From: Heteronotia binoei
Taxonomy: Eukaryota
Assembly: GCF_032191835.1 (NCBI RefSeq)
Contig: NC_083223.1
Coordinates: 63,612,001-63,676,000, forward strand
Direction: 5' to 3'
DNA: 64,000 bases
Below are positions 1 through 64,000 of this stretch, piece by piece (within the stretch, counting starts at the first letter, position 1; every line of letters begins with the position of its first letter). Position numbers and translations under genes: made by a program. The notes under the pieces are model-generated. The model had not been told where the DNA came from and did not search any database. It saw only the letters and a program-made list of their open reading frames with translations.

Positions 1-2
1 AT

Positions 3-1460
3 CGGCCCCGAGACCGTTCAGCCAGCAGGTCACGATCTCCTCTCGGCAAGGACGAAGGCCGATCGCCTCGTGGAGCCCCGTCCCACGTCCCATGGGACCA
101 GAGGCAATGGCAGTATTTGTATGGGGCTTACCCAGTACAACCTCATTACCCATGGCTGCCGCCGCGACAACCCGAATGGGACCAAGCTTCTGAGACATCT
201 TACCGGTCCCGCACGTCTTTTCGCACGGTGAAGACGGCCCCGTCGGCGTCGGTGTCGAAACCCCTAGAACCACGCACGAAGGAGCACGACTTCGCCCCAC
301 CGTTAAAGCCGAGGTCGACCCCGACAGCCCCAGCATCCCCATTGAAGCCGGTGCAGCCATCGGACTTGTCCGACTCCCCGGACGAGTCTCCCAGGTCGCC
401 GGGGGGTTCGTCTCCTGACGGAGGACCTTCGTCGCCGGACGAGCCATCGCCACCGGGAAAGACCTCGGACGAACAGCCGATCTCGCCATCGGAGGACCTC
501 AAGTCCTACGGCGACTTAGTAAAGCGGATGGCTCAAACCCTCTCGCTCCCGACGGTCCAGCCACAACCGGTCGTTACCGATACGGTTTTCGACATCGTGC
601 AACAGGACACTTCCACCGCTGTGGCACTGCCTCTGACCAATGTTATGTTGCAGACTGCCAAGTCCTCATGGGACAAGCCGGCGTCCACGCCTGTGTCCTC
701 TCGCAGGCTGGACCATATGTACAGGATCCAGGAGTCATCAGCAGAGTTCCTGTACGTGCACCCGAGACCGAACTCAGTGGTAGTGTCCTCTTCGTCAAAG
801 GCGAAGAAGACCCATTCCACGCCCCCCGATAAGGAGGGTAGGAAACTGGATGCAATAGGAAGACGGCTTTACACCACAGGCTCACTGGGAGTCAAAGTTG
901 CAAACTACACAGCCTGTATGGGCAGATATCAATATGCCCTATGGGACCAGGTCTCCACCATTCTTGGTTCCATCCCGGAGCAGGCGAAGACCTCACTGAG
1001 AAAGCTGCAAAAGGAGGGCATGGCCCTCGCAAAACAACAGCTGAACTCAGCAAAACACTCGGGGGACACGTGCGCCAAAACATTGACCACTGCTATCGCC
1101 CTCCGCAGACATTCCTGGCTCCGTTCCACGGCACTGCAACACGACACGCAGGCCTATGTGGAGGATCTACCGTTCGATGGCTCGGGATTGTTTAGCTCAA
1201 ACACGGACTCGGTCTTGCAAGAGTTAGACAAAAGTATAAAGACATCTCGGAACCTGGGAGTAACAAGCCCCCGCACTCCAGCCAAGAGACAGTGGCCAAA
1301 GACGTGGCACAAGAAGCCCTACTCAAAGTCGCCAGAGCGGCAATGGCGCTCCAAGCAGCCAGCTTTTCCGCGGCCCCAGTACCAGCAGAAACCTAAGTAC
1401 TCGCCACCCTCTACCCAGGTACCCAGGCAGAAGGGTTCCAAACAAAAGCAGGGCCTTTGA
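3..1460 (+). CDS. DIRS1 ORF1 (gag-like, LAP2alpha-like C-terminal domain), start upstream of window
   Basis: Frame of ORF 117..1460 is open back to position 3; Pro/Ser-rich N-part then HPRPNSVVV...KLDAIGRRLY...AIALRRHSWL...VEDLPFDG..LF, typical of vertebrate DIRS1 ORF1. Confidence 0.9.
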   Translation, partial: RPRDRSASRSRSPLGKDEGRSPRGAPSHVPWDQRQWQYLYGAYPVQPHYPWLPPRQPEWDQASETSYRSRTSFRTVKTAPSASVSKPLEPRTKEHDFAPPLKPRSTPTAPASPLKPVQPSDLSDSPDESPRSPGGSSPDGGPSSPDEPSPPGKTSDEQPISPSEDLKSYGDLVKRMAQTLSLPTVQPQPVVTDTVFDIVQQDTSTAVALPLTNVMLQTAKSSWDKPASTPVSSRRLDHMYRIQESSAEFLYVHPRPNSVVVSSSSKAKKTHSTPPDKEGRKLDAIGRRLYTTGSLGVKVANYTACMGRYQYALWDQVSTILGSIPEQAKTSLRKLQKEGMALAKQQLNSAKHSGDTCAKTLTTAIALRRHSWLRSTALQHDTQAYVEDLPFDGSGLFSSNTDSVLQELDKSIKTSRNLGVTSPRTPAKRQWPKTWHKKPYSKSPERQWRSKQPAFPRPQYQQKPKYSPPSTQVPRQKGSKQKQGL

Positions 1461-1485
1461 CTGCCTCCCGCCCCTGTATGGCCCT

Positions 1486-3348
1486 GTGGACTTGCACAGT
1501 ATCCGGTTGGCACGTTTCCTCCCTGCCTGGGCCCGCATCACGTCGGACCGCTGGGTGCTGTCAATTATTCAACAGGGCTATGGGATAGAGTTTACCAACC
1601 CCCCACCCACCCCGACTTTCGTTTACACCCCTCCTTCGCAAACCCTCCGGGAAGAAGTATGCTCCCTCCTCGACAAGGCCGCGATCGAGAGGGTCCCTAC
1701 GCACCAGCTCCGGCGTGGCTTCTACTCCCGATATTTTGCAGTCCCGAAACGGGACGGGGGCCTTCGGCCAATTATGGACCTACGGGCCTTGAACCGATTC
1801 GTAAGATGCGACAAGTTCAGGATGACAACCCTGCAGTATATCCTCCCGCTGCTGGGACAAGGGGACTGGATGGCCACGCTCGATCTAAAGGACGCATATT
1901 TTCATATATCGATTCATCCCTTCCACAGACAGTTCCTCCGCTTCACAATTGGAGAGGAGCACTTCCAATACAGGGCTCTTCCCTTTGGGCTATGCACGGC
2001 CCCTCGGGTGTTCACCAAGGCGATGGTGGTGATTGCCGCTCACTTGAGACAGCAAGGGGTAACACTCTTCCCGTACATCGACGATTGGCTCCTGGTGGCG
2101 GAGTCCAGGGAGTCCTTGCTGCGGCACATAGAAATCACCCTTGCCCTGGTGGAAGAACTGGGACTCCAAATAAACCAGAAGAAGTCCCATCTCCAGCCCG
2201 CGCAACGCGTGCAATTCATAGGGGCGATATTGGATTCAAGGGAGTGCAAGGCATTCCTCCCTCCAGACCGCGCGAATGCCATCGTGCGAACAGTAGCGGC
2301 TTTCCGGCAGAATCCCGTGGTCTCAGCACGGAAGGTCCAGAGACTGTTAGGACTTATGGCAGCCACCACGGCGGTGCTCCCCTTCGCAAGGCTGAGAATG
2401 CGGACTCTACAGCTTTGGTTCTTGAGGAGCTTCAAATGCAACCTGGAGCCGTACTCCAGACTCCTAACGGTACCGCCGGAGGTGCTGGAGTCCCTAAGCT
2501 GGTGGGGTCAGAAACAGTACCTAGTGGAGGGAGCCCCCTTCCACAAACCAGTACCAGTGCTAACGATCATAACGGACGCATCCCTATGGGGTTGGGGTGC
2601 CCACATGGGAGGAATATGTGTGGGGGACAGGTGGCCGAGTCGCTACAGTCAACAGCACATCAACCTGCTGGAGCTCCTGGCCATCTTCCACGCCATCTTC
2701 TCCTTCCAGACTCTTCTGAAGGGAAAAGCAGTAGCGGTGTTGACCGACAACACCACAGCGGTGGCGTACGTCAACAGGCAAGGGGGGACGGTGTCCCGCA
2801 ACCTTTGCAAATTGGCCATCTCGCTGTGGGAGCTGTGCAGATCGCTGGGGGTCTCCCTACAGGCAGCCCACCTGCCGGGAGTGAACAATGTGCAGGCAGA
2901 TTTCCTCAGTCGCGGAGGAGCCCTGTCTCACGAGTGGGAACTGAACTCAGAGTTCCTGGATCCGGTCTTCCGCAGCTGGGGGACACCGGAGCTGGACGTG
3001 TTTGCTACGAGGCACAATGCGAAGTGCGACCTGTTTTGCTGCAGAGGGGGAGCGGACCCCTTGGCCCTTGGGGACGGTCTCCTAATCCCCTGGACCCACC
3101 ATACAGTGTATCTGTTCCCGCCCATCCCATTGCTAACCAAGGTCGTGCAGAAACTTCTACGGGAGCGCCCACAGGGGATCTTGGTGACGCCATGGTGGCC
3201 GAGACAACACTGGTTCCCCTTGGTCCTACGACTGGCCAAGGGGAGGTATTACCGATTCCCACAGGCCCCGGACCTTCTCCTCTCCTACCAGGGCAGGATC
3301 CTCCATCACGATGTGCCGCACCTCAGGCTGACGGCATGGCGCCTGTGA
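1486..3348 (+). CDS. DIRS1 ORF2: reverse transcriptase - RNase H - methyltransferase-like domain
   Basis: Uninterrupted 620 aa; LDLKDAYFHI, LPFGL, YIDD (2074-2085), RNase H TDAS/ELLAI/TDN/ADFLSR, C-terminal DVFAT...YLFPP. Confidence 0.95.
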   Translation: MDLHSIRLARFLPAWARITSDRWVLSIIQQGYGIEFTNPPPTPTFVYTPPSQTLREEVCSLLDKAAIERVPTHQLRRGFYSRYFAVPKRDGGLRPIMDLRALNRFVRCDKFRMTTLQYILPLLGQGDWMATLDLKDAYFHISIHPFHRQFLRFTIGEEHFQYRALPFGLCTAPRVFTKAMVVIAAHLRQQGVTLFPYIDDWLLVAESRESLLRHIEITLALVEELGLQINQKKSHLQPAQRVQFIGAILDSRECKAFLPPDRANAIVRTVAAFRQNPVVSARKVQRLLGLMAATTAVLPFARLRMRTLQLWFLRSFKCNLEPYSRLLTVPPEVLESLSWWGQKQYLVEGAPFHKPVPVLTIITDASLWGWGAHMGGICVGDRWPSRYSQQHINLLELLAIFHAIFSFQTLLKGKAVAVLTDNTTAVAYVNRQGGTVSRNLCKLAISLWELCRSLGVSLQAAHLPGVNNVQADFLSRGGALSHEWELNSEFLDPVFRSWGTPELDVFATRHNAKCDLFCCRGGADPLALGDGLLIPWTHHTVYLFPPIPLLTKVVQKLLRERPQGILVTPWWPRQHWFPLVLRLAKGRYYRFPQAPDLLLSYQGRILHHDVPHLRLTAWRL

Positions 3349-4356
3349 TTTCGGACAGGGCGCAGTTTGTCATAATGAACGCGCGGAAGGCATCTACGAG
3401 GAAGTCATACGCAGCTAAGTGGGCGAAGTTTGCGGAGTTCGCGGCCAGTCGCTCCGTACCTCCCAGTAGAGCGGGACTGCCCGTGATTTTTGATTTCCTG
3501 ATTGTGCTGCTGGACAAGGGCCTCGCCCAATCGTCCGTGCGGGTTTACCTGGCGGCCATTTCGGCACAACATCAGAATATAGAGGGCCGGTCGGTTTTCA
3601 CGCATCCGGACACAAAGCGGTTCCTCAAGGGCATGACGAGACTGTACCCGGCAGTTCGGAACCCTGCCCCAGCCTGGGACTTGCCCCTGGTCCTGAGGGC
3701 ACTAACGGGAAGACCTTTTGAGCCTATGGCCTCCTGCTCTCCTCACCTATTGGCCTGGAAAACAGCCTTTTTGGTGGCCATCACCTCGGCGAGGAGGGTG
3801 GGGGAGCTGGCGGCGCTGCGATGCCCCCTACCTTAATTTCTCAGCGGATGGGGTGATGCTCCGCCCTGACGTTAAGTTCCTACCGAAGGTGGTATCCCCG
3901 TTTCACCTGAATTCGGAAATATTTCTGCCGGTTTATTTCCCGTTGCCGGCTAATGACTCAGAACGGCGCCTTCACGCCCTGGATGTTAAACGGGCGCTAT
4001 CTTTCTATCTTCACCGCACAAGTCAGTCGCGGAGAGACCCCAGACTGTTTGTATCGTACGCTGGACCCTCCACGGGCCTGCGGATCTCCTCGCAGCGCTT
4101 GTCCAAATGGATTACGGGGGCGATCCGCCTGTGCTACATGCTCCACAAGAGGCCGCTGCCCGGCCCTCTACGGGCTCATTCCACGCGAGCTATGGCAGCA
4201 TCGGCTGCGTTCATGAAGGGAGTGGCCCTGCAGGACATCTGTAAAGCTGCCACATGGGCATCAGCTCACACCTTCGTGACACACTACGCGCTGGACCTGG
4301 GGCAGAGACGAGCTTCCGCTGTGGGCCACGCTGTGTTGCAGTCCGTCTCCTCGTGA
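1659..4356 (+). pseudogene. DIRS1 ORF3 tyrosine recombinase, one frameshift near 3815
   Basis: ORF 1659..3836 ends TSARRVGELAALRCPLP*; ORF 3718..4356 continues CDAPYLNF...FLPKVVS...HSTR (4177-4188)...THY (Tyr 4285-4287); catalytic R, HxxR and Y all present. Confidence 0.9.
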
Positions 4357-4399
4357 TGGACCGTCGCACCCGCCTCCAGGTAGGCTTGAGCTTGCTAGT

Positions 4400-4495
4400 C
4401 TCCCATCAGTGTGATGCACAGAGACCACGAAGAAGATAAACAGGTTTCCTACCTGTAACTGATGATCTTCGAGTGGTCATCTGTGCAGTCACACT
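4400..4495 (+). repeat. DIRS1 internal complementary region (ICR)
   Basis: 4438-4495 is the exact reverse complement of 4699-4756 (58 bp); 4400-4437 resembles 4691-4727 and should pair with the left terminus. Confidence 0.9.
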
Positions 4496-4756
4496 ACCCG
4501 CCCGACCTTCCCCGCTGCTGACGGTCCCTCCTGAGGGGCTAACGTGGCGGTCAGAAGGAACTGGCGGGATGTCCGCTCCTGTCCCAGTGAGCATGCGCGG
4601 GGGGGGGGGGCCCGGGCATGCGCACTGGGACGTCGGCGCGGAAATCCGCAGCTTTTGAAGTTTACCGATCGAGATCGGCGCTGGCGCCTACTCCCATCAG
4701 TGTGACTGCACAGATGACCACTCGAAGATCATCAGTTACAGGTAGGAAACCTGTTT
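4496..4756 (+). repeat. DIRS1 right inverted terminal repeat with 3' extension (inner boundary approximate)
   Basis: GC-rich segment after the ICR, ending in the 58 bp complementary to the ICR. Confidence 0.75.
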
Positions 4757-5111
4757 TTTGCAAGGTTTTTTTAAAAACATATAAAATATTTATATATTAT
4801 TCTGGTCTCTAGTTTCCTGGGAAAGTGTCATGGGTGGTTCTATAAGAGTTGTTCTGTGGTTTCTATTCATAACTATGGTTGCCCATGTATATACACTGTA
4901 CACCTGAGTCTTATAAAAGTTTTCCCCTCTGTCATAAACTACATTTAATATAGAACATGTCATGACATGTTATCTTCTAAATAGTCTACAAGAAGAATAG
5001 CAAAATGGAAGTGATTTTATAATATTAAATATTTTATAAAAGTTGTCATGAACAGGGATGACTTCCCATGATGTTTATACCTCAACAGACACAAAGGAAA
5101 ACTTTTAAGAC

Positions 5112-5258
5112 AAGGCCTCAGATTCAGTGGGAGCTCACAGGAGCACAGCTTCTGAACTTTTCTGAGAGTTCCACCTCCTTGTCCATTGAATAGTATGTGC
5201 AGCTGCATAATAATCCCTGGATGAGCTCCACCACCTATTTTTCTACAAAATGACCCTC
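5112..5258. mobile_element. hAT MITE, short member of the CAGGGGTCATTTTG/CAGGCCTCA family
   Basis: 8-bp TSD TTTAAGAC on both sides; reverse-complement homology to 54294-54462. Confidence 0.8.
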
Positions 5259-5789
5259 TTTAAGACCATCAGTACTCATAGGATTTGAAAATCAGGTGTA
5301 CATTACTTGCTCAAGAATAATATTTTGCATTTATGTACCATTTACAGATGTTAAAAATATTTCATGTACATCTCATTATAATCATAACCCAGTAAAGGTT
5401 AGTATTACCATTCCTGTACTGCAGACAGCAGACTTAGAGAAAATAGCTTGCTTACAGCTACATGGTGGATTGAGTTTGTAACAGAAAAGATTTACCTCAA
5501 GGACTTCTTGGTTCATAGCTCTCCATCATTATGGTGGTATAACAGGTGTGTCCTAAAGAGGCAGGCCCTTTAACAGGATGTTAACATTTCTTAATGCCTG
5601 CATACTTTCTCATCGGGGTTCCACTTATCAGAGGCACTGCTGTGTGCTGGCAGAAGGGTCTCTCTGGGGGTAACAGGTGTGCTGTCCTAAGGAAGTGCCA
5701 CTTCCATTTCTGTCAGCAAATATATATGCCTCCACTGTTCCCTCCTCCAAATGGAACCAACCTAGGTAAGTGCTGCCTCAGGAACGTCT

Positions 5790-6100
5790 TGTTTACAAGG
5801 AGGCAAAGTCAGCCAGCTTTTGAATACTTAAAATCCAGTGTGAATGGGCAAGATGGGTCTTTCTACAAACCTGTTCGTAAAAAAAATGTGAAATCTCAGT
5901 TTGCGGAAAAATGTGAAAAAATTTTTTAGCCATTGGGAGGGTTTTTAAAAGCCAAAAATGATTAAAACTGCCTGTTGCTTTCAGCAACTGGTTCCTTCAG
6001 TGGCTGTTGCTAGGTAACCACATCATTCCAGGCTAGGTTTATGTGAGGAAAAAGGCAGGGAAGGGGGCAGAACCCTTTCCAGGCCTACTTTGGCATCTGG
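5790..6100. repeat. Unclassified interspersed repeat, second copy at about 52880-53160
   Basis: Shared blocks atacttaaa(a)tccagtgt, tctttctacaaac, tcagtggctgttgctagg in both places. Confidence 0.55.
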
Positions 6101-6503
6101 CATGATAACTCATCAGGGCTAGGGTTTCCAGCTCCATATTGGGAAATGTCTGGAGATTTTGTAGTGGAGTCTGAGGAGGTCAGGATTTGGAGATAGGAAA
6201 AGCCTCAGTCAGATATGCCATAGTTTACTCTTCCTCCAGGCAGATACATCACTGTGTCAGGTATAAATCACACCTCTGTGTCCCACCTGAAGCTTGGAAA
6301 CCGGAGGTCTGGAAGGAACCTCTGGTGACCTGATTCCACCCAGCCTGCATGACTCAACTAGGCCCAGCTGCCTGCTACTGATCAGTAGCAGCTATCCTAT
6401 ACAAGCCAGTGTGGTGTTGCAGTTTGATATTAGGTGATCTTGGACCAGTCACATACTTCCATACAGAGTTGATGTGTGAAGAAGAGTAGAAGTTGCTTTG
6501 GGC

Positions 6504-7044
6504 TAGGGATACCAGCCTCCAGGTGGGTACCTGGGGATCCCCAGGAATTAGTTTATCTCCAGACTACAGATATAAGAACATAAGAGAAGCCATGTTGGAT
6601 CAGGCCAATTGCCCATCCAGTCCAACACTGTCACACAGTGGCCACAAGAAAAACAACCAAGTGCCATCAGGAGGTCCACAAGTGGGGCTAGAAGTCCTTC
6701 CACTGTGCCCCCCCCCCAAAGCACCAAGAATACAGAGCATCACTGCCCCAGACAGTTCCAACAATATGCTATGGCTAATAGCCACTGATGGACCTCTGCT
6801 CCGTATGTTTATCCAATCCCCTCTTGAAGCTGGCTATGCTTGTAGCCACAACCACCTCCTGTGGCAGTGAATTCCACATGTGAATCACCCTTTGGGTGAA
6901 GAATTACTTCCTTTTATCCATTCTAATCAGTTCTGGAGAAAATGGATGCTTTGGAGGGGAGGACTCTATGGCAGTGTACCCCACAGAGGTCTCTGGCTCT
7001 CCCCAAATCTCCAGGAGTTTTTCAACCTGGAGCTGGTGACCCTA
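6504..7044. mobile_element. hAT-Blackjack-like MITE (TAGGGTTGCCA-type TIR) interrupted by a CR1 fragment
   Basis: Degenerate TIRs tagggatacca / tggtgacccta; internal ctggagaaaatgg..gctttggagg..ggactctatggc motif shared with other copies. Confidence 0.65.
6571..6926 (-). mobile_element. CR1 LINE 3' fragment
   Basis: Minus strand encodes FFTQRVIHMWNSLPQEVV...FKRGLDK (CR1 ORF2 C-terminus) and ends in a TCTTATGTTCTTAT-type tail. Confidence 0.85.
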
Positions 7045-8229
7045 CCCCCCTCCATCTATGGGGAAAGGTGAAGTGGGCAGGAAGTAAATAAAAATAAATA
7101 ATAGGTGAAGATGGGAGACAGAGAAAAGGTAGGTTGATAAACGGCAAGGAGAGAATGAGGCAGGGAAAGGGGAGAGGATACAGAGCTTGCCAGGCAGGAA
7201 GAGGAAATAGTGTGGGGAGGGTGACAGAAGAAAGTGAGGTCCCACCCAAGTCCTTGATTTCCACTATGCAAGATGGCCTGACCAAGTCGCTAGCACCACA
7301 CACCTGGGCTGCAGTTTCCCTGGTTGGGGGGGGAGGGGATGAGATGCAATCAGTAAGAGGTGTTATTGTTTTGGTTAGGCACTGAGAAAAACAACTTAGC
7401 AATAAGCACAAGAAAAAAATTAACACCCCACCCCTGGCCGTTCACATAAACGACTGCATCTGTACCACCCCATTAACTGCACTGCAGTGGTTTCTCAGCT
7501 CTCTTGAAAAGCATTCTGAGGGGAAATAAACCAAAAGAGAGACCTCTTACTGATTGCATTACAACTATATCGTATTTTATCTATACCATAGTGTTATTGT
7601 TTTGGTTAGGCACAAGAAAAAAATTAGTCCTACTTAAATTCTACGGTAACAAGAAACTAATGATTTGTAATTCAGGAAGCCTTCAAACCTAAAAACTGAT
7701 TGCATTACATCATATTTTATCTATACCACTCATCTGCAGGTATAAAAACCTAGGCAACATAAATGGCATTTTTGATAGCTATAAGTGAAGAACAACTTTA
7801 AACACCTGCAATAAGAAAGTTTGTTTCTAAGAGCTCTAATAAATAAAACACAATACACTGTTCTTACAACAGAGCAGTGATGAGTTATTACAAGTGTTAA
7901 CTATTTTAGTGTAACTAGTGAATTATCTCTTTTTTTGTTGTTAGATTTTGAATCTTGCCCAAATTCTATTTCGCCCTTTGACACCCCACCCCTGGTCGTT
8001 CACATAAATGACTGGATATGAGAATCCACTCACTGCATCTGTACCAGCCCATGGAAAGGCTATGCTGCAGTACAGCCTTGTCTGTCTCTTTACTGCCCCA
8101 AGCCTGCGGTTTATTTTTAATGAGGGTGAGGAGGCCTCTGAGCATGCGAGAGAGTATCTTTCCCCCCCCCCTCGACTCCTTGCCTTATGTCTCTTGGGCC
8201 ACGCAGGGTTCATTACTAGTCAGCGGTGA

Positions 8230-8720
8230 GTTCGGGCACTTTTGTTTTTGCCCCCTGGACAGCTCGAGCACGCAGCGATGACTGGGGCGGGGAGGGCTGC
8301 TTCCCTTCTTTGGCAGCGAGCGACGCGGGTGTCAATCCAGGAGCGGCGCTGTCGCCGCAGCCGGAGGGAACTCTTCCTGGGCCAGTCGCAAAGGCAGCCG
8401 GCCGCCTCTCTCCCCTCGCGCGCCAGGCCCGCTATGGCCCAGGCCAAGATCAGCAGCAGTCTGAGGAGCAGCAGTGGCGGCGAAGCAGCCCAGCAAGCGG
8501 GCGGTGGGCAGATCCGAGGCCGCTTTTCCCGTTCCACTTCCATGGCGGACCGCTCCAGCCGCCTGCTGGAAAGCCTGGACCAGCTGGAACGAAGGTAAGC
8601 TCGGCCGGGTGTGTTGGGGGGGGGGGGGGGGAGGGGGGTTTAGAGACAATGGCTTTTGTCGTGGGGAGGCCGGGGAGCAGCTGCGCTCGGATGAGACGCG
8701 GCTCAACTGCAAGGCTTTTG
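8230..8720 (+). promoter_or_regulatory. BAG2: CpG island / promoter of BAG2
   Basis: Dense CpG, GC-rich region spanning exon 1. Confidence 0.85.
8434..8594 (+). CDS. BAG2: BAG2 coding exon 1
   Basis: MAQAKI...GRFSRSTSMADRSSRLLESLDQLE matches BAG2; donor AG|GTAAGC at 8595, 161 nt, phase 2. Confidence 0.97.
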
Positions 8721-9573
8721 GGGTTTTTTAATTTTGAAATCAAAGTTTTCATTTGGAAACAGAAACACGAGGTTTACTGTTTTTCGCAAGGAGAGGGTGC
8801 TCCTTCTATAGCTCCACCATGACAAATATGATTTTTAAAACACCCACAAGTGAATTCATTCAAAGTTTCCCCTACCCTCGGTGGCAGCCGCATGGGTTTC
8901 CCCGGGGTGAGAAGGGGAATGATTTCGCCTGCTTGGAGACAAGCAGCAGCTTGGCAAGAGGAGCTCGCGAATGCTGACCGTCTTAATGATCATCTCAGAG
9001 AAGCTTTGCATTTGCCAAATATTTCTTAATTCCTTTTGGTCATCTGAGCCAAAGCCAATATGTCTTGCTTGCGGGACTTGCCGTATCTCCTGATGGGCTG
9101 TCAGGACCTGACTGGTGAAAAACAAACAACCGTAATTTCACCATCGCCAGAAGAAACAGTTTAGGCCAGTGTTTTGTGGAGGCTCTGGATTGCATCAGAA
9201 GTGTGCGAGCTGAATAAGAACTTATTTTTAAGTTCAAAAGTTTCACTTACGAAGCACGCCTTTCTTAAATTATCCCTTGTCCTTTTCAATCACACTGCTA
9301 TGTTTACACAGAGCAGCTAAAGGAAGACTGTTTTCAGAAGTTGTTAGGAATGATAAATACAGCGATATAAAAATCCAGCCTGAGGCTGGGAAATTTGACT
9401 GGACTGAGCTGGGTGGAGTTTGGAGCACTACCGCAGCGGAGACACTAGTGCCATTTTTTAAAAAACAAGACATTTTGATATTCTAAAACCAATTTGCAGA
9501 GAGAGGCTACCATGCCAAAAATGACAAAGCCTGTTCTGCAATGCAGTGCTAAACAAAGGGATATACTTCTGAA

Positions 9574-10064
9574 CAGGGGTCATTTTGTGGAAAAAGACGT
9601 GCCAGAGCTCATTAGCACAACGCATTTGCATAACTCATTTGCATATGCCACACATCCGTGACATCACTGGATGGTGTACTAAATTATATCAGCTCAACAT
9701 CTACCTTGCAATGCTTCTTGAATCATAATCATCATAATAAAACTTTACTCCCATCATATTTTTAAAATTATTTTCCTGTGTGGCCACAGTGGCACGATGA
9801 AGATTTCCATCTGTCTGCTTTATATATGTTGATTATCGCTTCTCAACCTTTTGGCTAAGATCAAGTTGTTATTTTCCCATTTTTATGGTGAAAAATATTA
9901 GAAAGTTTATCAAATCTTCGAATTCAGCAAAATTCTCACAAGGGGTTTGACCAATGGAGCCCAGAAGCAAGTGTTTGGGGGGAGGGGCAAGAAATAAAGA
10001 GCACAATAAAATTTAGAGGTTCCAGAGCTCCGCTCCTGTGAGATCCTGTCCAAAATGAGGCCTG
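9574..10064. mobile_element. hAT MITE, 491 bp
   Basis: TIRs CAGGGGTCATTTTG / CAAAATGAGGCCTG; perfect 8-bp TSD CTTCTGAA. Confidence 0.9.
9835..9866 (+). pseudogene. U2 snRNA 5' fragment (nt 1-32)
   Basis: atcgcttctcaaccttttggctaagatcaagt versus U2 ATCGCTTCTCGGCCTTTTGGCTAAGATCAAGT, 30/32 identical; homology stops at the branch-point recognition region. Confidence 0.85.
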
Positions 10065-12827
10065 CTTCTGAATTCAGTAAATGGATTTATAAGGGCATAA
10101 CTCTATTTAGGATTGTGCCACTAGATAAAGAAGCATGTCCATTAACTCACCAGCCCTTTTAGCCATTATAATGTCAACAAACAAAGAAGAGCGGTTGACA
10201 GGAAGTAATTTGCCAAAGATTTCACAGAGAGTACTTATTGGAGCTTGGTTTTGAAACCAAATATTTCAGTTCCAAGTCTAGTACTTAAGTGGATCATATT
10301 GGCTTTGAGTCCTTCTCTTTTCATGTAGATGCAGTTGCGAGTTCTTGGGAAAGTGTAGGTTGGGGGATAGGGTCAGTATGAGACCAGAAGAAGATGGACT
10401 TTTGTAGTACTTGGAATCAGAAGTAAGGGCAATACAAGATACCCGCCTTCAAAACTGGTTTAATTAGAAATTTCTGTCTACTCTGCTTGCTTATGAATGA
10501 CAGGAACATACATAGTTTCTGCTGTTTGTCTCCATTATCAAATTCTGATTTTGAAGTGTTAACAAATGAACACTTATTGTTGTGTTTTGATGACTGCTTC
10601 CCATATGCAAGTAATGTTTCAGCATTTGCCAACTGAATATGAGCATGCCTGTGCTGCTACATGTTTACGGCCATTACATTTGGGTTTCCAAGTGGTGGAA
10701 CTGCACCTTCATTGCAAGCTTGGGCTACCTCACACTTACCCTTCATCTATGCAAGTATAAGGAAGACATGCTGCTGGAAGATGGGGCAGAGTTGTGAGTG
10801 AAACACACAGGTGCTCTGGTGGGAGAGACCTATAAATAGATCCAAACTTGCAGAGACCTGGGAATCCCAGCTGTCATTACAGAAAGTTTATGGAGTCTGA
10901 ACACCATATTTTTGCGTGTCGGGATCTGTGCTTGGACCATGAGGAATGACTGCTGTGCGATCCTAAGCCTTTTTACACACACATAAATGCCACTGACATG
11001 AATGGAGCTTACACACTGATAACTGTGCTTAGGAGTACAGTCTGAGTTGCCAGGAATATTATGGGCTAAAAAGGGGGTCCCCAACATAGTGCCTGTAGGC
11101 TCCATGGCATCCAATTATATATTTCCTGGTCCCCCCCCCCCAAGTTTTTTTTGAAAGTGGGCAGAGTCACATAGGGCTTTATCCAGCAGGGCTTCTGGGT
11201 AACCACTGGAAATACATTTGGCGAAGCAGATCTTTTAAAATGTTGTTTTGGCAGCAGCTGGCACCACAGCATAAGGAACTTAACTCTGTGACTGAAGCTA
11301 AGCTGTGCATATGCAAGGAAATACATTTAAATCCATATGTTAATTTTAAAAGGCTGGCATCTTATTAAACAGAGCTTCCGCCTTTAACTTTGAAGGGTTA
11401 CTGTTAAAGTTATGCATAACTGAATTCTCTTACATTTTGTGGTTGGCTCCATCTCCTGAGGCAGCCATTTTGTGGCTTTGCCCATCACCCCAAGTTAGAA
11501 TTCCAAAGGTGCCCACAGGCTTTAAAAGGCTGGAGATCCTTGGGTTGGAATGAGCCTGAAGAGCACCTGGTGCAACGTATTTTATTAAAGCACACAGTCT
11601 ACATGGCATCTGCACTGTATCACACTTCATTTTCTCCATCCCACCCCAATTAAATCATGATGTCCAGTGGCTTAATATAACATTCAGGTCTGGATGTGCA
11701 AAGGAAACAAATTCTGTAACAACTTGAAATGACTCACAGAATGCTTTGGAAAAATATATTAAGATGCTACAAAATAAAAGCTAGGATAATCTAGAAAGCA
11801 CATGCAAAGTTGGCAAGGTTATTATCATTGTTCTCTTTCTTCACCCAGATATGCACAAAGGTAGCAGAGGAAGTTTTGTCATGATAGAGACAGGATAGAA
11901 AGCTTCACATAGTTAACTTTGGCATGCCATCTTGCTGTTGAAAGCTTAATAACAGCCATTTAGACATCTGGCAATCCTGTAAGCTACCTTGCATCTGAGG
12001 AGATAACATGGGATATAAATATAACTGTGTGTATTTGAAGAACACTATTGCTAATTAGAAAATATGGGATTATGGGAGCAGCCCAATTAATTAATATACA
12101 CTGGCTAAATAGCATTATACTGTTTGAAAATTCTGGTCTAAATAACTAAGCAATAGTGCAATTTAATATTTCCTTGAAGGTTGTAATAAGGTCTAATTCA
12201 TTTGTGGTTGTGTTGAAAGGGATCAAACAGGGATGTCTATTAGTTTTTTACTCTCAGTGGAACTACCTGGTAGGAGACAAATTACTCATCATCAGCCTAC
12301 TTTAGATAAGCAACTGTGTTTAACTATGAACGATGAGGTTAGACTTTCCTTATGCATATTCTGTAAAACAGCTAGAGAGAGAAAGCAGATTCAACCTAGC
12401 TTAAAAATGAAGTAAAATAGTTGAAAATTCAAATTTCCAAATCTTTCTCTTGATTGTCCAAGCTAAACTTTAAAAGTATAATTTTGCATATTAATCCAAG
12501 TAAATGCTCAGATTCCTTCCATCTTTGAGGGCTTACATAGTCAGCTAAGATTTCAGCGGCCAAAGATGTGTTATGAGACAAGGCAAGGCAACTGCTTTTT
12601 GTCCTTTCACCTTGGCTGTTACGTCAGGTGTCAAAGTTTTCCCCATCAGAAAAGTGGTACACTAGGCACTGGTAGCCTTTCAAAACAAGATTTAATTTAT
12701 ATAAAACGGATTGGCAGGGAAGGGATGGGATTTGTGCAGAGGTTTCTGGGATTTAGAATCTGTGGACAGATAGAACAAAAAATGAATACAGAACTTCTTC
12801 ACAGGCAACTTGTTTCATAAGATACAG

Positions 12828-13505
12828 TGTTTCTCTCAGGTGGCTCAACACTTACTAAAAGTAACCTTGATGTTAAAGGTTTATATTTTTATAATTACTC
12901 TAGATTTTTTAGGAACTTTCCCTATTTCTAGTCATACAAGCTTGAGGGTATCTTCCTCATCCCTTGGGTTAACAGATTCAGGTCTCTCACTTCTAGACCT
13001 TTTCCTCCTGGCAAACGAGTTATTCTCTTCTCAGTAAGAGCAATAACTCTGGCCTTTGGCACCGTTGAGGGCCTTTCTCTGACACCTCAAACCTTTGGCC
13101 AAGTCCTACTCCAGCTACTAGTCTTTCCCTTGGGATACTAAGCTTGATACAGGAACCTTTGTCCCTCTCAATATATGTTTCTTTATTGGTACACAATCAG
13201 AGACGGCCCTTAATTTCTGGGATCAGTCTCCCACTAGAGTCTCCAGTATTCAGAGCTACACCACATTCACCCTGAAACTGACTCTGCTTCTGCGGCACAG
13301 TCGTACTCTGAGAGCCTCACAAGAGCCACCGCTCTCTCCTGACCACCCTTTTCAACTCCCCAGCTGCTCCTCTAACTCCCAACTGCCACAGTTTGACCAT
13401 TAGAAGCAGTTGCCCAATCACACTGAGTTCCGTGACCTATCACTCACTGAGAATTCCATCATATGCACTGCCTCTTATTCATGCATAAGCTTGCAGTCCA
13501 TCACA
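12828..13505 (-). mobile_element. Putative solo LTR in BAG2 intron 1
   Basis: Minus strand starts TGTGATGG, ends ...GAGAAACA, contains AATAAA; 4-bp flanks ACAG/ACAT (3/4). Confidence 0.5.
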
Positions 13506-13743
13506 ACATGCTTTTACCAAAGTTTAATTTTCTCCTTCTGTTTCTAGTGTTTACTAAATCTGTACAGTTTCAACAAACAGCAATTTAAACCTAAACTTAA
13601 AATCAATGCAAAAATATTTTTTGCCCTAAAGATGGTCCACAAAAACTGATATTTTATACATATATAGCAAAAATGGAGGACTGGGGAATTCCAAATCTGG
13701 AGTTTTCCATTCCTTTCATACCAAAGCAGGATCTAAGGGCAGA

Positions 13744-14326
13744 CAGGGCTAGCCCTACGGTACATGGCACCCCAGGCAGCCTTGGTGTCCACTGCCCCCG
13801 CTCTCCGCCGTACCTCCTCCCTCACAATTTAATGCCTGGGGATGGATGGTGAAATGTCGCATTCCCAGGCTCTTTAAAGCCCCCCCACTGATCAGCTGAT
13901 CAATGGGTAAAACTGCTCCAGAGGCTGGCCTGCATCTATGCTGGTCCTCAGGCACACTTGCAATTAGTGCAGGGGCAGTGGCAATGGGAAGGATGAGCAA
14001 GCCACTGCCTCCTCCTCCCCCTTCCTTCCTGGATCACGTCATTCCCACCACCACTGCCCCTACGCTGATCACGAGCATGCCTGAGGGCCAGCATAGCCAC
14101 CAGCCTCTGGAGTAGTTTTACCCACCAATCAGCTGATTGGTGGGGGGCAGCCTTTAAAGAGTCCAGGGAGTGCGACACTTCACTGCCCATTTCTGGGCAT
14201 TAACATTTTGAGGAAGGGAGGGGGACAAATAGGGGGTGGGTTGGGGGCGAGGTCCGAATTTGGCACCCCCACCCTGCTGGTGCCCTAGGCAAATACCTAG
14301 TTTGTCTAGTGGGTGGGCTGGCCCTG
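13744..14326. mobile_element. hAT-Tip100-like MITE
   Basis: TIRs cagggctagccct / gggctggccctg; TSD AGGGCAGA/AGGGCAGT; internal inverted repeat about 13874-13930 vs 14101-14158. Confidence 0.8.
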
Positions 14327-14714
14327 AGGGCAGTTGATAACATATATTAAAATAGGTAAACAGTCAGAAGTTAAAAAGAAATTAAAGCTTCATACTGCTA
14401 ACTATAACTGAACCACAGAAAAGTCTCCCCCAGTAAAATACCACCATATATTTTCTCAAGTGGCTCCAAAAATTGTTCTGAAGAGCCTAGTTTTATAGCC
14501 TGTCTGGTTGTCAGCCTTCCTTCTTATCCCAGGAGCATTTTCTACAGCACAAGAGCCTTCTCTGCAGTCCAGTTAAAGCATCTTCTAAATTTTCTTTTAG
14601 ACAAGAAGGAAATGTGCTATATATCAATAGAAGATCATGTCAAAACCACACAATTTTCTTCTAAAGTTTAATGAATTAGACAAAATTGCTAATCCATAAT
14701 TCAAATGTCTAATC

Positions 14715-15462
14715 CAGGGATTTCAAACTCATTTGTTATGTGGACCAGATCTGACATAAATGAGACCTTGTTGGGCTGGGCCATGTTGGGCTGGGCCATA
14801 TGTGTACCCAGAGCTTTTTTTGTAGGAAAAAGCCCAGCAGGAACTCATTTGCATATTAGGCCACACCCACTGGTGCCAAGCCAGCCAAAACTGCGTTCCT
14901 GTGCGTTTCTGCTTTAAAAAAAAGCCCTGTGTGTACCTATTTAAGATTAAATAGCAGAAATATAAACTTTATAAAGGACACAGATGAACACAATTAAAGA
15001 TTTTTTAAAAAACTTAAAACAGGCTTAAAATATTAGCATGTTTTGGTCTTAAAGGTGCTTTCTTTGTATTTCTCCCATAGGATCCAGGGAACTGGGCAAA
15101 GGAAGCTCTGGCTCTTTCCTTCCTTCCCCAGGGGACCACGAGGGGGAGGAGCCTCAGCCAATAGAAGGCTTGGCTCAGTAGCTCTGCTTTGCGATTGTGA
15201 TAGCCTGGCAAAGCAAGCTCTTCCTTCCCCCCTTTCTCCCCAAGAGAGGAGCCTCAACCAATGGAGAAGACAGAGGTTTTGCTCTGTAGGGCTATGCTGG
15301 CCCTCAGGCATGTGATTAGCAAGCCTTGCAAAACAAGCTGTTACAAAGAAGGAAGCAAGAGAGAGGGAGAAGGAAGCACATGACAGCCAGTTGCTTGGGG
15401 GGCCTGATAGGAGCCCTCCGTGGGCCGCATTCGGCCCCCAGGCCAGATGTTTGACACTCCTG
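14715..15462. mobile_element. hAT-Charlie-like MITE hosting a nested MITE
   Basis: TIRs cagggatttcaaac / gtttgacactcctg; perfect TSD GTCTAATC; partial relatives at about 43771-43980, 61186-61400 and 62090-62210. Confidence 0.88.
14809..14929. mobile_element. hAT MITE, CAGGGCTTTTT family
   Basis: TIR cagagctttttt / aaaaaaagccctg; perfect TSD TGTGTACC. Confidence 0.9.
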
Positions 15463-15829
15463 GTCTAATCCATTGTCTGGGGCTCTGGCCAGGAGTTCCA
15501 GGTTCACAAAATCTTAAGGAAATCATATGTAATTCCAGGTTTGCTTATAAGGAGTTGGTTTCATCATTACACAACATATAAATGCCTTGATTTTAAATAT
15601 ATTAAGTTGGTCATTTTCTTATTAATCCTACAGCACAGCAGCAACCAAGCTGTCCATTCACAGAATTGCAGGAATGAATAAACTCTGTTGTGACTAGCAT
15701 CAAAGTCAGTATTGTGATAAACCTATTCAGAGAACGGTCTAAGCATGACATGGGAAGGTTCTCTGTATCCAAAATTTAATTGTTTACAATACCACAATTC
15801 TTGACTATCATATTAAAAAATACTTTATT

Positions 15830-16038
15830 TACTTCATTAATACCCTACCTTTCTCCTCCGTAGGGACTTACATTCTCTCCTCCATTTTATCTAAGCAACA
15901 ATGCTATGAAGTTGGTTAGGTTGAGTGTTATGACTTGCCCAAGGTCAGCCAGCCAGCTTCTGTGGCAGAGTAGGGATTCAAACCTAAGTCTCACAGATCC
16001 TAGTTTGACATTCTAGCCACTACACTATGTTCTTCTCA
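15830..16038 (-). mobile_element. tRNA-derived SINE, MIR/Ther1-related (Squam3-like), diverged
   Basis: Reverse complement gives an A-box/B-box-like head, the gaccttgggcaagtc core and an aaaatggaggag tail. Confidence 0.7.
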
Positions 16039-16270
16039 GTGGTAAAAAGTAAAGCAGGAGCCTAAAGATGATCTGCTAATACTGTTTTCAAAAGAATTGT
16101 TCATTAGATATTTGTAAAAGTTGTTTTCAGGCATGATCTAACTCAGAAATACTGTAGTTGAGCTGTTGAACGTCCCCTTTACACATACTAATGGGAGTTT
16201 GCTTTGGAACCTGCCTCTCTGCCGCTTGAATTGACATGCTCCTTTCAGTAATAGCGTAGAAGTATTAGGC

Positions 16271-16619
16271 CAGGGCTTGCTAAACTGTGGCTCTTTCACA
16301 CGTATTGTGTGGCTCTTGAAACCCCCATCACCCTGTCAGCCAACTTGGAAAAGGCATTTCTCTCTCTTTAAATCNNNNNNNNNNNNNNNNNNNNNNNNNN
16401 NNNNNNNNNNNNNNNNNNNNNNNNNNNNNNNNNNNNNNNNNNNNNNNNNNNNNNNNNNNNNNNNNNNNNNNNNNNNNNNNNNNNNNNNNNNNNNNNNNNN
16501 NNNNNNNNNNNNNNNNNNNNNNNNNNNNNNNNNNNNTCTGATGTTCATGTCTTGGGGCTCTCAAACATCTGATGTTTATTCTATGTGGCTCTTACATTAA
16601 GCAGGTTTGTCCACCCCTG
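16271..16619. mobile_element. hAT MITE, CAGGGGTGGCCAAAC family, spans the assembly gap
   Basis: Reverse-complement homology to 59415-59726 on both sides of the Ns; TSD TATTAGGC/CACTAGGC (6/8). Confidence 0.8.
16375..16537. other. Assembly gap (163 N)
   Basis: Run of N. Confidence 1.
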
Positions 16620-16853
16620 CACTAGGCCAATGGATCAGGTGGTTGATGTCTACATCTTCCCATTCCATTCCTACATGCACAGTAGAATTTTACCAGGGGT
16701 ACATTATGACATGGGTCCTTTTCTCCATCTTTCTTCTTGTGATAATAACTGCAACTTCTACTTGCCAGGTTTGCCTTTTTGTGTTGATAAGTGTTGTTCC
16801 TCAGGGTGTACATTATTTCCTCAATTGTTCCTTTTCCTTTTCCCCATCTTTAG

Positions 16854-16963
16854 GGTTGAAGCCTTGCGGGATGCAGCATCATCAATGGAACAAGAAAAAG
16901 AAACTCTTCTGGAAATGATCCATAATATACAGAACAGCCAAGATATGAGGAATATTAGTGAAG
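16854..16963 (+). CDS. BAG2: BAG2 coding exon 2
   Basis: Acceptor catctttag|G; (R)VEALRDAASSMEQEKETLLEMIHNIQNSQDMRNISE(G); donor AAG|GTGGGA; 110 nt. Confidence 0.97.
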
Positions 16964-17607
16964 GTGGGAGCTTACTAAACTTCTTACTTGTACATCTCTT
17001 AATTTGCCCAAAAAGATTCAAAAATGTAAGGCTGATCAAGCAAACTGAAGATGCTGCCATAAGCAGATGCTTCCCAGCAGCTGTCTGTAATCTTTTCCTT
17101 TGCAGTCCAATGAAGCCATGGCTAGGGCCCGGGTACCCAAGAGTACAATAAGCTATGTACCATGAAGGTCTGTAGTGAGAAGGGATAATCAGATGAAATT
17201 GTTTCTCCTCCCTTACTATTGTTCTGTTCAGAGCTAGCTCCCTGTATGTGTGGCAAAGGAACAATTTTATCTGATTCCTTTTTCTTACAATAGCTCCCCC
17301 ATTGTTGGATCCAATCCATAATTATTGCATACCCTGTAGCATGTTTCACCTGGTCCTTTTTACATGATAGATGAATGTGTGTTAACTGATTTATCTGTTA
17401 TGGGGAGCTGCTAGTAAAGATTGTCAGCTTCTCAAGGAGCCACTTCTAGCAGTGTGCAATAACAAAGCCACTCTAAATTCTGTGACTTGCAGTAGAAGCC
17501 TAAATAGTGTGACCTTAGAAGGGGGATTCTGTTTTGGAATGCACTATAGATTATGCATCAAGTAACAAAATTATTTTCAGTCTCCCTATGATAGTGTGGT
17601 GTTGTAG

Positions 17608-18045
<438 letters not shown>

Positions 18046-18624
18046 AAGCTACCCTTGTTTCCACAAAGCACACAAAAACAAAGGAATGCTGCTCTTAAAA
18101 ATCCAAAGTCATGGGGCTTCTCAATGCATAGCTGATACTGTGGAAATCTGATTCAATAGAGAACTTCTCCCTAACTCAGTCCTTGGCTGTTCAGAGCGCA
18201 CAGAAGAATAGCTGGAAAAAGAGAATCCTAGAAAATACCCTTACCATATACTGGGGGTAAAATGTCCCTGACTTCATTGGAGATAAGGTGAAGACTAGTT
18301 AAAGATTACTCCTGTGGGGCACTTGTCCTGTGGTGGCCATGGGGTAAAGTACTAGTATCATTCAGCAGTTTTTATTCCATGACTTTTTGTTCCCTGCACA
18401 GGAATTTAAGGGGGACATGTACTGTACTTATGGTGCCGGGTACATCTGATAGCTGTAACCTCATGTAATATAACAGCAGTGACAAGCATTTATTTATTTT
18501 GTCTTCTTAAGGATTAGCCTTCTCAATCATAACTCATGTCAAGTTTGTTCATAGGGAATTAATGATTGGGTATTTTTAATATTTGTAAAATCATGTTCCT
18601 GCTAAACTTGAAGTGACCCAGTAT

Positions 18625-18817
18625 TAGGGTTGCCAACTCCAGGTTGGGAAATACTTGGGTGAAGTCTGAGGATGGTCGGGTTTGAGGAGGGAGCTCAAGC
18701 GGGGTATAGAGTCCACCTTCCAAAGCAGCCATTTTCTCCAGATGAACTGATCTCTGTTCCCTGGAGATCAGTTGTAATAGCAGATCTTCACCTACCACCT
18801 GGAGGTTGGCAGCCCTG
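18625..18817. mobile_element. hAT-Blackjack-like MITE in the BAG2 3' region
   Basis: TIRs tagggttgccaac / gttggcagccctg; no intact TSD. Confidence 0.75.
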
Positions 18818-19002
18818 CGGCACCCATATTTGTTGTTGTTTTTTTTTAATCTTCTCAGCCATGTTACAGTCTCATTATATATGAAAAAATTCACCTAAGC
18901 ACATTTTTTTCATCTTTGGTGAATGAACCTGTATGGTAGGGAGATTGCTGCAACAGATACAAAGGAAAAAAGTTGATCTGCATTTTTCCCTGTAGGCATA
19001 TA

Positions 19003-19008
19003 AATAAA
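19003..19008 (+). terminator. Candidate BAG2 polyadenylation signal
   Basis: AATAAA about 960 nt after the stop codon, followed by a T/GT-rich tract; no transcript evidence. Confidence 0.3.
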
Positions 19009-19717
19009 GAGATTGTGCTTTGCACTGTAAGTATGTCAGTCCTCTTCTTTGGATACTATCCTATGTATAGGTGCCTTAACTATTGGCAGGCCTGTAGCTA
19101 CAGTGGGGCCCACAGGATCCTGGCACCACCACCCTCACTACTGGAAACCACCTGGCCCCACTACCACTTTATGGAGTCTGCGTAATGGTGCCCTTCTCTG
19201 CCCCTCAGGCTTTAGCTAATGGTGGTGAATCCCTGCTGTGCTCCTCTCCTGAGTGAGCCTGGGGCTCTCCTCACCCAGCCACTCCAGTGGTGGGCTGTGG
19301 CAGGAAGGGCATGGAAATGCAGGGTGGGGTATGCTGCCCAAAGTGACATATGAGGTGCTTACACTCAGGCCAGGGGCTGCTGCAGAGAATGCAGCAGAGG
19401 TTCCCCCTGCTGCCATCCCGAGGCAGCTGCACAAGAACAGCAAGCAAGCAGCTGTGATTAACACCCAGCAAGAACTGAACCCCACCACCACCGCCGCCGC
19501 CGAGAATGCTCCCCTCCCCCCCGATCAAAAGATGTCAGAAAAAAATTATTTGGGAGCAGAAGCACCGAAGCTAGGCTGGTGGGAGTCCCCTGGAGCCTGA
19601 CTCAGAACCAGTCACCAGTTCCTTCTCCTATTGGGTTGGAGGAGCACTGTTACAAAGGTGTGTGACCCCCCCCCCCCATTTGATTATGTGTAGTGCAGAA
19701 AGTGTTGCAAGCAAACA

Positions 19718-19992
19718 GAAGAAGAAATTGGATTTATATCCCGCCCTCCACTCCGAAGTGTCTCAGAGCGGCTCACTATCTCCTTTACCTTCCTCCCCCA
19801 CAACAGACACCCTGTGAGGTGGGTGGGGCTGGAGAGGGCTCTCACAGCAGCTGCCCTTTCAAGGACAACCTCTGCCAGAGCTATGGCTGACCCAAGGCCA
19901 TTCCTTCAGGTGCAAGTGGAGGAGTGGGGAATCAAACCCAGTTCTCCCAGATAAAAGTCCGCACACTTAACCACTACACCAAACTGGCTCTC
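19718..19992 (-). mobile_element. tRNA-derived SINE with L2-like tail (Squam3-like, long form)
   Basis: Reverse complement: gagagccagtttggtgtagtggttaag head, B-box ggtttgattcc, tail ending (TTC)n; homologous to 35871-36139. Confidence 0.9.
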
Positions 19993-21849
19993 CATTTGGG
20001 CTTCTTCCTCCTAGGAGATTCCTCCTCTTAAAGAACTCCAAGATTTCCCAAGCAGATGCAGGTGGATCACCCTGTGTAGGCTGGAAGCAGCTTGAAGATC
20101 TTTAAGATCTATCCACAGTTTTATTCTATCCACCTTTAAGATCTATCCACAGTTTTATTCAAGGTATGAGCTGTCCTGTGCATACATGCCCACTGCTTCT
20201 GAGAAAACTCATGCCCAGCAAAAACTTCATGAGTCTTAAAGGTGCCTGGCTGGACTCAAGCCTTTGTTCTCAAGATTCTCCACAGCATATGAAGACGGGA
20301 GCTTTGATTCTCCTGGAGTCACAACTGATCTCCAGCTGACAGGGGAAAGTACCCTTGGAGAAAATAGCTTACTCCTGAGTATGGCTTACTCCCAAGTAGA
20401 TCTTTCAGCTTCCAGAGCCTGACCTCCCCCCCCCCCCCTTTAACAAAAAGTCCTGCTTGTGGAAACTTGAAATCCTGGCTACAGCCCTAGTGGAGACAAA
20501 TAGTAGGCTCCCTTAAACTGTTTTCCCCTGGTATCCTGGGACCTGGCAGTAAGGAAAAGCAGGGGCTGTGGTTTGGAGCAGAGATGTATCCTAAACTGCA
20601 CAGGTTTACTCTCTCTCACCCCTCTGGTATTCAGAGGTTTGCTGCTTGTGAATACGGACATTCCCTTTACTCACCTTGGCTAGTAACCACTAATAGAACT
20701 ATCCTCCATGAATCTGTCTAACTCCCTTTTAAAGCCATCCATGCTTCCAGGTGGAAACAGACTTCCAAATCAATAGAAACAAAATAAAACAGAGAGATGT
20801 GATTATGGGATAACAAATATTTAAGCACCTCTCTTGATTTTTTTTGCAATAGATGTCTGTTAGCCATTTATACTTGGGGTTAAGATTACTACAGTTTATA
20901 GGCAACATTCCAAACATGCCTTGGTGACTGCTTTGTTAAATAGCAATACTTTGGGTATGCAGTGTTTTATATTTCAAATGTCAAATCTGTCTTAAAAATC
21001 CAGTTCCATTAAGTGCCTTTCTCCTTCAGTACTACTGAAAAATACTTTAGCATCCACTGGCTTTACTGACCTCTCAGAACAAGTGATCATGAAAATTATT
21101 AGACTCATTTAAATGGCCCATGAAGCCTACTGGTTTCATTACCAAACAGTGCTTTTTGATTGGTTTTTAGAGAGAAACAGCCAGTTCTAGGTCCAATGCA
21201 TTTTATTTTCCCTGCAAATTCAAAGACTGCAAATCATTTTGACAAAGTCAATTAAAAAAAAAAATCTGAAGTTACATCAGTGTGGAAATAAGGTTAAACA
21301 ACAGACACAATTTGTTTTAGCCATTTAGTTACACTTTTATAATGAAACTCTCACTTTCTTGACAATGGACTAATAGTAATAAAACTAACCTTCCCCTTTG
21401 GTGTAGGGTAACTTGTGAAAATGTTTGGAGCAACCATAGTCACAAGTCGTCCAGGCACCTCACTGCTCACATGAATCAATATTTTCCTAAATCGTTTACC
21501 TTTAAAGACAGAATAGCCCTATGCAGACTTAACACCATAATGCTCAACCATAATTTGAAGCAATGTGTAGGCCATAATTGAAATAGCCATGGTTAGAAAC
21601 CCTCTTGCATTGAGCAACCATAGTTAATATAATTTATTTGTTTCTTTTTGTTTGCTTACTTTGTTTGAATCGTATCTAAATGTTTGTGAGCAGCTTTGGG
21701 TCCCCACCAGGGAGAAAAACACGACAGTGAGTTGCCTAAGTAAATAAATCTCCACATGTAAAAAGCACCAAGTAGCTCTTAATGGTATCTTCCTATACCC
21801 AGCTCCAAGCTAAATCATGGCTGCATTGTTCATTTGGAAACTTTCAGGT

Positions 21850-22058
21850 ATTGTGACCCCTTTTCTCCCCAATGGGGACACAGAGAAGCTTACATCACAT
21901 TCTTCCCTCCTTCATTTTATACCCTCTGAAGCAGGTTAGGCTGAGAGGAAGTAGCTGGCCCAAGGTCACCCTGTAAGTTTTCATGACAGAACAAGGATTC
22001 AGACCTGGGTCTTCTAAATCCTAGTTTGATGCATGATCACTACGCCATGTTGGCTCTC
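21850..22058 (-). mobile_element. Squam3/MIR-like SINE
   Basis: Same head, core and tail as other copies. Confidence 0.7.
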
Positions 22059-23193
22059 AAAGCAAGTCCGTAAGCCATGATTAACATTAATTTTAGGTAA
22101 ATGTTACAACTGCACCAGGTCAGATTTTCAGATCCAAGGCACTATCCAGTGAGCTGAACTTTTCCACACTTCTCTCCAGCAGCTTTTTTCATTTTCTTGT
22201 GCTTGCATTTCAGTATTAAGTATTCACACAATATTCAACATCATGAAAGTAATGAAATTTTGTGATACTGGTTTCTGTGTGAAATTCCAAAGAAAAAAAG
22301 CTGGGTGAACTAACCTTGTTTAGCATATGATGCCATGTAATGGAACCACTACTGTTTGGCTAATAGGTTACAGTGACTTAGCAATCCACCATGGTTCACA
22401 AACTAAAATTCCATTCTGACTTTTGCAGATTCATGTTTCAGTATTCAAAGAAATGTTAGTAGATAAATGTTCATTTTACTGACCAACAAAAGGTGTTTTG
22501 ATCAACTGAGTACATTCAAAATACTATTCTCTCTAAACTGGGAGTATGCTGACTTTAAAAATATTAAGATTTTTTTTTAAAAAAGCACATTCTTTTAAGG
22601 CATAACTAGTCTATCTTAAATTGCACCAGCTCAGATCCTGCCCAAAGTTACCAGTGACTGAAGGATTTCCATCAGTGGAACACCAGTTTTTCATTCCTTA
22701 CCACCACAGGCCAAGATTTCCGTCTGAAATCTGACTGCATTCCTGAGGACAGGAGATTCTAGGAACACCATGAGGGGAGAGCTGGAGTTCTGCTGCAGAA
22801 GGGGATGATCAATGATAATGCCCCCCTCCACTTGCAGAATTGCTGAGAAGGTTCCAACATACTGAATATGCACTCCTGCTTATAAACTTAAAGACAAGCC
22901 TTGCCTGTCTCAGATCAAGGCCCACCTAATCGAGTATTTTTTGGAATAACCTGTGCAACAAGCAGTGACTAGATAGTCCATCTGAAATTACTTACTGAGC
23001 CACCAAAGGCTTTGTTTGCCCCATGTCTCTTTCCTAACTTTCTCCTAAGTGCTACACAGGGTTTGCTCAGAGCCTCTGCCATTTTGGAGTTTATGTAAGC
23101 ACAGTGTAAGAATACGTTCAGCAGTTCTCTTAAGGGTGGTGCAACCGACACAGAATGTTAATCTACAGCTATATTTGAGATCACACAGTACCA

Positions 23194-23676
23194 TAGGGTT
23201 GCCAATCCCCAGGGGGGAGCAGGGGATCCCCGGTTTGGAGGCCCTCCCCCCGCTTCAGGATCGTCAGAAAGCGGGGGAAGGGAAGGAAATGTCTGCTGGG
23301 AATTCTTATTATTCCCTATGGAGATTTATTCCCATAGAAAATCATGGAGAATTGATCCACGGGTATCTGGGGCTCTGAAGGGGCTGTCTTTTGGGGTAGA
23401 GGCACCAAATTTTCAGTACAGCATCTAGTGCCTCTCCCCAAAATACCCCAAGTTTCAAAAAGATTGGACTAGGGGGTCCAATTCTATGAGCCCCAAAAGA
23501 AGGTGCCCCTATCCTTCATTATTTCCTATGGAGGGAAGGGACTGAAAAGGTGTGCCGTCCCTTTAAATGTGATGGCCAGAACTCCCTTTGGAGTTCAATT
23601 ATGCTTGCCACAGCCTTGATCTTGGCTCCACCCCCAAAGTCCCCAGATATTTCTTAAATTGGATTTGGCAACCCTA
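23194..23676. mobile_element. hAT-Blackjack-like MITE, 483 bp, well preserved
   Basis: TIRs TAGGGTTGCCAA / TTGGCAACCCTA; TSD CAGTACCA/CAGTACCG. Confidence 0.9.
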
Positions 23677-26600
23677 CAGTACCGTGACTTTGAACAATCA
23701 ATCAGAATCAGGCACACTGCATTGCAATAGGTGTTTCTGATAGTCTGAGTGATCAACCCAGATATGCTGCATTACATCTGAGTCATAAATGATCACTACC
23801 TACATTTTCCTATACACTGCAACCACAGTTGATATTAAATTTCATAGTTTACTAATAGCAATGCTTGCGGGGAAACAGATACATGGATCAAGGACTATCC
23901 TGCACAAGTGAAATAAAGACTGGAAGGCCTACAGCCAGCACCCTTGTGGTGTAAGCATGTTGTTCTTTATCAGCCTGGGATTACATGCACACCATAAAAC
24001 CCACCCTTAGCCCTCTCCAGACACAAGCATGATCAAAGCTGGCAGCAGTAATCATTGTTTCGAAAGGGAAATCCACATTTGCAGCAGTGTGCCGTTGAGA
24101 ACCTCTGACTTAGAGCAGTAGTACTCCCAGTTCAACACTATGAACATTGACTAACATTCAGTACTAGCAAGCTTGGCACTATTTTGTGCTACTTGCTGCT
24201 GCACCACTTTGCTTGAAGGAAAAATACAGACTTCTTGTTGAATAGAAATTTAAAAAAATGACCAGATCACAATGCTATACCTATGCATGTTCAAGATAGG
24301 TGGGGATAATTGTTACTTTCCTTAGATAAGTAGAAATGCTCAAAGTCTTCAACTCTGAAAACAGTAGTATGGACGAAGGTCTTAAAAGCACAGCAACACA
24401 AATTTGTTACTGCATTTATTACCCTCCCCTTCATTATGGAACCCAAGTTGGCTCACATAGGATCCAAGCCCTGCTAATTCTGTACCTCTATTTTCTACTT
24501 TGTTCACTGAAGGCATTTTCATTTGTGGAAGAGGGGGGAGGGCAATTTATCAATTAATCCCTCCCACTGCAGGCCATTCCCCCTCAACGCTCATGATGTT
24601 CCTAGGAGTCCACAGGACATAATTTTGGGGGTAGACACAGAAGAACTGCAGCAATTGTGTTACATGAGTTCCAAAAATGACCCCCCCCCCCAACCCAGGC
24701 ACCGACAATATCCAGATCACTGTAAAGCATGTGCCCTCCACTCACATACTGGTTTTATAGATGGCAATTACATGTTATGGACACACTTTAAACTTGCACT
24801 ACTGTATACAAAGGTAAACAAAGCAAAAAAAAAAAATGGCATCACATTCCTTCTCTTCAGGCAGTATAAAATAAGTAAGGCTACTGGTTTCATCTGAAAG
24901 TCCCCATATTTTTTCAAGTGTACAGAGTCCTAGGCATTGAACAAGATGGCTGCATGGGTAAGGAATAATTCTTACTTTGCTTACATACCCCTGCCATTGT
25001 GCCACAAGTCTAATTTGGACCCACATAAAAAATACAGGTGATGATTAAATGTGATTGTTAAAAACAAAAGGTATCAATCCAATGTTTTAAAGTGAAAGCA
25101 AGGAGGGTTAATGACTAATGTCTATCTTGTGTCATCAATGAAAAAACTTTCTTGTGTAGGATCTGGGTGGCTGTTTCTTGTGCTCATGTTAAGAGATAGT
25201 TGGGCTAAGACTTCTCTGAAATGTATACAAGTTATATTTATTGTATAAAAACTCATGGAATACTAAAAGCCCTCTCCAATGTAAATGCCAGATGAAGACA
25301 TACTTTCTAACACAAATACAGTATTTCAATGGCGATGAGTACATTCTGTAAAAGCAACTGATGCGGTACCTTAAAGTAATACTCATAGCAATAGACGATT
25401 TTATCCAACACATCAATACAACTCAGGCTGAGGAAGCTACAGTGCCACATCATGTGAACCATCGTTGAACATAATCTATGCACCAAAACTAGTGATATGC
25501 CAATATACTTTGGAAACAGAAAATTTGATGCTGGCTGAACTTTGCCACACAAATATTGCAGAATTATTAAACATGTATATGGGATTCATACTGAAAATGC
25601 ATGCATGAATTAATGCTTTTGAAAAAGAACAAAGCAAACACATTAACATGTTGCCACTGATCCTGTAACACTAAACAACTATTTTAACATCCTGATCCTA
25701 AACCCATTGTATAGTAGTATATCATTTTCCATTAGACTTAGAACCTAGCCTTACGCACATTTACTCAGTAGTAAGCCCACAGTTCATGAGACTTACGCCT
25801 AAGTAAACCTGTGGCCTTACATTCGCACAATGTGATTAAGAGCAAGGTGCATCCTGAAATGACAGAAAAGGAAGAGGACCTTATTGAACATGAGATTCAC
25901 AACAGTTATTACAAGATGCACTGGAAAAATGCTTTTAAAAGTATTTAATATTTGGGTAATAAATCTCTTCAATATTTGATCATCTTTTCCAAAAATTAAT
26001 ACCATATGAATATATAAGCTATAAATCTTTCTTTTTAAAAAGGAAACTTGACGTGCTTCACTTGGCTATTCCTTTTATTTAGTTAAAATTTAGAAAGTGT
26101 ATCAAATGAATTTGACAAAAATATTTTTAAGTGTAGCAGCATAAAAATTCATTATTTGGCACAGCAAAACTGTATTTAAAAAGGCCCATACTGTTGGGAG
26201 AACTTTAAACATGCACAGTATTGTTTTGGAAAGGCTGACTAAGGTGTCAGCAATTTTAAAAGTGGTGAATTGTTTGAGGATGCTACTTTAGTTATCAGGA
26301 CAATGTAATTGCGTCAAGTACCTTCTTATCTTTAGCCTGACTCTTTCACCAAGTACCTATAGATGCACACTGCAGTTAGAATTTATAAACAATACAAATA
26401 TTGTACCAATGAAACTGCCAGAATCTGCACTGGAGTAGTTCAACAAATTATAAACTTCTGTTTTAAAACAACTGCATAATGAATCATCCAGTCAGTTAAG
26501 AAAGAAAAACTATTTTATCTTAAGACAGAATGAGCGGTACTGAGATTTAGGAATTTCAGTTGAATTTTAAAAAGTGAGACTTGTTATGCACTTTAATACA

Positions 26601-26847
26601 TCATACCTTTCAACCTGAAAGTTGTCCTATTCAACATAAAATGAATGCATGGGGCAATGGTTCTATTCCTGTGCCACCACTAGTCTTAACTATGTACCAA
26701 CGATTCATTGCAGCAGCAATATCCACTACCAGTGTGGGATCCCATGTGTGGAACACTTGTGAAAGTACTGGACCACTACAGTCAGCTGTATTCCTTGCTG
26801 ACTTCAGCTGAAATGCTTTTGTCAGACTGTCTTCTCTGTTTAGAACT

Positions 26848-26987
26848 TTAGGGTATGCTACAGTTGCTAAAAGGGCTTCTGTTCTTCTTGGTCCGTTGTT
26901 TGTTAGGCCTAAGGTTGATGACATCACCACCATTAAGCATGCTAGAATTCTGGCCAGAGTGACTTCCGCCTGCTGTGTTGAAAACAC
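26848..26987 (-). CDS. RAB23: RAB23 exon 7 (last coding exon)
   Basis: Acceptor tttaatttag|; GVFNTAGGSHSGQNSSMLNGGDVINLRPNKQRTKKNRSPFSNCSIP*, ending in the CSIP prenylation motif. Confidence 0.98.
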
Positions 26988-28071
26988 CTAAATTAAAAGC
27001 AACACACACAAAAAGAATTACATCTAAGCAAATCTACCATCTTTGAAATACAGCACTGGATTCAAACAGCCTTTTTACTAAATCTCATCGAATACTCCTC
27101 TAATACTATCATCTCCTACCCACAAGGATTTCATACACACAGGTCCCAAGATTCTAAAGAGTTTGGGAGCGGTTAAAGACAACATCTCCTTTTTCTCCAG
27201 CCTGGCTGGATCCAACTGACAGCCCAAAAGCATAGATAATTTAACATTTTGTAAGTTATTTGTAGTTGATTATTAGCCTCCTTGAGTATTCAGTAATGTG
27301 GCCAAGTGTCTACTGAGAACAGCAAAAGGTAAAGCCTCCATCAATGCACAGCTTATTCTTTTAAAAGTCCATAATTTTTTTTTTAAAGCTTGGCCGTTCA
27401 TGTAATGTCTATTGTTAGTAGATGTGGTGATCCACTGAAACAATCAAGAGACAATTATTATGTTAAAACCTTCTATATAGGAATCAACCTTGCCAAAGTA
27501 ACCACTGTCAAGTTTATTTTCAGTGTAGAACCTAAACTTAGGTAAATGGGTGTCTGCACTCATTCAGGCTCTTGCTCTAACTACTAAGTACAACCATCAG
27601 AAAAGCAAACTCCAACAAACCTTAATGCACAAGCAATGGTGAAGGGAGAGAGGAAGAGCCAGAAAAAGGCTCTTGGAAGAAGAATCAAAATGACTATGAA
27701 GTGCTTTAAAGAAAGTCTATGTACAAAAGTTTAGCGTATCTGTACAAAAGCTCGTTTACAAAGCTCTTTTCATTGGGTGCCAGGTTTTTCTTTAAACAAG
27801 TCTTGTTCTTCTTCAGTAGCATAACTATCACTAGCGGTACTACATCTGGACAAAACCTTGACATTATGTTGGAATTGTGCATCCTCTGCTGTTCTTTGCA
27901 TAACTTGAGTCTGTAAGATCTTGAAAGGACTAGCCAACACGATGCAACCAGTATAATCATTGCGGCCACAAGGACTTATTCTACCAAGTGACAGCACATT
28001 ATCCTCTGTAGTGCTTTGTCAAATTATGACAGACAATACTATCTGGCTATACCTAAATATTGCATACGCAC

Positions 28072-28164
28072 CAATTTTGTTACTACTCGTATGTACTACT
28101 TCTGGATTTTCAGCTGTTTGTTGTTTCAGTCTTTGAAGATACTTCTCAGCCAAATACCTGAAAA
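28072..28164 (-). CDS. RAB23: RAB23 exon 6
   Basis: VFRYLAEKYLQRLKQQTAENPEVVHTSSNKI; 93 nt; AG/GT boundaries. Confidence 0.97.
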
Positions 28165-28904
28165 CTGAAATTCACAGAACACTTTTTAGAAAAACCTCAG
28201 AACACTAATTGTGACAGGCAGTGCACACAGGGGCAATGCAGGAACCAATCAGAGTGGTGCCCTGAACCAGCTAGTCAGAGGTGTGTACTAGGAAAGGTTA
28301 AAATCTGACAGAGGAAGATGTAGCTAGTTATGATTGGGGAGGGGGGAGCGCTGAAAGTGAGAGGTTGGAAGCTAGAGTGAGAAAAAAGGGGTTTTTAAAA
28401 TCAGAACATGAATAAAAAATCTGTGGAAAAATCAGATCTTTGATTAAGTTCTGCTCTCTGGGTCATGATTGTAAAAACGTGTTACAGCAAGCAAGCAAGG
28501 TTTGCTGGGTCTGGTGTATTACTTAGTGGCAGCAAAGTATTATAAACCTGGGTGAGAGAAGGCGTTTCATTGGGCACAAATTGTTTAAATCCTACCATCC
28601 CACAACTCAATAGTTAATATTTACTTTGGTTGTGCGTTTTTCTGGGTAAGCACAATTCTTGTTCACTTTCAAACACTAACTGTCAAACCGAAAATATAAC
28701 TTATTAGTACTATGCCAAGTCTTTTTTTTTTTAAACTAAAGGGACTGATTCTATACTCGGTTCGCCAACCCATTAGCCAACAGCAGGAAAACCCCTCAAT
28801 GTCTCTTTCTAGAAGTAATCACTTGCAGGGCTGGATTAATACTGCAATTTAACACACATCATATATTATTGCCAGTGTATGATTTTTCAAAGGCCATAGT
28901 AATC

Positions 28905-29300
28905 TATAAAATATAAAAGCCCTTTCATCTTGGCAAAACCAAGCAACCTTATAGGTCGGGACTGGGTGGGACTATGGTGCATCAACCTTTGGACTGTCAA
29001 ACTATCGATCAAGAGTACTTGTATACCATTGGTTGATTCTGCTCCTCTCTCCCTCCCAAGCGGCTGTTGCTGGCTAGCAAAGTTGATTCTGTCAGTAAAA
29101 GGCAATCAACCTTAGTTCTGGCAGTTACTGGCTCTCCCTACTCTCCCATTGGCTGAGCCACCTGTCGCACTGAATCACAGATGAGAGAAAGAAACCTTTT
29201 CCTTGGCTGGCTGAAGGAGGGAAGAGGAGGCAAACAGCCAGAGGAAGGCTTCACTTGATTGGCTGAGGACTCTTCCCTATCCTCCTCTGGAAAGGGGAAA
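28905..29300. repeat. Unclassified CCAAT-rich interspersed repeat, inverted copy at about 43325-43700
   Basis: Multiple blocks are reverse complements (cctttcatcttggcaaaa, caagagtacttg, ctgtcagtaaaaggca, ctctcccattggctgagc). Confidence 0.7.
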
Positions 29301-29616
29301 AATGGTGTACAGTAACAACTGTACACAAAACCTGTTGATTACATGTAGCTATATGTAATTTCAAGAAGATAAATCCAAAGTTCTTTGACAGTAGCAAAAG
29401 ATTGCAATCCCTCACCCCCGAATCATGTGGAACTCACAACTACATCAACAGAAACATCCTGGCCTTGACTATGTAAGATCTAATCCTACCAAATAACTAT
29501 CAAACTACCACATATAATCCATGACCACCATGGGAGCCTGCAGTAGGATCCTAACAATGAGCTCCCATGGAAACTCATTTCAGAAGTGCTACAGGGACCC
29601 TGATTTGGTTTGGGCC

Positions 29617-30139
29617 TGTCATGATCCTAGGTCTAGTGTGGCCTACAGGGTCCAGGGAAGCCTGTATTAGAGTAGCAACCAGGTCTACATTTCCTAGGAT
29701 CCCTTCTATCCCTATGACTGGGTGGGCAGAAGTTTGGAAGGAAAGCTTGCCCAATGAAGAACAGAGGGGTGGGTGCTGCATAGAAAGAATAAAAAGGCTA
29801 GCTAGAGAAGAAGGGGTGTTCTCTCTGGAAAGACTGAGCTGGAAAGAGGTTGCAGCAGGAGGGTTCCCTCATCCAAGTGGGGTGAGTCAGTATGAAATCA
29901 GAAGGATGGAACATCTAGTTAGTTGTATCAGGGCTTTTATTTTCTTTGTACCAACTTCACTGCTTTTTCATAGTTCACTATTGCACTAATAATGTTACAA
30001 TAAACTTATTATTGTTATGCTGCCTGGGCCCTCACATCTCTTCAGTCACGGTTAAAAGGTAGTTGTTGAGAAGGAAGACACAGTGGTCGGGTGGGTGCTC
30101 TGGGCCCCTCCCAGACAGACCCATACCAGAGTTATGACA
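29617..30139 (+). mobile_element. Solo LTR (Gypsy-like) in RAB23 intron 5
   Basis: Termini TGTCAT...ATGACA, AATAAA near 29998; only a partial TSD (GCC). Confidence 0.6.
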
Positions 30140-30936
30140 GCCAGCAGAGGCCCTCCCTGGTCCCCTGCTTGTGACAGGGCCTATGGGGTGAAGGAGTCTC
30201 TGCCTCGCTTGTCCCATTTTCCTGAGCCAGAACAGTCCCAGGGAAGGTTATTTGCCACAAGGGAGACTGCACACCCTCTTACAATGGTTTCAGGGCAGGA
30301 AAATGGCATATGTGAGGTGGCAGGAGTCCCTCCTCTGCCTGCACCACAGTCCCGATCTAAATCAGGCTCTTGCAGAGCTACCAGACTGAGTTCCAAAAGG
30401 AACTTGCAGCTGGTGTCCTGCTGTGTCCTTGGGATAATGTTGACTACTTGTAGGGTGCATTAGTTATCTTAGGTGGTTTTAAGATTCTCTGCTTTTGTTA
30501 TTTTTAATTGATTGGATGATTGAGTCTTATGTTTTCAACAACCCCCCTTGACAAGCCTATTAAGATAATGAACATTTATGAAGCCAATGTAACACTGGAT
30601 AGAAAGATGGAGCTTTGTCACAAACTCTTGTCATCACAATCAGCTGATTCCTGCCACCAGATTTAGATTGGTCACTGAGCACTTCCCCCTGGAAATTAAT
30701 TTGTTTGAGGCTATTTTACTCAGGCCTCATTCTCAAGAGTTAGTAAACCAGTATCTAGAAAGTTCCATCTCACACTGTGGGTGGGACTCACTGGACTTAA
30801 TGTTTCTCATCCATTTTAAATAGTTCCTGAAATCTCAGGCAGAAGGCTATGCTGTAACTCTGACAGTCCACCTGCAATCCAAAATTAGTCAGAATACCAC
30901 ATCAGGATAGGATCAGTGCATAATTACCATTCTTAC

Positions 30937-31019
30937 CTTCTGTTACATTTAAGTCTTCCTTTACAGACGTTCGGTAGAATCTTAATTTTAGTTTTTTCGC
31001 CAATGCCTCAGCTTCTTCA
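30937..31019 (-). CDS. RAB23: RAB23 exon 5
   Basis: NEEAEALAKKLKLRFYRTSVKEDLNVTE; 83 nt; donor AAG|GTAAGA. Confidence 0.97.
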
Positions 31020-31164
31020 CTGTTCATTCAAAAGAGCAGAAAAAAAAACCCATCAGTATTTTTTTTTTCAGTACAGTGGGTAGAATGCCTTTAGACTGGA
31101 ACTGGTTAACCAGGCCACTTTCAGGATGAATTGAGGAAGGAGCAACTGTGCTTTGGAATGTACA

Positions 31165-31392
31165 GTTAGTATAGTGTAGTGTGGTTAGAGTGTCAAACTA
31201 TGACCTGAGAGTCCCCGGGTTCAAATACACTCTCTCATGGAAGGTCACCCGGTGACCTTGCATCAGTCACTCTCAGCCTAGCCTAACTTGGAGGGTTGTT
31301 ATTGTAAGCATAAAATGGAGGAAGGGAAACATTGTAAGCCACAAAGACCTCATTGGGGAGAAAGTGGGGTACAAATAGCTAAATAAATAAAA
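31165..31392 (+). mobile_element. Squam3/MIR-like SINE (a further 3' half at about 32060-32180)
   Basis: tagtgtagtgtggttagagtg head, gggttcaaat B-box, (TAAA)n tail. Confidence 0.75.
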
Positions 31393-32566
31393 TTAGATTT
31401 ACTCATTACCAGAACAGTAAGAAGGAAGGGAACTATGAAGGAGGGGGGGGGGGGCTGAGAACCATTTCATCCAGTCCTAAATAGGCACATGGAAAACCTA
31501 CTTCTTGCAAATATAAGTTAGCTAGGTTCTCCCCGGAGTCCCCTCCCCCCCACAGTCCTTGGTGAGTCACTCTAGAACAGTAGTTTGGATCCTATTGAGC
31601 ATGAGCAGAGCAGCGCTCAGGGCAGAGAACTGTCTACCCTTCCACCTCTGGCTGGAGCCTCTGGAGCCTGTTAAACACCTTAGTAGAAGAGGTTTTTTTA
31701 AAAAAGTGAAAATTTCCAATTGGTCAAATTGGAATTCCTTCTGCTAGTAGAAGATGTCGTTTGAATTCGAGCCCAAACTGTGCTGTATTGATTCCAGTGG
31801 GTCTAAAATACAGAACATGGTTATGTGTCTCCCCTTTTTAAATTAGGCGAGCACAACAAGACAGCATCAAAGAGATGGAGGAAGCTCAGCTACCAGCCTC
31901 CTTGCTCCAGCCAGACTCATGCCAGGTTTTGGAATTTAGCTAGGTGAAAACTGACCTCAGAGGTGTACTTTAAGCAGAAAGGAGTTCAACACGATCAACC
32001 TGCATGGTCCTTTTACACACTCCTTACACAGTCATTATCTTTATATGGAGTAACACATTCTCAGCCTAACCTACCCAACAGGTGTGTTTTAAGGCTAAAA
32101 TGGAGGAAAGGAGTGTGATGTAAGCTGCTTTGGGTTCCCATTGGGGAGAAAAGTGCGATATAAATGAAGTAAATAAAATGAATTATATAAACGGTTAAAT
32201 GCAGATCTATCTCACAGAAACACGTTTGTTCCATAACAAGTAGTTTTGCCTCCACTTGAATGCAATACAAGCATACCAATCTGGACAAAGGTATCTTAAG
32301 CAATATCTGTATCCAAAATATGGAGTACATCCAAGTAGTAGGGGTGAGCATGGCTTCTTTTAAAGTTAGGCAATCATATGCTTCAAAAGAAACCATTAAA
32401 AGTCATTAATGGTGCAATCCTAAGAACACTTTTTCTGGGAGTAAGCTCCACAGAATAGACCTGAGTAGGATTCTGAATAAACCTGTTTAGGGATTGCTCT
32501 CTTAAATGAACCAACTCAGGAACCAGAAACTGGCATGAATTTAGGGCAGTTCAGAGCCCCCAAATC

Positions 32567-32737
32567 CAGGGCTTTTTTGTGTAGCAGGAACTCCTTTGCA
32601 TATTAGGCTACAACCCCCTGATGTAGCCAATCCTCCAAGAGTGTACAGTAGGTCCTGTAAGCTCTTGGAGGATTGGCTACATCCGGGAGGCATGGCCTAA
32701 TATGCAAAGGAGTTCCTGCTACAAAAAAAAAGCCCTG
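32567..32737. mobile_element. Palindromic hAT MITE, CAGGGCTTTTT family
   Basis: Two near-identical inverted arms of about 80 bp; TSD CCCAAATC/CCCAAACC. Confidence 0.9.
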
Positions 32738-33181
32738 CCCAAACCTATGTTCAAGGAAAGGGCTCCCCCAAACATTTACCAGACTTTGTCTAGTTTGTCT
32801 GTTCGGGGCCATTTAAGCCTAACAGCTGAGCAGTGTGGGGTCCATGGCAGAACTGTTAGGTTTAAATGGCTGCGAGCTATTTCACCAGTTCGAACTATTT
32901 CACCAGCTTCGAACTGTGTGTGGGGGTGGGGGGGTGTTAGTAAAATGAAACTGACCAGTGAAATGGCTGCCAACCATTTAACCCTTCCTGGGTGAGCCTC
33001 CCTCCCATGGCCAGAAGAAAGAGAGAACCAAACTAATCAGATCAGATCAGTTTGGATGGGGGCCCTTTTGGCTCAGTTTGGGGGCCACCCTGAACCCCAA
33101 ACTGGATTTTTCAGATCCATGCCCATTCCTACTCTTTAATGCTTAGAAAAGCAGTTATATTAATATGCTGTTAACACTTAC

Positions 33182-33338
33182 TTCTTTATACAAGAATCAT
33201 CCAGAAGGTCAATCTTGTTCTGAACAAGAACTGTAGGTACCTCTCCAACTTCAGATACAACTTTCTCCTTCCAGTTAGGGATTGCTTCAAAAGATTCTCT
33301 ATCAATAGTGGAAAACACAAGCACACAAGCCTGGGCTC
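33182..33338 (-). CDS. RAB23: RAB23 exon 4
   Basis: GAQACVLVFSTIDRESFEAIPNWKEKVVSEVGEVPTVLVQNKIDLLDDSCIK (G4 NKID); 157 nt. Confidence 0.98.
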
Positions 33339-35165
33339 CTACAAAATAAAATTAAACACAGTAATAACAACAGCTGACAGACTGGATTAACAGATAAACA
33401 GGGGTCCTCAGCCTTTTTCAGCCTGTGGACTCTGGAATTCTGACCCAGCTGGTCTGCATAACATTGGAGGTCCCCCATCAGAATACTAGCCATGGCCAAC
33501 TTTGCTTAGCTTCTGTGATCAGGCTAACCTGGACCACTATGTACGGCTTTCTGCTAATTAGATAGAACAAATAGTTTCTCCACTGAAGTAACTCTGCATG
33601 TGCCAAACCCAAATATTATCTTTTGTTCAGTCATTGTTCAAATCATGTAAATTACTCAGATTTAGGTTCAGAGTACTATTGTGCCAGAACGGCTCTGGTG
33701 AAAAGTGAAACCATACAACAGCCCTTCGGGTAGGTCAAAAGGCCATTTTTGATCCAGAGTTGCTGTTGCAGTACCTCATCTTTCAAAAAGTCCTTCGCTG
33801 TCCTGAGCTGAAGGTTCATTGACAAACCAGAGGAACAAAGATTTTGCCCCTGCAAGAATGAGGCTGTCAATCCTAAACTCTATTCCTGAAGTGTAACAAA
33901 ATACAGGAACAGGCAGGCAGTGTACACAGTGCTGTAGCAGCAACATGCTTCCTCTACACACACAACTCTTAAGTTTAGATGTGTCCTGGTTATCATATTT
34001 GTATTGTATAAATATACAAAACAAGAATGTAAAATAGAGGCTTCCAAAATGCATAGAAACAACAACTCTATATGTTGCACCAGAGAAACACTCCACCATT
34101 TATCTGCTGCAGAGCTCATTGTTTACCTTTTCAATGCAATCTTCCCCTGCCACGTGAAATCCACCGGCTAGAAGGTAGGTTCCAATCATTAAACATAAAT
34201 TCAGGGCTTAAAGGTGGCAGAGCCAAAAGGGGTCTTGGCTGTTGGAACCAATGCTTAATTTGTTTATACAGAGAACCATGTAATGAACCCCTTATCAGGA
34301 GTGAAGCCGAACAATAAATTCCAGTGTTGTTCTTTAAAGAGCTGGCTACTCACGACATTCTATCCAGCTTGCACTGCAAACAGTGAATGAAAGGTAAGTT
34401 TACACTGGTAACCATTATCCCTGGCTTCTGCAGAGCTGTTCCTGTACTGTGAGCAATAAGTCTTGCATACTTACTGAAACTCAATAACCTATATCTTTAG
34501 CTCAAGTTCTTAGATAGTGGGGTTGTAAGAAATACCTGCAAAGTCACATGTAAGAGCGGGATGCCAACCTATTTTCATTTAGCTATGAATATCAGGAGTA
34601 CATGCTGGGCAATGTTACAGTGCAATTAACCTTACAGACTTTTCAACATCTCTCAAATGCTTAAGGCAAAACCCAAACCAAAAAGAACAAAGTAAATGGC
34701 ACAACATTTAGAACCCAACGAGAAGCTACAAGGTTATGTCACAGATTGGCACATTCATAAATTTAGAGATTACATTTTCTGTTGATTTGCAATTATTTTT
34801 TCATGTTTTAAATAGCAAGAGAAATTACAATGGGCTACTGCAAAATGCACAAAAACACAATGAAGGCCACTGAAAGACATTAGTTTCCACTGAAATGATG
34901 CATTCTGCACTGTAAGATGGATCAAGGAATGGTCAGGTTTTCTGTGTATGCTACCCTGCTAGCATGATGTTGGAATACACTGCCATTCATGCTAATAGTG
35001 TGCATGCTCCTGTCTTAAAATACCACCCTCACTGAAGGATCTTTACTATCTCTTGATAGCTAAAGATTTTTAGAATCCTTACGGCTTCACTGCTCTACAT
35101 CATAGAGCTTTTATTGGATGAAAGGAAAAGAATCCGTGTCAAAACAAAAAAGGGGGGGCAATAAC

Positions 35166-35277
35166 CAGGGCTTTTTTTGTAGAAAAAGCCCAGCAGGAAC
35201 TAATTTGCATATTAGGCCACACACCTGATGTCAAGCTAGTTGGAACTGCATTCCTGTCTGTTCCTGCTCAAAACCCT
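35166..35277. mobile_element. hAT MITE, CAGGGCTTTTT family, damaged right end
   Basis: Homology to 14809-14929. Confidence 0.8.
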
Positions 35278-35870
35278 CCCCCACACCATACAACTTTCTA
35301 AAGTCACTAGAAAAGTCAGAATCTGTTCCAAACAAGGTATCATCACATCCTCAGAAAAGCCTGTTTAGCCAATTTTGTTGTAGTCAGCAGGTCCATAACA
35401 GAAGAAGGAATGCATGCTGGAGGAGCCTACACCAATACCAAAGGATATTTAAATATTCCTGCCCCCATGTGGAGGCTACCAAAATAGATGTCATACAGAG
35501 GATATCACACTTGCACCTTACTGCTGCAATCAGACAGGGTATGTTACCTGGGGAGATTAAACAACTGCACTGTATATTCATAGCATATTCTTTTGGCACT
35601 GAATCTCTCCAAGCAACCAATCCAATGCACGCATTTAACAAGCTACAAAAATTATAGTTCCTTATGGAACAACAGACATATACTTTTTGAGCGGTGTCCT
35701 CCAAATGGAGGGGGAACCTAAGGATTGCATTTTGGGGAAGACCATAACTGTACTCAAATTCCCACAGATACAGTTTGTTAAAAAAAAAAAAAAGCACCCA
35801 AAAAAGATAGCTCCAGAACACTACATGTAATTTTGAAGGAAATACAGTAGTCCAGAGCATTAGACTCTTA

Positions 35871-36139
35871 GTGATTTTGGTGTAGTGGTTAAGTGCGTGA
35901 ACTCTTATCTGGGAGAACCAGGTTTGATTCCCCACTCCTCCACTTGCACCTGCTAGAATGGCCTTGGGTTAGCCATAGCTCTGGCAGAGGTTGTCCTTGA
36001 AAGGACAGCTGCTGTGAGAGCCCTCTCTGCCCCATCCACTTCACAGGGTGTCTGTTGTGGGGGGAGAAGATATAGGAGATTGTAGGCCTCTCTGATTCAG
36101 AGAGAAGGGTGGGGTATAAATCTGCAATTCTTCTTCTTC
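35871..36139 (+). mobile_element. tRNA-derived SINE with L2-like tail (Squam3-like, long form)
   Basis: A-box tggtgtagtgg, B-box ggtttgattcc, tail ttcttcttcttc. Confidence 0.9.
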
Positions 36140-36287
36140 AGTTATCCAGAAGGAAATAACACACAACTTTCAAAGTCTTTTAAAAACTCAGAAGAAAAAT
36201 AATTAAGCGGCCTGCATTTTTTCCTTTGATGTTGATGAAAACAAACAAAACTTTAATATAATCTTGCTTGCTGTGGGAGAAGTATAG

Positions 36288-36409
36288 ATGACTGGGGAAG
36301 GCAACGGCAAACCACCCTGTAAAAAGTCTGCTGTGGAAACGTTGTGAAAGCAACATCACCCCAGAGTCGGAAATTCCTGATGCTTGCACAGGTAATTACC
36401 TTTTTACCA
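36288..36409 (+). mobile_element. Sauria SINE 3' fragment
   Basis: gactggggaaggcaacggcaaaccacc (BovB-type tail) and acctttt end; homologous to 53440-53560. Confidence 0.8.
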
Positions 36410-36487
36410 ACATAGCACCCTAACAGTAAATTTATTAGAGCCTATAAGCAACAGCTGGATTTCATGTATGCCAATAATGCTACTTAC

Positions 36488-36573
36488 CTCTGTAATAAGC
36501 TTTGGTAATTGCATCAAATTCTTCTTGACCTGCTGTGTCCCACAGCATTAATCGGACATCTTCATCACGGACT
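36488..36573 (-). CDS. RAB23: RAB23 exon 3
   Basis: [28 protein letters not shown] (G3 DTAGQ); 86 nt. Confidence 0.98.
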
Positions 36574-36987
36574 CTAAAATCAACACCACACAGTATCTCA
36601 ACAACCTGAAATAGTTACATGCACTATAAAAACAACTGCTTGTTTAAAATATCTGAAAAATTATGCTAAAAGCATTGTTTGGTCTTGTCACAATGTTCAT
36701 ATCCACTAGAGAACATGTTTTTAGTCATTTGAAAAATTTCCCTTCTTTTCCTATCTTGATACTTCTGAAAGTTATTTTATAAAAAAGCCATAATTTTTGC
36801 ATGTGTTATTCAGCTTGGTAAATCATGTGCCAAGACTACACAATACAATTAGCATATAAATGCCTCATTTATTAGCTCTATGGAGAATACTGTCACAGCA
36901 CTTTTCCTTGGGAGAACATTAATTCAGCACTTACAAAAGCATTAATCAAAAAAGAAACAAGACATTGTGCTCCTGTTAAAAACATAC

Positions 36988-37142
36988 TGAATTTGTCGTT
37001 CCAGGAAATCAACTCCAATAGTTTTCTTGTAGTCTTTTGTAAAAATCCCTTTGCAATATCTCTGGATCATACTGGACTTCCCAACAGCTCCATTTCCCAC
37101 GACCACCACCTTGATGGCCACTTCCATATCTTCTTCCAACAT
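36988..37142 (-). CDS. RAB23: RAB23 exon 2 coding part (exon spans 37207-36988 including 65 nt of 5'UTR)
   Basis: MLEEDMEVAIKVVVVGNGAVGKSSMIQRYCKGIFTKDYKKTIGVDFLERQI (P-loop); total CDS 714 nt = 237 aa. Confidence 0.98.
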
Positions 37143-38749
37143 CTTAGCTGGTGACAAAAGGCCACAATTATTTCACAACCTTATTGTAGATCTTCAAAGA
37201 CTGGTAACTGAAAGACAAAACAAACAAATGATGGCTTTGTGATCAAGGCAAAGAACAACGAAATTTGATTTCAGTTTCTAATTCTGCCACAAACTTCCCA
37301 TGTGACATCTGAGACTCCACACCAAGAATGTATTTTTGTATCTTCATCTGAGCCTTAAGATTCTTGAGCTGAATACAGTATGCCCCTGTATTGGTTCTAG
37401 AATGTACACTATTTATTTGATGTATATTTTCAGCCATAAGGTCTCCAAAGCAGCTTAGAAATCTAAAACATATTAACATCTCCTCCTCCCTCCCATCCAA
37501 TATCTAAACCACCACTGGTGGACACAAAAATACATTCTTCATAGACACTGTATACACTTCAGCACCTTTCTCCTAGGAATAGAAATCTTGTAAAGTCATG
37601 GGAGCCAAGCAGGAAGAAGAGAGGTGCTGCTCTTACTCTCATGTAATCCCACAATATTTGATAGAATTTTACTATTCCCCTTGGCTAGAAAGGTTACAAA
37701 GCCGCTTGCAATATGGCTACTGTGCCAAAACAAGTATGAAAAACCCAGCTGTGTATAAAAATTCCTTGAACGACAATATTGTAGTGCAATGTGGTTCCAG
37801 ATTTGACATTAAAAATAATTTTGTTTGTTTTGTGATGCCTATATGCCGTATGGGAATCATCATGCCATCAGAATGCAAACAGCAACAATCATACCAAGAA
37901 CAAATTGGGGTCCCACAAGAAATCCCAACAGCTAAGCTTTGGGGCTAGATGAGCAGCTTCCCATTCGGTCTGGGCAACTGTGCCATAATGCTAAACAGTC
38001 TAGGAAGTATTGTCTCCTCTTGCTGCTATTCCCTATCCTGGGGTGGGTGGAAAAAGAGAATCTGGACTGGGGAAATGAATGCTTCATGGCATGCTTCCTC
38101 GATCTTAGCTTCACACTTCCCCCATTACAGGGCACTCTTTAACCTTTTAAGAGCTCTGCCATCTTTGCAGTTTAAAAAGGGACATGCCATTAATTAAGAA
38201 ATGTTTCTCTCCCATCCTTATTTGTCTCTCTACCTGGACTCTTTTAGCTTTATATTAGACACAGCCTTCAGGAACTTACAGTATCCTAGCTTGTGTTGAG
38301 GGGAGAGAAGACAACCTTGGCTGGGGAATACCTACATCAGTGCACCCTACCCCCCCCCCCAAACACTTACCATCTAAAATGCTATATGCCTATTTCCCCC
38401 TGAATGGCTTTTCTCTTTCTTTTAAATGTGATTGCCTTCAATGTTCTGTGATTCCTGGAGAGCAATGAGCACAGCCAGACTCTGCAGCATTATTCTTCAG
38501 GTTTTTCCTCAACAAATTACAGATTAAAAGTCTGAACTTGCCTTCCCATTCCAAATCCAATCCATTTAGTGCTGCTTTGTCCATTGTCATTAACATGAGA
38601 ACCCAAGAACACAACCAGGTAGAACAAACCAGGAAGTTTGGTTTTAAATACACTGCACTATAACTATCACCAAATATTTTGCCACCTCTGCAGTAACTTG
38701 CTATTCTACATCCTTTAAAGAACTAGGAAATTTTCTCATGTGGGGAATC

Positions 38750-39150
38750 AGAACTAGCTCCAAGTAACAGGAGAGCTAGCTTCAATCAAGTCTGAAAATA
38801 CGGGACAATCTAAAACTATATGGTCAATAGCTTCTATTCTGTCTGAACCACAGGATGAGAAAATGGTATACCTTGGTACCTTTCCCATTAAAATGACAGA
38901 TGGTAACATATTCAGCCTTGCTAACAAATGCCCTTCTACCTGGATATTGTAGAAGAGAATGCCTTGCCATTTTAATGGGAAGGGGAATGCCACTGCTGAA
39001 AATAGAACACTCTACAAACCCTAACAGTCTTTCTACTATAATCTGCATACCATAATCTGCATCCAGATTATCTAGTTGCTCAATTCTTGTTTCCCCAAAG
39101 CAATATCTCCCCAAGTCTGCAGAAACCTTTACCTTGTCTATGAGTTACCA
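38750..39150 (-). mobile_element. Decayed non-LTR retrotransposon ORF2 3' fragment, clade uncertain
   Basis: Minus-strand remnants LARLNMLPS..., CGSDRIEAIDHIVLDCP resemble a C-terminal CCHC knuckle. Confidence 0.5.
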
Positions 39151-41349
39151 CATTTCTCTGCTCTACTGATACTCACAGGGACACAAAATTCACTAATTAA
39201 GAGGAATGATTATGATGACACCTATATATACCGCCTTTGTGTACTGGGTTTCTTCTACTAAATACCACCACATCGCAATTATACATAACTGAAATATCCA
39301 ATTCCCACACCCTAGATTCAACTGAAAATCTGTACAATCCTAAAATCAGAATTATACCCACCTAAATTCATTGAAGTCAATGGGTTTATAAGTAGCAATC
39401 TGTTTTAGGACTGCAGTGTACATTTCCAACTCAATCTGGCCTAGCATTGTTAGAATATTAATTATGTCTATAGAGCTTAAGATAGAGGTGTGGCTATCCT
39501 CCATCCAGTAGCAAAAATACATCTTGAACCCCTATGGGAGAGTCAGGGTCCATTACACCAATGTCAAGAATTTTTGTAGCTCATTGCTCACCAGAAGTAG
39601 GCACAATCAGCACTCAAATTTCAATTATGAACAGCTTTAAAAAAATAGAAGTTAAGACTTTTTGAAGCAATAGCTGAAAAAAAGACTGCAGCAAAAGTTT
39701 TGTTTTCTAACTTGTGCTACATATGCTTGGTTTTTTTTGCAACTGTACTATACAACATTATTTGAAAACACAGGACTATCTGAAACCCAGATTTAAAAGT
39801 AAAAGCTATTGCCATCTACTGTTGCAATTTAAAGTCTCTACAGTAATACATAGTTTATGGTTGCACATTATCTCATTCCAGTAATCTACATGCTATCTAT
39901 TGCTGTCATTTTTCTAGGCACGCACACTCCTATTTGTCAAAAACCCAAAGATACACCCAGATGTCAGTGCAGCTCCTCTCCTCTCCCCTCTCAAAGGATT
40001 TGACCTCATTCCATTCAGTACAATCTGTTGACTCTTTTCCTTCCCCACCCTGTTCTTTCCTTCCAATATCAATTTAATCCCATAAATCCACACTGTGTCC
40101 CTCCCACGCATCCCCTCAAAAAAAAAATCAGCTCCTTCCTACTTCACATATTTTAGCTGTTTTAAGAAACAGGCTCCTATGCCACTATTGATGGACTTAA
40201 GGTAGTGGTTCTTCAGAGTTAGACATAGTCAGGCTCTTCAGGTGAATAAAAACCATTAAAGTCACAACGATCAGGGCAAGTAATGGCAAAAGTTATGTAG
40301 CCCCACTGTGGAGACCAACAGAAAAGGTACACCCCACAGACTTGCAACATGCCCTACACCTTTGTGCTCAGTGCCTACTGCCTACAGAAATGTGCAGGGT
40401 TGGCTTGGTGATATTCTGTGCAGCATGCAGGATGAGCACAATAAATTGTGCTACACATTACAGCCATTGCATAAAAAAGCTATCCTGTGGAGGATGTAGA
40501 ATAGAGACATGCACTACCTTCCCAGCCTCAGGACCTTCCCTACAATAAGATTCTGCAAGTGTGTGCAATGATGATCCAGCTGCTGAGTTGCTAAACCAAA
40601 CAAACTATAACAGATAACAACTACGTACTTGTTGGCAGCACTTCCTGGATACCTTCCCCGCAATGTTATCCACCAACTACATTTACATTATTAAGAGACA
40701 CTGCTGTGTTACCATATATAAATACAACAGATGGACAGTTAGAATCAGATATCATTTTGTACCTGCCAATCCATCCACAAGTTACCTAACCTGAGAGCAA
40801 CCTTTCCCCATTAATTTGCCATTAGCCAATCACATACAAACCATCTCCTTCCAGGTAAGCACCCTATCAAGCCACAGGTACCCACAGCCAAGCAAGTTAA
40901 GTACAGATCCTTCAGCATATCTGAAGGGCTTCCTCAGCCATAGAACATTCAGTCTTCCTTACCAAACTTACCAGAGACACCCCCCCCCCACCCAAATACA
41001 ACATTTACATCAGGAGCCAAACTGGCAGAGGACTCAGCCACAGCCCTTACGAAAACCATAACGGACCAGTGTTTCTGAGCATACACGGACGACCTTCCAT
41101 CACCAATGGGTAACCACCAAAGTCTGAGACTGAGAAAAGCCACAGCCATCCTAAACAGGTTTTCTCAGATCAGAATCCTACCTAGTAGGGCTTACTCCGA
41201 GGAAACTGTTCTTTGGACGGCACTGTAAATCAAACCTTCCAGGCCTTAGCCCGCGAAGCTCCGTTCTGCCCTTATTACAAATTAAGTTTTTCCAACGGCT
41301 GAAGGGAAACCCCCAGTGTTTCTTGGGAAGAGAAGGGCAGAGAAAACAG

Positions 41350-42200
41350 AGCAACATTTTGCAAAGCTCAGCCCTGAACAGCACAGGCGGCGCCTTCTCC
41401 TCTCCCCAGGGCAGGCGCAGCTCCCCCAGGCAGACACCCCCCTTCTCTCCAGCCACGACGCCCGTCTGCACAGGCCATAACCTCCACACCCCACCAGAGA
41501 CCCTCCCAACCGGCACAGAAGCGGCGCCTCGCAACCGTCCGCAGCCCAGCCCCGGCGGTGGCTCACTAACCAGCCGCGTCCCTTGCCAGGTTATCGGCGG
41601 CGGGCGCGTGAGGAGACCGGCAGCCAGGAGAAGCGGAGCCGGCCCAACCCGGACGCACATCCCGGCTCGCTCCCACCTAGCTCTCGTACATGCACACCCC
41701 CGGAAACACCGTCAGGGCCGCGGTGGGACCCGCTTGGGAAAGCAGCCTTCCCGGGCTAGTCTCCGCTCCGCCTCCCTCAGGGACCGAGACGAGAGAGGAA
41801 GGCGAGGCTGCCTTACCGCCGCCGGCACCACCCGTCTGCAGCTGCTGCTCTCCCTCTGTAGGAGCGGGAGCTGCCTCGCTGGCCGGGGTGGGAGACTGAA
41901 GGAGGCGGAGGCAGGATCGCTGCTGCGAGACGCGGGCAAGAAGCGCCGCATGCGATGAGCAACGCGAGGAGAAGGCACAAAGCCCGGCGAGCTCCTGCTG
42001 GTGCTGAAGCGATTCTCCACCCCGGGCTTAAAGGCAAAGAGCGCCGGGGACGCTGCCAGAGCCCACACGACGCGGGCTCATTCGGAAGGACTCGACTGCT
42101 GACCTGACATCTGGGACAGACTTCCAAGACGGCTAGAGGGGACTGTTTCGTCCTTTGGGCAGCGCATGAGGCGCGCTGGTGCTGACCTTAAAGTCACCCT
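41350..42200 (-). promoter_or_regulatory. RAB23: CpG island / promoter of RAB23
   Basis: Dense CpG region 5' of exon 2 on the minus strand. Confidence 0.85.
41817..41990 (-). other. RAB23: RAB23 noncoding exon 1 (TSS approximate)
   Basis: Donor GCG|GTAAGG at 41817/41816 inside the CpG island; exon 2 has an acceptor upstream of its ATG, so an upstream exon is required. Confidence 0.7.
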
Positions 42201-44450
42201 CTTTCAAACAAAAAGAACATCAAAGGGAGACCAGCGTGAAACTGCTGAGCTGGGATTCAGAGCATAGCTTCATCTCTCCCCATCCCCCACCCCCAACTGG
42301 GGGTTGAGACTTAACCTGCTTCTGGTGCCCCTGCCGCCTGAGGCTAAATTGGGAGGGGAGAGTCGTCTGACTGCCTCTCTATGGTTGCTTTCAGCCAAGA
42401 GGTGAAGCTTTTTGTTTTGTTTTGTCATACTCCCCATACTCCCTCCTTCCTACTTTGTGTGTTTATATCAAAATTATTTTATAAGATTATTTTAAAAAAG
42501 CAAGAAGGACCGTTGGGAAGATGAATACAATATTAATTAATTCAGCAAATAATTAAAGAGGCTTTGGGTGAGTGCCCACCCTTGCAGTCTTCCCACCCAC
42601 CCATTCACTCTCCTCCACCTCAGGAGGAGCTAATATCTGCCGTCTGGAGTGCAGTTGTAATTCTGAGTCATCTCCAGCCCTCACCTGGAGATTGGCAAGA
42701 GTGGTTCCCAAGGAGGAAATGGCTGATTTGGAGGGTGCAGTGTATGGCTGAGATCCCACCCCTCCTCAAACCCCTCCCTCTCCAAGACCCACCCCTTAAA
42801 TCTCCAGGAGTTTCCTAACCTGGAGTTGGCAACCTTATCTCCTTCCCTTTATATGGCCCTCTGACTTCAGCTTTCCATTGCCTCCATCCTCCCTGCAGAC
42901 TCTATCTAGGAAAATGACAGTCTTTCTACACAGTATGCGGAGGACCACAGCAGCTTACAGCATTCTCATTGCCACCCTTTGATCTGCACCCTGTGAGGTA
43001 GGTTAGGCTGAAAGTCTGTGACTGGTCCAAAATCACTCAGTCAGCTTCTACAGCAAGAACCTGGGTCTGGCAGGTCCCCAGAAGCCCTAACTCCTATGCC
43101 CTCCTCAAACTCCACAAAATCTCCAGGAATCTTCCACCAATTTGGAATTGGCAGCCCTAGTCAGGACTGGTCCCAATGAATTCTCTCTCAGAGGTCTTTA
43201 GTGATATCTTTCAGATCAACACTCTCTCTGATAATGTTGGTTTTAAGCACAGGATTTCTGTCTCTCCCTCTCTCTCTGTATCTGTTCTGCTGCTCTGGGA
43301 TGCCATCCCCCACCCCACCCTGGTCTCTGGCTGTTTTCCTTTCAGAGGAGGATAGAGAGGAGCCTTCAGCCAATCAAGGGGAGTTTTTTTCTGGCTCATT
43401 CCCTCCTCCCTCCCCTCAGCCAATTGAGGGAAGGGCTTCTTTTTCTCCCCTGCAAAGCAGTGTGACAAGCAGCTCAGCCAATGGGAGAGTAGGAAGAGCA
43501 AGAAACTGCCAGAATCAGGCTGGTTGCCTTTTACTGACAGCTTTGCTGTCTAGCAACAGCCACTTGGGTGGGAGAGAGGAGTGGACTCAACGCAAGTACT
43601 CTTGATTGATGGTTTGATAGGCCAAAGGTTGATGGAGCACACCCCTAACCAAAGGCAGAGCTCCATTTTGCCAAGATGAAAGGGCTTTTATATCTATAGG
43701 ATGCTGTTTTGATGTTTGTTGCCTTGGGGTGTGATTTGGGTGGGAAGGCAGCTTAGAAATTTTTTAAATCAGGGGTGTCAAACGTGAAGCCTCAGGGCTG
43801 AATCAGACCTCTGGAAAACTCCTATCAGACCCACAAGCAACTCACTGTCATCTACTTCCCCCTCTCTCTCTTGCTTCCTTGTGCATTACAACTTGCTTTG
43901 CCAGGTCTGTTCACTCGCACAGGAGCTACAGAACAATGCCTCTATTTTCTTCATTGGCTGACCAGCACATGAAGCAACTTATGTACAAAAGCTGGCAATG
44001 CCCAGTCATTTCATGTTTTCCTCTGGGTCTTAGGCTCAAAGCACTGACCATGAGATTTTTGTAATGAATGTCAATAAATCAAAAGTAGATTTGCAACTTA
44101 TAGACACACATCTGAACAATACCTGAGTAGCTTACTCAAGATTACTACAGCACAGACATTGTTGTCAAAATCACTTTTATTATTGCAATGTATTGTAATA
44201 ATATTTATATAAAGAAAAACCATCAAAGAAAGCACTAATACAAGAATAATACCAATACATTACTTTTCATCCCTTCCATCCCCCTTTTTCTGACTCCCGC
44301 CGGTGTTTACTTAAATTGCTAAAAATACAAGGTAATAACTCTTAAAAAACCTTATACTCTAATCTCTTAAGCTTTATCAAAAGAAAAAGATACTATTAAT
44401 CCAGTAAAAAACCAAAAGAAAAACCATTTCTTCTTTTCTTGATAACCATT

Positions 44451-47400
44451 CAACTGTTTTCAAACATCATTAAGTGTCTCTTTACTTTCCAATGTTTTTC
44501 AACATGTATTTGAAATTTCTCCCAATCCATCTTAAACTTCTCCAAACCATAGTCCTTTAAGATTCATGTAAGTTTGTCCATTTCACTCCAAGACATAACT
44601 TTTAAAATCCAGTCCCATTTTTCTGGTATTTTATCTTGCTTCCATAGCTGCGCATATAATATCCTTGCAGCTGAAAGTAGATGCCACACAATAGTTCTAT
44701 CTGATTTCGAAAAACTTTCCATTTGTAATCCCAACAAAAAATGCGTCTGGAGATTTCTTAACATCATAACCTAAAATCTTTTATATTTCTTTCTAAATTT
44801 GCCAATATTGTCTTGCCTTTTCACATGTCCACCACATGTGGTAAAAAGAACCTTCATGCTTTTTACATTTCCAACATCTGTCTGACATCTGATTACTCAT
44901 TTTTGCCAATTTCTTAGGTGTCATATACCATCTATATAGCATTTTAAAGCAGTTCTCTTTAATGTTATAACATGTAGATATCTTCATAGAGTTCTCCCAC
45001 AAGTGTTCCCATGACTCCATTTCTATTTCTTTGTTTATATTAATTGCCCATTTTATCATTTGAGATTTAACTACTTCAACTTCCGTAGACCATTTCAATA
45101 AGTTTATAAATTCTTGATATCAATTCGTCATTATCACCAAACAGCATTCCTTCCAATTCTGTTTGTTCTTGTCTTATACCTTCATTTTTAATGTCCTGTT
45201 CCAAGCTCTTAATTTGTTACATTTGAAACCAATTATATTTATAGTCCAATTCTTCTACTGATTTTAGTTCAACTTTCTCACCATGCATCTTTAACAATTG
45301 TTTATATGACAATCACTTCACTTCAGAGATATCTGAATATAATTTTATTACTTCCGTTGGCATAATCCAGAGCGGTTTTCTCTCATCCCCATATCTTTTG
45401 TATTTTAACCATGTATTCAACAAGTTTCTTCTTATATAATGATGTGAAAAAACCCATCCATCTTATTTTCCCCATAATACATATAAGCATGCCAACCAAA
45501 AATATTTCTATGACCTTCTAGTATTAGTAGTTTTCTATTTAATAACGTCATCCATTTTTTAATCCACGCCAAGCATACTGCATCGTGGTATAGCTTTAAA
45601 TCAGGCAATTTGAAACCTCCCCTTTCTTTTGCATCAGTAAAAATTTTCATTTTAATTCTTGTTTTTTTTCCAGCCCACACAAATTCTGAGATCTTCCTTT
45701 GCCATTTACTAAATTGTTTGTAATCCTTCACAAATGGAATTGTCTGAAATAAAAACATAATTCTTGGTAGAACATTCATTTTGATTGCAGAAATTCTGCC
45801 CAGTAAAGACAAGTTCAATTTATTCCATTTTAACAAATCTCCATCAATCTTGCACCAAAGCTTCTCGTAGTTGTTTTTATGCAAATCTATATTTTTCATA
45901 GTAATTTCCACACCCAGATACTTTACGTTTGGAACAACTTTACACTCAGCTACACGTCGTAATTCTTCCTGTTGATTCTTTGCCATAGGCAGTGGCTAGG
46001 TGGCTTAGGCTGAGCGGGCTGAAGCTGAATCCGGCGAAGACAGAGGTCCTTTGCTTGGGTCGCTGCGGCCCGGGAAGGGAAATCCCCCTGCCAGCTTTTG
46101 ACGGCGCGCCGTTGATAGCGTCGAGCAGGGTCAAGAGCTTGGGGGTACTATTGGAGCCTTCACTGACGATGGAGGCTCAGATAGCAGCCACTGCCAAGTC
46201 CGCTTTCTTTCATCTTAGGCGGGCGAGGCAGTTGGCCCCCTTCCTGGAGCGCGACGACCTAGCAACAGTGATTCATGCTACGGTCACCTCGAGGCTGGAC
46301 TACTGTAATGCCCTCTACATGGGGATACCCTTGTGCCGGACCCGGAAACTGCAGCTAGTGCAGAACGCCGCTGCCCGGCTGCTATTAGGGCTCCCAAGAT
46401 GGGAGCACATACGGTCGGGGCTCCGGGACCTGCACTGGCTGCCAGTAACATTCCGAGTCCAGTACAAGGTGTTGGTCATTACCTTTAAAGCCCTATATGG
46501 CCTAGGACCTGCCTACCTTAGAGACCGTCTCTCCCCACACGTTCCCCAGAGAGTACTATGGTCGGGTTCACAAAACCTGCTGGTAATCCCCGGGCCAAAA
46601 GAGGCCCGTCTAAAATCCACCAGGGACCGGGCCTTCTCAATAACGGCACCTTACTGGCAAAGTATGCCGGAGGAGGTGCGGGCCCTGAGGGACCTAGGGC
46701 AGTTCCGCGGGGCCTGTAAGACAGCCCTCTTCCGGCAGGCCTATAACATCTAACTGACAATGAGGATACCTTCTGAATGGAATAAAATGCACATACAGAC
46801 CGCTGGTTTTATTTTAATTGTTTTATTAATTATGGTTTAAATTGTATCTGTAAATGCTTTTAAATTGAATCTGTGTAAATTATTATGTTGTAAGCCGGCC
46901 TGAGACACTTCGGTGAGAAGGGTGGGATATAAGTCTAAATATAAATAAATAAATAAATAATTTTTTACATAAAATTTTCGATTTTTTTTTGTTTATATAA
47001 AAACCTGCCAACTCTCCATATTCTTGTATCTTATAAAGCAGCAATGGTATTACACAAATAGGATTTTCATTGATAAACATTATATCATCTGCAAACGCTC
47101 TGTATTTATAAGAAAAACATTTACTCTCTCTTTTTTTTTCATTTGCCAACCCAGGTTTATTTTCCAGGTTTATTTGCTCCTTCAAAAGATTTCTGATGCA
47201 ATCTTTTAAGATTCCATTCTACTTCTTTATTTAGCAGATGTCTTGGCTGGTTCTGTATATTGTAATCTCCTTATAATTTTCTTTTTCCCTGGTCGCTTTC
47301 TAAGTTCGTTTTCCTTGTTAGCAATCTCTTTTTGGATATCCAACATTTGTTTCTCTTTTGCTCTTTTGTCTTTATTATTCAATGTAATTGAAATGCCTCT

Positions 47401-48257
47401 TATTACAGCTTTATATGCATCCCACACTGTTTGAAATTGTATGTCCTCCTTTTCATTTATTTGAAAGAAAGCTTTAGTTTCTTTTTCTAGAGACGCCACT
47501 ATATCTACTTTCTGTAGTAAATCTTCATTTATCCTCCACCTCCTAGTCTTTTTGGTATACTTTGCCGACCACATTATTGGGTTATGATCTGCCCCCACTT
47601 TAGAAAGAATCTCTATTTTTTTTCGTCATTAGTCCAAGAGCTTTTGTAGCCCATAACATATCAATCCTTGAGAAAGAATTATGTCTTGCTGAAAAAAGGT
47701 GTAATCATGCACTTTAGGATTAAATTTCCTCCAAACGTCTTCCAAACTTTCTTGATTCACTAAGTCAAAAAAAGACTTTGGTAATTTCCCTTCTTTGTTT
47801 CTTTTTCCAGATCTGTCTAAAATATTTTTAACTGTTCCATTAAAATCTCCCATCACCATTATTTGTTCATATACCACTTGGTCCAATTGCTGTACAATTT
47901 CTTTAAAGAAAGAGTCCTTTGCTCTGTTTGGGGCATACAATCTTACTAACAATGTCTTTTTGTCATTTAATGACACTTCCACTGCTACATATCTTCCATT
48001 ATCATCTTTAAAAACCAGTTTTGGGTTAAGTTCTTGTTTTATGTAAAAAATCACTTCCTTTTTTTTTCTTTAGCCAATGAAAACAATTCTGTACCCAATT
48101 GCTTGTTCCATAAAAATTTGTAATCCATTTGTTTAATATGCACTTCCTGTAAACAAATTATATTACATTTTTGCTTTTTAATCCAATGAAATGTAGCCTT
48201 TCTTTTTTGTGGTGAATTTAGTCCATTTACATTCTAAGATAATAATTGGTAATCCAT
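44451..48257 (-). pseudogene. L1 ORF2 (APE endonuclease, RT, CCHC), disrupted
   Basis: MDYQLLS*NVNGLNSP, MGDFNG, DHNP, RAFADD, YLG, CWKCKKHEGSFYHMWWTC; stops, frameshifts, an internal deletion and an L2 insertion; 3' end approximate. Confidence 0.92.
45988..46960 (+). mobile_element. L2 LINE 3' fragment nested in L1 ORF2
   Basis: ORF 45992..46753: LKLNPAKTEVL, RLDYCNAL, KLQLVQNAAARLL, LHWLPV; (TAAA)n tail; splits L1 peptide ILCK|MAKNQQEE. Confidence 0.92.
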
Positions 48258-48270
48258 AATGATTCTTCAC

Positions 48271-49775
48271 TTATTCTGTATCCCCAAAGTCCCTATGTTC
48301 CTCAAAAAATCCCCTCTGGTCTTGGACATTGTTAATTGTAATCCTCTTTCCTTCCAATTCAAAGCTTAGACCTTCTGGTAATATCCATCTGTATCTCAAA
48401 CCTTTGTCATGTAGTTTATCAGTTAATTTCTTGTACAATCTTCTGTCATTTATGACCTTTCTTGGCAACTCTTTCATAATTCTTACTCTGCTTCCTTCTA
48501 CCTCCATTGCTTTTTCAAATTGTTTACTTAGAAGTTTTCCAACTATGTCTCTTGATACAAATCTTACTACCACATCTCTTGGTAGCTTATTTTTTTTTTG
48601 GCATACATTGAATTGACCCTATATATATAGTCATAGGAATAGCTAGATTGGTCAGGGTCCATCTCCAAAAATTCAGCAGTTATTTTTATTATATATGTCT
48701 TCAAGTCAAATTCTTCATTTTCAGGAACTCCTCTCAGAAGTACCTGGTTCTCCATTATCTTACAGTCTTGTAGAACTACTTTCTCCTGCAACTTAGTAAT
48801 CATGGAATCCTGATCTTTTAACTTATTTTCAACTATATGCACTTTATTTAATGTTGCTTGATGTCACGACTCGAGCCTCGGGTAGGCAACGGCTGCTGGC
48901 GTCCCGGCAGTCAGCCAGAACTCTTGCAGCCGGCTGAGGTTTTCAGGGAGGAGCACAGGCGTTATCTTAAACAGTCCAATTAGTCAAAACCATAAATCAG
49001 TCCGAGCCGAGGGATGAGACAGAGAGCGTAAACACAGGAATGCCGAGGGTCGGGTACCCAGAGGGAGCAAAGCCGAATGAAGTCAAATTACCAAAGCAAG
49101 TTCACAGAGCAGAGTCACAGTCCAGAGTTCCGAGGTCCAAGGTCCAAGCCGGGTCAGAAATATGCGGGTTCTCACAGGAGTCAAGAGGGTGCAGAGCGTG
49201 GTCACGTCCCAGGAGGATCGTTCGTTGCCAGCACAGTTTGCCAAAGGGCCAGGATTGCAGATATACTGTGCTGGCTTGTTAACCCATTAGTATGCTGGGC
49301 TTAGATCTCTTCTCCCCCGCATGCGTGCTTCACTCCTTCTGTTTCTAATCTCCTGCCGTCTCCTTTCACGGAGCCGGCTAACAGGTGGTGGAGATTCAGG
49401 AGGGGATGAGCTGGGGCCCGGCGTGGCCTGATCAGTTCCAGGTGGCTCCTGCTGCCGGCTTGCCTCCTCAGGACTTACGTCCAGGGCTGTTAAAGGCGCC
49501 TGCTCTGAGCTAGCAGGTGCTGAGTCAGGGGCAGGCATGACACTTGAGAGTCTTTGGAGATCCTCAATTTCTCTTTTAATTTCTGTCTTCACCGCTTCTG
49601 CACTTGATTTAATGTCTTTTCTTAATTCTTTAATATTTTCAGTTATTAATTCTTTCATCACTTTGACCAATCTGGCCTCCATGGCTTCAAGTTGTTCATT
49701 TACTTTGGCCATCTTTATCTCTTCCAAAGACCTGGCCCTCGGATGAAGCTTCGGTCCCCCCTTATGTTCAGACAT
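48271..49775 (-). pseudogene. L1 ORF1, split by a solo LTR and frameshifts
   Basis: Coiled-coil N-part (49775-49548) then LLRGVPE, YRVNS, PRDVVVRF, RIMKELP, YRWILPEGL. Confidence 0.88.
48862..49542 (-). mobile_element. Gypsy-type solo LTR, 681 bp (orientation tentative)
   Basis: Termini TGTCA...TGACA; perfect 5-bp TSD CTTGA (48857-48861, 49543-49547); CpG-rich. Confidence 0.92.
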
Positions 49776-50389
49776 TACTGTCCTCCCATTATAAATATAG
49801 GCTCCAATGTTGGTCTCTTCAAATCAGAATTGAAACACAGATTCTGAAACACGCCCTTTCCAATGAGCCCAAAATCGCCATTCTAGGAGCTTCCTAGCTC
49901 CAGATATTAATTTTTAAAGTTTTAATTTATTCAAAATGGCATCCGTGAGTTTTCCTGGCTCCTTTTTAAAACTTTTTTTCTTTTCTCTTTGGGCCCACAA
50001 AAATTAATTCTAATTATATAGTCCAATGTGTTTCACCTTATTATAGCAATATCTGCCGGCTCCACCAAGTTTTAAAGTCCCATTCTTCTTTTAAAAAATT
50101 TTCAATTTTTGACCATCCTTTAATGGCCACCAAAGTTTTTCTATGGTTATTTAGTCCTAGAGGGATCCAGGAAGTTGAAGACTTGACCTTCTTTCAATGG
50201 CTCCCTCCTGCTTTTCTTCCTGTTTTACTTCCTGCTTTTCTTGCCACGAAGTCCCGTTCTCTATGATCAGGTATTCTTGTGATGTTTACGCCACTTCCTG
50301 TGAGGTCTTCCAGTGCAGCAACTCTGTGACGATGGGGTTTTTTGCAGAAACAGCAAGTATTCCAAACATAATCTCCTGCCGATCTTACT

Positions 50390-50648
50390 CAGTTCCGCAG
50401 GGCCTGTAAGACAAGCCTCTTCCGGCTAGCCTACGCCTGACTAGATTAATGTAGTTTATCAGACTTTAGTGAAATATACGGTATAGTTTTAATGTTAAGA
50501 TTTTAAGGTTTTTAAATGCTTTGACTTTTTAATTGTAATAATTTTGCACTTTGTTTATTGTTTTATCGTTTGGTGTGAGCCGCCCTGAGCCATTTTATGG
50601 GAAGGGCGGGATATAAGTCATAGAATAAATAAATAAATAAATAAAATA
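50390..50648 (+). mobile_element. Short L2 3' fragment nested in the L1 5'UTR
   Basis: Begins cagttccgcagggcctgtaagac, matching about 46699-46745; (TAAA)n tail. Confidence 0.85.
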
Positions 50649-51754
50649 AGTTGTTTTTTTTACTTTTAACTTGGCTTCTTAGATCCTAATAGTCCCAAAA
50701 TTACCCCCTTCCCTTCTTCTTAACTTTAGAAAGTTGTAGTTAGTTCCAAATTTTAATCCTTATTTCCCAAATAGCTTGTTTTAGTCCCGGAGTGATAGAC
50801 AACGATCTTCTTACCTTGGGATCAAATATATCTGCTTTAACACCATCCTTTCTGAAGATAAATGAGTAGATACTCAGTAGAGAAAAGTAGGTAGTTGGCG
50901 TTGAAATCACATTCTCTGCCCAAAAACAAAGGCTCTGGTCCGCTCCTCTTATGGAGAAGCGTCCTAACTCTCCATGATCCAGCCCCGGAAGTCACTACAG
51001 CACAGACATTGCCTCCAGATTTTGATGCAATAATTCTGAACAAGAGATGACAGCTATCAGAAATTGTTAAGCATATTTTATTTTAAGTAATAACAAATGA
51101 GTTCAGCACCCCTCTCCCATTGGGACTAAAAAGAGGGTTATAGATTTATAAAAACCATGCTATAAAGACTAGTAAAATACATATAATAATTTTTAAACAT
51201 TTGCCTTATAAAATGACTGCATAGTAAGGGTCCACTGATTGCATTTGAAGAAGTGGGCTTGAGTTCACAAAAGCGTATGCTAGGATCGAAATGGCTGTTA
51301 GTCTTTATTGTCAGAGAAGCAATAATGGCCTTTCTGAATCTGTTCGGCTATTGTTTGCCCACATGCTTTCACCTGGTAGCTGCCACCACCTGTTCCTTCA
51401 GGATCCACACCTGGACATTCTGGGGATGATACAAACTCTTTTAATACAACAAGCTTTGACTTTATTTGGGGAAAGCAGAGTAAGAAGCATGGTAGATGTA
51501 ATTACTTGGAGGAGAAGAACAAAAAATAATGATTTCAAATACACACACAGGAGAATGTAAAACAGAGCTACAATAATGCATAAAACTGACACAGCGTGCC
51601 TAAATTGGGTCTTAGTGTAATGGTTTACAGGTTTCACAGATCTTGAACCATATTAGCTAAACATGGGCTTATTCCACATGGGGTCTTATCTTCCTTTGCT
51701 TGGTCTTGGAAAAGGTGATAATCACTCCTGCTTCAGGGCTTCATCAGTTGTGTT

Positions 51755-51958
51755 CACAGCTTTTTTGTAGAAAAAACCCAGAACAAACTCATTTGCATAT
51801 TAGGCCACACCCCTGACATTACCATTGTTTCACACAAGGTTCTTTTATATAGAAAAAGCCCAGCTCGAACTCATTTGCACATTAGGCCACACCCCTTGAT
51901 GCCAAGCCAGTCGGAACTGCATTCCTATGTGTTCCTGCTAAAAAAAAAAAAAGCCCTG
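51755..51958. mobile_element. hAT MITE, CAGGGCTTTTT family, two internal units
   Basis: TSD GTTGTGTT/GTTGTGTC; duplicated gaactcatttgca(t/c)attaggccacaccc unit. Confidence 0.88.
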
Positions 51959-53191
51959 GTTGTGTCACAACCACACCTCCTTGCACAGATCAGTGTACTA
52001 GCTGATACTAAGTTATTCCTTTTTGGAAGAGAAATCGTGTGACTACTTTTGGAGCTTTGTGTTTTGCTTTCTTGTTCGCACTTTTACTAGAGAGGCTGCT
52101 CAAATGAATTGCCTGATATTGGAGCTTCATTAAAACAGGGAATCATCAGGACCCGAACAGGCCTTATGACAAATACCCCATAAGATTCCTGTTTACAGGA
52201 AAATATTTCCTTCCTAAAAACAGTCATCCTGTAACAAATTTTGATTTATTCTGAGGGCCTGTTGATTTCACTGAAACAAAAACCATGACATAAGAAAAAT
52301 AACACAGAATAAAGTCCAAATTCTTATTTATTTTTTTAGTACACCTGTAATTAGGAGCAGTATCTGGCACATCATGGAATCTGAAGGATGACTAATAACA
52401 ACTCTAATCTAAGCCTTTGCTTTTAAGATACTGCTTTTTCCACCAGGAAACCATGAGAGAGTTGTAGTTAGTCAGACCCCAGCTAGTTTACGCAGAATCA
52501 TCCCACTTAGATAAATGGTGGGAATTTTGTAATACTCCAGACTGGGTTGAAAAAGCCTCTTCCGTTGTTGCTGTCTGCATGTGGGATGATGTTAGTGTTG
52601 GATATAGGGAGGCCAATGGCCCTGAAGAAAAATTGTACAGAGGGCTAATGTGTGAAAACAGGCAGCTGAAGGAAGTAAATAACATCCTATTAAATATCTT
52701 TTAAAATAACAGTATGTTTTTTTCTCTAGGTGGTTGGCAAACCTAGACATACCATGTACTCATAGGCTTGTAAGTACTATTTCAGATGGGCAGCAATATT
52801 AATTTGTTACAGCAAAACAAATCTTGTAGCTTCTTAAAGATTTGCTTACTTAATCTATTTCCTAATAGTGAAGTCAGCCACATCTTTGGATACTTAAATC
52901 CAGTGTCTCGAGCTGTGAATAGGCAAGACAGATCTTTCTACAAACTTGAAAAGGGCCCCAGGTTTGTAGAAAACTTTGAAATCTTAAAAAAAAAGTACAT
53001 GGGGCCCCTGGGGGTATAAAAATGATAAAAGGAGTGACTGCGGCTTTAAGCAACAGCTTCCATCAGTGGCTGTTGCTAGGCTACCAGAAAACTGCAAGCT
53101 CTGGTCTTTTAGTAAAAAGCAGTGAGAAAGGCAGGGGCCTTTTCAGGCCTAATTTGGCCTTGACGGAGGACTCCTTGGAGCTGGGCCTGGC

Positions 53192-53729
53192 AAGTGTTAC
53201 CAGCTGTAGGTGGGTAGTTCATGGAGATTTTGTGGTAAACTCTGAGAAGGACAAAGAGGCCCCGTGGCACAGAGTGGTAAAGCAGCAGTACTGCAGTACT
53301 GTGGTCTGAACTCTCTGCTCACGACCTGAGTTCGATTCCAGCGGAAGCTAGATTCAGGTAGCTGGCCCAAGGTTGACTCAGCCTTCCATCCTTCCGAGGT
53401 CGGTAAAATGACTACCCAGCTTGTTGGGGGGAAAGTGTAAAAGACTGGGGAAGGCAATGGCAAACCACCCCGTAAAAAGTCTGCCATGAAAACATTGTGA
53501 AAACAATTTTACCCCAGAGTTGGAAACGACTGGTGCTTGCACAGGGGACCTTTCCTTTCCTTTCTGAGAAGGGCAGGGTGTGAGAAGGGGAGAGGCCTCA
53601 GCCAAATATAATGCCATAGAGTTCATTTTCCAAAGCAGGCATTTTCTCCAGTGGACAGATCTGTATTGTCTGGAGTTCAGTTGTAATTTTGAGATCTCTC
53701 CAGGTTCCACCTGGAGGTTGGTAACCCTA
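53192..53729. mobile_element. hAT-Blackjack-like MITE interrupted by a Sauria SINE
   Basis: Degenerate left TIR, right TIR gttggtaacccta, family internal motifs. Confidence 0.65.
53254..53562 (+). mobile_element. Full-length Sauria SINE
   Basis: tRNA-like head (gtggcacagagtgg, gagttcgattcc), BovB-type tail, (ACCTTT/CCTTT)n end; about 13-bp TSD TCTGAGAAGG(A/G)CA. Confidence 0.9.
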
Positions 53730-54293
53730 AGTGTGGCAGCACATGACATACCAAGGCATGGGAAGGAAACAACAGTAGCTTTCACAAGAGAGGGTAAGTA
53801 TACATGAACTGTTTGTGGACACTGGGTGTAAATGCGTCTTATATTTCTGTGGTTTACTATGTAAGGGTGCTGCCTGGTAACCTTGTGTGTCAGGATTCAA
53901 ACCCAGGCAACTCAAAAGGAAAGACAAAAGCTTTTCGTTCAGTATTAAGACTCATAAAACTGCACAGACATGTTTTAAAGTCAAGTATTACAACACTGAA
54001 AAATGACTGCTTCTCCTTAATAATGTTTTCTAGGAAATTAGTCTCCCTGAATTCCACAGGATTCACCTTCTAGAAAGCATGATTAAAATTGCAGCCTTAA
54101 GTGAAATATAAAAAGTGTCCTCTTTCCAATACGACTTGCTTCTGAGTGGGCAATTAATTGGGAAGAAAGCCAGGATATAAATGAAGTAAATAAATACTTA
54201 TTAAAAAGTAGCACAAGATCCATTTACGGAACTTCTGAATCACATTTTGTCTGTCTCTGAGAAAGAACTGGGAAATATAACTTTAGTTTTTGT

Positions 54294-54462
54294 CAGCGGT
54301 CGTTTTGTAGAACAATAGGTGGTGGAGCTCATCCAGGGATTGTTATTCAGCTGCAATACTATTCAATGGACAAGGATGTAGAACTCTCAGAAGGAGGAGA
54401 CGGAACTCTCAGAAAGGTTCAGGAGCTGTGCTCCTGTGAGCTCCCACTGAATCTGAGGCCTG
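54294..54462. mobile_element. hAT MITE, short member of the CAGGGGTCATTTTG family
   Basis: Perfect TSD GTTTTTGT; reverse complement of 5112-5258 plus a small internal duplication. Confidence 0.88.
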
Positions 54463-54485
54463 GTTTTTGTGGAACAAACACCACT

Positions 54486-54655
54486 TAGGGCGAGCCCTGC
54501 CATTAGGCAAACAAGGCAATTGCTTAGGGCGCTGGTCTTCAGGGGGTGCTGAATTGGGTGCCTCCCATGTGATTTGGTGATGTTATTAGTGTGGAGGGGG
54601 GGGGTGCCAGAAGTTAGTTTTGCTTAGGGTGCCAGACAGTCTAGGGCCGGCCCTG
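54486..54655. mobile_element. hAT-Tip100-like MITE
   Basis: TIRs tagggcgagccct / agggccggccctg; TSD not recovered. Confidence 0.65.
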
Positions 54656-57600
54656 CTTATACTCTTAACAGTCCTGTCTTATCAAGTGATCTGCACAGGA
54701 TTGAGTTGTAATAGTACCTTTGCCTGCTGAGCAAAGGAACAAACTATGCTAATCTGAATTTATTCAGAAAAAAAGATAAATCATACACCAAATAGAGGTG
54801 AATGTACTATGTAACTGCCTTGATTGTTGTCTACAACTAAAAGGATAAATAGTGGCTCTGGGGTAACAATATATATTGAGTGGCCTCAACTGCATCCACC
54901 TCTTTTTTTATTGACATATCACTAAAGTTGTCTTAGAATTTAGACACTTTAGGATTCATCTACAACTCCCACTGCTAACTCAGGCAGTTACATCAGGGTC
55001 AGAGTTTCCTATTAAAGTAAGTGTTAGTGTTTGGTTACTATGGTGAGGAAAGAAAAATTTGAAGACATAAATTGTGTAATACCACAGAAATGTCTGAAGC
55101 TTGGTAAAACAGATTTGGGGAGTATGAAGAATGCCTTTTTCTTTAGAGGTTTGAAATGAGCAAAACCTTCACTTTTTAATGCTTTTTCCCTCTCTCTGGG
55201 CAGAGAACAGGCAGGAAGAGGGGAAGTCAGTTCAATTGCTTTCCAGGTGTACCTTAGCCCACTTTAATTCAAATGCTAATAGATCTAACAGGAGAGATAA
55301 TCGGTAAGTCACACTCTCCCCCTTCTCTGAGCAGGGAATGGAGGTTTGGAAGACTGGACTAAAAAGGTTCCAAGAAGGAAATCCAAATGTTAAATAATTA
55401 ATTGTCATCCTACTCTCCTTCTAGCTTTAGCTCAGTTTGTTAGCAAGCAAATTGATGTAGTTTCATAGTTATCTTTCCAAGGATCTCAGAAGGCTGAAGA
55501 GGCAGGATTTTCCCAGGCTTGTGGGTCTCTCAACCAGTGGTGGCCAAACCATGGCTCTTTCACATATATTGTGTGGCTCCCAGAGGTCAAGGAGGAACTT
55601 AATGCAGGTTTACTCTCAAGTAGGCATGCTTAGCATTGGGACCTCAATCAGCCTCTGAGCACTGACCCATAGGTAAGCAACTGTTTCTGCTGTGTATGAA
55701 GCAGGAAAGGAGGGGAAAATAGGCAGGCTTGCAAGCTCTTCTCCTCTCCCCCCAGAGGTCCCCAGGAGATCTAGTGCAGGGGAAAAGCGCAAGAGCTGAG
55801 GGGGCCACTGGAAAAAGGGACAGAATTAAAGATGGTGGTGCAGTGTTCCCCCTTAGTTTCATAGCTCTTGTAGGAGCTGTATTTATGAACCTTGGTGTCA
55901 AGGCAATGAGAAATGCATAATGATGCAAACAATGGTCAGTGATTTATATGGTATATATGTGTTTCTTTCTCCCACTGGTTCAAAAAAATAATTCCCTGAA
56001 CCTTTCCCTATGCTGGTCTTATGGGGACTGTTATTCCCAGCTTTTGGTTTAAAAAAGTCTACTAGCATGATTGTGTTGTAAAGTACATATTCTATGTGGC
56101 TTTTACATCAAGTAAGTTTTCCACCCCTCAAACCTCAGACTCCTGAGAATTAGGGGACGGCAAGCTGAGGATAGGGTTTTGGAGGCCTCAGGACATCTCC
56201 AAATATGAGGACCTTAAACAGAAAGGCTACTTCTGGCCTGCTGAAAAGCTGTTACCAAATCTATTTTCCTCCTGGACTTTTCTACATTTCTGTTGGACAG
56301 GTACCATAGTGGCATGACACTCTTAAGAGGTGGAGACAGAGGTGTGACTTAATTTCGCCCTCATTCATTGTTTACTTCAGCACCCAGGGGACCAAAACTC
56401 CATACCCATAACATCTTCCCAGTAATACTAACATGTTGGTCTGAGTTCTGGTCTTGTTTGTCAGAGTTGCAGAGGTTCACCTGCTTCCCAGGCACTTTTT
56501 GCTTTGTCAGCAATCAGGAGTACATTCTGGGGCTTTCCAGTATTTTCAGGCTGGGAGTTCAAGGAAAATAACATGATTGTGTGCTAACAGTTAGGGAGGG
56601 GCTTTCCACCCCTCATGTGTGAAAACCTATTTCTGTATAATCAGATTCTCATGGGATCTCAGCAGATGCTTATCTTAGCACAGCTGGCAAAGTTAATATC
56701 CCAGCGACATACCAGTTTCTGGGCACCTTCAGCTGTAGCCACAAATTTTCTCAAAGCCATTGGCGCAATGGCACAAAATAGGATCAAAAATCCAGCAATC
56801 CATGCTTCTTTTCTTCCCATAGTATCGAGTCAAACATAATTGACATTCTCTCATGAGTGAGGTCTTCTTGTTCCATTTGGACAAGCTTTAGGCAAATTTT
56901 GGGCAAGTTGCTCCCTTAACTAAAGTTTTCTTTTAATAGTAAGAGGTGCTTTCCCAGTGTTTACTGCTGTGATTAGATGTTCCCCGTGGAATGCATAGCA
57001 ATCACTCGTAGCAAAAGTCACAATTTCTGATGGCAAACTACACGGAGTCAGGGTCTGAAATCCATTTTGTTCAAAGATGGAGGCTGTAACTAGGCCAATT
57101 TAGGGCCAAAAAGATACTGGATTAATATTGCCTACACATTAAATAAGTGTACATGAATAGTTAAGAAACCATCATCTGGCTATATCTGTCTTCACATTGC
57201 AGGAATCTAACATGCTTATGCAAAAGGCGGCGGGGGGCGGGGAGCTTCTCCTGGCTTCTTAGCTTTAGATGAGCCCTTCTCTCATGAGCCCAGACATTTT
57301 CAGCCTGGGCTGTTTCTTTTAACAATGACAGTTGGTGCTAGAGAGCTAGTCAGAGCTCATTGCATATCTGATGTGCACTGTAAGAGAGAGATTCTGGTCA
57401 GCTTTTTATAGGAACATAAATTATTTTTGAAGAGCTACCAAAATATGTATTAAAAACAGATTACCAATACTGAAAAAAATATTGCTTAATACACACGAAT
57501 ATCGAAGCACTATAATAAATACCCACATAATTGTTAATAACACAAAGCCCACAATAAGCAAAGATGTGTGAAATAAGAATAGTTTTAATTTGCAAGTAAA

Positions 57601-58101
57601 TCTACGGAGGACTGCAAGTAGATGTTCTTTATTTTAGACTCCCCCTTTTCTCCCTCCATTATAATCTGATGTCCACAGTGGGAATAGATTCCCCTCTCCT
57701 CACACATTAAAAACCGCAAAGCCTTCATCTCTGTTGTGGTACTCAGGCTGAGGGAAAAGAACTTTATATATATATATATATACCTCATTCAGGACAGTCA
57801 GTAATTTTTCTTCCCAGTGCTGGAAAAAGGGCTTTACTCCCTGCCCCGCTTGAGGCCAGCCAGTGTGTTTTCATCCCAGGTACTGCTGCTTGGGGTGGAA
57901 AGCAGCCAGATGGCTGGGGAGGGTGGTGGGGGAGGAAGGGATTTACTCCTTCAGCCAGCCTGCCTACATTTGTCCTGGGCACTGCTGTCTGGGACAGAAA
58001 GTAGCTGGCTGGCAGAGGCTTCTACCTCCAAATCAGCCAGCTTGATTTGCTCCCCAGACAGCTGCAGCCGCAGCACAGGAACAAGACAGTGCCAGCAGGT
58101 T

Positions 58102-58473
58102 TGCTACACAAATCTGTGGTCCAAGCGTCTTAGCCCAATAAAGACATGCAGCTGAAGTCCAGGTGAGAGGAAAGAGAATTTATTGCAATGAAAATGAGAG
58201 CAGAGCTAAGCCAAGGCCTGCAAACCAAGATTGTCAAAACCTTATATACTCTTGATGATGACATGTTGGCACATACACCTACTAATTGGCTGTAACATCT
58301 ATTATAATTGCATTGTGAGAGTCAGCTACACATTCCTAATACATTTTACCAAGTATGCATCAGCTCATTGGCTACAAGTTGTGGTGCAGCAAGAAATGTA
58401 TGCCTGCACCTTGACCAGTTAAATCTGGTTTGGAGTCTTAAGAACCCCCTACTTCTACTGTTACTTAGAAACA
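58102..58473 (-). mobile_element. Possible solo LTR
   Basis: Minus strand shows TG start, CCAAT, CCAAT, TATATAA, AATAAA and CA end in LTR order; no TSD found. Confidence 0.35.
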
Positions 58474-59414
58474 CAGTAGAAATGCATTAAGGCACAGTAA
58501 AAGTTATGTTTCTATTACAGATAGCAACAGAATATTAGCTGCCCTGGTATAAGCAGCTGTGCTGCAAGACCAACTCTTCTGCTTTCGTCTCAGTGTTACT
58601 TAAGCAGGCCTGTGGCCTTCCCAACTAAAGCTGTCTCCCAGAGGTTCAAACAGGATATTACTTTTCCTTTCCCTCTCGTGCTGGCCACTATTTTCTCCCT
58701 CTCTGTAGCAGCACCACTTAGGGCAGGAAGAAGCTTGGGGTTCAAGGTAGCTAGCTTACTTTTGTCCCAGACTGCATCAGCAATGCTCGGGACAAAACAG
58801 CCTACCAACAGGTTTGGGTAGGTTTCTCTCCCCCCCCCCCTTTTCTCTTGTTCAGGCCTGCTGTGTTTTTCTGCTGATGGGCTATACTGCTCTAGAGTGC
58901 CTGTAACCAGAGCAAGCCTACTAGCTTGCACAGCAGTAGGTTTTTCTGTCTCCTACCTCTCCTCTTCAAAGCCAAACAGGTAGGAAGGGAGAATAATGGC
59001 CAAGGCCTTGGGCAACTGACATTCAGAAATGAAGATCTGTGTGCTGAGGCTGCCATGGCCTCCGATGCAATGTTGTTTTCTATCTGCAGGGCCAATAAGA
59101 ACTCTTCTGGCTAACCCAAAGCCTTGCTTGGCACAAGCTGCTCTTGGCGCTACCCACTTCCCGAAAAAGCTTGGCAGGTCCCAGAAAAGGTGTCCGCATG
59201 GGCATGGCATTCACAGGCTATGTGCTGGGGATCCCTGGATTATAAGGAATTTAGCTTTTGTCCACTGTGACTTAGTTTATCCTATGTGCCAAAAGGAATG
59301 CTAATGTTTTTCAAGGAGTAGATCTATCCTCTCCCTTTTGGCTGCACACCTTAATGTAGTGTGGAGATTTGTGTGTGTCAGTGAAGCTGAGAACAATACC
59401 ATAAACTCTTAGAG

Positions 59415-59726
59415 CAGGGGTGGCCAAACTTGCTTAACGGAAGAGCAACATAGAATAAATGCCAGATGTCTGAGAGCCGCAAGACATGAACATCAGATAT
59501 TTGAGAGCTGCAAGGAAGGGAAGGGAGGAAGGGAGGGAGGAAGGAAGGAAAATAGATGGGGAGAGAGGAGGAAGAGAGAAGTGAAAAGAAAGCAACTTTA
59601 ACTTTAAATGCAATGATTTAAAGAGAGAAATGCCTTCTACAAGCCATCTGACAGGGCTGTGGGGGCCTCAAGAGCCACACAATGTATGTGAAGGAGCCAC
59701 ATGTGGCTTGGGCTTGGCCACCCCTG
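59415..59726. mobile_element. hAT MITE, CAGGGGTGGCCAAAC family, 312 bp
   Basis: TIRs caggggtggccaa / ttggccacccctg; perfect TSD TCTTAGAG; internal GGAA-rich tract. Confidence 0.92.
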
Positions 59727-59802
59727 TCTTAGAGTCATTCAGGAGAAATGCATGCATGCAAAAATAAAGTCCAAAGCATTCGATGCTCATAATAGGAAAA
59801 TG

Positions 59803-59978
59803 AAAGGCTTTTTTGGTAGAAAATGTCCAGCAGGAACTTATTTGCATATTAGGCCACACCCCTGGTGTCACCATTGTTTCACATGGGGCTTTTGTAGAAA
59901 AAGCCCAAGAGGAATTAATTTGCATATTAGGCCAGTCGGAACTGCATTCCTGTGCCTTCCTGCTCAAAAAAAGCCCTG
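59803..59978. mobile_element. hAT MITE, CAGGGCTTTTT family, two internal units
   Basis: Perfect TSD GGAAAATG. Confidence 0.9.
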
Positions 59979-60149
59979 GGAAAATGGAATGTGAGAAGTA
60001 TTAATCAAGGTAAGCTTGAAGTTATAAAATGATAAACGAAACGTTTAAACATTACAAGTCTGGGAGTGAGTAAAAAAAAGTGGATCGGACTAGAACATTT
60101 TCAGTCAGAAAATTACAAAGTTTTACTTGGGAATGACAAACACCGAAGA

Positions 60150-60830
60150 AATTGAGTTGCTCTAATAATGAGACAAGACGTAGCACAGAGAGTAACTCTG
60201 AATAATATCAATCAGACTTCATGGAAAGACTATCAGTGTAACCATCCTTCAAGTCTACTCCCCGACTATAGAGGCTAAGTGATAAATTGAAAGTTTTAGT
60301 GCAAGTTTCCAGGAAGAAATTTATACACCTAAGCAAGATGTGCTGATCATAAATAGGTGACTGGAACTCAAAAATAGGAAGCAAAGCAGAATCAAATATT
60401 GTTGTAAGAGTTGGACTAGGAGCACAAAATGAAGCAGGAGAGCGACTCATAAATTCTGTGAAGACAACTATTCATTCATTACAAACACTTCAGGCAATCA
60501 ACAGAAAATTATATACATGAACATCACCAGACAGCAAATATAGAAATCAAATAGATTACATAATTGCAAGCAGAAGGGGGAGAAGCTCTATTCTTTCTGC
60601 TAAAACAAGACCAGGAGCTGATTATGGTACAAACCATGAACTGTTAATATTGAAAGTTTTAATAAAGCTGAAGAAAAATACCAAAACATTAATAGTGCCA
60701 ATATACAATCTAAGCAACATTCCTGATGTGTTTAAAGATTATATAAAGGACAGATTTGAATTACTAAATTCAAATGAATGTGAACCAGAAGAACTAAGGA
60801 TTGAAATCAGAGAGGATTTAAATACAGAAC
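60150..60830 (+). mobile_element. RTE/BovB-like LINE fragment, endonuclease region, decayed
   Basis: Remnants GDWNSKIG, GLGAQNEAGERL, TSPD..YRNQIDYI, AKTRPGADYGTNHELL. Confidence 0.85.
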
Positions 60831-63399
60831 TTAAAAAAAAAAAAATCAACACTGTCACCAGCTATTTGGAAGCAGATGTATGTTGTAACAGATGGCATTC
60901 TGTATTAAACAAGCTTGTGATTACATTAAGAACATACCCTAAATTTATAAAGCAAGACTTCCATTCAAATAGAGTAAAACACATTAGATAATATTTCCTT
61001 AAAAGACCATCTGCTATTAATTCTAGTCATTCAGGAACTAACCTCTGCTGTCTGAAAATCAGTTGTAATTCTAGATCTCCAGGCCCCACCTAGAGGTTGG
61101 CAACCCTAAATGTTTGGCGTTGTCGAGGCAATGCTATGGATTGATATCTGGGGAAGGAGTTTAGAAACTACTCTCCCTGATTGAAGGGGTGTTGAACTCA
61201 TTTGTTATGAGGGATGGATCTCACATAAATGAGACCTTGTCAGGCTGGGCCATGTGTGTCTTAAAATGTAATGGCATTTAATGGACATGTAAACTTTATA
61301 AAAGGCACAGGCAAACACAGTTAAAGATTTTTTAAAACTTAAAATAAAACATGCTTAAGACATTAGCACTCTTGCAATGTTTTGTTTAACATTTAGATAA
61401 TTGACAGCTCTTGCTCTGAATTATTGCATCAAAATCTGGAGACAAAGGCTGATTCTACATTCATGTTTGGGTCTGATTTTCTGAGCACTGAAATCGCATT
61501 CTAGAAATCCAGAGTATGTTTTTTTCATCTACACCCAAAATTTTGATCCTGGACTTCCCCTCCACATTTGCTTGCTTTACTGGAGGGGGGCAGGTTTAAG
61601 AGTTCCTTTGTTCTTTCTTGAGAAACGAGCTTATTGCCCTGTTTTCCAAGAAAGATATCATCTTTATAGTCCTGTGGAATGCGCTTCCTGGAAAATCCTC
61701 ATTCAAAAGTAGTCTTGGAAAGTCAGGGGCAACTCGGTGCTGAAAACGGTGCCAAAGCCAATTCAGGAATTTAAATGACAGTCAAAACACCGGAGCAAGA
61801 CAGAAGTCAAGGCACATTGTAATGTAGATGATCACTTTTGAAAGCGCAGCATTACTGGATCTTTTGCCCAGTGTAAAATTAGTCAATGTCTGTGCTGTAG
61901 CAATCTTGAGTATGCTGTTCAGGTGTTGTTCAGGCGTGTATCTGTAAGTTGCAAATCTACTTCAATTTATTGACATTCATTACAGAAATCTCATGGTCAA
62001 TGCTCTGTGCCCTAGGACCCAGGGGAAAACATGAAATGGCTGGGCACTGCAAGCTTTTGTACACTAGTTGCTTCATGTGTTGGTCAGCCAATGGAGAAAT
62101 TAGAGGCTGTGCTCTGAAGCCTGATTGAGCAAGCCTGGCAAAGCAAGCTGTGATGCAGAAGGAAACAAGAGAGGGAGAAGGAAGCAGGCAACAGTGAGTT
62201 GCTCACAGTCAGCAATGTGCGCACTGCTGCATGGGGGCGGGAGTCCTTGCCTGGAGTGGCATCTCTCCCCTGCTCCAGGTTGTTGTTGTGGACTTTGGAT
62301 CACAGTCCTACTTATCCAAATTACTTATTCCTTCTTATTTTGTCAGGCAATTGCTACCACCATTGCCATTATTCATTTTAAATTTTTAATTCTCCTCTTA
62401 TTTTCCCTCATTGGATAATCAGTTTATAATGCTAATTACCATGTATTTCTTTTATTTAGAAGTCAGTGACTGCCACAAGTTGAAAGGGGCACAAGTTGGA
62501 GATATTGAGTCTGTTAATTCACTAGAACAGGTATTTGACAGGTTTGCTTAATGTCATTTGGAACCCTCCATGGAATTACAGCCCTCACACTTCACTGTGT
62601 TTCAGTCCTGTTAAAATGTATAAGAAGGGAAACATTCCCCCCATCTTTTCTGCTTCTAATTCCTTATTTCATGCAAAAATGCTGAATTGCAAGTGCAGTT
62701 TAAGATGAGCAGAATGACATAATCTTTTGTCAGCCCTGATTATCCACAAAGAATGGCTCTAGGGATTTTGCAGATGAACTTCAGAAGAATGATCCCTCAG
62801 AGGCCATTTAAAATTCACAGAAAAATTAACTGGTGGAATTTTTTTGTGCCTTGATGTTTATAATTTTCTCTGCAACCTCACTGTTTGGAGGAATGCAAGG
62901 TAGTGTTATGGTTAAGAAGAGAATCAGTTACTGGATTGAGAACTGATTGGTATTGGGAGAAAAGACATAACTGAAGATGCCACATATAAATGACTACAAT
63001 AGGCCTGATTCATTTGGAAAAGTGTGGGGAAATATATTTGTTTCCTAGCATATACTCAGTTCTCATTATATAAATATTTGCTATCTTATTATTATAGTCT
63101 GCATAATTTTGATCTTTTTGTGTGTGTGCATAAAAAAGAACATAGTATGGTTCTATTAAATATTTGGAAATCATTTCATATTTAATATTGAGGATTTTAA
63201 AATTTTAATATTATCCATCTTAATCTATCACAATCTCTCAATATAGTATAGTATATGGTGTATATGAAAATTGGGATAGATGGGGAAATATTTGTTTCCA
63301 CTTGTTTCTCTCTCCCTCTTTATGATGTAGCTGCAATTATAATTTTTATATTAGAAATTGTAATAAGGAATGTGAAGCATCTATAAATTGCATTGGATA

Positions 63400-64000
63400 A
63401 CAAGATGGCGACGAGGCAGGAGCTCTGGTAGGGCTCCTGTAACTGAAACTACTACGCCTAGCACATGCCTGCAATTGCAGTTTTCAAAGGGTGGACCTAG
63501 TAATATGTTGCTAGGGGAAGGTGCAGGGCAAAATTTAAGAACTTGGTGGGCTCCTACTCCCCAAAGAGACAAAAGAAACATCGTTCACCATATTGGCAAG
63601 TTGGGCCTGGCGCCAATGTGGAGGGCCGCCATGACCACAGCCTGGAGTGCGGGTGAGGCCGGGCGGAGCCGAGTGGTGAGCAGGGCCGAGTGGGGCTGTG
63701 TGGTGAGTGGAGCATCGGGCACCGGCGGGGTCGGACGCCGGAGAGCATGGCTGGCTGTGGGACATCGGAGAGGAGACACTGGTGGCGGCTGGACTGCCAG
63801 GCAAGGCACCAGGGAGGCAGCAGAAAGCACCCGGGCAGCCGTGGAAGCAGCGCTTCTATCCACTGCAATTCAATCAGTGCTTCCTCTGGCGGGGGCGGTC
63901 GGCTGTTGCTGTGGCTCTGACTCTGGCTGGGAATACTACAAACAGCCGTCTGGGTGCCAGCTGCGAGCAGAGCTAGCAGAACTTCTGGAGTCCTTGTTTG
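63400..64000 (+). other. CpG-rich segment running off the window: LINE 5'UTR or promoter of the next gene
   Basis: AAGATGGCG (YY1-type) at about 63402 and roughly two dozen CpGs in 63600-63970; no recognisable coding exon. Confidence 0.35.

What the first reader, a model, noticed from the sequence alone, without database searches (positions are those of the whole stretch)
1..4756. Young sense-strand DIRS1 with LAP2alpha-like gag at the predicted 3' end of ZNF451
Seen: a near-intact DIRS1 on + ends 3.7 kb upstream of the BAG2 ATG, and its ORF1 C-terminus has the LAP2alpha-type signature. Known: in mammals ZNF451 lies directly upstream of BAG2 on the same strand, and both ZNF451 and TMPO co-opted a DIRS1 ORF1 (LAP2alpha domain) as an alternative exon. 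Inference: this copy is too young to be the ancestor of the mammalian exon, so it is an independent DIRS1 insertion at the same locus. If it lies in a ZNF451 intron, it could allow a parallel ZNF451-gag fusion.
Basis: partly seen in the sequence, partly recalled or inferred. Interest (0 to 1): 0.7.

Follow-up and report, generated by a model that had tools for sequence, protein, structure and literature searches.

The report
Young polymorphic DIRS1 retrotransposon upstream of BAG2
This is an ordinary, very recently inserted copy of a DIRS1-type jumping gene in the gap between the ZNF451 and BAG2 genes of Bynoe's gecko; it lies beyond the end of ZNF451's coding sequence, so a repeat of the mammalian ZNF451-gag gene fusion is unlikely here.

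Summary
Window 1-4756 (+) is the 3' 4.76 kb of a DIRS1-type tyrosine-recombinase retrotransposon, cut by the window start. It ends exactly at 4756, which is 3,678 bp before the BAG2 ATG (8434). ORF1 carries a LAP2alpha-type domain: Pfam 26.1 bits against a cut-off of 25, and a profile match to PDB 2V0X at E 7e-16.

The genome is Heteronotia binoei. The copy is young:
- CpG o/e is 0.78 against 0.10 in the flank.
- ORF1 and the RT/RNase H ORF are open, with one frame break in the recombinase.
- A second assembly copy of the locus (L001, about 99.5% identical) lacks the element precisely at its last base.
- The gecko Paroedura picta is continuous across the site.

The fusion idea is not supported. 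ZNF451 is upstream on the same strand in other squamates, but the site lies about 3 kb past the ZNF451 stop codon by Paroedura orthology. No ZNF451 coding exon lies between it and BAG2. The eutherian LAP2alpha exon sits upstream of the zinc-finger exons. No sequencing run was listed, so RNA was not tested.

One extra result: L001 carries a complete DIRS1 of another family 99 bp away, absent from the window. The scan has 28 DIRS1 notes elsewhere in this genome. Overall this is ordinary.

The parts
1..4756 (+). 3' 4.76 kb of a DIRS1-type tyrosine-recombinase retrotransposon (here 'DIRS-A'); the 5' ITR and the ORF1 start lie off the window
   Evidence: Domain content, ICR/terminus complementarity, GC 0.58 and CpG o/e 0.78 against 0.42 and 0.10 in the flank. 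Similarity to the second locus copy L001 begins exactly at 4757.
3..1460 (+). ORF1 (gag-like), open to the window edge, 485 codons plus stop
   Evidence: The closest database proteins are reptile DIRS gag ORFs at 31-57% identity.
762..1220 (+). LAP2alpha-type domain of ORF1
   Evidence: Pfam PF11560 at 26.1 bits (cut-off 25). PDB 2V0X at E 8e-4 and at E 7.3e-16 with the profile of alignment A1.
1486..3348 (+). ORF2: reverse transcriptase (about 1741-2229), RNase H (about 2650-2778) and a C-terminal DIRS-type domain; open, 620 aa
   Evidence: Pfam RVT_1 94.1 bits and RT_RNaseH 20.7 bits. 38% identity over 620 aa to the RT ORF of the second element in L001.
3372..3818 (+). Tyrosine recombinase, N-terminal (SAM-like) part, frame 3
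   Evidence: tblastn with the recombinase of the L001 element gives 45% identity. Weak Pfam Phage_int_SAM_1 hit.
3820..4356 (+). Tyrosine recombinase, catalytic part, frame 1; the single frame break lies at about 3818-3820, beside a run of five C
4403..4495 (+). Internal complementary region; the arm 4438-4495 is complementary to the 3' terminus
   Evidence: 58/58 complementary. The part 4403-4437 is assigned by inference, because the matching 5' terminus is off the window.
4699..4756 (+). 3' terminal repeat arm; last base of the element is 4756
4757..8433 (.). AT-rich, CpG-poor spacer between the element and the BAG2 ATG. It is collinear in patches with the Paroedura ZNF451-BAG2 spacer and holds no ZNF451 coding exon
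4851..4855 (+). GTTCT: empty target site of the second DIRS1-like element, which is present only in L001 (L001 745-6388)
8434..8592 (+). BAG2 coding exon 1 (end approximate). Exon 2 lies at about 16.85-16.96 kb and exon 3 runs to 18045

Best explanation
Window 1-4756 is one recently integrated copy of a DIRS1-like retrotransposon family that is or was very recently active in Heteronotia binoei. It sits in the ZNF451-BAG2 spacer, about 3 kb past the ZNF451 stop codon and 3.7 kb before the BAG2 ATG. By the established DIRS model, such elements are transcribed and reverse-transcribed, and closed into a circle whose junction is templated by the internal complementary region. Their own tyrosine recombinase then inserts the circle at a short core of identity, without a target-site duplication. 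Shown here: the coding content, the ICR/terminus pairing, the exact 3' boundary, absence from a second copy of the locus and from an outgroup gecko, and undecayed CpGs. Inferred: the mechanism, and that the insertion is selectively neutral or mildly deleterious with no relation to ZNF451 function. With its recombinase frame broken, this copy would depend on proteins from sister copies. Its LAP2alpha-type gag is the normal gag of vertebrate DIRS1 elements.
For: - Domains.
- Structure: ICR to terminus 58/58.
- Youth: CpG o/e 0.78 vs 0.10; ORF1 and ORF2 open.
- Second locus copy: L001 (GCA_032191835.1, 231-kb unplaced contig; 123 mismatches in 23,116 aligned bases, 0.53%) matches the window from 4757 on. 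Upstream of that point it has 645 bp of CpG-poor non-DIRS DNA.
- Outgroup: Paroedura picta reads AAACAAATGGTTTG straight across the site.
- Position: the ZNF451 CDS ends 8.36 kb (Paroedura), 5.53 kb (Podarcis) and 7.69 kb (Tiliqua) before the BAG2 ATG. The site maps about 2.98 kb after the Paroedura stop. No CDS is called in L001 1-10000.
- Abundance: 28 DIRS1 notes among 758 scanned windows of this genome.
Against: - The 5' junction is off the window, so a clean two-sided empty site is not shown.
- L001 could be a recent segmental duplicate rather than the other allele. The insertion would still post-date the split.
- Whether the site lies inside the ZNF451 3' UTR is unknown, because UTRs are not in the gene table.
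- No RNA data were available.
- A second DIRS1 99 bp away on L001 is hard to credit to pure chance.
Confidence: 0.87

Rival explanations
1. Incipient parallel exaptation: ZNF451 transcripts read through or splice into the sense-strand element, giving a ZNF451-gag (LAP2alpha-type) chimera like eutherian ZNF451-L2a.
For: The element has the same orientation as ZNF451 in related squamates. ORF1 is open and LAP2alpha-type. Capture of a transposon ORF downstream of a gene has a precedent in SETMAR, as cited in PMC4495291.
Against: - The site is about 3 kb past the ZNF451 stop codon, with no coding exon downstream.
- The eutherian exon lies upstream of the zinc-finger exons.
- The insertion is not fixed.
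- The only canonical poly(A) hexamer inside the element is at 2169, within the RT ORF.
- No H. binoei protein of 267-849 aa carries this gag. Longer fusions were not covered by that search.
- No RNA run was listed.
Confidence: 0.03
2. The spacer holds a preferred landing zone for tyrosine-recombinase retrotransposons, or DIRS elements land next to existing DIRS copies, so the position is not random.
For: Two unrelated DIRS1 families (RT 38% and gag 22% amino-acid identity, no nucleotide similarity) inserted 99 bp apart. Each is absent from the other H. binoei copy and both are absent from Paroedura. Placed at random in the roughly 24 kb shared by the two sequences, a spacing of 99 bp or less has a chance of about 0.8% (my calculation).
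Against: - No DIRS lies within 10 kb upstream of BAG2 in five other squamates.
- The two target cores differ (TTT/GTTT vs GTTCT), so there is no shared sequence motif.
- This is a single observation, and a phase-switch in the assembly cannot be excluded without reads.
Confidence: 0.3
3. The element is old and fixed, and L001 lost it by deletion or precise excision.
For: Tyrosine recombinases can in principle catalyse excision. Only the 3' junction is visible.
Against: The outgroup Paroedura has the uninterrupted site. CpG o/e is 0.78 in a genome whose background is 0.10-0.19. The ORFs are open. The boundary in L001 falls exactly at the last base of the terminal repeat.
Confidence: 0.03

Closest known systems
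Vertebrate DIRS1-like retrotransposons (Goodwin & Poulter's DIRS1 group; reptile copies as described in Abascal et al. 2015, PMC4495291)
   Same: It has gag-like ORF1 with a LAP2alpha-type domain, RT/RNase H, a tyrosine recombinase, a terminal repeat with an internal complementary region, and insertion at a short core with no evident duplication.
   Different: It is a new family by sequence: the best gag match in the protein database is about 52% identical. The copy is truncated by the window and carries one frame break in the recombinase.
Eutherian ZNF451-L2a and mammalian TMPO/LAP2alpha exons (domesticated DIRS1 gag)
   Same: The domain is homologous (PF11560, 2V0X). The element lies in the neighbourhood of ZNF451, on the sense strand.
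   Different: Those are fixed, ancient, spliced 3' exons under purifying selection, lying upstream of the host's downstream exons. This is a full mobile element with RT and recombinase. It is insertion-polymorphic, lies beyond the ZNF451 stop codon, and has no splicing evidence.
Second DIRS1-like element at L001 745-6388 (other copy of the same locus)
   Same: It has the same architecture and orientation and a LAP2alpha-type gag (65.9 bits). It is equally young (110-nt ITRs 100% complementary) and equally absent from the other copy.
   Different: It belongs to a different family (RT 38% and gag 22% identity). It is complete in the sequence held, and its core is GTTCT.

Membership tests
DIRS1-like YR retrotransposon | Reverse transcriptase plus RNase H | tested here: met
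   RVT_1 at 94.1 bits. RT_RNaseH at 20.7 bits, below its 24.8 cut-off, but aligned throughout with the L001 element.
DIRS1-like YR retrotransposon | Tyrosine recombinase in place of a DDE integrase | tested here: met
   44-45% identity over both halves to the L001 element's recombinase. That recombinase hits Pfam Phage_integrase at 25.8 bits, just under the 27.1 cut-off, and Phage_int_SAM_1. The window copy has one frame break at about 3818-3820.
DIRS1-like YR retrotransposon | Internal complementary region matching the termini | tested here: met
   4438-4495 vs 4699-4756, 58/58. Only the 3' terminus can be seen.
DIRS1-like YR retrotransposon | Inverted terminal repeats at both ends | not testable with these tools
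   The 5' end lies off the window, and no tool reaches the upstream chromosome sequence.
DIRS1-like YR retrotransposon | Methyltransferase-like domain after RNase H | tested here: inconclusive
   The L001 element gives only a weak Dam hit (16.9 bits vs 28.1). The window ORF2 aligns across that region but has no Pfam hit of its own.
LAP2alpha domain (PF11560) | Score at or above Pfam's gathering cut-off | tested here: met
   26.1 vs 25 bits, E 6.8e-6.
LAP2alpha domain (PF11560) | Sequence homology to the solved LAP2alpha C-terminal domain | tested here: met
   2V0X at E 8e-4 with the single sequence and at E 7.3e-16 with the profile, covering chain residues 10-231 of 235.
LAP2alpha domain (PF11560) | Same three-dimensional fold | not tested
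   No structure was predicted. The sequence evidence was judged sufficient.
ZNF451-L2a-type exaptation | gag-derived exon inside the ZNF451 transcription unit, upstream of the zinc-finger exons | tested here: not met
   The site is about 3 kb after the ZNF451 stop by Paroedura orthology. No ZNF451 CDS lies between the site and BAG2 (PMC4495291).
ZNF451-L2a-type exaptation | Fixed and conserved | tested here: not met
   Absent from L001 and from Paroedura.
ZNF451-L2a-type exaptation | Spliced ZNF451-to-gag transcript | not testable with these tools

The most novel reading that the evidence does not exclude
The short stretch just 5' of BAG2 and 3' of ZNF451 in Heteronotia binoei is a preferred integration zone for tyrosine-recombinase retrotransposons. 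Two unrelated, currently mobile DIRS1 families landed 99 bp apart, in the same orientation, on two different copies (probably alleles) of the locus. This would point to regional targeting by vertebrate DIRS elements, through chromatin or DIRS-next-to-DIRS preference, which has been described for Dictyostelium DIRS-1 but not for vertebrates.
Probability: 0.3. Interest if true: 0.55.

Novelty: new member of a known kind. Interest (0 to 1): 0.3.

Why it matters
For the question asked, little: a LAP2alpha-type gag is the normal gag of vertebrate DIRS1 elements. This copy is one of many young copies, and it sits outside the ZNF451 coding unit. What is useful is the direct evidence that at least two DIRS1 families are mobile now or were very recently in H. 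binoei. Both show presence/absence differences between two copies of one locus, with exact boundaries and visible recombination cores. The species complex has sexual and parthenogenetic lineages, where transposon dynamics are of interest. The 99-bp spacing of two independent insertions gives a cheap, testable lead on DIRS target choice in vertebrates.

Tried and rejected
- Scan notes near this place and for the word 'ZNF451': nothing.
- Other copies of the element in the window: none, so no copy-to-copy divergence was measured.
- ZNF451 last coding exon of Paroedura and Podarcis against window 1-8433 and L001 1-744 by tblastn: no hit.
- Rfam on window 1-9000: nothing.
- DIRS proteins against the BAG2 loci of five other squamates: no DIRS in the spacer. 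The only hits were a decayed gag fragment 3' of BAG2 in Paroedura and a distant RT in Anolis.
- Look-up of Pogona BAG2 isoform P0031: not on record.
- H. binoei ZNF451 itself could not be fetched. No query of sufficient length was available by reference, and the chromosome place of BAG2 was collapsed with L001.
- Literature on DIRS in Heteronotia: none found.
- The large representative-protein search and structure prediction were not used, because they were not needed.
- The N run 16375-16536 was left alone, and the matching L001 stretch was neither read nor printed.
Full report
**What is there.**
- Window 1-4756 is GC-rich (0.58 against 0.42 in the flank) and carries the gene set of a DIRS1-type retrotransposon on the + strand.
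- ORF1 is open from base 3 to the stop at 1458-1460, so it continues off the window.
- ORF2 (1486-3348, 620 aa) is open, with Pfam RVT_1 at 94.1 bits and an RNase H hit.
- The tyrosine recombinase aligns at 44-45% identity with that of a second element found later. It is read in frame 3 up to about 3818 and in frame 1 from about 3820 to the stop at 4356. That is one frame break, beside a run of five C.
- After the recombinase comes the internal complementary region. Its arm 4438-4495 is 58/58 complementary to the terminus 4699-4756.
- The BAG2 ATG is at 8434, 3,678 bp further on. BAG2 exons 2 and 3 follow at about 16.9 kb and 17.6-18.0 kb.

**The LAP2alpha signature.**
- ORF1 hits Pfam LAP2alpha (PF11560) at 26.1 bits, just above the cut-off of 25.
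- It hits the solved LAP2alpha C-terminal domain 2V0X at E 8e-4.
- A profile of ORF1 with 19 reptile relatives hits 2V0X at E 7.3e-16 over almost the whole chain, so the homology is real.
- It is also generic. Abascal et al. 2015 (PMC4495291) showed that the LAP2alpha domain derives from the ORF1 of DIRS1-like elements, and that reptile genomes hold hundreds to thousands of such copies.
- The unrelated neighbouring element described below scores 65.9 bits.

**Whose genome, and what lies upstream.**
- BAG2 exon 3, searched by reference as a single exon, is 100% identical to BAG2 of Heteronotia binoei.
- Looking up that protein returned L001, a stretch of a 231-kb unplaced contig of assembly GCA_032191835.1.
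- L001 matches the window from 4757 to 28063 with 123 mismatches in 23,116 aligned bases, 0.53%. It is a second copy of the locus, most simply an unpurged haplotig. A very recent segmental duplicate is the alternative.
- The gene ranges in that tool are CDS ranges, since BAG2 runs from ATG to stop. No CDS is called in L001 1-10000.
- ZNF451 sits directly upstream of BAG2 on the same strand in three relatives. Its CDS ends 8.36 kb before the BAG2 ATG in Paroedura picta (1,053 aa), 5.53 kb in Podarcis lilfordi (1,087 aa) and 7.69 kb in Tiliqua scincoides (1,035 aa).
- In Anolis carolinensis and Elgaria the distance exceeds 10 kb.
- RAB23 follows on the minus strand in four of these five loci (Paroedura, Podarcis, Tiliqua, Elgaria); the Anolis locus ends before it.

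**Where the element sits relative to ZNF451.**
- The H. binoei spacer is collinear in patches with that of Paroedura.
- The insertion site maps to about L002 4626, roughly 2.98 kb after the Paroedura ZNF451 stop codon and 5.4 kb before its BAG2 ATG.
- The last coding exons of Paroedura and Podarcis ZNF451 find nothing in window 1-8433 or L001 1-744.
- So the element lies beyond the last coding exon of ZNF451, either in its 3' UTR or in intergenic DNA. It is not in a coding intron.
- The eutherian ZNF451-L2a exon is a large 3' exon whose poly(A) signal prevents inclusion of the downstream zinc-finger exons. It therefore sits early in the gene, far from the BAG2-proximal end.
- 'Same locus' is thus true only as 'same gene neighbourhood'.

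**How young.**
- In L001, similarity to the window starts exactly at 4757. The 645 bp before that point are AT-rich, CpG-poor, non-DIRS DNA (GC 0.386, CpG o/e 0.08).
- Paroedura reads AAACAAATGGTTTG straight across the site, aligned to L001 AAACAAATGGTTTG. The empty state is therefore ancestral and the element is a derived insertion, present in one H. binoei copy of the locus and absent from the other.
- CpG o/e is 0.78 in the element against 0.10 in the flank and 0.15-0.19 in nearby non-coding DNA.
- Two long ORFs are open.
- If L001 is the other allele, the insertion is younger than the coalescence of two sequences 0.53% apart. That is roughly a million years or so at typical squamate rates. 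This figure is my inference, with rates taken from memory.

**An unexpected neighbour.**
- L001 carries a complete DIRS1-like element of a different family at 745-6388 (5,644 bp, + strand).
- Its ITRs are 110 nt and 100% complementary, and its ICR lies at 5898-5999.
- Its gag has LAP2alpha at 65.9 bits. It has an RT/RNase H ORF of 753 aa and a recombinase with Phage_integrase and SAM-like hits.
- It shares no nucleotide similarity with the window's element. At protein level the RT is 38% and the gag 22% identical.
- It sits 99 bp downstream of the first site, between window 4855 and 4856, and is absent from the window. Paroedura is continuous across this site too.
- GTTCT stands at both edges and once in the circle junction spelled by the ICR, as expected for recombination at a short core.
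- For the window's element the visible core is TTT/GTTT.
- Two independent young insertions 99 bp apart would be rare by chance: about 0.8% if both were placed at random in the roughly 24 kb shared.
- Five other squamates have no DIRS in the 10 kb upstream of BAG2, so there is no deep, conserved hotspot.
- Remaining options are a local preference in H. binoei, a DIRS-next-to-DIRS preference with a phase switch in the assembly, or coincidence. Without reads I cannot choose between them.

**Mechanism.**
- By the established DIRS model (Cappello 1985; Goodwin & Poulter 2001, as cited in PMC4495291), the element is transcribed and reverse-transcribed.
- It is then closed into a circle with the ICR as template for the junction, and inserted by its recombinase without a target duplication.
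- Everything visible here fits that model. The mechanism itself is inferred, not shown.
- This copy has a broken recombinase frame and would need proteins from sister copies.
- The scan has 28 notes on DIRS1 elements in 758 windows of this genome, so young copies are common and one near any given gene is expected.

**The fusion idea.**
- A ZNF451-gag chimera would need read-through past the ZNF451 poly(A) site and a usable acceptor ahead of gag, which lies off the window.
- The only canonical poly(A) hexamer inside the element is at 2169, within the RT ORF.
- No H. binoei protein of 267-849 aa carries this gag. Longer fusions were outside that search.
- No sequencing run was listed for the flank, so RNA evidence is lacking either way. 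I put this reading at about 3%.

**Limits and rules.**
- The 5' junction, the H. binoei ZNF451 gene and the phase of the two elements were out of reach.
- BAG2 was searched by one exon only.
- The N run 16375-16536 was not filled or read from L001.
The frame break is located but not resolved.

**Verdict.** It is an ordinary new member of a known kind, with a modest extra lead on DIRS target choice.

Noticed in passing
L001 745-6388 (empty site at window 4855|4856): A complete DIRS1-like element of a different family, with all three ORFs open and 110-nt ITRs 100% complementary. It is present only on the second copy of the locus, 99 bp from the window element's site, with GTTCT at both edges and once in the ICR-derived junction.
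   Followed up: yes
L001 14860-17430 (window 13296|13297, BAG2 intron 1): A 2.57-kb element with terminal inverted repeats (TAGGGTGGCCA...TGGCCACCCTA) and internal repeats. It is present in L001 and absent from the window, so it is a third polymorphic transposon in about 25 kb.
   Followed up: partly
window 4380-4443: A 64-nt GT...AG stretch (CCAG|GTAGGC ... AAACAG|G) lies right after the recombinase stop and covers the presumed left half of the ICR. The other family in L001 shows no obvious counterpart.
   Followed up: partly
window 4739-4747; L001 about 6368-6378: Both DIRS elements carry a 5'-splice-site-like motif on the + strand 15-20 nt from their right end (CAGGTAGGA; ACGGTAAGTGA). In a sense-strand copy upstream of BAG2 this could in principle give element-to-BAG2 chimeric transcripts. 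This was not tested.
   Followed up: no
window 41200-42100: A GC-rich stretch that is probably the RAB23 promoter. RAB23 is annotated on the minus strand after BAG2 in L001 and in four of the five related squamate loci fetched.
   Followed up: no
window 44800-49800 (minus strand) and 45992-46753 (plus strand): ORFs of LINE-type retrotransposons, with a reverse-transcriptase-like fragment inserted in the opposite orientation at 45992-46753.
   Followed up: no
L002 25080-25287 (minus strand): A decayed DIRS gag fragment 3' of BAG2 in Paroedura picta (38-45% identity to the L001 element's gag).
   Followed up: no
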